DNA of 64,000 nucleotides from Eledone cirrhosa. Lineage: Eukaryota. Position 1 is the stretch's first letter. Every line of letters begins with the position of its first letter. The notes beneath the pieces are model-generated. The model was not told the DNA's origin, did not search any database, and saw nothing but the letters and a program-made list of their open reading frames with translations. The stretch spans positions 32,922,001-32,986,000 of the forward strand of contig OZ024741.1 of NCBI GenBank assembly GCA_964016885.1, given 5' to 3'. Shown here one piece after another: positions 1 through 64,000 of this stretch. The position numbers and the translations under genes are program-made.

Positions 1-3000
1 GTGTCTTCCAGTATATATATGTCTTACAGTATATATGTGTCTTACAGTATATATGTGTCTTCCAGTATATATATGTCTTACAGTATATATGTGTCTTACA
101 GTATATATGTGTCTTACAGTATATCTATGTCTTACAGTATATATGTGTCTTACAGTATATATATATGTGTCTTACAGTATACATGTGTCTTACAGTATCT
201 ATGTGTCTTACAGTATCTATGTGTCTTACAGTATATATATGTGTCTTACAGTATCTATGTGTCTTACAGTATATATGTGTCTTACAGTATATATGTGTCT
301 TACAGTATATATATGTGTCTTACAGTATATATGTGTCTTACAGTATATATATGTGTCTTACAGTATAGATGTGTCTTACAGTATATATGTGTCTTACAGT
401 ATATATATGTGTCTTACAGTATCTATGTGTCTTACAGTATATATGTGTCTTACAGTATATATATGTGTCTTACAGTATATATGTGTCTTACAGTATATAT
501 GTGTCTTACAGTATATATGTGTCTTACAGTATATATGTGTCTTACAGTATCTAAGTGTCTTACAGTATATATGTGTCTTACAGTATATATATGTGTCTTA
601 CAGTATATTTGTGTCTTACAGTATATATGTGTCTTACAGTATATATGTGTCTTACAGTATATATATGTCTTACAGTATATATATGTGTCTTACAGTATAT
701 ATGTGTCTTACAGTATATATATGTGTCTTACAGTATCTATGTCTCTTACAGTATATATGTGTCTTACAGTATATATATGTGTCTTACAGTATATATGTGT
801 CTTACAGTATATATGTGTCTTACAGTATATATATGTGTCTTACAGTATCTATGTGTCTTACAGTATGTATGTGTCTTACAGTATATATGTGTCTTACAGT
901 ATATATGTGTCTTACGGTATATATGTGTCTTACAGTATATCTATGTGTCTTACAGTATATATGTGTCTTACAGTATATATATGTGTCTTACAGTATATAT
1001 GTGTCTTACAGTATATATGTGTCTTACAGTATATATATGTGTCTTACAGTATATATGTGTCTTACAGTATATATGTGTCTTACAGTATATCTATGTGTCT
1101 TACAGTATATATGTGTCTTACAGTATATATATGTGTCTTACAGTATATATGTGTCTTACAGTATATATGTGTCTTACAGTATATCTATGTGTCTTACAGT
1201 ATATATGTGTCTTACAGTATATATATGTGTCTTACAGTATATATGTGTCTTACAGTATATATGTGTCTTACAGTATATATGTGTTTTACAGTATATATGT
1301 GTCTTACAGTATCTATGTGTCTTACAGTATATATGTGTCTTACAATATATATGTGTCTTACAGTATATATGTGTCTTACAGTATATATGTGTCTTACAGT
1401 ATATATGTGTCTTACAGTATATATGTCTCTTACAGTATATATATGTGTCTTACAGTATATATGTGTCTTACAGTATATATGTGTGTCTTACAGTATATAT
1501 GTGTCTTGCAGTATATATATGTGTCTTACAGTATATATGTGTCTTACAGTATATATGTGTCTTACAGTATATATGTGTCTTACAGTATATATGTGTCTTA
1601 CAGTATATATATGTGTCTTACAGTATATATGTGTCTTACAGTATATATATGTGTCTTACAGTATATATGTGTCTTACAGTATATATGTGTCTTACAATAT
1701 ATATGTGTCTTACAGTATATATGTGTCTTACAGTATATATGTGTCTTACAGTATATATGTGTCTTACAGTATCTAAGTGTCTTACAGTATATATGTGTCT
1801 TACAGTATATATATGTGTCTTACAGTATATTTGTGTCTTACAGTATATATGTGTCTTACAGTATATATGTGTCTTACAGTATATATATGTCTTACAGTAT
1901 ATATATGTCTTACAGTATATATGTGTCTTACAGTATATATATGTCTTACAGTATATATGTGTCTTACAGTATATATGTGTCTTCCAGTATATATATGTCT
2001 TACAGTATATATGTGTCTTACAGTTTATATGTGTCTTTCAGTATATATGTGTCTTACAGTATCTATGTGTCTTACAGTATATATGTGTCTTACAGTATAT
2101 ATATGTGTCTTACAGTATATATGTGTCTTACAGTATATATGTGTCTTACAGTATATATGTGTCTTACAGTATATATATGTCTTACAGTATATATATGTCT
2201 TACAGTATATATGTGTCTTACAGTATATATATGTCTTACAGTATATATGTGTCTTACAGTATATATGTGTCTTCCAGTATATATATGTCTTACAGTATAT
2301 ATGTGTCTTACAGTATATATGTGTCTTACAGTATATATGTGTCTTACAGTATCTATGTGTCTTACAGTATATATGTGTCTTCCAGTATATATATGTCTTA
2401 CAGTATATATGTGTCTTACAGTATATATGTCTCTTCCAGTATATATATGTCTTACAGTATATATGTGTCTTACAGTATATATGTGTCTTACAGTATATCT
2501 ATGTCTTACAGTATATATGTGTCTTACAGTATATATATATGTGTCTTACAGTATATGTGTCTTACAGTATATATGTGTGTTACAGTATATATGTGTCTTA
2601 CAGTATATATGTGTCTTACAGTATATACGTGTCTTACAGTATATATATGTCTTACAGTATATATGTGTCTTACAGTATATACGTGTCTTACAGTATATAT
2701 GTGTGTGTTACAGTATATATATGTGTCTTACAGTATATATGTGTCTTACAGTATATATATGTGTCTTACAGTATATATGTGTCTTACAGTATATATGTGT
2801 CTTACAGTATATATATTTGTCTTACAGTATATATGTGTCTTACAGTATATATCTGTCTTACAGTATCTATGTGTCTTACAGTATATATGTGTCTTACAGT
2901 ATATATATGTCTTACAGTATATATATGTCTTACTGTATATACGTGTCTTACAGTATATATGTGTCTTACAGTATATATATGTGTCTTACAGTATATATGT

Positions 3001-6000
3001 GTCTTATAGTATATATGTGTCTTACAGTATATATCTGTCTTACAGTATATATGTGTCTTACAGTATATATGTGTCTTACAGTATATATCTGTCTTACAGT
3101 ATATATGTGTCTTACAGTATATATGTGTCTTACAGTATATATGTGTCTTACAATATATATGTGTCTTACAGTATATATGTGTCTTACAGTATATATGTGT
3201 CTTACAGTATATATGTGTCTTACAGTATATATGTGTTTTACAGTATATATGTGTCTTAGAGTATATATATGTGTCTTACAGTATCTATGTGTCTTACAGT
3301 ATCTATGTGTCTTACAGTATATATATGTGTCTTACAGTATCTATGTGTCTTACAGTATATATGTGTCTTACAGTATATATGTGTCTTACAGTATATATAT
3401 GTGTCTTACAGTATATATGTGTCTTACAGTATATATATGTGTCTTACAGTATAGATGTGTCTTACAGTATATATGTGTCTTACAGTATATATATGTGTCT
3501 TACAGTATCTAAGTGTCTTACAGTATATATGTGTCTTACAGTATATATATATGTGTCTTACAGTATATATGTGTCTTACAGTATATATATGTGTCTTACA
3601 GTATCTATGTGTCTTACAGTATGTATGTGTCTTACAGTATATATGTGTCTTACAGTATATATGTGTCTTACAGTATATATGTGTCTTACAGTATATATGT
3701 GTCTTACAGTATCTAAGTGTCTTACAGTATATATGTGTCTTACAGTATATATATGTGTCTTACAGTATATTTGTGTCTTACAGTATATACGTGTCTTACA
3801 GTATATATGTGTCTTACAGTATATATGTGTCTTACAGTATATATGTGTCTTACAGTATATATGTGTCTTACAGTGTATATGTGTCTTACAATATATATGT
3901 GTCTTACAGTATATATGTGTCTTACAGTATATATATGTGTCTTACAGTATATATGTGTCTTACAGTATATACGTGTCTTACAGTATATATGTGTCTTACA
4001 GTATATATATGTGTCTTACAGTATATATGTGTCTTATAGTATATATGTGTCTTACAGTATATATCTGTCTTACAGTATATATGTGTCTTACAGTATATAT
4101 GTGTCTTACAGTATATATCTGTCTTACAGTATATATGTGTCTTACAGTATATATGTCTCTTACAGTATATATGTGTCTTACAATATATATGTGTCTTACA
4201 GTATATATGTGCCTTACAGTATATATGTGTCTTACAGTATATATGTGTCTTACAGTATATATGTGTCTTACAGTATATATGTGTCTTACAGTATATATAT
4301 GTGTCTTACAGTATCTATGTGTCTTACAGTATATATGTGTCTTACAGTATATATATGTGTCTTACAGTATCTATGTGTCTTACAGTATCTATGTGTCTTA
4401 CAGTATATATGTGTCTTACAGTATATATGTGTCTTACAGTATATATATGTGTCTTACAGTATATATGTGTCTTACAGTATATATATGTGTCTTACAGTAT
4501 AGATGTGTCTTACAGTATATATGTGTCTTACAGTATATATATGTGTCTTACAGTATCTATGTCTCTTACAGTATATATGTGTCTTACAGTATATATATGT
4601 GTGTCTTACAGTATATATGTGTCTTACAGTATATATGTGTCTTACAGTATATATATGTGTCTTACAGTATCTATGTGTCTTACAGTATGTATGTGTCTTA
4701 CAGTATATATGTGTCTTACAGTATATATGTGTCTTACGGTATATATGTGTCTTACAGTATATCTATGTGTCTTACAGTATATATGTGTCTTACAGTATAT
4801 ATATGTGTCTTACAGTATATATGTGTCTTACAGTATATATGTGTCTTACAGTATATATATGTGTCTTACAGTATATATGTGTCTTACAGTATATATGTGT
4901 CTTACAGTATATCTATGTGTCTTACAGTATATATGTGTCTTACAGTATATATATGTGTCTTACAGTATATATGTGTCTTACAGTATATATGTGTCTTACA
5001 GTATATCTATGTGTCTTACAGTATATATGTGTCTTACAGTATATATATGTGTCTTACAGTATATATGTGTCTTACAGTATATATGTGTCTTACAGTATAT
5101 ATGTGTCTTACAGTATATATGTGTCTTACAGTATCTATGTGTCTTACAGTATATATGTGTCTTACAATATATATGTGTCTTACAGTATATATGTGTCTTA
5201 CAGTATATATGTGTCTTACAGTATATATGTGTCTTACAGTATATATGTCTCTTACAGTATATATATGTGTCTTACAATATATATGTGTCTTACAGTATAT
5301 ATGTGTGTCTTACAGTATATATGTGTCTTGCAGTATATATATGTGTCTTACAGTATATATGTGTCTTACAGTATATATGTGTCTTACAGTATATATGTGT
5401 CTTACAGTATATATGTGTCTTACAGTATATATATGTGTCTTACAGTATTTATGTGTCTTACAGTATATATATGTGTCTTACAGTATATATGTGTCTTACA
5501 GTATATATGTGTCTTACAATATATATGTGTCTTACAGTATATATGTGTCTTACAGTATATATGTGTCTTACAGTATATATGTGTCTTACAGTATATATGT
5601 GTCTTACAGTATCTAAGTGTCTTACAGTATATATGTGTCTTACAGTATATATATGTGTCTTACAGTATATTTGTGTCTTACAGTATATATGTGTCTTACA
5701 GTATATATGTGTCTTACAGTATATATATGTCTTACAGTATATATATGTCTTACAGTATATATGTGTCTTACAGTATATATATGTCTTACAGTATATATGT
5801 GTCTTACAGTATATATGTGTCTTCCAGTATATATATGTCTTACAGTATATATGTGTCTTACAGTTTATATGTGTCTCTCAGTATATATGTGTCTTACAGT
5901 ATCTATGTGTCTTACAGTATATATGTGTCTTACAGTATATATATGTGTCTTACAGTATATATGTGTCTTACAGTATATATGTGTCTTACAGTATATATGT

Positions 6001-9000
6001 GTCTTACAGTATATATATGTCTTACAGTATATATATGTCTTACAGTATATATGTGTCTTACAGTATTTATATGTCTTACAGTATATATGTGTCTTACAGT
6101 ATATGTGTGTCTTCCAGTATATATATGTCTTACAGTATATATGTGTCTTACAGTATATATGTGTCTTACAGTATATATGTGTCTTACAGTATCTATGTGT
6201 CTTACAGTATATATGTGTCTTCCAGTATATATATGTCTTACAGTATATATGTGTCTTACAGTATATATGTGTCTTCCAGTATATATATGTCTTACAGTAT
6301 ATATGTGTCTTACAGTATATATGTGTCTTACAGTATATCTATGTCTTACAGTATATATGTGTCTTACAGTATATATATATGTGTCTTACAGTATATATGT
6401 GTCTTACAGTATATATGTGTCTTACAGTATATATGTGTCTTACAGTATATATGTGTCTTACAGTATATACGTGTCTTACAGTATATATATGTCTTACAGT
6501 ATATATGTGTTTTACAGTATATACGTGTCTTACAGTATATATGTGTGTTACAGTATATATATGTGTCTTACAGTATATATGTGTCTTACAGTATATATAT
6601 GTGTCTTACAGTATATATGTGTCTTACAGTATATATGTGTCTTACAGTATATATATGTGTCTTACAGTATATATGTGTCTTACAGTATATATCTGTCTTA
6701 CAGTATCTATGTGTCTTACAGTATATATGTGTCTTACAGTATATATATGTCTTACAGTATATATGTGTCTTACAGTATATACGTGTCTTACAGTATATAT
6801 GTGTCTTACAGTATATATATGTGTCTTACAGTATATATGTGTCTTATAGTATATATGTGTCTTACAGTATATATCTGTCTTACAGTATATATGTGTCTTA
6901 CAGTATATATGTGTCTTACAGTATATATCTGTCTTACAGTATATATGTGTCTTACAGTATATATGTGTCTTACAGTATATATGTGTCTTACAATATATAT
7001 GTGTCTTACAGTATATATGTGTCTTACAGTATATATGTGTCTTACAGTATATATGTGTCTTACAGTATATATGTGTCTTACAGTATATATGTGTCTTAGA
7101 GTATATATATGTGTCTTACAGTATCTATGTGTCTTACAGTATCTATGTGTCTTACAGTATATATATGTGTCTTACAGTATCTATGTGTCTTACAGTATAT
7201 ATGTGTCTTACAGTATATATGTGTCTTACAGTATATATATGTGTCTTACAGTATATATGTGTCTTACAGTATATATATGTGTCTTACAGTATAGATGTGT
7301 CTTACAGTATATATGTGTCTTACAGTATATATATGTGTCTTACAGTATCTATGTGTCTTAGAGTATATATGTGTCTTACAGTATATATGTGTCTTACAGT
7401 ATATATATGTGTCTTACAGTATCTATGTGTCTTACAGTATGTATGTGTCTTACAGTATATATGTGTCTTACAGTATATATGTGTCTTACAGTATATATGT
7501 GTCTTACAGTATATATGTGTCTTACAGTATCTAAGTGTCTTACAGTATATATGTGTCTTACAGTATATATATGTGTCTTACAGTATATTTGTGTCTTACA
7601 GTATATATGTGTCTTACAGTATATATGTGTCTTACAGTATATATATGTCTTACAGTATATATATGTCTTACAGTATATATGTGTCTTACAGTATATATAT
7701 GTCTTACAGTATATATGTGTCTTACAGTATATATGTGTCTTCCAGTATATATATGTCTTACAGTATATATGTGTCTTACAGTTTATATGTGTCTTTCAGT
7801 ATATATGTGTCTTACAGTATCTATGTGTCTTACAGTATATATGTGTCTTACAGTATATATATGTGTCTTACAGTATATATGTGTCTTACAGTATATATGT
7901 GTCTTACAGTATATATGTGTCTTACAGTATATATATGTCTTACAGTATATATATGTCTTACAGTATATATGTGTCTTACAGTATATATACGTCTTACAGT
8001 ATATATGTGTCTTACAGTATATATGTGTCTTCCAGTATATATATGTCTTACAGTATATATGTGTCTTACAGTATATATGTGTCTTACAGTATATATGTGT
8101 CTTACAGTATCTATGTGTCTTACAGTATATATGTGTCTTCCAGTATATATATGTCTTACAGTATATATGTGTCTTACAGTATATATGTGTCTTCCAGTAT
8201 ATATATGTCTTACAGTATATATGTGTCTTACAGTATATATGTGTCTTACAGTATATCTATGTCTTACAGTATATATGTGTCTTACAGTATATATATATGT
8301 GTCTTACAGTATACATGTGTCTTACAGTATCTATGTGTCTTACAGTATCTATGTGTCTTACAGTATATATATGTGTCTTACAGTATCTATGTGTCTTACA
8401 GTATATATGTGTCTTACAGTATATATGTGTCTTACAGTATATATATGTGTCTTACAGTATATATGTGTCTTACAGTATATATATGTGTCTTACAGTATAG
8501 ATGTGTCTTACAGTATATATGTGTCTTACAGTATATATATGTGTCTTACAGTATCTATGTGTCTTACAGTATATATGTGTCTTACAGTATATATATGTGT
8601 CTTACAGTATATATGTGTCTTACAGTATATATGTGTCTTACAGTATATATGTGTCTTACAGTATATATGTGTCTTACAGTATCTAAGTGTCTTACAGTAT
8701 ATATGTGTCTTACAGTATATATATGTGTCTTACAGTATATTTGTGTCTTACAGTATATATGTGTCTTACAGTATATATGTGTCTTACAGTATATATATGT
8801 CTTACAGTATATATATGTCTTACAGTATATATGTGTCTTACAGTATATATATGTCTTACAGTATATATGTGTCTTACAGTATATATGTGTCTTCCAGTAT
8901 ATATATGTCTTACAGTATATATCTGTCTTACAGTTTATATGTGTCTTTCAGTATATATGTGTCTTACAGTATCTATGTGTCTTACAGTATATATGTGTCT

Positions 9001-11660
9001 TACAGTATATATATGTGTCTTACAGTATATATGTGTCTTACAGTATATATGTGTCTTACAGTATATATGTGTCTTACAGTATATATATGTCTTACAGTAT
9101 ATATATGTCTTACAGTATATATGTGTCTTACAGTATATATATGTCTTACAGTATATATGTGTCTTACAGTATATATGTGTCTTCCAGTATATATATGTCT
9201 TACAGTATATATGTGTCTTACAGTATATATGTGTCTTACAGTATATATGTGTCTTACAGTATCTATGTGTCTTACAGTATATATGTGTCTTCCAGTATAT
9301 ATATGTCTTACAGTATATATGTGTCTTACAGTATATATGTGTCTTCCAGTATATATATGTCTTACAGTATATATGTGTCTTACAGTATATATGTGTCTTA
9401 CAGTATATCTATGTCTTACAGTATATATGTGTCTTACAGTATATATATATGGGTCTTACAGTATACATGTGTCTTACAGTATCTATGTGTCTTACAGTAT
9501 CTATGTGTCTTACAGTATATATATGTGTCTTACAGTATCTATGTGTCTTACAGTATATATGTGTCTTACAGTATATATGTGTCTTACAGTATATATATGT
9601 GTCTTACAGTATATATGTGTCTTACAGTATATATATGTGTCTTACAGTATAGATGTGTCTTACAGTATATATGTGTCTTACAGTATATATATGTGTCTTA
9701 CAGTATCTATGTGTCTTACAGTATATATGTGTCTTACAGTATATATGTGTCTTACAGTATATATGTGTCTTACAGTATATATATGTGTCTTACAGTATCT
9801 ATGTGTCTTACAGTATGTATGTGTCTTACAGTATATATGTGTCTTACAGTATATATGTGTCTTACGGTATATATGTGTCTTACAGTATATCTATGTGTCT
9901 TACAGTATATATGTGTCTTACAGTATATATATGTGTCTTACAGTATATATGTGTCTTACAGTATATATGTGTCTTACAGTATATATATGTGTCTTACAGT
10001 ATATATGTGTCTTACAGTATATTTGTGTCTTACAGTATATCTATGTGTCTTACAGTATATATGTGTCTTACAGTATATATATGTGTCTTACAGTATATGT
10101 GTGTCTTACAGTATATATGTGTCTTACAGTATATCTATGTGTCTTACAGTATATATGTGTCTTACAGTATATATATGTGTCTTACAGTATATATGTGTCT
10201 TACAGTATATATGTGTCTTACAGTATATATGTGTCTTACAGTATATATGTGTCTTACAGTATCTATGTGTCTTACAGTATATATGTGTCTTACAATATAT
10301 ATGTGTCTTACAGTATATATGTGTCTTACAGTATATATGTGTCTTACAGTATATATGTGTCTTACAGTATATATGTGTCTTACAGTATATATATGTATCT
10401 TACAGTATATATGTGTCTTACAGTATATATGTGTGTCTTACAGTATATATGTGTCTTGCAGTATATATATGTGTCTTACAGTATATATGTGTCTTACAGT
10501 ATATATGTTTCTTACAGTATATATGTGTCTTACAGTATATATGTGTCTTACAGTATATATATGTGTCTTACAGTATATATGTGTCTTACAGTATATATAT
10601 GTGTCTTACAGTATATATGTGTCTTACAGTATATATGTGTCTTACAATATATATGTGTCTTACAGTATATATGTGTCTTACAGTATATATGTGTCTTACA
10701 GTATATATGTGTCTTACAGTATATATGTGTCTTACAGTATCTAAGTGTCTTACAGTATATATGTGTCTTACAGTATATATATGTGTCTTACAGTATATTT
10801 GTGTCTTACAGTATATATGTGTCTTACAGTATATATGTGTCTTACAGTATATATATGTCTTACAGTATATATATGTCTTACAGTATATATGTGTCTTACA
10901 GTATATATGTGTCTTCCAGTATATATATGTCTTACAGTATATATGTGTCTTACAGTTTATATGTGTCTTTCAGTATATATGTGTCTTACAGTATCTATGT
11001 GTCTTACAGTATATATGTGTCTTCCACTATATATATGTCTTACAGTATATATGTGTCTTAAAGTATATATGTGTCTTCCAGTATATATATGTCTTACAGT
11101 ATATATGTGTCTTACAGTATATATGTGTCTTACAGTATATATATGTGTCTTACAGTATATATGTGTCTTACAGTATATATATGTGTCTTACAGTATATAT
11201 GTGTCTTACAGTATATATGTGTCTTACAGTATATATATGTGTCTTACAGTATATATGTGTCTTACAGTATATATGTGTCTTACAGTATATATGTGTCTTA
11301 CAGTATATATGTGTCTTAAAGTATATATGTGTCTTACAGTATATATATGTGTCTTACAGTATATATGTGTCTTAAAGTATATATGTGTCTTCCAGTATAT
11401 ATATGTCTTACAGTATATATGTGTCTTACAGTATATATGTGTCTTACAGTATATATATGTGTCTTACAGTATATATGTGTCTTACAGTATATATATGTGT
11501 CTTACAGTATATATGTGTCTTACAGTATATATGTGTCTTACAGTATATATATGTGTCTTACAGTATATATGTGTCTTACAGTATATATGTGTCTTACAGT
11601 ATATATATGTGTCTTACAGTATATATGTGTCTTACAGTATATATGTGTCTTACAGTATAT
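1..11660. repeat. Satellite array, 18-bp unit GTGTCTTACAGTATATAT with 20-bp (+AT) and point variants; open at the window start
   Basis: Unit seen continuously for 11.6 kb. The + strand unit has no stop in any frame, which explains the VSYSIY/MCLTVY/CVLQYI ORFs. Confidence 0.98.
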
Positions 11661-11669
11661 TATCAATAA

Positions 11670-12873
11670 TAATGAAAGACCAATTGGCGGCACAGAAATA
11701 TTCTGTGTCGCCAATTGTGTCCCCCCTCTACACCTTTTTCCCCACATAGATAGGAAAAAGGATCCAACAAATAAAAATAACAAACATCACACCAAATGTA
11801 AACATCTGGCGGATATTAGCTGGTTTCATCAGTTTTGATGACGATACAGTAATGTCGGTAGGAAAGGCTCCAGGGGCATATTCAACGGTACAAGCTTAGA
11901 AGTTATGGTCCAAATGAGACCAGAACGGATAGCTAGAATACCACAACCTGTGCCTCTGGATGGAAATTCCTACATAAACATTTCTGTTGAGGGTAGGCGG
12001 CCTTCATGTTACAACTGTTTAAGCTGTGGTCACCTGAGGGCTTCCTGTCCTCAATTAACTGCATTAAAAAAAAGGCACTACTGCCGACACCCAACACAAC
12101 AACACAACCACCACCACCACAACAACAACACACAAAGACAAACCAAACTGCAAACACAGTCCCACCCAACCCCTCCCCACCTTAAACAACTCCAGAAACA
12201 CCCACACACATAACAGCTCCTCAAAATGTACCCCTCCCCAACAACACGGATGAGGCCTCATCATCGTCACCCAGTGAGGATGAGGGAGAGCCTTTCCGAC
12301 CAGTAAAAAGAAAAAAGAAAAGACATAACACAAACAAAAATGCAACAAACACACAAACACCAATACAAGCGACGCAAACAGCACAAACAAAAACACCCCC
12401 TCCTGAAAACAAAACACCTACTACAAAACGTAAACACGCACAAGAACCACAGAAAAAAATCAACACAACACAACAAAAATGTTACACCTACATAAGTACT
12501 AACAATAAAACTTTAACAGACACCACATATAAAAACCCTTCGGTGGGGACCGAAGGGAAAAACTTTTACACACTCTGTGGAGAATCCTAATCTTAAACTG
12601 ATTAGAATCTCCATGGACACACATAAAGAGTTAAAAGAAAAATTTCCTAACGACTTAGGTAACCCCTGCGTCAAACCCTATAACCGCGTCCTTTTTAAAT
12701 GTTCCCCCCCCCCTATCCCAGACACTCCCACCCCATACACTCCCACCCCATACACCCCCACCCCACATGACACCCCCTACCCAACAAACACCTCCGCCCC
12801 CACCCCACCAAACAACCCCTCCAACACCCCCATGGAAATTGTGCAGCCTGGTCCCCAGGAGACGAAGAGGTGA
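11670..12873 (+). pseudogene. ORF1 (gag-like, CCHC zinc knuckle, Pro/Thr-rich) of Tx1-like copy 1, frameshifted
   Basis: ORFs 11905-12213 and 12577-12873 align by eye to ORF1 of copy 3 (INISVEGR, GNPC.KP.NRVL.KC, QETKR). Confidence 0.85.
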
Positions 12874-12910
12874 GTGATTTCTTTTCCTCTTTTAACTTTT
12901 CAGCACCAAC

Positions 12911-15900
12911 ATGGCCAATATGAGAGTTGGATGTCTGAATGTACGCGGCCTGGGGATGCCCTGGAAACAGGGTAAACTCTTAAACGACCTCAGGTCGCAC
13001 AGTATGGATGTAGTAGCCATTTGCGAGTCTAGGATCCACAGCGAGCGACAACTGGCCCCCATCTTCGACAACTTTGAGATCTACGCATCTCCCTGTCAGC
13101 CGGGAGGTGGGGGTGGTGTTGCCGTTTTGCTGCGGAAACACCTGGACCTCGTAACACAGACGGTACATCTGGACCCGGAGAGTCGACTGGTGGTCCTAGT
13201 CGTTGGCGGTAGAGAAGGTGGAGCCTTCAGGCTGGTGGCCTCATATGCCCCATCCGGGACACCGCGGCCAGGCTTCTTCAAACGTCTAGAGACTTTTCTG
13301 GGAACGTACCGCTCCCTGCTGTTAGTGGGGGACTGGAATGGAATCCTAGATGCACGTTGGGACTATGTGGGAGCATGTCCCGATGAGGGGGGTGTAACAG
13401 CCTCAAACAGTTAATCGGCCGATTTGACCTGGCCGATAGATATCGACTAGATTTTCCAACTGTGCCACTGTGGACGTGGACTAATCGTAACGGAACATCT
13501 AGATCGTACCTAGGGAGGGTTCTAGTTAGAAAGAAGGATAGGGACATGTTAAGCTGTACACAAATGTTCATGGTTGCCTATTCAGATCACAAACTAGTGA
13601 CCTGCTTAGTCAACCTTGACAAAATCCATAGACAGGGACCCGGCTACTGGAAGCTGAACTTGTCGTTACCGACATGCAAAGCCTACAGTAGACGGATTAG
13701 CACTTTAGTTAAGCAGCACTTGACGGGGGCCATTGTCAACAACAGATGGTGGTACTCTCTCAAGAGGGCAGTTAAATTAGAGTCGATAGGTTTTAGTAAA
13801 CAATTAGTGTTAGATAGAAATAAGACCGAAAAGGAACTGGTAGATGAAATAGAAGAGGCACTTAGGAGTGGCAACGTAGCCAGCGTGCTAGCGACGAGAA
13901 CGGCCTTGGACCAGTTCTTCGGCGCAAAGCATGAAGGCTGCGTTGTCAGAAGCAAAATACGTGCTCTGGGAAACGAGCGAGCCAAAGCTGTTAGCTGGAC
14001 CCGAGTGACGGAGGCGAAAAGTGGCAACAAGTCCACGATTCGGTCTTTGAAGCCCCAAGACGGACGCGATACGTGAGCCGAAGCAAATGTGCGCGGCCTT
14101 TCAGCGGCACTTTGCTCAAATGTGTGGGCAGAGCAGCGCGCTGGGAGGGGCTATGGATTTCGGTTCATACCTCGACGGCCTACCGCGACTCTCGGACAGC
14201 GAGGCGAAGTTCTGCGAAAGGCCGATTTCGGCCGCTGAGATAGGGGACCCGATGAGCCAATGCGGCAAAGGCAAATCTCCAGGTCTCGACGGTCTACCCT
14301 ACGAAATTTACGTAGCAATGCCGGACTTGTTCTCCGGTCTCCTGGAAGCGGTCTACTGCAACTGACAGCAGAACGGGAGAATTCCCAGTTCTGTGACCAA
14401 TGGCGTAATCACGTTAGTCAGGAAGGACGAGAACAAGGGGGATGACATAGGAAACTTCCGCCCCATAACTCTGCTCAACACAGAGTTACAGATTTTGGCC
14501 AATGTGTTGGCAAAGAGGCTGGCGCTTGTCGTCAAAAACCTGGTGGGAGGAGCGCAGACATGCGCAATCCCGACCAGGTCCATACACGACAACCTCCACC
14601 CCATGCGATACATCATAGAGAGGGTAGGTTGAAAACCCGGCTTCGGTGGGGACCTGATCAACTTGGATCAGTCTAAGGCTTTCTATAGGGTTGACCATCA
14701 TTACCTGGATGCGGTGCTCGAGGCGGCAGGCTTCGGTCCCACGTTCAGCGTTCAGGGGTGGATTGCTGCAACACACAACAGCAACATCTGCTCAAGTGTC
14801 AAGGTGAACGGCTACCTCTGGGAGCCGTTCCATATCACGCGATCCATCCAACAGGGATGCCCTCTCTCCTCCCTTATGTACGTACTGACACTCGAGCCAC
14901 TACTGCGGAAGCTGGAGCTATTGCAGAGCATCCCTTTCGAACCAGGACTGCGAAAAGAAGCATCGGCCTACGCCGACGACGTGACAGAAATGGTGTTGAC
15001 CACCTCTCAAATAAGGGAGATCGGCACCTTACTGGGGGCATACGAAAGGTTCACAGGAGCGAAGCTGAACCGGAACAAATCAGTCGGTTTGTAACTCGGA
15101 ACGTGGAGAGGCAAACCGATGCCTTCCGATGACGTCGTCAGACGCAGGACGGAAGTACCGGTAAAGCTGCTCGGGGTCTGGTTTGGTCCTGACCTCCAGG
15201 TGGAGAAGAACTGGAACGATGTGACGGCCAAGGTGTTTGCGCTCACCCAGAAGTGGGCCGAGTGCAAACTATTCTTGAAAGGTCGAGCGGAGGTGGCAAA
15301 CACTTTTATAGCGTCCGTCATCTACTACCGCTTGACCGTCGTGCCTTGTCCAGCCAAAACTCTCACCAAAATGAAGCGCTCGCTCTTCCAATTCCTTTGG
15401 AAGAAACTGGCGCCTTTGGTGAGAAGATCCATCTGCTGCCAACACCCTTCAAATGGAGGGCTGGGGATGCCGTGACTGACCATGCGCAAACACGCGCTCA
15501 GGCTGCGGCACCTCCACGTATTCCTCACCGGACAACCGGTGTGGGCCCCGTTCGTGAGGCGAGCCTCCCACGACTCGTCTCGCTGACCGAGCTGCAGTCC
15601 TGCGTCAAGCAAAGACCGAGGAAAATGGGCAACTGGCATTTCGACTGTGCTCAGGCGTTCACAGTCCTCTGGCAAACGGACCCGGCGATCAGTGGAGACT
15701 CCACTTCGTCATTCGGAGAAACTCTAGAGGACGAACTGGCCAGTATGTTCGGTAGGACCTTCCGCCCGGGACCGATGGACAACTTCCAAAAGTCCCTGGC
15801 TTGGCAGTGCTACCGAGGAGCTCTGTCAGTTCGAGACAAGCTCTACAGACACGGTTTCCCGGGCAGGGACCCTTCGAAAAAGATCTGTCGGAGATGCGTG

Positions 15901-16299
15901 CGCGACGAGGAAACCGTCGCGCATGCATTTGTACACTCCCCGGGCGTTACCGATCTGTGGGGCTATGTAGAACGACTATTGTTGCGGGTGGGACTAATCC
16001 AGTTGACCACCGTATCCATTGTCATGATCAAACCACCACCCTCCTTCAAAAACGAAGGAGAGGTGGATTTCCTATGTGTTATGACTATGGTGAAAGAGGT
16101 TATATGGTGGACGAGGTTAAAAGGGCTGAGGTCAGACACCTTTCTCTCCGGCGAACAACTGATTCGTTTTTTCAAATATCATTTTGGAAGAAGAATCAGG
16201 ATGGAGAGAGGTGCTGTACCCCAGCAAATTTTATAAAAGGTGGGTGAATGTGGCAAAGATGGCCCGAGTGGTTGGGCCTTCTCTCTATATAAGCCTGTA
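12911..16299 (+). pseudogene. ORF2 (APE endonuclease + reverse transcriptase) of Tx1-like copy 1, multiple stops and frameshifts
   Basis: Split over ORFs starting at 12911, 13462, 14087, 14393, 14663, 15119 and 15253 with colinear EN/RT motifs. Confidence 0.93.
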
Positions 16300-16532
16300 G
16301 GTTGAGGAAAAAGAGGAAGAGAGCAAGGGAGTACTCACTCTTGGTGCTGCTTGAGATGAGGGTTGTACATTTTTTCGGGGTGTGTACAACCCCTGTGTAA
16401 CGCCTCCCCCTATTGGGGATTTCAATTGTTATTTGTTAGTTTATTAATAGTTTTATTTTCATATACCTGTATGTAAACTCCCCATTTTTATTCGTCCCCT
16501 TCTTTTGTGCCCTTGTGGCTAATAAAGAAACA

Positions 16533-16564
<32 letters not shown>

Positions 16565-16952
16565 AACAACTGGTTCTTTTTTTCAAATACCACTTTGGAA
16601 GAAGAATCAGGATGAGGAGAGAGGTGCTGCACCCCAGCAAGTTTTATGAAAGGTGGGTGAAAGTGGCGAGAATGGCCCGAGTGAATGGGCCTTCTCTCTA
16701 TATCACCCTGTAGGTTGAGGAAAAGGAGGAGGAGAGGAAAGGAGTACAAACTCTTCGTACTCCTGGAGTAGAGGGTTGCACATTTTTTCGGGGGTATGTG
16801 TTACCCATATGAACTGTCTCCCCCTATTGGGGAAAATCGACTAACTTTTTAAATTGCAGTTGTGATAACATTTTACACATTTTTATTGTATGTAAACTTC
16901 CCCCTTTGTATTTGTCCCCTTCTTTTGTGCCCCTGTGGCTAATAAAGAAACA

Positions 16953-17004
<52 letters not shown>
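16565..17004 (+). mobile_element. Tx1-like copy 2: severely 5'-truncated 3' end (ORF2 C-terminus + 3' UTR) with (CTAT)n tail
   Basis: Encodes QQLVLFFKYHFGRRIRMRREVLHPSKFYERWVKVARMARVNGPSLYITL; 3' UTR homologous to copies 1 and 3. Confidence 0.93.
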
Positions 17005-17005
<1 letters not shown>

Positions 17006-17224
17006 CTCTTTCTGTCTGACGTGTGGAATATCGCCGGTAAGTTTTTTGTTGATTTCTATGCAAAAAACCGATCTAATTGTTTGAAAAAAATACAACACTC
17101 TGTAGATTAACCCCCAAGCTGAATTGTCAGCTGGGTGGTAATCCCATGTTTCGCCCCTGTAGGGGCGAACATTTTATTTAAAAAAATTTGTTTTAAAATA
17201 TCAGATTTTACAAAGTAAAAAAAC

Positions 17225-19109
17225 TTGAGCAACACTAGAACGCTGGAGAACGTTAATAGAGAAAAGAGACAGAAAGAGGCAGATATTAACGTTATATCTG
17301 CTTCTGCTGCTATGGACGTTACCATAGATACAACTGTTACAAAAGAAAAAAATATATCAACATTTGAAAATTTTACAATTTCTACCGCCGAAGCGGAGAA
17401 AAATGACAATAACACACAGGAAAACACGGCAAAAAAACCCATTGACATACATACACATGAAAAAGACATCAACAACTCTACAGGTACATCTACACATAAA
17501 ATTTCCAACAACGATAACATCATTATCAACAACATCACACAAAAAAAGAAAATGTCTTTCGCTGACACAGTCAACAAGAAACAAGATTTTATAAATCTTG
17601 ATATCTCCAACGCAAGAGATATGCTCCAGCAAGGGAGAAAATTTGTAACTTTCGAAGAAAGAGGTGGGTTTAGAATTAACTCACCCTTTGAAATAAAGGA
17701 AGACACAAACCGCCGATCAGTCACTTTTAGGAATGTGTCAAATTCGTCAAGAAAACCGACATTTGTTAATCAGTCAGATATAGAAGATTCTTTCAAGGAG
17801 ATTCTAGGAAATGTCGATTTTCTCCAGCGAGGAAAACAGTATGGAAGTGTTTCCGTACTATTTAAAAGCGAGGCATTGGCCCCAAAAAACTCTGTGACAC
17901 CAATAGTGTCAAAAGCATACACCTTTTTCCCTACATACATGGGGAAAAGGACACACAAAAAAAATAAAAATAAAAAACATACCTCCAAGCATTAACATCT
18001 GGTGGATCTTGACTGGCTTCGTAGAGCCAGAAACAGACATAATACTTTCGATACGAAAATCCATTCGATAAAGGTGGGCGGGCACCGATTTGGAGATTCT
18101 GTTGCAAATGAAACCGGAGAGAATCTCCAAAATACCCGAAAGAGTCGTTATTGATAATAACAACAAAATAAACATTTCGGTAGAAGGACGAAAATTTCAC
18201 TGCTTTCGCTGTGGTAGCACATCTCACCTAATAGCCTCTTGTCCACAAACACACAACAACAGCATCATAGAAAAAACGATATTACCAACACCAACACCAA
18301 AACAACCACCACCACCACCACCACAAGTACAACGACAGACGAAACGAGCAACCACACCAAAACAAACAGACACTCAACCAACAACAACAGAAAAAACAGA
18401 GACAACACCCCTGAAGAACACATCCCCACTCCATCCCACTCCATCAAACACTACCACAAACACACATACCGAAACACCCCCACCACCACACAACATACCC
18501 TTACCCCACACATCTGACGATGATTATTCATCGACGGATGAAGCTGCTTCTCCTTCTTTAAGTGAAGAAGAGGGAGAACCGCGGAAATCCAAAAAACAAA
18601 AAAAGAGACACCACAAAACCCCCAAAACTCCAATCACCAACACCAACACACACCCACAGACACAAACAACAACACAAACAACACCACAGTCAAACATCCC
18701 CCTATCAGCAAAACCAGCACCAACACCACCCCAAACACAAGCACCCACCATAAAAAGAAAACTCCCGGATGAACAACAAACTAAAACAATACAACAAAAA
18801 CACAAACAACAATACGCATACATCAACACAAACAACAAGAGTTTGATGAAGGTCATCTCCCAAAACCCCAAGGTGGAGACGGAGGGCAAAACTTTCGTCA
18901 AGGCAGAATCGTCTCCACACCTTAAACTTATAAGGGTTTCTATGGAAACCTATAAAGACCTGAAAATTAAATTTTCACAGGACGTGGGCAACCCCTGCCA
19001 CAAACCCATCAACCGCGTCCTGTTGAAATGTTTCCCCACCCCACCCAACACCCCATCCAGCACCCAAATGGAGATTGAACAACCCGATCTCCAGGAAACG
19101 AAAAGGTAA
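17225..19109 (+). pseudogene. ORF1 of Tx1-like copy 3 (CCHC knuckle; frameshift near the A-rich run at about 17960)
   Basis: ORFs 17225-17995 and 18090-19109; motif CFRCGSTSHLIASC. Confidence 0.85.
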
Positions 19110-19150
19110 GTGCACCTTTCGTCCTTTTTCTCCAACTTTTCTTCACCAAC

Positions 19151-22100
19151 ATGGCTGGTTTACGAGTTGGAACCGTGAATGTGCGTGGCCTAGGGATGTC
19201 CTGGAAACAGGGCCAACTTTTAAACGACCTTAGGTCACACAGTATGGATGTGATAGCCATCACCGAGTCCAGAATCCACAACAGGCAGCAACTAACCCCC
19301 AACTTCGACGACTTTGAGATCTACGCATCTCTCTGTCAGCCAGGAGGTGGAGGTGGAGTGGCTGTCATGTTTCGGAAGAACCTGGACGTCGGAGTACAGC
19401 AAGTACACTTGGACCCGGAGGGTAGACTGGTAGTCCTAGACGTGAACAGTATCGGAGGTGGAGCCTTCAGACTGGTGGCCGTTTATGCCCCGACCGGGCA
19501 ATCGCAATCACGGCCAGACTTCTTTAAGCGTCTAGAGTCTTTTCTGGGAACGTCTCGCTCCTTACTTTTAATGGGGGACTGGAATGGTATCCTAGACGCA
19601 CGATGGGACTACGTGGTAGCATGTCCCAGTAGAGCGGGGTGCAACAGCCTCAAAACTTTAATCGGCCAATTCCAACTGGCCGATAGGTATCGACTGGATT
19701 TCCCGACTGCACCACAGTGGACGTGGGTAAACCGCAGTGGGACATCTAGATCGTATTTAGATAGGTTCTTCATTAGAGAAAGGGACAAGGATATGTTAAG
19801 CTGTCCACGAATGCACATGGTTGCCTATTCAGATCACAAGTTAGTCGTCTGCTTAGTCAACCGTGATAGAATACATAGACAGGGTCCCGGATACTGGAAG
19901 CTGAACGTGTCGTTGCCGGCACGTAAAGCTTACAGTGAACGGATAAGTAGACTAGTCAAGCAACAGTTAACGGGAGCCATCGTCAACAATAGATGGTGGT
20001 ACTCTCTCAAGAAAGCAATTAGAATAGAATCGATAGGGTATAGCAGAGAGTTAGCCTTAGAGAAAAACAGAATAGAAAGAGAACTAGTAGCCAAGGTAGA
20101 GGAGGCACTTAGAAGTGGCAACGATACTAGAGTGTTAGCGTCGAGAACGGCACTGGACCAGTTCTTCGATGCGAAACACGAAGGCTGCGTCGTCAGAAGC
20201 AAAACACGTGCTCTAGGAAACGAAGGAGCGAAAGCTGTCAGCTGGGCCCGAGTGGCGGAGGCAAAAAGTGGCAACAAGTTCACGATTCGGTCTTTGAAAG
20301 ACCAAAACGGACGCGTGCTACTTGACCCCAAGCAAATGTGCGCGGCCTTTCAGCGGCACTTTGCGCGACTGTTTGAGCAGAACGACGGTGAGCCGAACGG
20401 GGCAATGGCTTTAGTTCATACCGCGACGGCCTGCCGCGTCTCTCGAACACGGACGCCGAGTTCTGCGAAAGACCGATCACAGACACTGAGATACGGGACG
20501 CTCTGGGCCGCTGCGGGAAACGCAAGTCACCCGGTCTAGATAGTCTACCCTACGAATTTTACATAGGCATGCCGGACTTGTTCTCTGGCGTCCTCGAAGC
20601 CGTCTACTGCAATTGGCAGCAGAACGGGAGAATTCTCAGTTCTGCAGGCAAGGGCGTAGTAACGCTGATCAGGAAAGACGAGAACAAGGGGGACGAAATT
20701 AACAACTTCAGGCCCATAACTCTGCTCAACACAGAGTTAAAGATTTTGGCCAAGGTGCTAGCGACGAGGTTGGCGCTTGTCGTCGAGAACCTGGTCGGGA
20801 AAGTGCAAACGTGTGCAATCCCGACCAGGTCCATACACGACAACCTCCACCTCATGCGATACATCATAGAGAGGGTGGGTAGTAAACCCGGCTTCGGTGG
20901 GGCTCTGATCAACTTGGATCAGTCTAAGGCATTCGATAGGGTCGACCATCGATACTTGGAAGCGGTTCTCAAGGCGGCCGGTTTCGGTCCCGTGTTCAGA
21001 GGATGGATCGAGGCGATGCACACCAGCATCTGCTCGAGGGTCAAGGTGAACGGCTACCTATCGGAGCCGTTCGCAATCACGCGTTCCATTCGACAAGGAT
21101 GTCCTCTCTCCTCCATTCTGTATGTATTGACTCTAGAGCCACTACTGCGGAAATTGGAGCTGTTGCAGGGCATCCCCCTAGAACCGGGGCTGCGCAAAGC
21201 GGCGTCGGCTTATGCCGACGACGTGACAGTAATGGTGTCGAGCACCTCGGAAATCGGGGTGATCGGCAACATACTGAAAGAATACGAAACGCTGACGGGA
21301 GCAAAACTAAACCCAGACAAGTCTGTCGGTTTGCAACTCGGTACGTGGAGAGGCAAACCGATGACATCCGACAGCGTCGTTGGACGCTGGACGGACGGAC
21401 CGGTGAAATTGCTCGGGGTCTGATTCGGTCCAGACCTCCAGGTGGAGAAAAACTGGAACGAGCTCACGGCCAAGATGTTTGCACTCACTCAGAAGTGGGC
21501 AGAGTGCAAACTGTCCTTGAAAGGTCGAGCGGAGGTGGCGAACACTTTCATAGCGTCCGTCATCTACTACCGCTTGACTGTCGTGCCTTGTCCCCGTGAA
21601 CACCTCGCCAAGATGGAACGCATGCTCTTCCAGTTTCTGTGGAAGAAAAGGCTCCGCTGGTGAGGAGATCCGTCTGCTGTCAGCACCCTTCCAACGGAGG
21701 GCTGGGAATGCCGTGGCTGATGATGCGCAAACATGCGCTGAGGCTGCGGCATCTCCAGGTATTCCTCACCGACACCCAACCGGTGTGGGCACCGTTTGTG
21801 AGACAGGCTTTCCCACAGCTCGTCTCGCTAACGGAGCTGCAGTCCTGGGTGAAGAAAAGACCGAAAACGATGGGCGCCTGGCACATTGAATGCGCTCAGG
21901 CGCTCACAGTCCTTTGGCAAGCGGGCGCAGCAATCAGTGGAGACTCCACCTCGACATTCTATAGAGGGATTGTACGTTACAAGGACGACGACGTGCTCGG
22001 AGAGACTCTGGGCGTCGAAGACGATGAGCTCACCAGTATGTTTGGTAGGACTTTCCACCCGGGACCTATGGACAACTTCCAGAGGTCCCTGGCCTGGCAG

Positions 22101-22595
22101 TGCTACCGAGGAGCTCTACCGGTTCGTGACAAGATCTACAGGCACGGACGCCCTGGCAGGGATCCTTCCAAGAGGACGTGTCCAAGATGTGCTCAGGACA
22201 TTGAAACAGTTCTGCACGCAATTGTACACTGCCCGGGCGTAAGCGACCTGTGGAACTATGCAGAACAACTGCTGTCGCGTATGGGACAAATACAGTTGAC
22301 TGCCGAGTCCATAGTAAGGATCAAACCGCAAGACTCTTTCAAAAACGAAAGAGAGGCGGTTTTCCTCTGTACGGTGGCTATGGTGAAAGAAGTTATATGG
22401 TGGACGAGGTTGAGAGGACTGAGGACAGATGCCTTTCTCTCCGGACAACAATTGATTCCCTTCTTTAAGTATCACTTTAGAAGGAGAATCAGGGTGGAGA
22501 GAGAGGCACTGCACCCCAGTAAATTTACTGAAAGGTGGGTGAATGAAGCGAAAATGGCCCGAGTGATTGGACCTTCTCTGTTTATAAGCCTGTAG
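19151..22595 (+). pseudogene. ORF2 (APE endonuclease, RT, C-terminal CxxC-H-C) of Tx1-like copy 3
   Basis: VGTVNVRGL, LLMGDWN, YLDRFF, SDHK, DQSKAFDRVDH, RQGCPLS, AYADD, CPRCAQDIETVLHAIVHC. Frameshifts near 20410 and 21650; TGA at 21421. Confidence 0.95.
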
Positions 22596-22964
22596 GTTGA
22601 GGAAGAGAGCAAAAGGAAGAAAGGAGCACTTGCACAACACGCTCCTCGAGTTGAGGGTTGTTCTATCGACGGGGTATTAAACAACCCATTTGTGGCGCCT
22701 CCCCCCTATTGGGGATTTCGATTGTTGAAATTGTTTGTTTTTATATTTTTTACACGACTGTATGTAAAATCCCCGGCATGTCTTTGTATTGTCCCCTTTC
22801 TTGTTGCGCCCTTGTGGCTAATAAAGAAATCTATCTATTAGAATCTTCACAACTCTGCGAAATTATCTGTGTGAGTGGGAATTCTTGGAAATTGGATTCC
22901 ATTTAGTAAAAACACTTAGCTTAAGGCGTGACAGGAAATAAGGTGTGAATAGGTCAGCAACGAA

Positions 22965-23610
22965 CAACAACAACAACAACAGCAATTTCTCTATTGGCTA
23001 CAAGAGCCGACATATAGAGGAAAATACAAAAGACAGGGACCGTGGATTTTGCAATGAAATTAAGTAAAAAAAAAATAACAGATCACAATAAACAACAAAA
23101 TATACTTCCCCCAATGAGGTGAGTAACACCCAATAGTGACTCAGGAACCCCACCAATCTTAAACCCCCATACTCTTCAGGAGCACCATCGGAAGGTGCGC
23201 CCTCCTCGCCAAACTAGCTAGCCTACAGGTGCATGTTCAGAGTAGGCCCATTCACTACATTCAACCAACTTTTCACAAATGTACTGGAGACCACCCTGAA
23301 CTTTCTTTCCAAGTAGAACTTGAAAAAATTGATGAGGGGTTGGCCGAAGGGGAGAGTGTCTGTCTTCAGTCCTTTTAGTCTGGTCCACCCAACAACCTCT
23401 TCGTCACAGCCACCAGACAGACGAAAACTGCCTGCCCCTCTCAGCCAAAAGAAGGTGGTGAGGCGATCTTTATGTTGGATTTGTTCGATAGCCGAATCCG
23501 TACTAAACGCGATAATAGTCGCATTTGCATGCCTGACGAGTTTATCAAGAACTGGAGGTGGTCCTGGGAACAAAGAAACGAGCTGCAGAATGACTTGTCT
23601 CACAAACCGC
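22965..23610 (-). mobile_element. Old, decayed 3' fragment of a related Tx1-like family with (TTG)n-like tail
   Basis: ORF 23223-23603(-) contains EVVGWTRLKGLKTDT..GQPLINFFKFYLERK..VNGPTL, homologous to the ORF2 C-terminus. The minus strand ends CTCTTGTAGCCAATAGAGAAATTG. Confidence 0.85.
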
Positions 23611-23754
23611 GACCACAGCTGTTCACCCTTTAGGATTATCTGGAATCTTCCGTGGATTATGTTGGAAAATGAACCTTATTTGGTCATTCCATGAGAGTAT
23701 CTTGGTCAACCTATGAAATTTTATGCCGACCCTCGTATATTATATAGATCCTTT

Positions 23755-23889
23755 CATTATAATATCACTACTAGGTACTGTACACATATTATATACAACA
23801 CTATCATTACAGTATTACTACTAGGTACTGTACATATATTATATAGTACAACACTATCATTACAGTATTACTACTAGGTACTGTACATA
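23755..23889. repeat. Minisatellite of about 50-53 bp (ACTACTAGGTACTGTACA...), interrupted by the Helitron
   Basis: Three unit starts visible; the third resumes after 24447. Confidence 0.8.
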
Positions 23890-24447
23890 TCTATATATAT
23901 AAAACTCTACATGTGTATTACTTATGTTTCAGGGATGGTATGCACATAAAAAAATTCAACTTTTTGATCCCCTAGGTGAAAAACTGCGTCTTTTTCAGAT
24001 TTTTAGGGGTTTTTTGAGGCGTTACCTCAGACCGATTTCCTTGAAATTGTAACTATGTATTAGTCAGTCTCTTCTTCATACCATGAGCAAAGAAAATCCA
24101 ACTTTTTTATGGCCTAGGGCCCGCATTAGGTGAAAAAATTCATTTTTTTCAGCTTTGTAGGGCTTTTTTGAGGCGTTAAAGTCTAGCCGATATCCCGAAA
24201 TTTCAAGGCATATTATGCACATAAAAAAATTCATTTTCTTGATCCCCTAGGGACCGGCCCGCATTAAGTGAAAACCTCTATTTTTCCTGCTTCATCGAGT
24301 AAAATCTTAAAGATTATCCAGCCATCAGAGTATTCGGTTAATTTTCTTTACATATTGTCCAGGCATGCAATTTTTCCACGATTCGGTCTGTTGGCGGCCC
24401 GTGTTCCAAAATACCTTATCCCGTGCAGCGCCGGGTACCACTGCTAG
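23890..24447 (+). mobile_element. Non-autonomous Helitron (558 bp)
   Basis: 5' TC, 3' CTAG, subterminal GC hairpin CCCG-tgcagcgc-CGGG, A|T insertion without TSD. Removing it restores CTGTACATA|TATTATATAG, matching the preceding minisatellite unit. Confidence 0.88.
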
Positions 24448-24499
24448 TATTATATAGAATACTGTTATCAACATAGCCCTCTAAGATATTGTACATATA

Positions 24500-24656
24500 A
24501 TCGTTTCTACTTTTGGCACACGGCCAGCAATTACCCAGTTCATTAATGGTACTTTATTTTATCGACCCTGTAAGGATGAGAGGCAAAGTTAACCTCGACG
24601 GGATTTGAACTCAGAACTCTATGCGTCAAAGCATGGCGTCCGACCCTTTACCGATA
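24500..24656 (-). mobile_element. SINE family A (tRNA-like B box GAGTTCAAATCC; tail AATTGCTGGCC.TGTGCC....GTAGAAAC)
   Basis: Homologous to 29620-29850, 38440-38626 and 47806-47918. Confidence 0.75.
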
Positions 24657-24829
24657 TTGTACATATAATTTTCAGTAGAATACAGTTACTACAATATATA
24701 AAACTAAACTAAACTAAATTAAACTAAAAACCAAACCCAAATAACATTGTCGGTACTAGACAGAGAGAGAGAGGTCTGGGGGGTGTAATGAAAGTACATA
24801 AATATTTTAAGATTACTGAAATAATAAAA

Positions 24830-24895
24830 ATGGCGATGATGATAATGATGATGATAACAATAATAAACTTGATGAGGATGTTGGTGGTGATGATA

Positions 24896-24927
<32 letters not shown>

Positions 24928-25270
24928 AACAATAATAAACTTGATGAGGATGTTGGTGGTAATGATGAAGATGATGATGAGGAGGATAATGATGATAGGG
25001 GTGGTGGTGGTGGTGGTGGTGGTATTGGTGGTAGAGGTGGTAGTGGTGGTATAGGTGGTGCTGGTCGTGTTCGTGGTGATGCTGGTGGTGGTGCTGGTGG
25101 TGATGGTGTTGGTGGTGGTGGTGGTGGTATTGGTGGTGGTAGTGGTGTTGGTAGTGGTTGTTGTTGAGTGCTACTGCGCCTGGTGGTGGTGGTGATGGGG
25201 TACTACAACCTCTGATGAGTGTGGTGTTGGCTGTGGTAGTCTGGCTGCTGGTGCTGATGTTGTTGGTGAT
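24830..25270. repeat. (GAT)n/(GGT)n low-complexity tract
   Basis: Seen directly. Confidence 0.9.
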
Positions 25271-25653
25271 ATCTTAAAGAAATACAATAGAAGGAAGAAG
25301 AAGAAGATAGACCCTACTCCAATAATGGAAGAATAACAGAGAGTAGGAGAGCAGACGATCGCAAAATATTTACGAAGACAAGAAAAATGAGATTTGATTG
25401 GAAATTATCTGAATTTCAAGCAGATGTTTGTTGTTTGTTGACTCCATTCTAAAACATTGTCTTCATTTGTAGGTGGTATATTTGTAAAGAGGTCTCCAGG
25501 GATATGAATACATAAATATATATATATATATATATATATATGAATACATAAATATATATGAATACATAAATATATATATATATATATATTTATGTATTCA
25601 TATCCGATATCTGCATTGCTTTATTGTACTACAATAAAACTCAACTCACCTCC

Positions 25654-25735
<82 letters not shown>

Positions 25736-25867
25736 GAAGTGAGGTATTTTTTACAAAGTGAAAACTAACCGAGGTGTCCTACACGAGTGAAATTATAAAG
25801 AAAAAAAGATGAAATCGAAAATGCAACTGGAGTCTTATTTTTTTTAAATATATATATTTATGTGGTT

Positions 25868-25905
25868 CCATTACCGGTTTCACAGTTCTTCTGCTTTTCA
25901 AAAAT
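25868..25905 (-). ncRNA. Hammerhead ribozyme motif, U3:A8 core variant (second copy of the 33505 family)
   Basis: Minus strand TTGAAAA GCAG aagaa CTGT GAAACCGGTA; 25730-25940 matches 33370-33578. Confidence 0.55.
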
Positions 25906-25936
25906 AGAATTGAGATGGAGGGTCTGTGGTTTTTCT

Positions 25937-26021
<85 letters not shown>

Positions 26022-26115
26022 ATATATATGTATATATGTATATATATATATATATATACATATATATATTTACATAATATATAAGAACAAAAGATGGTTA
26101 AAAGAGTTCCATGTA

Positions 26116-26176
26116 TTTTATTATGCGCATTTCAAAAACAAATATCATCATGCAATAATATTTGTGTTTTCATCAG
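26116..26176 (-). ncRNA. Hammerhead motif, inverted copy lacking the 5' strand of stem I
   Basis: Reverse complement of 26240-26300; arms 26071-26176 and 26240-26345. Confidence 0.65.
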
Positions 26177-26233
26177 TGATTTAAAACTGAACTATCTACA
26201 AGTGTTTTTTAACCTTCATATCATGTCTTCCTG

Positions 26234-26300
26234 TTTTATCTGATGAAAACACAAATATTATTGCATGATGATATTTGTTTTTGAAATGCGCATAATAAAA
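26234..26300 (+). ncRNA. Type I hammerhead ribozyme
   Basis: TTTTAT CTGATGA [AAACACAAATAT..ATATTTGTTTTT] GAAA TGCGCA TA ATAAAA; stem I TTTTAT/ATAAAA, palindromic stem III. Confidence 0.82.
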
Positions 26301-26435
26301 TACATGGAACTCTTTTAACCATCTTTTGTTCTTATATATTATGTATACTCCAGTCCTATAAACTGTAGAGTGCTTCTTATCCGATATCTGCATTGCTTTA
26401 TTGTACTACAATAAAACTTACCTCCTACATATATT

Positions 26436-26474
<39 letters not shown>

Positions 26475-26483
26475 ATGTGTGTG

Positions 26484-26514
<31 letters not shown>

Positions 26515-26515
26515 T

Positions 26516-26546
<31 letters not shown>

Positions 26547-26744
26547 TATTATTATTTTTAATATGTTTTACTGCGACATATATATATATATATTTAGCTG
26601 TAGTGCTGAATAACCACCCCACTATGCACTCTCTCCATACTCGCCATGCACGATCTCCCTCTTGTTGCCCTCTATTGTATTTCTAATGTTCATGTGACTA
26701 AGCTCAGTAGAGATTATACTCAGCACTGTATTTTTGTTTATATA

Positions 26745-26789
26745 GCTCTGATGATTCCTGCCCAATGGTATGGATGAAACATTGTCAGC
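26745..26789 (+). ncRNA. Type I minimal hammerhead ribozyme
   Basis: GCT CTGATGA TTCC..GGAT GAAAC att GTC AGC, followed by AATAAA. Confidence 0.8.
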
Positions 26790-26835
26790 AAATAAAATTT
26801 GTATGAGTATGTAGGCGTTCTTTGATTTCTTTTAC

Positions 26836-26948
<113 letters not shown>

Positions 26949-27071
26949 AGAGAGAAAGAGATACATACATAATATATACATAAGGGCGGTGCCCCAGCAT
27001 GGCCTCAGTCGGATGGCTGGAACAGGTAAAAGAGTAAAAGAGTATACACACGCACACACACACATACATAT

Positions 27072-27232
<161 letters not shown>

Positions 27233-27925
27233 TGTGTATTGTCTTTTTATCGAGGTTTTAGGAAATATAACTTCAATAACCATGGTTGCTTACATATATG
27301 TGAGTGCTGCGCGTGTGTGTGTATGTATATATCTATTTATTTACCACATAGATCTTATGAAAGCACTCTACCACCCGATGCTATGGCCATTTAGGGCAGT
27401 GCAACACCCTGCTACCTATCTTGCTTAAGGAACTGAGATAAATGTCAGTATTGAATCATACTTATACAGATTTAGAAGTGGATTGACAGTAATCGAACAA
27501 GATATATATATTCGTGCTGATTTTAAGAACATTATTTGGTTGTCTTTGTTTTTTTCTTTTATATCTTTTTATTATTTTCATCGAAATCATGGATTATGTT
27601 GAAATCTATTTATTTATATTTTTATTCTGTAAGTATTTATGTTTATATATATGTACATATATATGTACATATGTATATACATATGTTTATATATACGTAC
27701 ATATATATAAACATATGTATATACATATGTTTATATATATGTACATATATCTGTACATATATCAGCACGAATCAGGAGCAAAACAATCATCAACATTCAC
27801 ACGAGAACTCACACACACATACTGATGTGTGTGTATGTATGAATAGACCTGTTATTTTTCTCTAAAAATATTTTTTTCCAATTCCACCCCGCCCGTCCCT
27901 TCAATCTTTCTAATTTCTCATCCTT

Positions 27926-27961
27926 TCTTGTGATGAAGGTCTAGCGCCCGAAACGTTAGGA
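27926..27961 (+). ncRNA. Decayed hammerhead motif (same family as 39052)
   Basis: GTGATGA AGGTCTAGCGCCC GAAACGTT; flanks 27880-28040 match 39005-39165. Confidence 0.5.
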
Positions 27962-28040
27962 CCCTCTTCCTGCTATTTCAAGCGTTAACATAATATATTC
28001 CTTCTATATACTGTACTGATTGTGTTTTTATTTCTGTTTT

Positions 28041-28138
<98 letters not shown>

Positions 28139-28273
28139 TTATTAATATGTTATAGATATAGATATATGTCCACGTGCCTGAATGAAGGGCCAGGTTAAAG
28201 GCGCCTCCTCCATTATACATATATGTAAATCTACACCCACATACACTCACATAGAAACACAAACAAAATATAT

Positions 28274-28318
<45 letters not shown>

Positions 28319-28763
28319 ATGTGTGTGTGTATGTGTGTGTGTATGTATATACATATGTAGCATATGTGTGTATATATATGTGCGTATGTGTGGTCTTTAC
28401 ATTTGTTTTCAAAATGTTTCGGGAGTGTTTTTAATATTGAATCAAAAACATTAGAATTCTTAATATATGTGTTTCTATATATATTTATGTATTCAGATAT
28501 GCCATTTTGTTGGATTATATATGCGGCGGTGTGTTGAAGTATAGCTAGAGAAAGGTTGATAAAGAACTCACATTTGAATAAAGAAAGTTTCATAGTGTCG
28601 GAATCATCTGAAGGTATGAAAAGGCGGGTTAAGTAGGTTAAATTGCAAGACAGGTTTTGTGGAAGCAGAAATTGTGAGGATCCCCGAGAAATTGCTTATT
28701 AGAGTGCTCGTCAAAGTATCAGTTAGGTTTGTCTGTTTCCAATGAATCTAGTATAGTATGTGA

Positions 28764-29035
28764 AGCCGTGTGGCTTTGTGGTTAGAGAATTCGACTGACG
28801 ATTGTGAAGTTGTGGGTTCGATTCATAGCAGCACGCTGTGTCCTTGAGCAAGACACTTTATTTCACGTTACTCCTGTCCACACAGCTGGCAAAAATGAGT
28901 CGTATTACCAAAAAAAAAAAGATGGACAGCCTTGTCACATTCTGTGTTATGCTGAATCTCCCTGAGGGTACGTTAATTTCACGTATCAACTGAAACACTC
29001 GTCGTCGTAACAGACGGAGTGCCACTACTACTAGT
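28764..29035 (+). mobile_element. SINE family B: tRNA-derived head plus conserved core (TGTGTCCTTGAGCAAGACACTT)
   Basis: A box TGGCTTTGTGG, B box GGTTCGATTC, (CTA)n tail; relatives at 57776-58040 and a 3' piece at about 37440-37490. Confidence 0.75.
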
Positions 29036-29619
29036 AGCAGTATATACACGTGGTGGCCCTCAATATGACCAGTGTGTTTCACAATCACATACACTCGGTC
29101 TTATATGAAACCTGCTTATCAACTTTGGTTTTATTCTTCTGGATGTCGTTGAAATACAGAAACAAGTTCGACTTATGTATTAGTTGAGTTATTGGAACGT
29201 TGAGGAAGAACACTTGCAGTATTTGTTCTATTTTTTTTTTATATTCTCAGTACATTAGCAGGTGTAGCGAACGGCTCTTTAGCCAGCCGACTCGATGGTA
29301 TGTAGTAACAGAAATATGCGGAAAAAATCAATGGTAAACATCCTTTGTATTCTCCCATGAAAATTCTATTACAAGCTGATAGCACTTTTTTACGAAACTC
29401 ACCAGGAGTCGTTTGCCGATATGATAACATAGACGGAAACATCTTCCCATCATGTTTTTATTCGTGCATTCTGTTTTTATTCGTGCAATACAAAAGTGTT
29501 CACTATATTCTTAGATATGATCTTTTGTTTAAAGGCGGTTGTGTACGATTTAAGGAAAATGTGGCTGCTATTTCTAGATGATGATGATGATCATTATTAT
29601 CATCATCATTATTATCATC

Positions 29620-29850
29620 AAAGACGGTGGATTGGCAGAATCGGTAGAGCGTCAGACACTATGATTTACAGCATAGATTTACGGCCCTTTACGTTTTGAG
29701 TTGAAATACCGGCAAGGTCAGCTTTGTCTTTCATCCTTACAGATTTGATAAAATAAAACACCAGTAATGTATTGGGGTCGATTTAATCGACTTCCCCATC
29801 CCTCTTAATTGCTGGCCTTGTGCCTATAATAGAAATCATTATTATCATCG
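29620..29850 (+). mobile_element. SINE family A
   Basis: TGGCAGAATCGGTAGAGCG head, GAGTTGAAATACC B box, (ATT)n tail. Confidence 0.75.
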
Positions 29851-29854
29851 CCTA

Positions 29855-29883
29855 TTCGGCCCTTGTGGCCAATAAAAGAAATT
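29855..29883 (+). mobile_element. 29-nt 3'-terminal stub of a Tx1-like element with 17-bp TSD
   Basis: GCCCTTGTGGCCAATAAAAGAAA matches the Tx1 terminus; ATTATTATCATCGCCTA is duplicated at 29838-29854 and 29884-29900. Confidence 0.75.
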
Positions 29884-32068
29884 ATTATTATCATCGCCTA
29901 CAGTTTGCTATCAGCAATTTGAATCCCATGGATATTTATCTCGGTCTTGTGCTTTCCTTAAACATTTATTCTATACAATGTTTAATTTTTTATATAATCC
30001 ATCCTCTAATGTTTTCGTTTCCCCTTTTTTATATCATCTCATTGTTCTGTCTATTAAATGTCTCCGTAAGGCAACTTTTCTAATTAAGTAGCCAAATGTG
30101 ATGTGAATTTATTAAATCTCATGAAAATATTTCCTATTAAACGTACAGAAAAAGAAAACAGAATTGGAAAGGACTATAAATGCCATAAATGAGAGAAAAG
30201 GGAAGGAAAGATCAAGGACTACTCGACAAAGTAAGAGAGAAAGATGGAAGGGGAGGGTTTCCAAAATATTCTGGTTTTCTTTCTTTGATTGTAACAACTA
30301 AAGTCTCATTGAAAAGTTCCCCATTCATAGTATGGTAGATAAGCGTTTGATTTGTGTTCTATGATAATCTCAAACGATTTCTATACGCAATATCTCAAAG
30401 ATGTTTAATATACTCGCGGGTTCCAAATAATAGGGGTTGTTGGAATTAACGCGGCGGGGGAATAAGCGGGAGCGGTTGAAAAATTGGTAATTGTCGCCGT
30501 TGATTTTTTAAAAAGCCGGAATTAGTCGTTTAGTTTGCACATTGAGGCCCCAACACATCCTATTTATTTTATAACGTATGGCGTTTCTATTAATGTAATT
30601 TTTTGTCATGTATGTTTTTTAATGTTTAAAATAGATTAATTGTTGCAGGAATGCTAGCAATTTAAATACAATTTCGCCACAGATAGGTTAGCAAAATTTA
30701 ATAGGCTGGGGGTTGGAATAAGAGCGGGGTGATGGAAAAATCTGAAAAATCTGAAAAATTAATATGCGTTTCCCCAAGGGATAATGAGGGAGACACGTTG
30801 AAGTAGCCATTCTAACTGGTGGGGATCTCTTATACGACTAGCCCAGCTCTCTCCCAATAGCATTATGTAGGGGAGTGGTTCGGGGACCAAGTACTCCAGA
30901 AGTCTCAAGCTTTACAGTTCCGACGACAAACCTATCGGAAAGTGGCAGACAGATATTTCAACAGCTTGTAAACTTCAGCTTGTCGGGCAACGAAATCTGG
31001 GTCTGTCGCCGAATGTACCAGGCTGCCACTAGAGAAAATATCACTACATATCTCATCCCAGACGAAGGGTTGCTTACCACCGCAGAACGGGAAGATTGTA
31101 ATACGATCTGCCCTTTTACCATCTGCTTGGTCTAAACCCAGCGACTCAAACTGCGAAGAAAAAACAGGAGCGTCCACAATATACAAAATATATTTGATGA
31201 TACTTTGTTAATGTCCATATTGCAGCTCTATATAGGAGTGTTGGCGATACACATGTTCATAAGCCTTTTCCAGTCTCGATAATAATGTTTATTGACGTTA
31301 ATATGTTTAACATAATATTCAAATTGCTATGTAGCTATCCCAATCATTTGATTAGTTTCACGATATCCATATATATCATATAATTTCTAAAACATTTCTA
31401 TTTTCTACACGAAACGGTATAACCATGTATACTTACTCAGTTATTCATTCGTTATTAGTTTGCCAACTATTTCACTGATAAGGTCAAAATTAGACCTACA
31501 TTTGTCAGTTGCTTCTCATATAAACGGGGAAATATCGTTTCCTTTATTTTTCTCACAGTACATAAACTTCTAGCTAGCGTTATAAGATTTCGTGCATTAA
31601 ATGTGCCATACATAAGTCTTAAAAACAATTGGACATGGTAGGTGAGTCGACAAGTCCCTATTCGCAGGTGCTAGCCCCACAATGTGGAGTGGCTGTTCCA
31701 GCGCTTCACCCTCGCTGCCCTCTGGGGCAATATATTCTCCATGCTCTCGGCCGGGACTTTTGGGACTGTCCAACCTGGGATGTTTCCATTGCATTGTAAT
31801 GGTCCACTCAATCTGGTGCGGACATAGCATCTGTTCATAAAAAATCTCATTAGAACACTCTATTGTTGAACTGCGGCTAACTACAACACCTAGGGCGTTC
31901 GTGTGCTCCTGATATATTCCATATATCACCATGAGTCAACACTAGTGTCACCTTAGGATTTCTATAATAATATTATTATTACATGCCCTAATAATTACCA
32001 TCTTGTTTACCCTTATTACATCTTTTTACCCCCAGTTACATTTTTGTAAATATGCATTACTTGGACTG

Positions 32069-32108
<40 letters not shown>

Positions 32109-32663
32109 TTATATATACGTCTCTTTTATATATATTTTTTTATATATATTTTTGTATATATTTTTGTGTACTTTATATGTTGTACGTATATCACTTGTTG
32201 AACATAGCTTGATAGCTTATGCATTTGCCAGTCTTATCTTTACCCACACCTTCCTTTATGGTGTATATTTTACTCCATTTTTGGGGGGGTGTATTGTTTT
32301 ATTTATCTTCTGGTGTATATTTTACTTTACTTTATTTTATTTTATTTTATTTTATTTTATTTTTTATCTTTTACCTATTTTTTATCTATTTTTTATCTAT
32401 TTCTTATCTATTTTTTATCTATTTTTTATCTATTTTTTATCTATTTTTTTATCTATTTTTTATCTACCTCTTATCTATTTTTTATCTATCTCTATCTCTT
32501 AACTTGTGCCCATCCGTCTATGATATGTTATTTGTATTAGTGTATACTGTATGTGTTGCATACGGGTGCTTGTGTGTAGGTGCATGCGGGTGCTCATGCT
32601 TATGCGTATACTTGTATGTAGCTGTATGTTAACGGAACCCTGCCCAACTGTGAGTGATAACAT

Positions 32664-32858
32664 TTTTATTTTTATTTTTATTTTTATTTTTATTTTTATT
32701 TTTATTTTTATTTTTATTTTTATTTTTATTTTTATTTTTATTTTTATTTTTATTTTTATTTTTATTTTTATTTTTATTTTTATTTTTATTTTTATTTTTA
32801 TTTTTATTTTTATTTTTATTTTTATTTTTATTTTTATTTTTATTTTTATTTTTATTTT
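32664..32858. repeat. (TTTTTA)n hexamer microsatellite
   Basis: Perfect tract seen directly. Confidence 0.95.
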
Positions 32859-32980
32859 ACTCTTTTCTTATTTTACTCCTTTTACTTTACTCTTTAAACT
32901 CCTCCCAACTTATGGTATCCCCACATATATTCTTCTGTTTTGGTTTTGTCAATGCTTGTATACTATGTATTTACTCTTTA

Positions 32981-33026
32981 TGCTCTGAAGAGTCCCACTT
33001 CTAGTGTGGACGAAACACTGTTAGCA
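32981..33026 (+). ncRNA. Type I minimal hammerhead ribozyme
   Basis: TGCT CTGAAGA GTCC cacttctagtgt GGAC GAAAC act GTT AGCA, then ATTAAA. Confidence 0.85.
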
Positions 33027-33228
33027 ATTAAAGATATACCTATGTTCTAAGCGCTCTTTGTTGTTAATTGTATTACGGCTCTGTCCTCTGACATTGAGCT
33101 AACCATATACTGCCTATTTGATAAGTGGAGTGTTACACACTCCCTATTCTCTCCCTTATATATATATATATATGCATTATTTTATATTATTTTACTGCTT
33201 TCCATCACTTGCCTGAGACCATGCTGGG

Positions 33229-33339
<111 letters not shown>

Positions 33340-33504
33340 TATATATACATATATATCTATATATATATATTAGAAAGTGAAGTTAGTTTAGAAAATGAAA
33401 AATAACCGTTGTTCTACACGAGTGAAAGTATAAAGAAAAAAAGATGGAATCGAAAATGCAACTGGAGTCTTATTTAAAAAAATATATATATATTTATTTG
33501 GTTC

Positions 33505-33540
33505 CTTTACCGGTTTCGCAGTTCTTCTGCTTTTCAAAAG
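33505..33540 (-). ncRNA. Hammerhead ribozyme motif, U3:A8 core variant
   Basis: CTT TTGAAAA GCAG aagaa CTGC GAAACCGGTA AAG; adjacent to the 33538-33622 foldback. Confidence 0.65.
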
Positions 33541-33644
33541 TAGAGTTGAGATGGAGGGTCTGTGGTTTTTCTCACATCAGATGTGAGAAAAACCACAGAC
33601 CCTCTATCTCAACTCTACTTCCATTTTCGATTTCATCTTATTTT

Positions 33645-33683
<39 letters not shown>

Positions 33684-33697
33684 AATAATATATTCAT

Positions 33698-35643
33698 CAT
33701 GCAGAAACAACATCTGAATATTTCTACAAAGAACATACCCGTATCAAGCAGGAAGTCTTACCTAAAACTCCTGATACAGAAAACGGACTCGTTCATTAAA
33801 AGGTTGCGTTGGCGTGCCTTTTATTTCGATAATCAGGAAAAAGCGGACAATAAACAGGATAAATTTGGGTTTAAAACTTATAATAACCCACCGAGTAATC
33901 CACTATTGCTACCCTTCGAAAATGATGTCTTGGAACTCATACGGAGTATCAAATTTCGTAATAGGAGCAATTCCTTCCAGCAGGACCTGAAGAATAGAAA
34001 TCCTTCTATTAAGGATTCTAATGCCGTGCACGTGCACTCCGAAAAAACTGGCAATCTATATCAAGTGGAGCGCAGCACTTACCATCAAATGCTACATAAT
34101 GCCGTAACTTAAGATTACCGGAAAACTAATCGGAGTATCATTAATGACATCAACGATGCTGAGTTTAAAATCACCTCTGAACTCAACATCCATGACCGGA
34201 CTAAACATCTGGACCCTATTTCTTCCCACTTTACCCTGAAGGATCACAAACCCAATTTCCCCCAACAACCCCTCTATTCGGTTTATTAACCCTACGAAGT
34301 CCGATTTAGGTAGACTTAGTAGAAGTATTTTAGATAGAATTAAACCTGAAATTAGAAGCTTAGTCCCTCTTGCTCTGTGGAACAATTCTTTCGCGGTGAT
34401 TGATTGATTCAATGGCATATGCAACAAGGAACATTGCCGTTTTATCCAATTCGACATCAATAATTACTACTCCTCCATCACTTTACCACTTCTTAGAGCT
34501 ATCAATTTCGCTAAAACGCTCACGGAGGTTAAGGAGTTGATGTCATCCTCAATGCCCGTAAGTCGGTGATTAATTTCGACGACTCTATTTGGATTAAAAA
34601 ATCTAATAGTACCCCATTCGACGTGAGTATTGGCGCCAGTGACTCTGCGGAGGTTACTGATCTTATCGGCCTTTTCCTTCTTTTCTCTATCAAAGAAGAA
34701 TTCCCCAAAGTGGGCGGTGGTTTGTACCGTGATGACGGTCTTTTGATCATGACAAAGTGCGGCCCACGCACTTGCGACAGGTTCAGAAAACAACTCAGCC
34801 TTCTTTAAAACATAACCAAGAACCTGGTAAGAAACGTTTCTTTGGGGCTTTCTAGTCTATCTACAAACGAGCATATTTTCACCGGCCATTCCACATATTA
34901 CAATGAAGCTCTTACTCGGAGTGGATTTGTCGATAAGGTAGCATATACTGGGTATGGGCATAGAACAAGGAAACATACACCCCGACGCATTATAGGGTAT
35001 AACCCACCATATAATATGGAGGTGGCCACACCATTAGCTAAGATCTTTCTCTCCCTTATTAAGAAGCATTTTCCCCCAGCACATAAATATAATAACATAT
35101 TTAATAGAAATACCATTAACATTTCTTACTCTACGACACCTAACCTTGCACATAACATCACCGCTTCAAATTTAGCTAAATTATCTAGCCGTAGGAACAC
35201 GTGCAACTCTGTAACTAGTACTAATTGTAATTGTAGGAATCGGGTTGATTGCCCACTATCCGGGAAATGCCTCTCCAGTAACATTGTCTAGAAATGTAAG
35301 GTCGAAACACCCACATCCCGTAGGGGCTACATAGGGTTAACCGCCAATAGATTCAAGCAGCGTATTTACATGCACACCCATTCTTTTCTTAACCCTTTAA
35401 GAAGAAATATGATGTCACTTTCTAAAAGACCACCACACCCAATATAGGTTACACTGGGAGATCCTAGCTAAGGTTAGATCGTATAACGGAAATAAAAGAA
35501 CCATGCGACCTATGTGCCGCTGAAGCCGTGGAAATACTCCACTCCAATGACCACATCTTAAACAAAAAATCTGAGTCAATTTCGGCTTGTAAACATAAAT
35601 TGCATAAAACTTTCCTGTATTACAGCCCCACATTAAACCCTAA
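33698..35643 (+). pseudogene. Penelope-like element ORF (RT + C-terminal GIY-YIG endonuclease; Naiad-like), disrupted
   Basis: STKNIP..KRLRWRAF..FGFK, IRFINPTKSDLGRLS, FIQFDI..YYSSI, GLYRDDGL, YNPPY, CNCRNRVDCPLSGKCL..NIV, GYIGLT..FKQR, CDLC..E..NKKSE..CKH. Confidence 0.88.
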
Positions 35644-35973
35644 CGGATAGTACGAACAATACGCGGATAATTTACGTCTTGATGTGGCAGCTAAGTATAT
35701 TTTTTATGTATACGATTACTTATTTGTATAGGTAAGTATACATTACCCGTATGTTTTGCGAAGGTACGTATACTTTCTCACACGTATATTTGCTTGTATT
35801 TGTTATTGGTGTATATATTATATTATATATACTGCTACATGTGTATATGGTTATGTGTATACGTATATTTTGCGTTGGTGTGTGTATGCGGGTTTGCAGG
35901 TATGTAGGGTGTATGTATATATTTAATTATTGTTGATTTCAATAACTTCTGTAAATTATTTTCATTATTCTTA

Positions 35974-36018
35974 ACTCTGAAGCCGAGAATCATTCGGTTT
36001 CCTAAATAGAATATTAGT
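35974..36018 (+). ncRNA. Decayed hammerhead-like motif in the 3' pLTR position of the Penelope-like element
   Basis: ACT CTGAAG CCGA gaatcat TCGGTTTCC tAAATA gaa TATT AGT; core incomplete. Confidence 0.4.
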
Positions 36019-37300
36019 CTACGACTTCATTTATACCATAGACGTGGTTTTGTCTTTGAGTATAATTGTTCGCACCGATCCAAATAATGACGTAATATCT
36101 ACGCTTGTTTCCGTTCATGCCAGGCCACGTCGCCACGAACCAAAGTAACGTCTTCCTGTTTTCCTTCGGTTGCAACGTTTTTCGAAATATTTATTTCTGC
36201 GTTCACAGATTGATTTTTTTTAATTTCAGAATATCCCGTTAAGGGTGAAAGCAGCGATTCTTTGCTTTTACTTAAATCTGTTATTTTGATATATATATAT
36301 ATATATATATTTAGGTTTATTGGTTTACCACTGGATAGAACTGGTAAATTCTAGGCTTAATCATAATGATGTGAAGTTAAAAGTGGTAAAATCTGATGAA
36401 ATGTGCAAATAGACTATATTTAGTCCCCAGTTAGTCCGGGTTATATGTAGTGTGATTCTTTGGTGAGTAGGGGGAGTGAATACAGATAAACATATATAGG
36501 GTACAGAGAGTAATATTCTAGGGTCGTGTGCTAATGAGTACAAGGCTAAGTATATAATGAGAGTAAAGCGAGTAAATAAATACATAAATAAAACCATAAG
36601 TAAAATACATAAATAAAATGCAGTCATACCTAGAGTGGTAATGGAGGGAGTAAGAAGGAAGTATATAAGAACATATCGAAGAAATCAAAATACAGAAGAA
36701 ATACAATATAGATCAGGTGCAGTAAATGGAGAGTATATAGCACGGTTGGAGAATACATGGTTATACATATAGATATAGAGGATGGAAGAGTTGGAATGGT
36801 ATCAGGTGATACCTAGTGTAGGTTCGAGTCTTAATTTTCAATGAGAATCCCAAAGCCCTGAAATATAGGATAGAGAATTCAGTCAATACAATACAGGGTA
36901 TAGTAGAATACGCAGATTCCCTGAAGAATCTATGAGGTCTGACGGAGTCTGAATATTCGCAACAGGGAAGCAGCAATGCGTGGTCAAGGTGGGCGGTAGA
37001 CAAAGCCCAATGCAGCCAAAATCCGAGTGGTGTGTAGTTAGTCCCATGCTGGCGATAGCTGTACACTGGAGTCAGTGCCGCTGTTCATTATTACATCTGA
37101 AAGCGCTCGACATTCCTGGAGCATTATTTATTTAGGTTTGTTGGTTCACCACTGGATATAACTGGTCATTCCGTATGGTCAACCTCGATGTAATGTTATG
37201 GAGAGCACTCAACGTAATGCAACTCACGCGTCTTCGTTTGTGTAGTTGGTGGTGCGAGTAAGGAGTTAATTATTATAAAATAATATATATATATCATTAT

Positions 37301-37353
37301 ATTTTGTCTGATGATGACGTACTGTTGTACCTCTGAAATATGTATAATAAAAT
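37301..37353 (+). ncRNA. Type I hammerhead motif
   Basis: ATTTTGT CTGATGA tgacGTACtgttGTACctct GAAA TATGTA TA ATAAAAT. Confidence 0.6.
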
Positions 37354-37599
37354 TTAATTGATCAAAAGAACATCTATTTTATTAATATTTGTATTTTAAT
37401 ATATATATATATATATATCAGAATCAGGCTCTTCCGTTGATCGTATCAACAGGAATATCCTCGTCGTAAACGACGGAGTGCTGCTACACTATATCAATAT
37501 GTATTTAGATTATCGTATGTCATTGTATTTTTGTTAAGCTTTCTTCGAAATATTTTGTTTCCTTTGTATTTCTTTCTTTTTGAAAGTAGTGTTTAAGCA

Positions 37600-37840
37600 G
37601 TCATCAATTCCTTTAAATTTGATGTTGATTTTTATTTTATTAGATTTTCCTATGTTAAGTGTCAGTTCGGACTTTGCAATTATTTCTCGTACTATTTCCA
37701 ATATTATTGAACCTTCTTCAGATTTTACCAACAAGGTAGTGCAATCTACATATCTCAGCTTGCTGATTGCTTGTCTTCTTCTACCACACTCTACGATAAT
37801 TTTCCTGACATTTTCGAACGTATAAAGATAATATGCCAAA
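37600..37840 (-). pseudogene. Decayed RTE-clade reverse transcriptase fragment
   Basis: ISKLRYVDCTTLLVKSEE..LTLNIGKS resembles the RTE motif INNLRYADDTTLLAESEE..GLxLNxKKT. Confidence 0.6.
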
Positions 37841-38263
37841 TTATCTAACCATTTTCTTGACTTATAAACTATTTAATGTCCCTAAATTCTATCCTTCCGT
37901 AACTTATTGATTTGAATGAAGATTTCGTACCTGAAGGATTAAATCTTCTGGTATACCAATTTATTCTTAAGCTACATCTCTAGTGTTTGACTCAAACAGC
38001 ATCAAACGTTTTGTTGTCATCAACGACGGAGATGTAGACACTCGTTGTAGCCCCCTCCCCCCTAAATATATATCAATTATCTGTTTTAGGTTTGCAATTT
38101 CGTGTCTTGCTTTTCTTCATTTCTTTTACTGAAACCCATATTTTTTACAATGATTCTTCATTCGAGAATTGGTTGAAGCCAGTTCTAGTTAGTTTTCAGA
38201 ACAATTTCTCTTGCAATGAATATCAGAGAAACTGATAAATAGTTATGGCATATTCACGCACGC

Positions 38264-38322
<59 letters not shown>

Positions 38323-38439
38323 ACAGAGTTCCGACAAGCTTTTGATTCCAGAGTCAGGCCAGATCGAATGTTGAGCTGATCAATAGCGAAACGCGCGTCA
38401 CCAACCAATAAATGTAATGAAGGCTTAATCATTCGTCCT

Positions 38440-38626
38440 TTTGACAGTATCGGTAGGGGGTCGGACGCCATGCTTTCTAGCATAGAGTTACGGCCCTTGC
38501 CATTCTGAGTTCAAATCCCGCCGAGGTTAACTTTGCCTTTCATCCTTACGGGGTCCATAAAATAAAGTACCAGTAATGCACTGGGCAATTGCTGGCCTTA
38601 TGCCAAACGTAAAAACGATTATTATC
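38440..38626 (+). mobile_element. SINE family A
   Basis: GAGTTCAAATCCCGCCGAGGTTAACTTTGCCTTTCATCC..AATTGCTGGCC. Confidence 0.78.
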
Positions 38627-38942
38627 ATATATATATATATATTTCGTTTCTGAATTTGTTTAGCATGATTCTTTATCTGAAAACGTGTGTTGAAACCGAT
38701 ATTGTCATACTTTGGGAGGGTCATGTTACCAATAAGAAACACACGCACCAGTTGCTTTCACTCCAATTTATTATAAATTAAATTTATAAATTTAAGAATT
38801 TATATATATATAGGGTGAGCATAAAGTCTTGCCCCGATTATAAAATACCATATCTCTAATACTATTTGTATTATGTTTTAAGTGCCATTTTCCTTATGGG
38901 TTTATATACAGAATATTTACATTGCCACATCCGCATATATAT

Positions 38943-39004
<62 letters not shown>

Positions 39005-39051
39005 CAATTCCAACCCGCCCGTCCGCTCAATCTATCTTATTTCTCATTCTT

Positions 39052-39087
39052 TCTTCTGGTGAAGGACTAGCGTCCGAAACGTTAAGA
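39052..39087 (+). ncRNA. Minimal hammerhead motif (A6G substitution)
   Basis: TCTT CTGGTGA aGGAC tagc GTCC GAAACGTT AAGA; palindromic AACGTT stem III. Confidence 0.68.
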
Positions 39088-39171
39088 CCCTCTTCCTGCT
39101 ATATCAAGTGTTAACCTAATATATCCCTTCCATATACTGTACCGATTGTGTTGTTATTTCTGTTTACCTTT

Positions 39172-39276
<105 letters not shown>

Positions 39277-39334
39277 ATTGACAAAGTTAAACACCTCAAC
39301 AACATGTGTACTCGTCTCTACCACACTAATTCGG

Positions 39335-39389
39335 ACTGCCTGAAGAGGTCACAACCAAAGATGGCTGTCACCGAAATATATATAGCAGT
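39335..39389 (+). ncRNA. Type I hammerhead ribozyme
   Basis: ACTGC CTGAAGA GGT..ACC GAAA TATATA TA GCAGT, then AATAAA. Confidence 0.85.
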
Positions 39390-39435
39390 AATAAACGAAG
39401 CCAAATTTTAAATATTTGACTTATTTATTTTAGTT

Positions 39436-39473
<38 letters not shown>

Positions 39474-39519
39474 TAAACTAAAATAAATGTCAAATATTAA
39501 AAATTTGGCTTCGTTTATT

Positions 39520-39574
39520 ACTGCTATATATATTTCGGTGACAGCCATCTTTAGCTGTGACCTCTTCAGGCAGT
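39520..39574 (-). ncRNA. Type I hammerhead ribozyme (inverted copy of 39335)
   Basis: Arms at about 39268-39445 and 39465-39641 are reverse complements around (TA)n. Confidence 0.83.
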
Positions 39575-39770
39575 CCGAATTAGTGTGGTAGAGACGAGTA
39601 CACATGTTGTTGAGGTGTTTAACTTTGTCAATACTCTGATATGGCCAGTTCCTGGTTGGGTTGTTATTTCACTGAGGAACTGGAATCATGAATTTAAACA
39701 AACCAATTTCAGCGTCAAAGAACATCTCCTCCCATTGGTCAGTTGTGAGAACATTCCTCAGTCAAGAGTC

Positions 39771-40731
<961 letters not shown>

Positions 40732-41073
40732 AAACAAGCAGATGTCAAGCATACAAAAGCTTCTTTTCCACTAAGACTATCATAGAATACTAAATAGAAA
40801 GTGCTGCACTGAACAGTTCTATAGAAATGCATTACACATGCAGCTGACTCGTTAGTGTTAACTGATGCATACAAAACATGGTTTATTCTTCTTACATGTA
40901 TGCAATGGCGTTTGTTGTTGCTTGATGTTGTTTTGTTTTTTAAATGAATACAAAAAATATAGACCTCCCTCAGTATTTGTATTTCCATGCATTTATGCAT
41001 GTATGTATGTATTAATGCATGTATGTATATATATATATATATATATATACAGACATATATATATATATGTATG

Positions 41074-41132
<59 letters not shown>

Positions 41133-41138
41133 ATGTAT

Positions 41139-41190
<52 letters not shown>

Positions 41191-41807
41191 TTGTGTGTAC
41201 GCCCACATATATATGCATGCATAAAAATCCTTAAAATATATATGTGCTCATAAACGTGCATTTGTCCAGTAAGTGTGTGTGCATATATATATAGTGTATA
41301 ACTATATATGTGTATATATGGGTGTGTAAATGTGTAAATACATATATGTATACAATGTATATATATATATAAGAGTCTGTGTATGTGTGTAGGCTTGTTT
41401 AGCATTATTCCATATGCAAGTTGTCTTAAATGGAGGAATTTTTTATTTTTCAATTTCTAAAACGACTAATATTCCCCAATGATTAAATGAAAAATATATT
41501 TATGAATGTAAGAGTTTTACAAGAATACGTGTGTGCGTGTGTGTGTGTTTGTGTGTCTCTGTATGTGTATATGTGTGGGTGTGTGTTTCTTTGTTGTCTG
41601 TGTTTATATGTGTGTGTGTGTGTGTCCGTGTATCTGTGTTTATTTATGAGATTTCTGAAGTTTATATGTGTGTGTGAATGTTTTTGTGTATCTGTGTATG
41701 TATATATGTGTAAGTATATGCTTCTGTGTGTCTGTATATATGTGTGGGTGTGTCTCTGTATCTGTTTTTATTTATCAGTATTCTGCTTTGTCAGGGCAGG
41801 ACTTCTG

Positions 41808-42818
<1,011 letters not shown>

Positions 42819-43023
42819 TCCCTACCTTTTTATCATCGTAGTGGACTATTGTATGCGCCTTGCACTGGAGAAACACCAGGACTCTGGCTTTACTGTAACA
42901 CCGGCTCAGAGCAGGAGAGTTAGGGCGAAAAAGGTATCGGATGCTGAATTTGCCGACGACATAGTTTTGGTGACAAATACAGTGAAGGAGGCGGAGGATT
43001 TGATGCGAGAGGTTGAGACTGTG

Positions 43024-43027
<4 letters not shown>
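42819..43027 (+). pseudogene. RTE-type reverse transcriptase fragment
   Basis: PYLFIIVVDYCMR..SRR..FADDIVL. Confidence 0.75.
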
Positions 43028-43102
<75 letters not shown>

Positions 43103-43469
43103 CATATATATGTATATATATGTGTGTGTGTGTGTGTGTTTACGCGTTAAAAACAACTGAAGATCTGACAGGACATATTCTTTTAAAGTTTTAATGTTTC
43201 AAAAACACTATACGTATTTCAATGGTCTTATTACATCATTCGATCATCATGTAAGACTTTGACAGTTTCATCACGTGCGAATTGCAAAAGTTCGTAATAG
43301 ATAACAGAAATACGGCAAACACAAACAGAGAATATAGAATAGCGTTGATCCGGAGATGGCCTAAAAATACGTTGTTAATGTTATGGCAACACACTCATAT
43401 ATGTATCTGTATATATTTTTCCTTTTTACTAACACACACACGTACACACGCACACACACACGCACGCAC

Positions 43470-43612
<143 letters not shown>

Positions 43613-43796
43613 CATATATATATGAATTAGAATTGGCGCTCTGAAATAGCTATATATATATGAATGTATATATAGTGTATTTTGCAATACACTGTATGCT
43701 TAATTAAAAGCATTTCGAAGATCTTATGCTATTGTTTTAGAGTAGTGATAGTCTCACTTACTTTAATTTTCAGCAAACAGGGGAGATAAAGTAGTT

Positions 43797-43841
43797 AGCC
43801 TTGATAAGCATCAACAAATGCGAAATATGGCTCTGTCGGCT
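43797..43841 (+). ncRNA. Hammerhead ribozyme, U3:A8 variant
   Basis: AGCC TTGATAA GCAT caacaa ATGC GAAATA tggctc TGTC GGCT. Confidence 0.72.
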
Positions 43842-44116
43842 TTATCTCCCCTGTTTGCTGAAAATTAAAGTAAGTGAGACTATCACTACTCTAAAACAAT
43901 AGCATAAGGTCTTCGAAATGCTTTTAATTAAGCATACAGTGTATTGCAAAATACACTATATATACATTCATATATATATAGCTATTTCAGCGCACCAATT
44001 CTAATTTTCAATTTCTGCTTGACCGGCAACCGCTCTGTATAATCAGTTCCTGATTATTTACTAGAATTCTATAAAAATAAAACATCCATGATTTTAGGCA
44101 AACAGGGGGTGTAGTT

Positions 44117-44161
44117 AGCCTTGATAAACATCAACAAATGCGAAACATGGCTCTCTCGGCT
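44117..44161 (+). ncRNA. Hammerhead ribozyme, U3:A8 variant (second copy)
   Basis: AGCC TTGATAA ACAT caacaa ATGC GAAACA tggctc TCTC GGCT. Confidence 0.62.
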
Positions 44162-44309
44162 TTATCTCCCCTGTTTGCTGAAAATTAAAGTAAGTGAGAC
44201 TATGACTACTCTAAAACAATAGCATAAGGTCTTCGAAATGCTTTTAATTAAGCATACAGTGAATTGCAAAATATACTATATATACATTCATATATATATA
44301 CATATATAT

Positions 44310-45646
44310 GTGTAGAAGGTGAGTAATATTGTAGAACAATAAAACAATGCATCAGATAAGTAGCACTCAACAGTTGGTAGAACTGGAGTATATATGATAA
44401 AGAAGAAATTAAAAGATGGTTAAAAGAGTTCCATATATTTTATTATGCGCATTTCGAATACAAAATCATCCTGGGACAAAAATTGTAACATGATATGAGG
44501 CATAATAGCTCTACATTTAATTCTCCACTTAAAAGGACCAGCACCACACTCTCAGTACTTATTTGGTCCTTAAAAGAGAAAAACATAAATTACAAAACTT
44601 CTTGGCGTAAAATCTACAACGCATCACCATACTCCAATGCTTCCATATCTAGTGTTTGTAATTTATGTCTAGTTGAAAAATTTACCATTATCTCGAATTT
44701 CAACACAATAATAAATCGAAGAACCGATTTATTTGGACTTTGTAATCATAAATCCTACAAGACCTTTCACAAAGTATATAGTTGATGTCCTATAACATAT
44801 TCCACGAGTCACGATCATCTTTCATTATATTCTACAATGTATTAATTTGGTTTTCTCATCATATTTTAAGCCTTTGACCTTTTTTCTATAGCCTTAGATT
44901 TTCGCTCAAACCTTCGTAGATTTTGTAAACAAATTATGACGTCATATGTTTTTCTACGTTTATAAATCTTTCTAGCAATTTCCTTCATTTACTTGTTGAT
45001 ATAAAATAAAAATTAAATAGTATACCCCACATATATATTTTTACTAGCAATTATTAATTTTGACATAGACTATTTTTATTTTTATTTTATTTTATAAAAA
45101 TCTTTTTTTATATTTATTTTATTTTACTTTATTTTATTTTATTAATACATTTTTACACTTCTTAATCCAATTTTTAGTATTTAAAACCAATATAAAATAA
45201 TATACCCAGTTTCTATATTTAGACCTCTAATATTTGAATACCGTCTATAATATTCGCACATACACCTCATCAATTTACTTTTTAACCGTTATTTACAGCT
45301 GTTTTCATTTTGACAGCGTTCCTGATCAAAAGTCTCTCTCTCACTCTTTCTCTCTCTCTTTCTCTCTCTTTCTTTCTTTCACTCTCTTCCTTTTTTCTTT
45401 TTTTTTTCATTTCTTTTCATCTATTTTCCTATCTATTTCTTACTATAGTTTTAACACTTATATCTCTGTCATATGTAGACTTAGCACTTTCCTGTAAACA
45501 AGTGCCATTATGCCTCATATCATGTTACCTTATTTTATCTGATGAGAACACAATTTTTGTCCCAGGATGATTTTTGTATTCGAAATGCGCATAATAAAAT
45601 ATATGGAACTCTTGTAATCATCTTTAAACCATCTTTTAACAATCTT

Positions 45647-45650
<4 letters not shown>
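44310..45650 (+). mobile_element. 5'-truncated Penelope-like element (GIY-YIG C-terminus, 3' UTR, HHR) with inverted partial pLTR at its 5' end
   Basis: ORF 44495-44785 TTLS..IWSLKE..W..PYS..CNLCLVEK..NRRTDL..CNH; 44412-44494 is the reverse complement of the 45550-45640 region. Confidence 0.85.
45533..45599 (+). ncRNA. Type I hammerhead ribozyme (same family as 26234)
   Basis: TTTTAT CTGATGA GAACACAA..TTGTATTC GAAA TGCGCA TA ATAAAA. Confidence 0.83.
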
Positions 45651-45678
<28 letters not shown>

Positions 45679-45788
45679 TATATGCGTGTGTTTTAGGTAA
45701 TTCCGAAGAAAAAGCAAAGGAAAAAAGAGTGCTCTATGCATAGAACAGAGCTATTTAATTAGAAAGTGAACAACACAAAATATAACTA

Positions 45789-45856
45789 CTCCGTTACCAA
45801 AGGTTTCTGGGTCCTAGACAATATTAATATACGTCTAGATCGTTCATCAGATAGAA
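45789..45856 (-). ncRNA. Type I hammerhead motif within a small foldback (arms about 45757-45810 and 45861-45915)
   Basis: TTCTAT CTGATGA ..TCTAGAC..GTCTAGG.. GAAACC ttt GGTA ACGGAG. Confidence 0.68.
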
Positions 45857-46012
45857 GGGTCCAGAAACTTTTGGTAATGGAGTATTTATATATTGTGTTG
45901 TTCACTTTCTAATTATATATATATAAGTCCCGGGTTCAATTGGAAGTAACCGACAAATAGCAAGGTACTCAATACATTAGTAGAGAGTAAACATCGTGTT
46001 TAATATAGAAAT

Positions 46013-46064
46013 GGCTTCTACGGGACTAAAACTGTTTCATTCAAAAGGAATCACCAGGAAATCC
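46013..46064 (-). ncRNA. Hammerhead motif (inverted copy of 46299)
   Basis: GGATTTC CTGGTGA TTC..GAAT GAAACAG..CCGTA GAAGCC. Confidence 0.6.
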
Positions 46065-46298
46065 GGCTGTCGTTGTAAGACACAAGTGTGTGGTGTTCGT
46101 ACGTATATGTGTACGTGAGTGTAAATATGAACCTTTACATTTACCTGTATAATTTTATTAAAGTGCATATAGCTACTTTTTTTAAAGAATCCCTGTTCTT
46201 TAAATTCCCTTGACCAATAAACACCACTCATCCCCCAAACCACCACCGTCCCCAGCCACCAGAATACATATAGATACAAGTATTTTACAAAGACAGAC

Positions 46299-46350
46299 GG
46301 CTTTCCTGGTGATTTCTTTTGAATGAAACAGTTCTATTCCTGTAGAAGCC
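46299..46350 (+). ncRNA. Hammerhead motif (A6G); decayed relatives at about 49590-49690 retain CTGATGA
   Basis: GGCTTTC CTGGTGA TTTCttttGAAT GAAACAG ttctattc CTGTA GAAGCC. Confidence 0.65.
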
Positions 46351-46384
46351 ATTTCTATATTAAACATACCTACATATATATATA

Positions 46385-46565
46385 TAGGAAAAAGTATGAC
46401 CCCGACAGCAGAGCTCAAGCCGTTTCGACGTCCAGAAATAGCTGTCGAAACGACTTGAGCTCTGCCGTCGGGGTCATACATTTTCCTATTTCCCACTCTA
46501 CTACCCTAAGTATTGAGTACTCTGGTGCGTTATGGTCCATCTGGTTCCTTACCACAATTCCTTTG

Positions 46566-46625
<60 letters not shown>

Positions 46626-46785
46626 CGAAGGAAATGTGGTAAGGAACCAGGTGGACCATAACGCACCAAAGTACTCAATACTTAGGGTAGTAGAGTGGGT
46701 AATAGGAACGAGTAGGACCCCTAGTCCAGAATTAGCCGTCGAAACGGCTTGAGCTCAGCCGTCGGTGTCCTACTCGTTCCTATAT
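46385..46785. repeat. Nested foldbacks containing the 3' half of a hammerhead (GAAACGGC..GCCGTC)
   Basis: 46385-46430 pairs with 46445-46490; 46490-46570 pairs with 46622-46700; further copy at 46740-46782. Confidence 0.75.
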
Positions 46786-46963
46786 ATATATATATAAGAA
46801 AATTTCGCTCTACATGGCTGAATACAACAAATGTAATCTGAGTTTTTCGAATATTAATAATAACATTCGATTTGTTTGCAATTATACACACAAGCCTCAA
46901 TTTTATAGCCATGTCACTAGAATGAACCCTTCATTCTTGCTCTTGTGCTGGCATGCGATGAGA

Positions 46964-47009
46964 ACTGCAGACACTAATGTTTCTGGGTATCACCCTTCAT
47001 CAGTACAGC
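46964..47009 (-). ncRNA. Type I hammerhead ribozyme
   Basis: GCTGTA CTGATGA aGGGT gat ACCCa GAAACA ttag TGTC TGCAGT. Confidence 0.83.
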
Positions 47010-47229
47010 TCACTGTTCACAACACAAGGGCAAGAATGAAGTGTTCATTCTACTGACATGGCTATAAAATTGAGGCTTGTCTGCATAATTGCAAACGAAT
47101 CGAATGTTATTATTAATATTCGAAAAACTCAGATTAGATTTATTGTATTCAGCCATGTAGAGCGAAATTTTCTTTTTTATTTGAATTTGGCAAAGCCGGC
47201 CATTTATCGCTCGTATACAGGAAACTGAC

Positions 47230-47333
47230 TGGCCAGTCTGCTGATATGCAAATCTGACTGATCAGTGAATCTGCTAATATGCAAATCCGACTGATCAGCC
47301 AGTCTGGTAATATGCAAATCAGGCCGATCAGTC
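47230..47333 (+). promoter_or_regulatory. Three 33-bp repeats, each with an octamer ATGCAAAT
   Basis: ATGCAAAT at 47246, 47279 and 47312; function is inferred. Confidence 0.55.
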
Positions 47334-47398
47334 ACTGTGTATTTTTGAAAATAGCATATATTTTCACTAGCTCTGACAGTTTGGCCGGTGAACAGTGA

Positions 47399-47444
47399 GC
47401 TGTACTGATGAAGGATGATACCCAGAAACATTAGTGCCTGCAGT
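47399..47444 (+). ncRNA. Type I hammerhead motif (GCC at the cleavage triplet, probably inactive)
   Basis: GCTGTA CTGATGA AGGATGATACCCA GAAACA ttag TGCC TGCAGT. Confidence 0.72.
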
Positions 47445-47805
47445 TCTGTTCACATGCCAACACAAGAGCAAGAATGAAGTGTTAATTCTACTGACATGGC
47501 TATAAAATTGAGGCTTGTTTGCAAAATTGCAAACGAATCGAATGTTATTATTAATATTCGAAAAACTCAGATTACATTTTGGGATTCTATTATTTTTGGA
47601 ATTCTATTATTTAAGTTCGAGTATTGTTCCATAACTTCAGGTTTCCTATCAATAACATTCAAATTTACTTAAAGCTATCCTCAGATGGGTAAATCGACAT
47701 ATTTTTTTACTACATTGTTCTCAGTCGTGGCCTGTGCTCTGCTCTATATGACTATTAAACAGTAAAACGCAAATATTTAGAGAAAATATTATGAAAATTC
47801 AATAC

Positions 47806-47918
47806 ACGTAATAATTGTTTCTACTTTAGGCACAAGGCCAGCAATTACCCAGTTCATTACTGGTACTTTGCACTAGGTAATTGCTGGCCTTGTGCCTAAA
47901 GTAGAAACAATTATTACA
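47806..47918. repeat. Hairpin made of two inverted SINE-A tails
   Basis: GTAATAATTGTTTCTACTTTAGGCACAAGGCCAGCAATTACC and its reverse complement. Confidence 0.8.
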
Positions 47919-48252
47919 TATCAATACGCGTAATAATATGAAATATTTATTATGTTTAAAACATATTATACTATAGAGACAATAATTTAACTACTGCTAG
48001 AATAACACAATAAATATTTCATACATACATACATAAATATATACATATTCCTATGTACACACATACAGATGCACACGCATTCACACACACACACATGCAT
48101 ACGCACACATATATGTGTTTGGAGGGGTGTCTGTGTGTACAGAGAGGGAGAGATTTATGAACATAAAAATAATTGTCATTTGCGTTTAAAAAGCAGTTGC
48201 ATCATCGCAGTTTCTTTGGAAATTACATATGCAGACATACATATATATACAT

Positions 48253-48292
<40 letters not shown>

Positions 48293-48373
48293 GTATATAA
48301 GTATATATGTATGTATAGACTAAAATTAAAACTATTTGAGTAATATTACACCATATATATATATTATATATAT

Positions 48374-48436
<63 letters not shown>

Positions 48437-48570
48437 CACCCGTTTTACGTGTCTTGTGTTGAAGCAAATAACTTTGTGTATACACTGGGAATGTATCTTA
48501 CATTGCCCATCGAGTGCGCTGAGATACAACCGGTACTGGCATTGATAAATATGGTGGGTCCGTCAACCCT

Positions 48571-48610
<40 letters not shown>

Positions 48611-49051
48611 ATATATATAGCAAAGGTAAAACTATAAATACAAGGCTTAAAGGCAAGTAGAGAATTATATATGATATATAATTGCCACGTCTTTTCAGAA
48701 CTAGCTCGATGAGTATATGTATTATATTGGTTGGAAGAGAAAGCTTTTTAAGGAGAAAGTTTTGGAAATGATGGTAAAGTATATATATTCCTACATATCA
48801 CGGCATATATATATAGAAAGATATTGGTATATAGAGAGAGATATTGGTTATATGAATTGTCACATAATATTATTCGAATAATTGGATGTACATGTCTAAG
48901 GAATTAAATATGATTTAAATGCTATTTTTTCATTTATTATTCATATATATTAATAATAATAATAATTTATATATATATTTATATATACATCCATTCAATC
49001 ATACATACGCACGCTCACATGCATACACACGCACACACACTCACACACATG

Positions 49052-49200
<149 letters not shown>

Positions 49201-49729
49201 TGGTTTCCACCTGTTAATAGTAGAGCGGATAACATTGTTAGAACTCGATGCAGCCTTGAACAGATGGTTTCAGCGAGATTAGACAGTAAGTCATATTGCT
49301 TTTGTAGTAGCAGAGTTGTTTATATATATATATGCGTACTGAACAATGAAATAAAACAAAATAAAGCTCTACAAAATGTAGTTTTTATGTTGCATTGTAT
49401 TGAGCTATTTATGGTGTAATATGACTCAAATAGTTTTATTTTAGTCTATATTTACATATATACTTATATATATATATGTGTGTGTGTGTGTCTGTGCGCG
49501 CGTGTGTGTGTGTGTTCCGGGTTTAATTGGAGGTAACCACAGTAAGTAAGGTACTCAATACATATTAGAGTATATACAATATTTAATATAGAAATTGCTT
49601 CTATGAGACTAGAACTGTTTTATTCGAAGTAATTTGTCAGGGCTTTCCTGATGATCCTTCCAATGAAGCTTTTCTAGTCCTGTAGAATCCATTTCTACAC
49701 ACACACACACACAAACACACACACACGCA

Positions 49730-49789
<60 letters not shown>

Positions 49790-49827
49790 AAAACACACAT
49801 ACACACACACACATATATATATATATT

Positions 49828-49864
<37 letters not shown>

Positions 49865-50036
49865 GCTATGGCAATGCGGCTGGACTGCCGATCGCTATCT
49901 TTGATTTGCAAAGTTGTCTAAACGTATTGTTATTACTTTGGGGTACTATTCCCTATCGAGTGCTAAAACTACATACCGAATTTGCATTCGTTAGCTTGGC
50001 CGCAACCTAAAGCTTCGTTAATGCTGTACTAAAATT

Positions 50037-50073
<37 letters not shown>

Positions 50074-50830
50074 TTATACATATAGAAATACATATAATTC
50101 AAAACCCTGGCTGAAATCCACAGCTATTTCCTCATTTTCATAATGCCAACCTGCCAACCAATCAAATGTATTTTTTAATGTCACATTTCTAAACTTCAAC
50201 TAATGTGTGAGCAGATGTAAAAACGTAAACAATAAATGTATTGGAAAGAACCTTTTCTTAGAAATAGTGACCTGCTTCTATAAATCTATGGCTCCATGTA
50301 TCTAAATCGAGATATTACATCGCAATAGAGTGATTGTAACCTTAAAGAAATAGAACACACATCCACATATAGTAATAAAATGAGTTTAAATACACTGTTG
50401 AATTAAAATTAACTAAGCATCCATATTAAACGTTTAGTTGATTCTGGAAATAGTATTGGTCGTCAGGTAGTCCCTGTTGCGAAAAAATAAATGAGATGTG
50501 GAGATAAAGATCGTTATTAAATCTGGTCAGAAAAGGCAGTTGAAACATTCCTTGAATTTAAATAAATTTAATATAATTAATAATAGTACGAAGTGGAGAA
50601 ATGTGGCAGCAGATGATAATTTTGAACCTCCTTAGTGAAGCATACTCTAATGTCACCATTACTGCTAGGTCTTAGGATGACTGGAAGGAGAGAGATTATG
50701 AGAGACAGAGATTGGAGAAAGAGAGAAGTGAGCATTTTAGTGAAGAAACATTTTACGTTCACATTAACGTGTTTATGTCTGTATAATATTTAATCTCATT
50801 CTTTCTCTTTCTTTTTCTCTCTATCTCTTC

Positions 50831-50890
<60 letters not shown>

Positions 50891-50970
50891 CATCTTTCTC
50901 ATTCTCTCACTCTCATGTCTTTTTCTGACTAAGAAAAGTAGTTTGATATACCATATACTTCCTCAACATT

Positions 50971-51014
<44 letters not shown>

Positions 51015-51042
51015 TAAGTACCCCAGGTATTACTCCCACCAC

Positions 51043-51089
51043 TTCTTCGTCTTCTTCTTCTTCTTCTTCTTCTTCTTCTTCTTCTTCTT

Positions 51090-51121
<32 letters not shown>

Positions 51122-51510
51122 GAGCCTTGTTGCTGGGTTAGTCTTTGTTAGTTATTAGTGAGCACTTTCGCATCTAAAGTCCTTCTTCAGACTCAGTCAT
51201 TCATGGCTGGCAACTCTGTTACCCACCAGAGAGTGTCTACATGTGTTTCCATCATTCCAAGTCACCTCTACGGTTTAGGGTAGGCCCTGGCTTCCTAATA
51301 AAATGCACCTCCACTATTCTGATGTTTATCACGTCTGCTTCTCCCACGAGTATTTTCGTAGTTAAAATTTCTTCCACATGCTTCTCTGTATTGGAACACT
51401 GCGCTCGGATGAATCACTTTTTGGAAAAGTTCTTGCATTCTGTGCGTTAGTTGTGGGGTATATATACCTTCGTCGTTTCTGAGGACAAGAGATCTACCAT
51501 CAATGTCAAA
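51043..51510 (-). mobile_element. Possible decayed LINE (RTE-like) 3' end with (GAA)n tail
   Basis: Higher-GC segment ending in (AAG)n on the minus strand; only weak protein resemblance. Confidence 0.3.
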
Positions 51511-52186
51511 CGGCAACCCCTGCTAACATAATCACCACAACCACCTCTACCACTAATACCACCAATATCATTAATACGACCCCTATATCATAGACACCAC
51601 AATTATTTCTACCACTATTACCGCCAATATCATTTCTACGTCCCCTACCAACATCAATCCCTCTACCACCAACACCATCAATATCATCACTATGACCTTA
51701 ATAACATAATCACCGCAAGCCCTTCTACCACTAATACCACCAATAGCATTAGAACGACCCCTACCAACATTATTACAGAAACCATCTCTACCACCAATAC
51801 CACTAATTACATAACTACGACCCCTATCAAAATAAACCCACATTATCACCGTAACACCAACATTAGAAATAATCCTTATAACACGACGGAAGACACTTCA
51901 CGAGAAATAGCAGTACATATTTCCCTCAAATCACAATTTACAATCTTTAAATAAAGATACTTCTTAGATATTGTTTGTTCTCTGTGTGTGAAGTGTGTGT
52001 GTGCGGGGGGGGGGGGGGGGCAATATAGCAAGTACACAAGGAATCCTCTGCGTTGTCACAGTATGCTAGAAAAAGTAGCTAAATTTCACTCAATTCACGA
52101 CATATCGTCGAAAAATATCTAAATTGAAACATTTTATAATAAAATTCGGGATACATGAAGTCTGAAATAAATAAGTCGTTGATCAT

Positions 52187-52243
<57 letters not shown>

Positions 52244-52389
52244 AGCACTATTGGATAGAAAAAAGAAACATTCAGAAGCCATAACATCATCATCATCAAC
52301 AACAATGTCGATGGCAACAAAGAGAAAATCTTTTACATTTGAACTTGATGTGCGCAAGTATCCTGCGGGAAGATGGATGTTTGTTTAAT

Positions 52390-53272
52390 GTGTGTCTGTG
52401 TATGTGTATGTGTGTATGTGTGTGTATGTGTATGTGTATGTGTGTATGTGTGTGTATGTGTATGTGTATGTGTGTATGTGTGTGTGTGAATGTGTGTATG
52501 TGTGTATGTGTGTATGTGTGTGTATTTTTATACAACAGGTAAATAAAACAAAAGAAGGGAAGATTTCCCCCTGATAAACGACACACATAAACACATACAT
52601 ACATACACATGCACATAGATACATATACACATACACACATACACACATATACACACATACACACATACACATACACACACACATACACGCATACACACAA
52701 GCACACATCACATACGCAGAAACATGTACACATACACATATACATACATGCATACATACATACATACAGACACACACACATACATACATGCGTACATATA
52801 TACATACATGCATACATGACATGCATGCATACATATATACATACATACATGCATACATACACACAGACACACACATACATACATGCATACATACATATAT
52901 ACATACATGTATACATTACATGCATGCATACATTTATACATACATACATATATACATACATGCATACCTGCATACATACATACATACATAGATACACAAA
53001 CATGCACATACATATATACATTTATACATACATACATATATACATACATGCATACCTGCATACATACATACATACATAGATACACAAACATGCACATACA
53101 TATATACATACATGCATACATGCATACATGCATACATACATGCATACATAGATACACATACATGCACATACATTCATACATATATATATATATACATACA
53201 TACACATACATACACACACATGCATTCACACACACATACATACATACACACATATAGAGATACATATAAACA
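52390..53272. repeat. Compound (TG/TATG)n and (CA/CATA)n microsatellites
   Basis: Seen directly. Confidence 0.9.
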
Positions 53273-53439
53273 TAGTGTATTACAGTTATCTCAGTTCATA
53301 TATACATGTTCACACACATTTGCAAACGCTGCTTTAAAACTGAGGAAGAAAGGAGCGCCACCTAGTGTGAGAGGTGTCAAATCTTATCGTCTGATCTCAT
53401 CTCTCTTTAATCGCTAAAATATTAGATGTCAAGCAGTTT

Positions 53440-53758
53440 ATCACCCATCTTCATCATCACCACCACCACCACCATCTTCATCACCACCACCACCACCATC
53501 ATCTTCATCACCACCACCACCATCATCTTCATCATCACCACCACCACCACCATCTTCATCACCACCACCACCACCATCATCTTCATCATCACCACCACCA
53601 CCACCACCATCTTCATCACCACCACCACCACCACCATCTTCATCACCACCACCACCACCACCATCTTCATCACCACCACCACCACCACCATCTTCATCAC
53701 CACCACCACCACCACCATCTTCATCATCACCACCACCACCACCACCACCATCTTCATC

Positions 53759-53789
<31 letters not shown>

Positions 53790-54466
53790 CCACCACCACC
53801 ACCATCTTCATCACCACCACCACCACCACCATCTTCATCATCACCACCACCACCACCACCACCACCATCTTCATCACCACCACCACCACCATCATCATCA
53901 TCACCACCACCACCACCACCATCTTCATCACCACCACCACCACCACCACCACCATCTTCATCACCACCACCACCACCATCATCGTCATCATCACCACCAC
54001 CACCATCTTCATCACCACCACCACCACCATCATCATCATCACCACCACCACCACCATCATCTTCATCATCATCACCACCACCACCACCACCATCTTCATC
54101 ACCACCACCACCACCACCATCTTCATCACCACCACCACCACCATCATCGTCATCATCACCACCACCACCATCTTCATCACCACCACCACCACCATCATCA
54201 TCATCACCACCACCACCACCATCATCTTCATCATCATCACCACCACCACCACCATCTTCATCACCACCACCACCACCATCTTCATCACCACCACCACCAC
54301 CACCATCATCATCATCACCACCACCATCACCATCATCATCACCACCACCACCACCACCATCTTCATCACCACCATCACCACCACCACCACCACCACCACC
54401 ACCATCATCATCACCACCAACACCACCACCACCATCACCATCACCACCACCACCACCATCTTCATC

Positions 54467-54497
<31 letters not shown>

Positions 54498-55075
54498 CCA
54501 CCACCACCACCATCTTCATCACCACCACCACCACCACCATCTTCATCACCACCACCACCATCACCTTCATCACCACCACCACCACCACCACCATCTTCAT
54601 CATCACCACCACCACCACCATCTTCATCATCACCACCACCACCACCATCTTCATCATCAGCTTCAAGATCATCATCATCATCATCATCAGTAGCAGCAGC
54701 AGCAGCACCATCATCATCTTCATCATCAGCAGCAGCAGCAGCAGCAGCATCATTAACATCACCATCATCACCATTAACATCACCATCATCACCATCAACA
54801 TCAACATCATCATCATCATCATGTGCATCAATATTTTCATCGTCCTTGTTGTCATAGTTGTTGCTACTGTTGTTATCACCATCATCATCAGCATCAGCTT
54901 CAAGATCACCATCATCACCATCATCACCATCATCATCACCATCATCACCATCATCACCATCATCACCATCATCACCATCATCACCATCATCATCATCACC
55001 ATCATCACCATCATCATCATCATCATCATCACCATCATCACCATCATCAGCATCATCATCATCACCATCACCATC

Positions 55076-55106
<31 letters not shown>

Positions 55107-55168
55107 CCATCATCACCATCATCACCATCATCACCATCATCACCATCATCATTATCACCATCACCATC

Positions 55169-55199
<31 letters not shown>

Positions 55200-55341
55200 C
55201 CATCATCACCATCATCAGCATCATCATTATCACCATCACCATCACCATCACCATCACCATCACCACCATCATCATCATCAACATCATCACCATCATCACC
55301 ATCATCACCATCATCATCATCATCATCATCACCACCATCAC

Positions 55342-55412
<71 letters not shown>

Positions 55413-55585
55413 CCATCATCATCACCATCGTCATTATTAGCAACAGCGTCATTATCATTATCATTGCCATCTTAAAATAATCCTCGCTATCATCATCATC
55501 ATTATCATCGCCTTTTACATCTTCATCATCATCATCATAAATATTATCGTCATCACCATTGGCAACATCACCACTATCATTAACA
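53440..55585. repeat. (CAC/CAT)n trinucleotide low-complexity tract, about 2.1 kb
   Basis: Seen directly; gives poly-M/V, poly-T/I and poly-H pseudo-ORFs. Confidence 0.95.
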
Positions 55586-55917
55586 TGTGTATGTGTATGT
55601 ATATCAATGTGGGTGTATATCTATATCTATATCTATATATGAATGAAACTAAATTTTATTTCTCACTCTTAGTACGGCAGTTACTTAAATGTAAGTAAGT
55701 ATGTATGTATACGTACATACATATATGTATACAGACGTACAGTAGTATGTATATATATACATACATGCACATATATATATATATATGCACGTATCGGTTT
55801 ACCGAACATTTATTATAATGCTCGGTTTGTTTGTTTGTAAACAAACAAACAAACCGAATTACACCGTACAGTGTTTAGGCAACCACGTCACCTCTTTGTT
55901 CAACACTGACACAGGAA

Positions 55918-55958
55918 CGATGTACTAGTTTCAAGCTTATTAGCTATCGTCAGCATTG
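55918..55958 (-). ncRNA. Type I hammerhead ribozyme
   Basis: CAATG CTGACGA tAGCT aata AGCTt GAAACTAGTA CATCG. Confidence 0.78.
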
Positions 55959-56316
55959 TATACCTTCCTGCCAGATGGTTGAACGTCTGAAAGTATATAC
56001 TTTCCTTATGCATATTAACGGCTGAGAAGCCTAATTTGCATATCGAGTGAGTTCAGTCGGCTGGGCGCACCGAAAACGATAAATGGAATAGAATCAAAAG
56101 AAATTTCATTTCTCACTCTTAGTACGGCACTTACTTAAATGTAAGTATGCATGTATGTATACGTACATACATATATGTATATACAGACGTACAGTAGTAT
56201 GTATATATATACATACATGCACATATATATATATATGCACGTAGGCTGCTCAGCCGTTAATATGCATAAGGAAAGTATATACTTTCAGACGTTCAACTAT
56301 CTGGCAGGAAGGTATA

Positions 56317-56357
56317 CGATGCTGACGATAGCTAATAAGCTTGAAACTAGTACATCG
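56317..56357 (+). ncRNA. Type I hammerhead ribozyme
   Basis: CGATG CTGACGA tAGCT aata AGCTt GAAACTAGTA CATCG; 5-bp stem I, palindromic ACTAGT stem III. Confidence 0.88.
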
Positions 56358-56642
56358 TTCCTGTGTCAGTGTTGAACAAAGAGGTGACGTGGTTGCCTAA
56401 ACACTGTATGGTGTAATTCGGTTTGTTTGTTTGTTTACAAACAAACAAACCGAGCATTATAATAAATGTTCGGTAAACCGATACGTGCATATATATATAT
56501 ATATATGTGCATGTATGTATATATATACATACTACTGTACGTCTGTATACATATATGTATGTACGTATACATACATACTTACTTACATTTAAGTAACTGC
56601 CGTACTAAGAGTGAGAAATAAAATTTCGTTTCATTCTATTCC

Positions 56643-56730
<88 letters not shown>

Positions 56731-56876
56731 AATGTAGACATCTGGATGCGCATGCTTACATATAAGCACAATAACCAGAGTGTGCGCAAACCGGAGAGAC
56801 TAATGGGGATCCGCATCAGCACAATTGTTTTTATTGGTAAAGTGTAAGGTTTCTTAAAGTCTTATGTGTACATGTA

Positions 56877-57017
<141 letters not shown>

Positions 57018-57045
57018 GCAAGCAGGGAAAAGCGGCGTAAAATGA

Positions 57046-57082
<37 letters not shown>

Positions 57083-57775
57083 ATACTTTGGGAGGGTCAT
57101 GTTGCCAATATATATATAAATGGAATAGAATGAAACGAAATATATATATATATATATATATACATGCATTCACTCATACATAGTCACAAATATTCAGACA
57201 TACACATAAACCCATCTGTCTCCACACACACAATCACGTACGTACGTGTGTGTGTGTGTGTGCGCGCGCGCTAGAGTTCTTCTGTTTATATTGGAATGAA
57301 TTTTTATTCAAATTTAAATGTGTTGTATTATTTTCTATTTTTTTTTTAAATATATGGATTTTTATTTTAAATTTACTTTATTCTCTCGGTTATGACATTA
57401 GGAAGAGACAAGAAATATATATTAAACAAGATTTCGATTTGAACAAGCGATAATATGTTACATATACACACATACACATGTACACACAAACACACACATA
57501 TACATACACACACACACTTACATATACACACTCACACAAACACACATACATACACATACATACACACATACATATACGCACGCACACACACACACACATA
57601 CATACACACACACACAGAAAGTCAGGCGCCCACACAATCCTCTATATAGTCGAAGAGGGTACCAATAATCGTGTTAAAAGTTTTATAACTATAAGTGCAA
57701 GAATGGTCTTTGCGGTTTAGAAGTTCGCTACGCAACTTTCTAGTTCTGGGTTTGAGCCATCTGACAGATACCTGA

Positions 57776-58040
57776 GGCACGTGGCCTTGTTGTAAAGGTG
57801 TTGGACTTACAATAGTAATGTAATGGGTTCGATTCTTTGGCTGGGTTGTGTGCTGTCTTCTTAAGCAAAACACTTCATTTCACGTTGCTCCAGTATACTC
57901 AGCTGAAAAAATAATGGGTATCAGTATTAGCTGATGGACTGGCGTGTTGTCCAGGTGGGAGTCTTTTACTCTCAGTCATTTCAGCCACTAAAACGAGATA
58001 AGTACCGATATGACGAGCCTTCTGGCTTGTGACAGACTTC
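57776..58040 (+). mobile_element. SINE family B (tRNA-derived)
   Basis: GTGGCCTTGTTG A-like box, GGTTCGATTC B box, core CTTAAGCAAAACACTTCATTTCACGTTGCTCC. Confidence 0.7.
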
Positions 58041-58904
58041 AGAACAGACACTTTGGACAAGGGTAAGTGTCGGCTACTATAGTTAAGAGTTGATCCACAA
58101 TGACCTACGAGGAGTAAGATCGCAGAAGCTGTCGTATATGTATGTTTTTAGATAAGGGCATGTCTGAAATACGGCGTTGTTGTATTCTGTGTTTCTTGAG
58201 ATAGCGTTTTGATAAACTGAGATCAACAAAATTGATAAACTGATCCTGGAATACTTTGCTCCAGCATGGCTGCAGTACAATAACTGCTACCAGTAATAGA
58301 GTTAATAATGCTGTCTGACTTAGACACACGAACAATAATTTTCGGGGATGAACTCTTCAGCCTATAAACTGTAGAGGTTTTTTCTAAACAAGGATTTCTT
58401 ATTTTAAGAGAAAGCCCATATATGTCTACATACACAGGTTTGTATATCTATGGGTGTAAACAGACAAATAGTACAAGAGAAAATTCTGAAATGATTTACA
58501 ATCTTTTGCAGTTTAATTAAGGATATTAAATTGTAATGTGGAAAATAATTGTCTCCACTCTGATTTTCCGAGCTTTTGTGAAGTTCATTTTCTTGAGTTA
58601 GTTAGTGACATGACTAAATAAACCAAAAAATCGCAGGCATTAATTTGAAATTATTGTGTGTGTGTGATATCTGCATGTGATATCTGCGTGTGATATCTGT
58701 AGCTTTCCCATTACGAGGGTAAGCTGAAAAGTCCACAGGATTAAAAGTTCAAAGGATGACCAAGATACTCTCAAATGAAGTTTATTTTACAGTATAGTCT
58801 CAAGAAAGAAACAATGCAGTTATTAATAAGAGATGAATTTAATGCATACAAGATTTCACAGCTGTAGCATCAATCCTTCATTGTCAGTCAATGAACTGTT
58901 CGAA

Positions 58905-59075
58905 CTACTCTCATAGTTCACGATGTTTTCTTTATCTTTTAAGTTTGACATTAAGTTAACATTTACTGGACAACAGATTGCTACTGTTGTGCATACTTTC
59001 CATTCTTTGTCACAGATCACTATGTCTAACATGTTAACTTTAGAAATGTTTTGGCAAGTACATTCCACAAAGATT
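58905..59075 (-). pseudogene. Decayed restriction-like endonuclease domain of an RLE-type non-LTR retrotransposon
   Basis: LDIVICDKEWKVCTTVAICCPVNVN..KDKEN resembles the PDIVxxDKxxKxCxxxExxCP..K pattern. Confidence 0.45.
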
Positions 59076-59341
59076 CTTTCACGTTCCTACTGACTTTGTC
59101 CTCCTTTGTATACGAGAGTGCATAATTATATCAATGGAAAAACTAGGACAAACAGCAAAAATGACGACGCGAAACCTCAACCTGTGTTGATTGAATAAGC
59201 GCTACTAAATGTACTGTATACAGTTTTTTACTTATATGTCTATCAAAATATACACACACGTTCATACACATGCATATATATATATATGTGTGCATGTATA
59301 TATATACATACATACACATATATATATATATACATATATGG

Positions 59342-59572
<231 letters not shown>

Positions 59573-59720
59573 AAAGAATAGAGGTGTAACACACAAGTTA
59601 TTTATATATTGGTAAACGGAATAGAAAATGCTGACAAATTCTTCACAGTGAAAAATAGTTTAATTAGGAATAAGTGAGAATTAGTAATTGTATTGGTTAG
59701 TATTCAGTTCTGGTTTTAAG

Positions 59721-59756
59721 TTTTACCGGTTGCCCATTTCTAATGCTTTTCAAAAA
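59721..59756 (-). ncRNA. Hammerhead-like motif, U3:A8 with GCAA in place of GAAA
   Basis: TTT TTGAAAA GCAT tagaa ATGG GCAACCGGTA AAA. Confidence 0.45.
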
Positions 59757-60115
59757 TAATTTTGAGATAGAGCGTCCGTGATGTTTGCTCTGATCTGATT
59801 AGTTTGGGGAATTCTACCTGTTTTTATGTTAAAAAAGTGGCTCCAGATGTATTAAAATAAGTTTTGCGCCAATTCGTGTTGCAAAAATTCTTATGGTCAA
59901 AACAATTTTGATTGGTCGGTAGAGGTCATGTGAATGTAAAAAATTGATTTTGCACCAAATGTAGGTTTGTGTCGGCTGACTGAGAAATGACTCTTTCACA
60001 ACAAATATGTGTGTGCGTGTGTGTAGTAGTAGTAAAGTGTTCGTTGTTGTGATAATGGTCAGCAGGGATGTGTGTGCGAACCGCAGACTGTTGACAGTTC
60101 AAATGCCTATTAAGA

Positions 60116-60224
<109 letters not shown>

Positions 60225-60327
60225 CAGAGTAATTCGTGGTAGAGGGATGGTCAGTAGGAATGTGTCTGTGAGTGGGGGATATTTTAACATGTTAAACGAT
60301 ATATTTCAGCTCTTGTCTTATACGGAG

Positions 60328-60406
<79 letters not shown>

Positions 60407-60579
60407 TGTGTGTGTGTGGGGGGGGGGGGGGCAGTATTTTTTTCCTGCTAAAATGGTGTACATTATTCGATATTTTCAGTAAAATCGATTCTCTCAATAG
60501 AACATCAAAAACCTTAATAATAAAAGGTGTGAAATGATATATAGTATTGGCATAATACCAAGGTGTGTGTGAGTGTGTG

Positions 60580-60955
60580 TGTGTGTCCAGATTGTACGTA
60601 CTGAAACGGGGATCCCTTAGGCCTTGCCGTATTGGAATACCTGTGCACAAATATGTATCTGGAGTGTGTCCAGAAATTGTATACCTGTGCACAAATATGT
60701 ATCTGGAGTGTGTCCAGATTGTAAGGCCATGCAGTATTGGAATACCTGGGCACAAATATGTATCTGGAGTGTGTCCAGAAATTGTATGCCTGTGCACAAA
60801 TTGTACACTTGTGCACAAATTGTACACATGTATCCGGAGTGTGTCCAGAAATTGTATACCTGTGTACAAATATGTATCTGGAGTGTGTCCAGATTGCACG
60901 TACTGCAAGGGGAATTCATTAGGCTTTGCCGTATTGGAATACCTGTGCACAAAAA
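60580..60955. repeat. Minisatellite (TACCTGTGCACAAATATGTATCTGGAGTGTGTCCAGA core) in the PLE 3' UTR
   Basis: At least five copies of the core. Confidence 0.85.
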
Positions 60956-61169
60956 TGTATGTGCCCGTCAGTGTGCAATGCATGTGTGCGTTTATGTATG
61001 TGTGTGTGTCGGCACGTTTATATCTATAGACATCAAAAGGTATGCAAATTTGTGTATATTTGTGTCGCACCATAGAACATGTGTGTTTACGTATGTCATT
61101 GTGTTTATATGTGGGTAGAGATGTGTGCTGGTGTAGGTATGTATGTTGACGTGTGTATGTTGTGGGTTC

Positions 61170-61575
61170 GTCTTAGGGAGAAGTGTTTAGACGGGGTCCG
61201 TATTTGTTAATAAAGTAAGATTCCTTGCTGATGCGCTGGGTGTGGGTGGCATTATCTTTAAATTTGTAGAGGGGAAAGATTCTTAAGTTGGGATGATTTT
61301 AGGCGGCACAGGTATCAATGTGTTCACTCAGTGGTATTTTCCTGTATTCCCGTATTTTAATTTGGGATCTATGGACAGTCATGCGTTGGCGGAGGCTGTT
61401 TTTGGTCTGGCCTATGTATTGTTCTCGACAACCTGAGCAAGTTAATACATATATTAGATTTTCCGATGCACATGTGAAATTGTGTTTTACTATAAAACGT
61501 TGTCCTTCTTTGAAATAGAATTCCGAACCCTCTATTAGGTTGATGCAAATGCCACAGTTGGGTCTATCGCATACA
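61170..61575 (-). pseudogene. GIY-YIG endonuclease fragment of a Penelope-like element
   Basis: CDRPNCGIC..FTCASENLIYVLTCSGCREQYIGQTKNSLRQRMTVH..LSEH; the continuation carries a KESYFI motif. Confidence 0.88.
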
Positions 61576-62080
61576 CACACACACACACTTCTCCGTATAA
61601 GACAAGAGCTGAAAAATATCTTTTAACATGTTAAAATATCCCCCACTCACTTACAGATACATTCCTACTGACCATCCCTCTACCACGAATTACTCTGCTA
61701 CACACACACACACACTTGTTTTAATAGGCATTTGAACTGTCAACAGGCTGCGGTCGCACACACATCCCTGCTGACCATTATCACAACAACGAACAATTTA
61801 CTACTACTACACACACACACACACACATATTTGTTGTGAAAGAGTCATTTTTCAGTCAGCCGACACAAACCTACATTTGGCGCAAAATCAAATTTTTACA
61901 TTCGCATGACCTCTACTGACCAATCAAAATTGTTTTGACCACAAGAATTTTTGCAACACGAATTGGCGCAAAACTTATTTTACTACCGCTGGAGCCACTT
62001 TTTTTTAACATAAAAACAGATAGAATTCCCAAAACTAATCAGATCAGAGCAAACATCACGGACGCTCTATCTCAAAATTA

Positions 62081-62116
62081 TTTTTGAAAAGCATTAGAAA
62101 TGCGCAACCGGTAAAA
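62081..62116 (+). ncRNA. Hammerhead-like motif, U3:A8 with GCAA in place of GAAA
   Basis: TTT TTGAAAA GCAT tagaa ATGC GCAACCGGTA AAA. Confidence 0.5.
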
Positions 62117-62227
62117 CATAAAACCAAAACTGAATACTAACCAATACAATTACTAATTCTCACTTATTCCTAATTAAACTATTTTTCACTGAGAACAATT
62201 TGTCAGCATTTTCTATTCCGTTTACCA

Positions 62228-62318
<91 letters not shown>

Positions 62319-62442
62319 AAATGTATATATACTGTATATACATATATATATAATGGAAAAATTTGAACAGGAACAAAACAGAGAGGCAGTACAACGAATG
62401 TTTATTAATTTCACGCTCTGGAGAGTGGGGTGGTGGTGGGGA

Positions 62443-62474
62443 ACGACGTTTCGTGCATAAGCCCTTCCTCGGGT
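62443..62474 (-). ncRNA. Decayed minimal hammerhead motif
   Basis: AC CCGAGGA aggGC ttat GCac GAAACGTC GT. Confidence 0.4.
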
Positions 62475-62479
62475 GAGAA

Positions 62480-64000
62480 GTGTGTGGGAACAGAGTTCAA
62501 AGGGTGTGTAGGGGAGTGGTGGAGAGACATATAGCGAAAGGAAACGGTGCGAATGAAATTAAAAATAAAAATAAAAATAAAGCATGATCAAAATAAAAGG
62601 AATGAAATAAAAATAAATATAAAAGCATGATCAAAATAAACTGAAATTAAAAAGGGGTAAAACAGGTGGTGGAAGGGTGTGGGGTGTGTAGGGGTGGTGG
62701 CGGGTGGAGTGGGGAGAGGGAGACGGGGTGTCCGAGCGGGGAGGGCTGAAGGTGGTGTGTGTGTGTAGGTGTACGTGTGTGTGTGTGTGTGTGTGTGTAT
62801 GTGAAAGTAAGGGTTGATGGAAGAACGGGGTTGCATGTTCAGGAAGAGGTGTGTGTGGGGGGGGGGGGGGTTGTAGGTCGGAGTGTCTGTGCGTGTGTGG
62901 ATAGAGGGGTGGGGGGAGAGGAATCAGGAGGCTGATGGTGTAAATATGTGGTGGAAAGCACGTGTGTGGGGTTTAAGCGTGTTGTGGGTGTAGGTGGCGT
63001 GTGGGAGAAAAAAAATGTTGGGGGTGTGTGTGTGGGTGAGTTATATAGGTGATTCCGTAAGAGGATGGTTGAAATGTTGGTAAATTCCTATGATGTTTAG
63101 TAGATTCCGTGGTGGTCAAGTTCCACATACGAGTATTCCATGAAGAGATGGTCGGAAGAGGAGAGATGTGGGGAGCGCGCGCAACAGGAAGTGGTCAAGC
63201 GGTGGGAGTGCTGTGTGTCTGTTTGTGCTGGGAGGTGGTCAGAGGGCATAGCAGCAGTCAGGTGGAATGGTAAAGGGGCGAGGATGGGTAGGTGTGAAAG
63301 TTGGAGTTAGGAGGATGTGTGTGTGTATTAGTAGAGGTGTTAGTGGGATGAGTGAGTGTGGAGCGAGGGTGTGGGTGGAGCGGGGAGAGAAGGATGTGTG
63401 TAGCTCTATGGAGGGAGTGTGGTGTACTGGTGTGTGTGTAGTTTGATGAAGGGGGTGTTAGTGGGTGTTAGTATACGGGAGGTGGGGAAAGGGTTGAATG
63501 CAGGTGTGAGTGGGGGTTAGTGGTGGTAGGGTGTGTAGAGTTGGTGGTGTACGAGGGTGTGTGGGTACGTGTGCGTGGGGTTGGGGGGTGTTAGTGATGT
63601 TAGTTGCGTGTGGGGTGGGTGGTGTAAGTGGGTGCGTGTGTTCGTGTGCTTGGGGTCAGGGGGTGTTAGTGAGGTTAGTTGCGGGGTGGTGGGATGGAGG
63701 TGTGGGGGTGAGGGTTAGTGGTGGTAGTAGGGTGTGTGTTTAGTGTGAGCGCGTGTATATATGTGCCGGTGGGTGTGTGCGTGTGATAAGGAGGGGGAGG
63801 AGGAGAAGAAGGGAGGGATGTTAGTATGTTAGTTGGGGAAGGGTGGTCGGATGAGGGGTGGAGTGGAGGTGTTAGTATTGTTAGTTGTGGGGTTGGCGGT
63901 GAAAAGGAGGGGTGTGTTAGTGATGTTAGTGGGGGATAAGTGTGGGGGGGGGAGCGGTCGAAGGCTAAAGGAATAAGGGTGGGGAGTTCAGGCCGGGGGG
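62480..64000. repeat. GT-rich low-complexity region (CA-rich on the minus strand, upstream of the 62443 motif)
   Basis: Strong strand skew; recurring GTGTTAGTG motif. Confidence 0.6.

What the first reader, a model, noticed from the sequence alone, without database searches (positions are those of the whole stretch)
46795..47580. 438-nt non-coding HHR monomer with a triple octamer cassette (satellite-2-like retrozyme)
Seen: a partial tandem with period 438, no ORF, one HHR per unit, and three 33-bp repeats with ATGCAAAT ending about 86 nt upstream of the HHR core. Established: the octamer is the distal element of snRNA promoters, and newt satellite 2 combines an HHR with an internal snRNA-type promoter. 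Inference: a self-transcribing, self-cleaving small RNA retroelement in which each unit supplies the promoter for the next, giving a linear or circular RNA of about 438 nt.
Basis: partly seen in the sequence, partly recalled or inferred. Interest (0 to 1): 0.8.

Follow-up and report, generated by a model that had tools for sequence, protein, structure and literature searches.

The report
Retrozyme with host snRNA-type promoter
This is a damaged copy of a non-coding, self-cleaving mobile repeat with thousands of copies, likely moved by Penelope-type retrotransposons, and it and three diverged relatives carry a DNA motif matching this animal's own small-nuclear-RNA promoters, so they likely switch on their own transcription.

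Summary
A real non-LTR retrozyme (438-bp unit, minimal type I hammerhead, no ORF) with thousands of dispersed copies about 3.5% diverged. Insertions show Penelope-like hallmarks: head-to-head inverted arms (62 of 87 sampled loci), two 3' ends about 35 nt apart, (TA)n targets, and 5' ends piling up behind the cut site. The 'triple octamer' is peculiar to this copy: the family has ATGCAGAT in the middle. The octamer is not a distal enhancer here. Host U6, U6atac and MRP genes carry it at -76 to -78, and the third repeat matches that proximal element. Three diverged hammerhead families keep the same motif plus a TATA-like box at a fixed distance (26,893 further hits, control 1). That distance fits the host's U1/U2 genes, so Pol II read-through is likelier than Pol III. 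No RNA data were available, so promoter, start site and circle are inferred. No intact source copy or proven mobiliser was found. The class is known and newt satellite 2 is a precedent; a 2020 review says retrozymes seem to lack promoters.

The parts
46781..46796 (.). (TA)8 target microsatellite abutting the 3' end of the inverted arm
   Evidence: 115 of 128 terminal arms abut (TA)n
46790..47020 (-). Inverted, 5'-truncated arm ending at the long (tail, type B) 3' end
46970..47003 (-). Intact minimal type I hammerhead core (CUGAUGA, stem II, GAAA, short stem III, GUC); predicted cut between 46970 and 46969
47020..47457 (+). One 438-bp unit
47137..47180 (+). The two preferred 3' end sites of insertions (type A near 47143, type B near 47171-47180) with the roughly 35-nt tail between them
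47168..47178 (+). T-rich run (T4, C, T6); would be a Pol III terminator
   Evidence: meaning inferred
47232..47331 (+). Three 33-bp repeats; octamer-like words at 47246, 47279 (ATGCAGAT in the family) and 47312
47311..47332 (+). PSE-like element: 5' half matches host U6/U6atac/MRP proximal motif, 3' half matches host U1/U2 core
47354..47362 (+). TATA-like box, conserved in position in four families
47386..47386 (+). Predicted start site (A in the family, C in this copy)
   Evidence: inferred, no RNA data
47397..47446 (+). Hammerhead with two private defects (47415 in stem II; 47437, GUC to GCC); predicted inactive
47458..47579 (+). Partial second unit (pseudo-LTR) ending at the type A 3' end; here not followed by (TA)n

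Best explanation
It is a decayed copy of a non-coding 438-bp hammerhead repeat with Penelope-type insertion structure, likely copied in trans by a Penelope-like retrotransposon protein and likely transcribed from its own snRNA-type promoter. Steps: (1) inferred: host SNAPc-type factors bind the PSE-like element (third 33-bp repeat) and the TATA-like box, and a polymerase, more likely Pol II (about 60%) than Pol III (about 30%), starts about 19 nt before the hammerhead core. (2) Inferred: the polymerase reads through the T-run; the unit has no snRNA 3' box. (3) Inferred from insertion ends: the hammerhead cuts at GUC. A copy with a promoter and two ribozymes would release a 438-nt monomer that contains the promoter and would likely be circularised; ordinary one-ribozyme copies would give only short RNA. 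(4) Shown as structure, inferred as mechanism: a GIY-YIG/RT protein cuts (TA)n and starts reverse transcription at two internal sites about 35 nt apart, one on each target strand, giving head-to-head arms that stop at the cut site or run on round the unit.
For: Copy number: 3,237 candidates, best 40 at 94-100% including the window's own; 1,406 exact hits of a 36-mer; 1,956 promoter-plus-core hits, control 0 (7 of the first 100 rows belong to other families). Structure in 87 loci picked only by the 36-mer: 62 head-to-head, 0 tail-to-tail; 35 of 62 pair an A end with a B end; 115 of 128 terminal arms abut (TA)3 against 608 of 4,350 random 20-mers. These are the PLE traits listed in PMC8557442 (passages) and the two RT starts of PMC11167929 (parts 1-2 of 4 read). 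5' ends: 27 of 92 arms at risk stop in the 22 nt behind the cut site against 5 of 65 in the next 22 nt upstream (p=0.001) and 7 of 99 before (p=6e-5). RNA intermediate of this strand: one copy has 16 A>G and 0 T>C in 199 nt. Promoter: 5 of 5 U6/U6atac/MRP promoter types have the octamer-like motif at -76 to -78; the third repeat scores 17.5 bits (host leave-one-out 12.7-18.0; 1 of 400 shuffles reach it). A model trained only on 8 U1/U2 promoters picks the same register as best of 394 positions, 0 of 100 shuffles. Three diverged families keep motif and TATA-like box at 41-43 nt while the spacer differs; 26,893 hits against 1 in the control. Hammerhead stems pair through different base pairs in all four. 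Coding RT+GIY-YIG elements with 97% identical copies exist, one with the same head-to-head form and unequal ends.
Against: No RNA evidence of any kind. The promoter is a U6-like sequence at U1/U2-like spacing, which none of the 15 host genes lined up shows; at U6 spacing the TATA block scores -0.8 against 7.6-12.1. The U1/U2 model ranks the site 1st, 2nd and 17th in the three other families, none clearly above shuffles (8, 12 and 4 of 100 reach the best score), and it gave 16.7 by chance upstream of U6atac. No pile-up of 5' ends near the predicted start (5 of 59 against 1 of 54, p=0.21). The pile-up behind the cut site could come from RT stalling in the long stem I. None of 12 long copies examined has a promoter followed by two intact ribozymes. 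No sequence shared with a coding PLE in 45 GIY-YIG loci, apart from 2 neighbouring copies of the element itself. Within-family conservation of the motifs is no higher than background (0.95-0.98 against 0.96). The window's own + arm does not end in (TA)n.
Confidence: 0.7

Rival explanations
1. Same element, but the promoter is a U6-type Pol III promoter. The main RNA would be about 225 nt, ending in the T-run, and unit-length RNA would need leaky termination.
For: The motif is 14 of 15 identical to the MRP promoter; U1, U2 and RNase P lack it. A T4-C-T6 run lies at the type B 3' end. In Drosophila the PSEA sequence helps set polymerase choice (PMC1761439, abstract and passages).
Against: TATA lies 41-43 nt from the motif in four families against 46-48 in five host Pol III promoters. 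Family 2 forms tandem arrays with a T7 run in the unit examined. 65 of 122 arms extend upstream past the cut site, most of them past the predicted start into the promoter region, which a short transcript lacks.
Confidence: 0.2
2. The motif is a POU-factor site or an inherited relic, not a basal promoter; the element is transcribed by read-through from flanking DNA, as proposed for retrozymes in general.
For: PMC7761336 (passages) proposes read-through for all retrozymes. No start-site signal in 5' ends. Other hammerhead families here lack the motif. The four families may share one ancestor, so they are not independent.
Against: Motif and TATA-like box survive at fixed spacing where the rest of the units mostly no longer align. 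The host uses this motif proximally in its small-RNA genes. A fifth family carries the host distal element at the host distance.
Confidence: 0.12
3. The 438 bp are the 3' UTR or pseudo-LTR of a longer coding Penelope-like element, seen mostly as truncated copies.
For: PLE hallmarks throughout. One copy adjoins a PLE fragment directly. Only 45 of 10,595 GIY-YIG candidates were examined.
Against: Long arms run back into the previous unit, 18 of 128 beyond 438 nt. 4 of 117 loci have a PLE protein hit and the only adjoining one is on the opposite strand. 28 free 5' flanks show only scattered pairwise matches and no upstream sequence common to most of them.
Confidence: 0.04

Closest known systems
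Non-LTR (metazoan) retrozymes (Cervera and de la Pena 2020, PMC7229834; Li et al. 2026, 10.64898/2026.07.22.740005)
   Same: Short non-coding repeat unit with one type I hammerhead, thousands of copies, low GC, link to PLEs.
   Different: This family is almost all under two units long and head-to-head; it carries a host-matched promoter-like element. The words promoter, octamer and snRNA do not occur in the 2026 preprint, and the 2020 review says none is apparent.
Newt satellite 2
   Same: Hammerhead repeat with an internal snRNA-type promoter used by Pol II (seen only as a citing passage in PMC2220036).
   Different: Here the octamer-like word is the proximal element, not a distal one; no long arrays for this family; Penelope-type inverted insertions in (TA)n. 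Homology not tested. The octamer role in the newt is recalled, not read.
Penelope-like elements with a CX2-5CxxC linker (Neptune type; PMC8557442, PMC11167929)
   Same: Partial tandem, inverted 5' arm, 30-40 nt tail, (TA)n target, hammerhead in the repeat.
   Different: No RT or endonuclease; the one coding family whose hammerhead was found lacks the PSE-like motif (0 of 5).
Host U6/U6atac/MRP (type 3 Pol III) and U1/U2 (Pol II) promoters
   Same: 5' half of the element matches the first group, 3' half, TATA distance and start base match the second.
   Different: The combination occurs in none of 15 host promoters lined up; the host distal motif and 3' box are absent.

Membership tests
Non-LTR retrozyme | Type I hammerhead in each unit | tested here: met
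   Core motifs intact in 83 of 128 segments, GTC in 120 of 139; stems pair. Below Rfam gathering; this family is not among the 150 rows listed.
Non-LTR retrozyme | Short tandem unit of 150-450 bp, no coding capacity | tested here: met
   438 bp; longest ATG ORF 80 aa; no tRNA gene in 6 loci.
Non-LTR retrozyme | Two or more consecutive units with complete hammerheads ('active' in Li et al. 2026) | tested here: inconclusive
   One locus (L127/L277) has two intact cores; 8 loci have two repeat cassettes; no array of three. Related families form long arrays.
Non-LTR retrozyme | Self-cleavage and linear or circular monomer RNA | not testable with these tools
   No RNA holder listed; only indirect signs in insertion ends.
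Penelope-like element | RT plus GIY-YIG ORF | tested here: not met
   No ORF; so at most a non-autonomous client.
Penelope-like element | Partial tandem, inverted 5' copy, 30-40 nt tail, (TA)n target | tested here: met
   62 of 87, 35 of 62 and 115 of 128.
Penelope-like element | 3' sequence shared with an autonomous partner | tested here: inconclusive
   None in 45 GIY-YIG loci of 10,595 candidates; one head-to-head junction with a broken PLE.
Newt satellite 2 type | Octamer as distal enhancer | tested here: not met
   0 of 14 host promoters have a distal octamer; host distal motif absent from the unit.
Newt satellite 2 type | Internal snRNA-type proximal promoter | tested here: inconclusive
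   Sequence and spacing fit; function untested.
Newt satellite 2 type | Sequence homology to satellite 2 | not tested
   No satellite 2 sequence at hand.
Host type 3 Pol III promoter | Octamer-like proximal motif | tested here: met
   17.5 bits, 1 of 400 shuffles.
Host type 3 Pol III promoter | TATA box 46-48 nt from the motif | tested here: not met
   43 nt here, 41-43 in four families; block score -0.8.
Host U1/U2 Pol II promoter | ATCAGT-type core 57-59 nt before a pyrimidine-A start, TATA-like box at -30 to -35 | tested here: met
   Best of 394 positions, 16.6-18.3 bits, host leave-one-out 9.0-26.7.
Host U1/U2 Pol II promoter | Distal motif near -260 and 3' box | tested here: not met

The most novel reading that the evidence does not exclude
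A whole clade of retrozymes in this genome (at least four families, about 29,000 promoter-ribozyme units) has captured the host snRNA promoter in a hybrid form that no host gene examined uses: the U6-type proximal sequence set at the U1/U2 distance from TATA. This would recruit Pol II, let it read through T-runs, and make each unit a self-contained transcription unit whose ribozyme regenerates the promoter inside a circular RNA: in effect the SINEs of Penelope elements. The families would also be a natural test of whether spacing or sequence sets polymerase choice in this lineage.
Probability: 0.45. Interest if true: 0.75.

Novelty: new variant of a known kind. Interest (0 to 1): 0.57.

Why it matters
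How animal retrozymes get transcribed is open: a 2020 review states that they seem to lack promoters (PMC7761336), with newt satellite 2 and the schistosome repeat as old exceptions. Here a short, defined element predicts a start site to the base and a polymerase, in tens of thousands of copies, so the question becomes directly testable. Such copies could also compete for SNAPc or seed new small-RNA transcription. The insertion data give genome-scale support for the two-site internal priming seen in vitro for one PLE. The class itself, and this decayed copy, are ordinary.

Tried and rejected
Expression: no RNA holder listed; three runs of unknown kind from one sample, held as contigs, confirmed family variants and 3' ends only. 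Rfam: nothing at gathering score in the window; in four loci only family 3 reached a hammerhead model (HH9, 36.5 bits, cut-off 52) among the 150 of 210 rows shown. Distal-octamer model rejected (the first attempt had only 3 training sites and was redone). A first U6/Pol III reading was demoted when the TATA spacing failed. A snRNA 3' box at the type A end was rejected (score below 0 against 2.6-20.7 in host genes). Pile-up of 5' ends at the start site not significant. In the 30 best full-length copies 16 of 30 5' ends lie at or just behind the cut site, but the set is selected and I do not count it. A genome-wide A>G excess (289 against 195) is largely one polymorphic column and is not used. 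The search for the autonomous partner found no shared 3' sequence. Rows left out: 3 duplicate loci in the 87-locus sample, 6 short arms split by nested insertions, 11 array copies of L044. Earlier findings: none. The 1994 newt paper is not held, so it is cited second-hand. Literature searches listed no paper on snRNA-type promoters in invertebrate retrozymes or on this lineage's PSE; subscription journals, Repbase and supplements were not seen and may hold these families.

Full report
Positions written q are unit positions (q = window position minus 47019). The window lies in a 3.0-Gb animal genome rich in microsatellites; the host group was not established.

Observation. The 438 period is real: 47020-47141 repeats at 47458-47579 with 96% identity. 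Three corrections follow. The stretch 46790-47020 is an inverted copy of the unit's 3' part (93%) and abuts (TA)8. The + strand hammerhead reads GCC instead of GUC and has a broken stem II pair, while the inverted arm holds an intact one. The middle octamer is a private change: the family reads ATGCAGAT (75 of 99 segments, ATGCAAAT in 3), whereas the first and third read ATGCAAAT in 66 of 92 and 84 of 110.

Family and insertion structure. A search with the unit gave 3,237 candidates, of which 40 were scored; an exact 36-mer has 1,406 hits. Median divergence from the column majority is 3.5% (290 segments). I sampled 87 loci by that 36-mer alone (first part of contig C1), which favours less diverged copies that hold the 3' region. 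Of these, 62 have two arms head-to-head with 3' ends outward and none is tail-to-tail; 35 of the 62 pair an end at q113-131 with one at q144-167; 115 of 128 such ends abut (TA)3, against 14% of random 20-mers. Inverted 5' copies, a 30-40 nt tail at one end and (TA)n targets are the traits given for Penelope-like elements in PMC8557442 (passages), and PMC11167929 (parts 1-2 of 4) ties the tail to two internal RT start sites. The genome has coding RT plus GIY-YIG elements with a CxxxxCxxC linker and 97% identical copies; one locus shows the same head-to-head form with unequal ends. I found no sequence shared between the unit and 45 such loci beyond two neighbouring copies. One copy of 117 is joined without a gap, head-to-head, to a broken PLE 3' half of another family; this is a single hint at co-insertion. 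Long arms run back into the previous unit (18 of 128 exceed 438 nt), so the unit closes on itself and is not a PLE 3' UTR in these copies.

Ribozyme and template. The core is a minimal type I hammerhead whose stem III can also pair between two copies over 8 bp; cores are intact in 83 of 128 segments. Arm 5' ends stop in the 22 nt behind the cut site in 27 of 92 cases, against 5 of 65 just upstream (p=0.001). This fits templates that begin at the cut, though RT stalling in the long stem I would look alike. The other 65 arms pass the site, most run on into the promoter region, and several copies reach past the predicted start a second time. With no three-unit array seen (8 two-cassette loci; 2 same-strand pairs in the first 100 rows), a circular template is the simplest reading, but lost or collapsed arrays and template jumps are not excluded. 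A natural monomer folds as a circle at -125.7 kcal/mol against -99.1 (sd 6.3) for 40 shuffles. One copy carries 16 A>G and no T>C changes in 199 nt, the pattern of A-to-I editing (recalled), which points to an RNA of this strand.

Promoter. I fetched host U1, U2, U6, U6atac, MRP and RNase P genes. None of 14 promoter types has an octamer at -350 to -100; 11 of 14 have instead a TCCCTT motif at -258 to -289, which the unit lacks. The octamer-like word is proximal here: all 5 U6, U6atac and MRP types have it at -76 to -78, with TATA at -30. The third repeat of the element scores 17.5 bits on that motif (host 12.7-18.0; 1 of 400 shuffles; the second repeat 10.9), but TATA at U6 spacing scores -0.8. 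U1 and U2 have an ATCAGT-type core at -57 to -59 and a TATA-like box at -30 to -35; RNase P has that core and not the octamer. A model trained on 8 U1/U2 promoters alone picks the position 15 nt into the same element as best of 394 and puts the start at 47386 (0 of 100 shuffles); the same model scored 16.7 by chance in 1 of 6 Pol III promoters.

Other families. Scanning the held loci showed further hammerhead families with the same motif upstream. A genome search for motif plus core, excluding this family, gave 26,893 hits against 1 for the reversed pattern; the first 100 rows show three families, two of them in tandem arrays. In all four the TATA-like box lies 41-43 nt from the motif, against 46-48 in the host Pol III genes, while the spacers differ and the units mostly fail to align. 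The U1/U2 model ranks the expected site 1st, 2nd and 17th in these three, not clearly above shuffles. The hammerhead of a coding PLE family and three other families lack the motif; one of them, a 310-bp repeat, carries the host distal motif at the host distance. No snRNA 3' box was found in any unit.

Reading. The best fit is a retrozyme moved by PLE proteins (about 0.9) that carries a working snRNA-type promoter (about 0.8), more likely for Pol II, since spacing and start base follow U1/U2 and the unit must be read through a T-run. The register that links the U6-type and U1/U2-type halves comes from the element itself and is an inference. None of 12 long copies examined had a promoter followed by two intact ribozymes, so this family may no longer be active; the window's copy has lost the cut site and the predicted start base.

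Comparison and verdict. Non-LTR retrozymes and their link to PLEs are published (PMC7229834, passages; 10.64898/2026.07.22.740005, parts 1-2 of 5 and a word search). PMC7761336 (passages) says that retrozymes seem to lack promoters; newt satellite 2 with a Pol II snRNA promoter is the precedent (citing passage in PMC2220036; original not seen). PMC10886601 (passages) and PMC13282606 (passages) added nothing on this family. Eight literature searches listed no description of this promoter arrangement, within the limits of the library. Verdict: a new variant of a known kind, with a precise and testable promoter prediction; interest 0.57.

Noticed in passing
L047-L061, L114, L120, L181, L227-L230 (host snRNA-class promoters): Host promoter code: Pol III genes U6, U6atac and MRP have an octamer-like motif at -76 to -78 and TATA at -30; U1 and U2 have an ATCAGT-type core at -57 to -59 and also a TATA-like box; both share a TCCCTT motif near -260. 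RNase P mixes the U1/U2 core with the longer TATA distance. Useful for guide-RNA promoters in this lineage.
   Followed up: partly
window 55640-56640: A head-to-head insertion of family 2, with hammerhead cores at 55953 (-) and 56322 (+) and the same promoter-like motif at 56031-56042 (-).
   Followed up: partly
L140 and L005 (310-bp tandem repeat): A fifth hammerhead family lacks the octamer-like motif but carries the host distal element 278 nt before the next core, right behind its cut site.
   Followed up: partly
L268-L276 (C1 5.738-5.752 Mb) and L261-L267: Arrays of about 30 near-identical 466-bp units (family 3) and six 456-502-bp units (family 2); these are the better places to look for expressed monomers.
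   Followed up: partly
L033:1008-2100 and L044:8170-9200: The 33-bp repeat is amplified to over 30 copies in one insertion; in another an 88-bp piece of it is amplified about 12 times, next to an A>G hypermutated copy.
   Followed up: partly
L277:2449-3390: An element arm joined head-to-head, without a gap, to a broken Penelope-like 3' half only about 25% identical to the families in hand; a candidate mobiliser.
   Followed up: partly
L118:1280-1620: An inverted element arm directly abuts a U6atac copy that lacks a promoter, as if a host small RNA had been copied in the same event.
   Followed up: no
L250 against L006: Families 1 and 4 share the roughly 45-nt tail region although their units do not align elsewhere, a likely recognition signal for the mobilising protein.
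   Followed up: partly
window 26748, 32985, 39340/39569, 45997-46730: More hammerhead-like cores and several long palindromes centred on or flanked by (TA)n, probably other Penelope-type insertions.
   Followed up: no
window 1-11660: An 18-bp minisatellite of about 635 copies.
   Followed up: no
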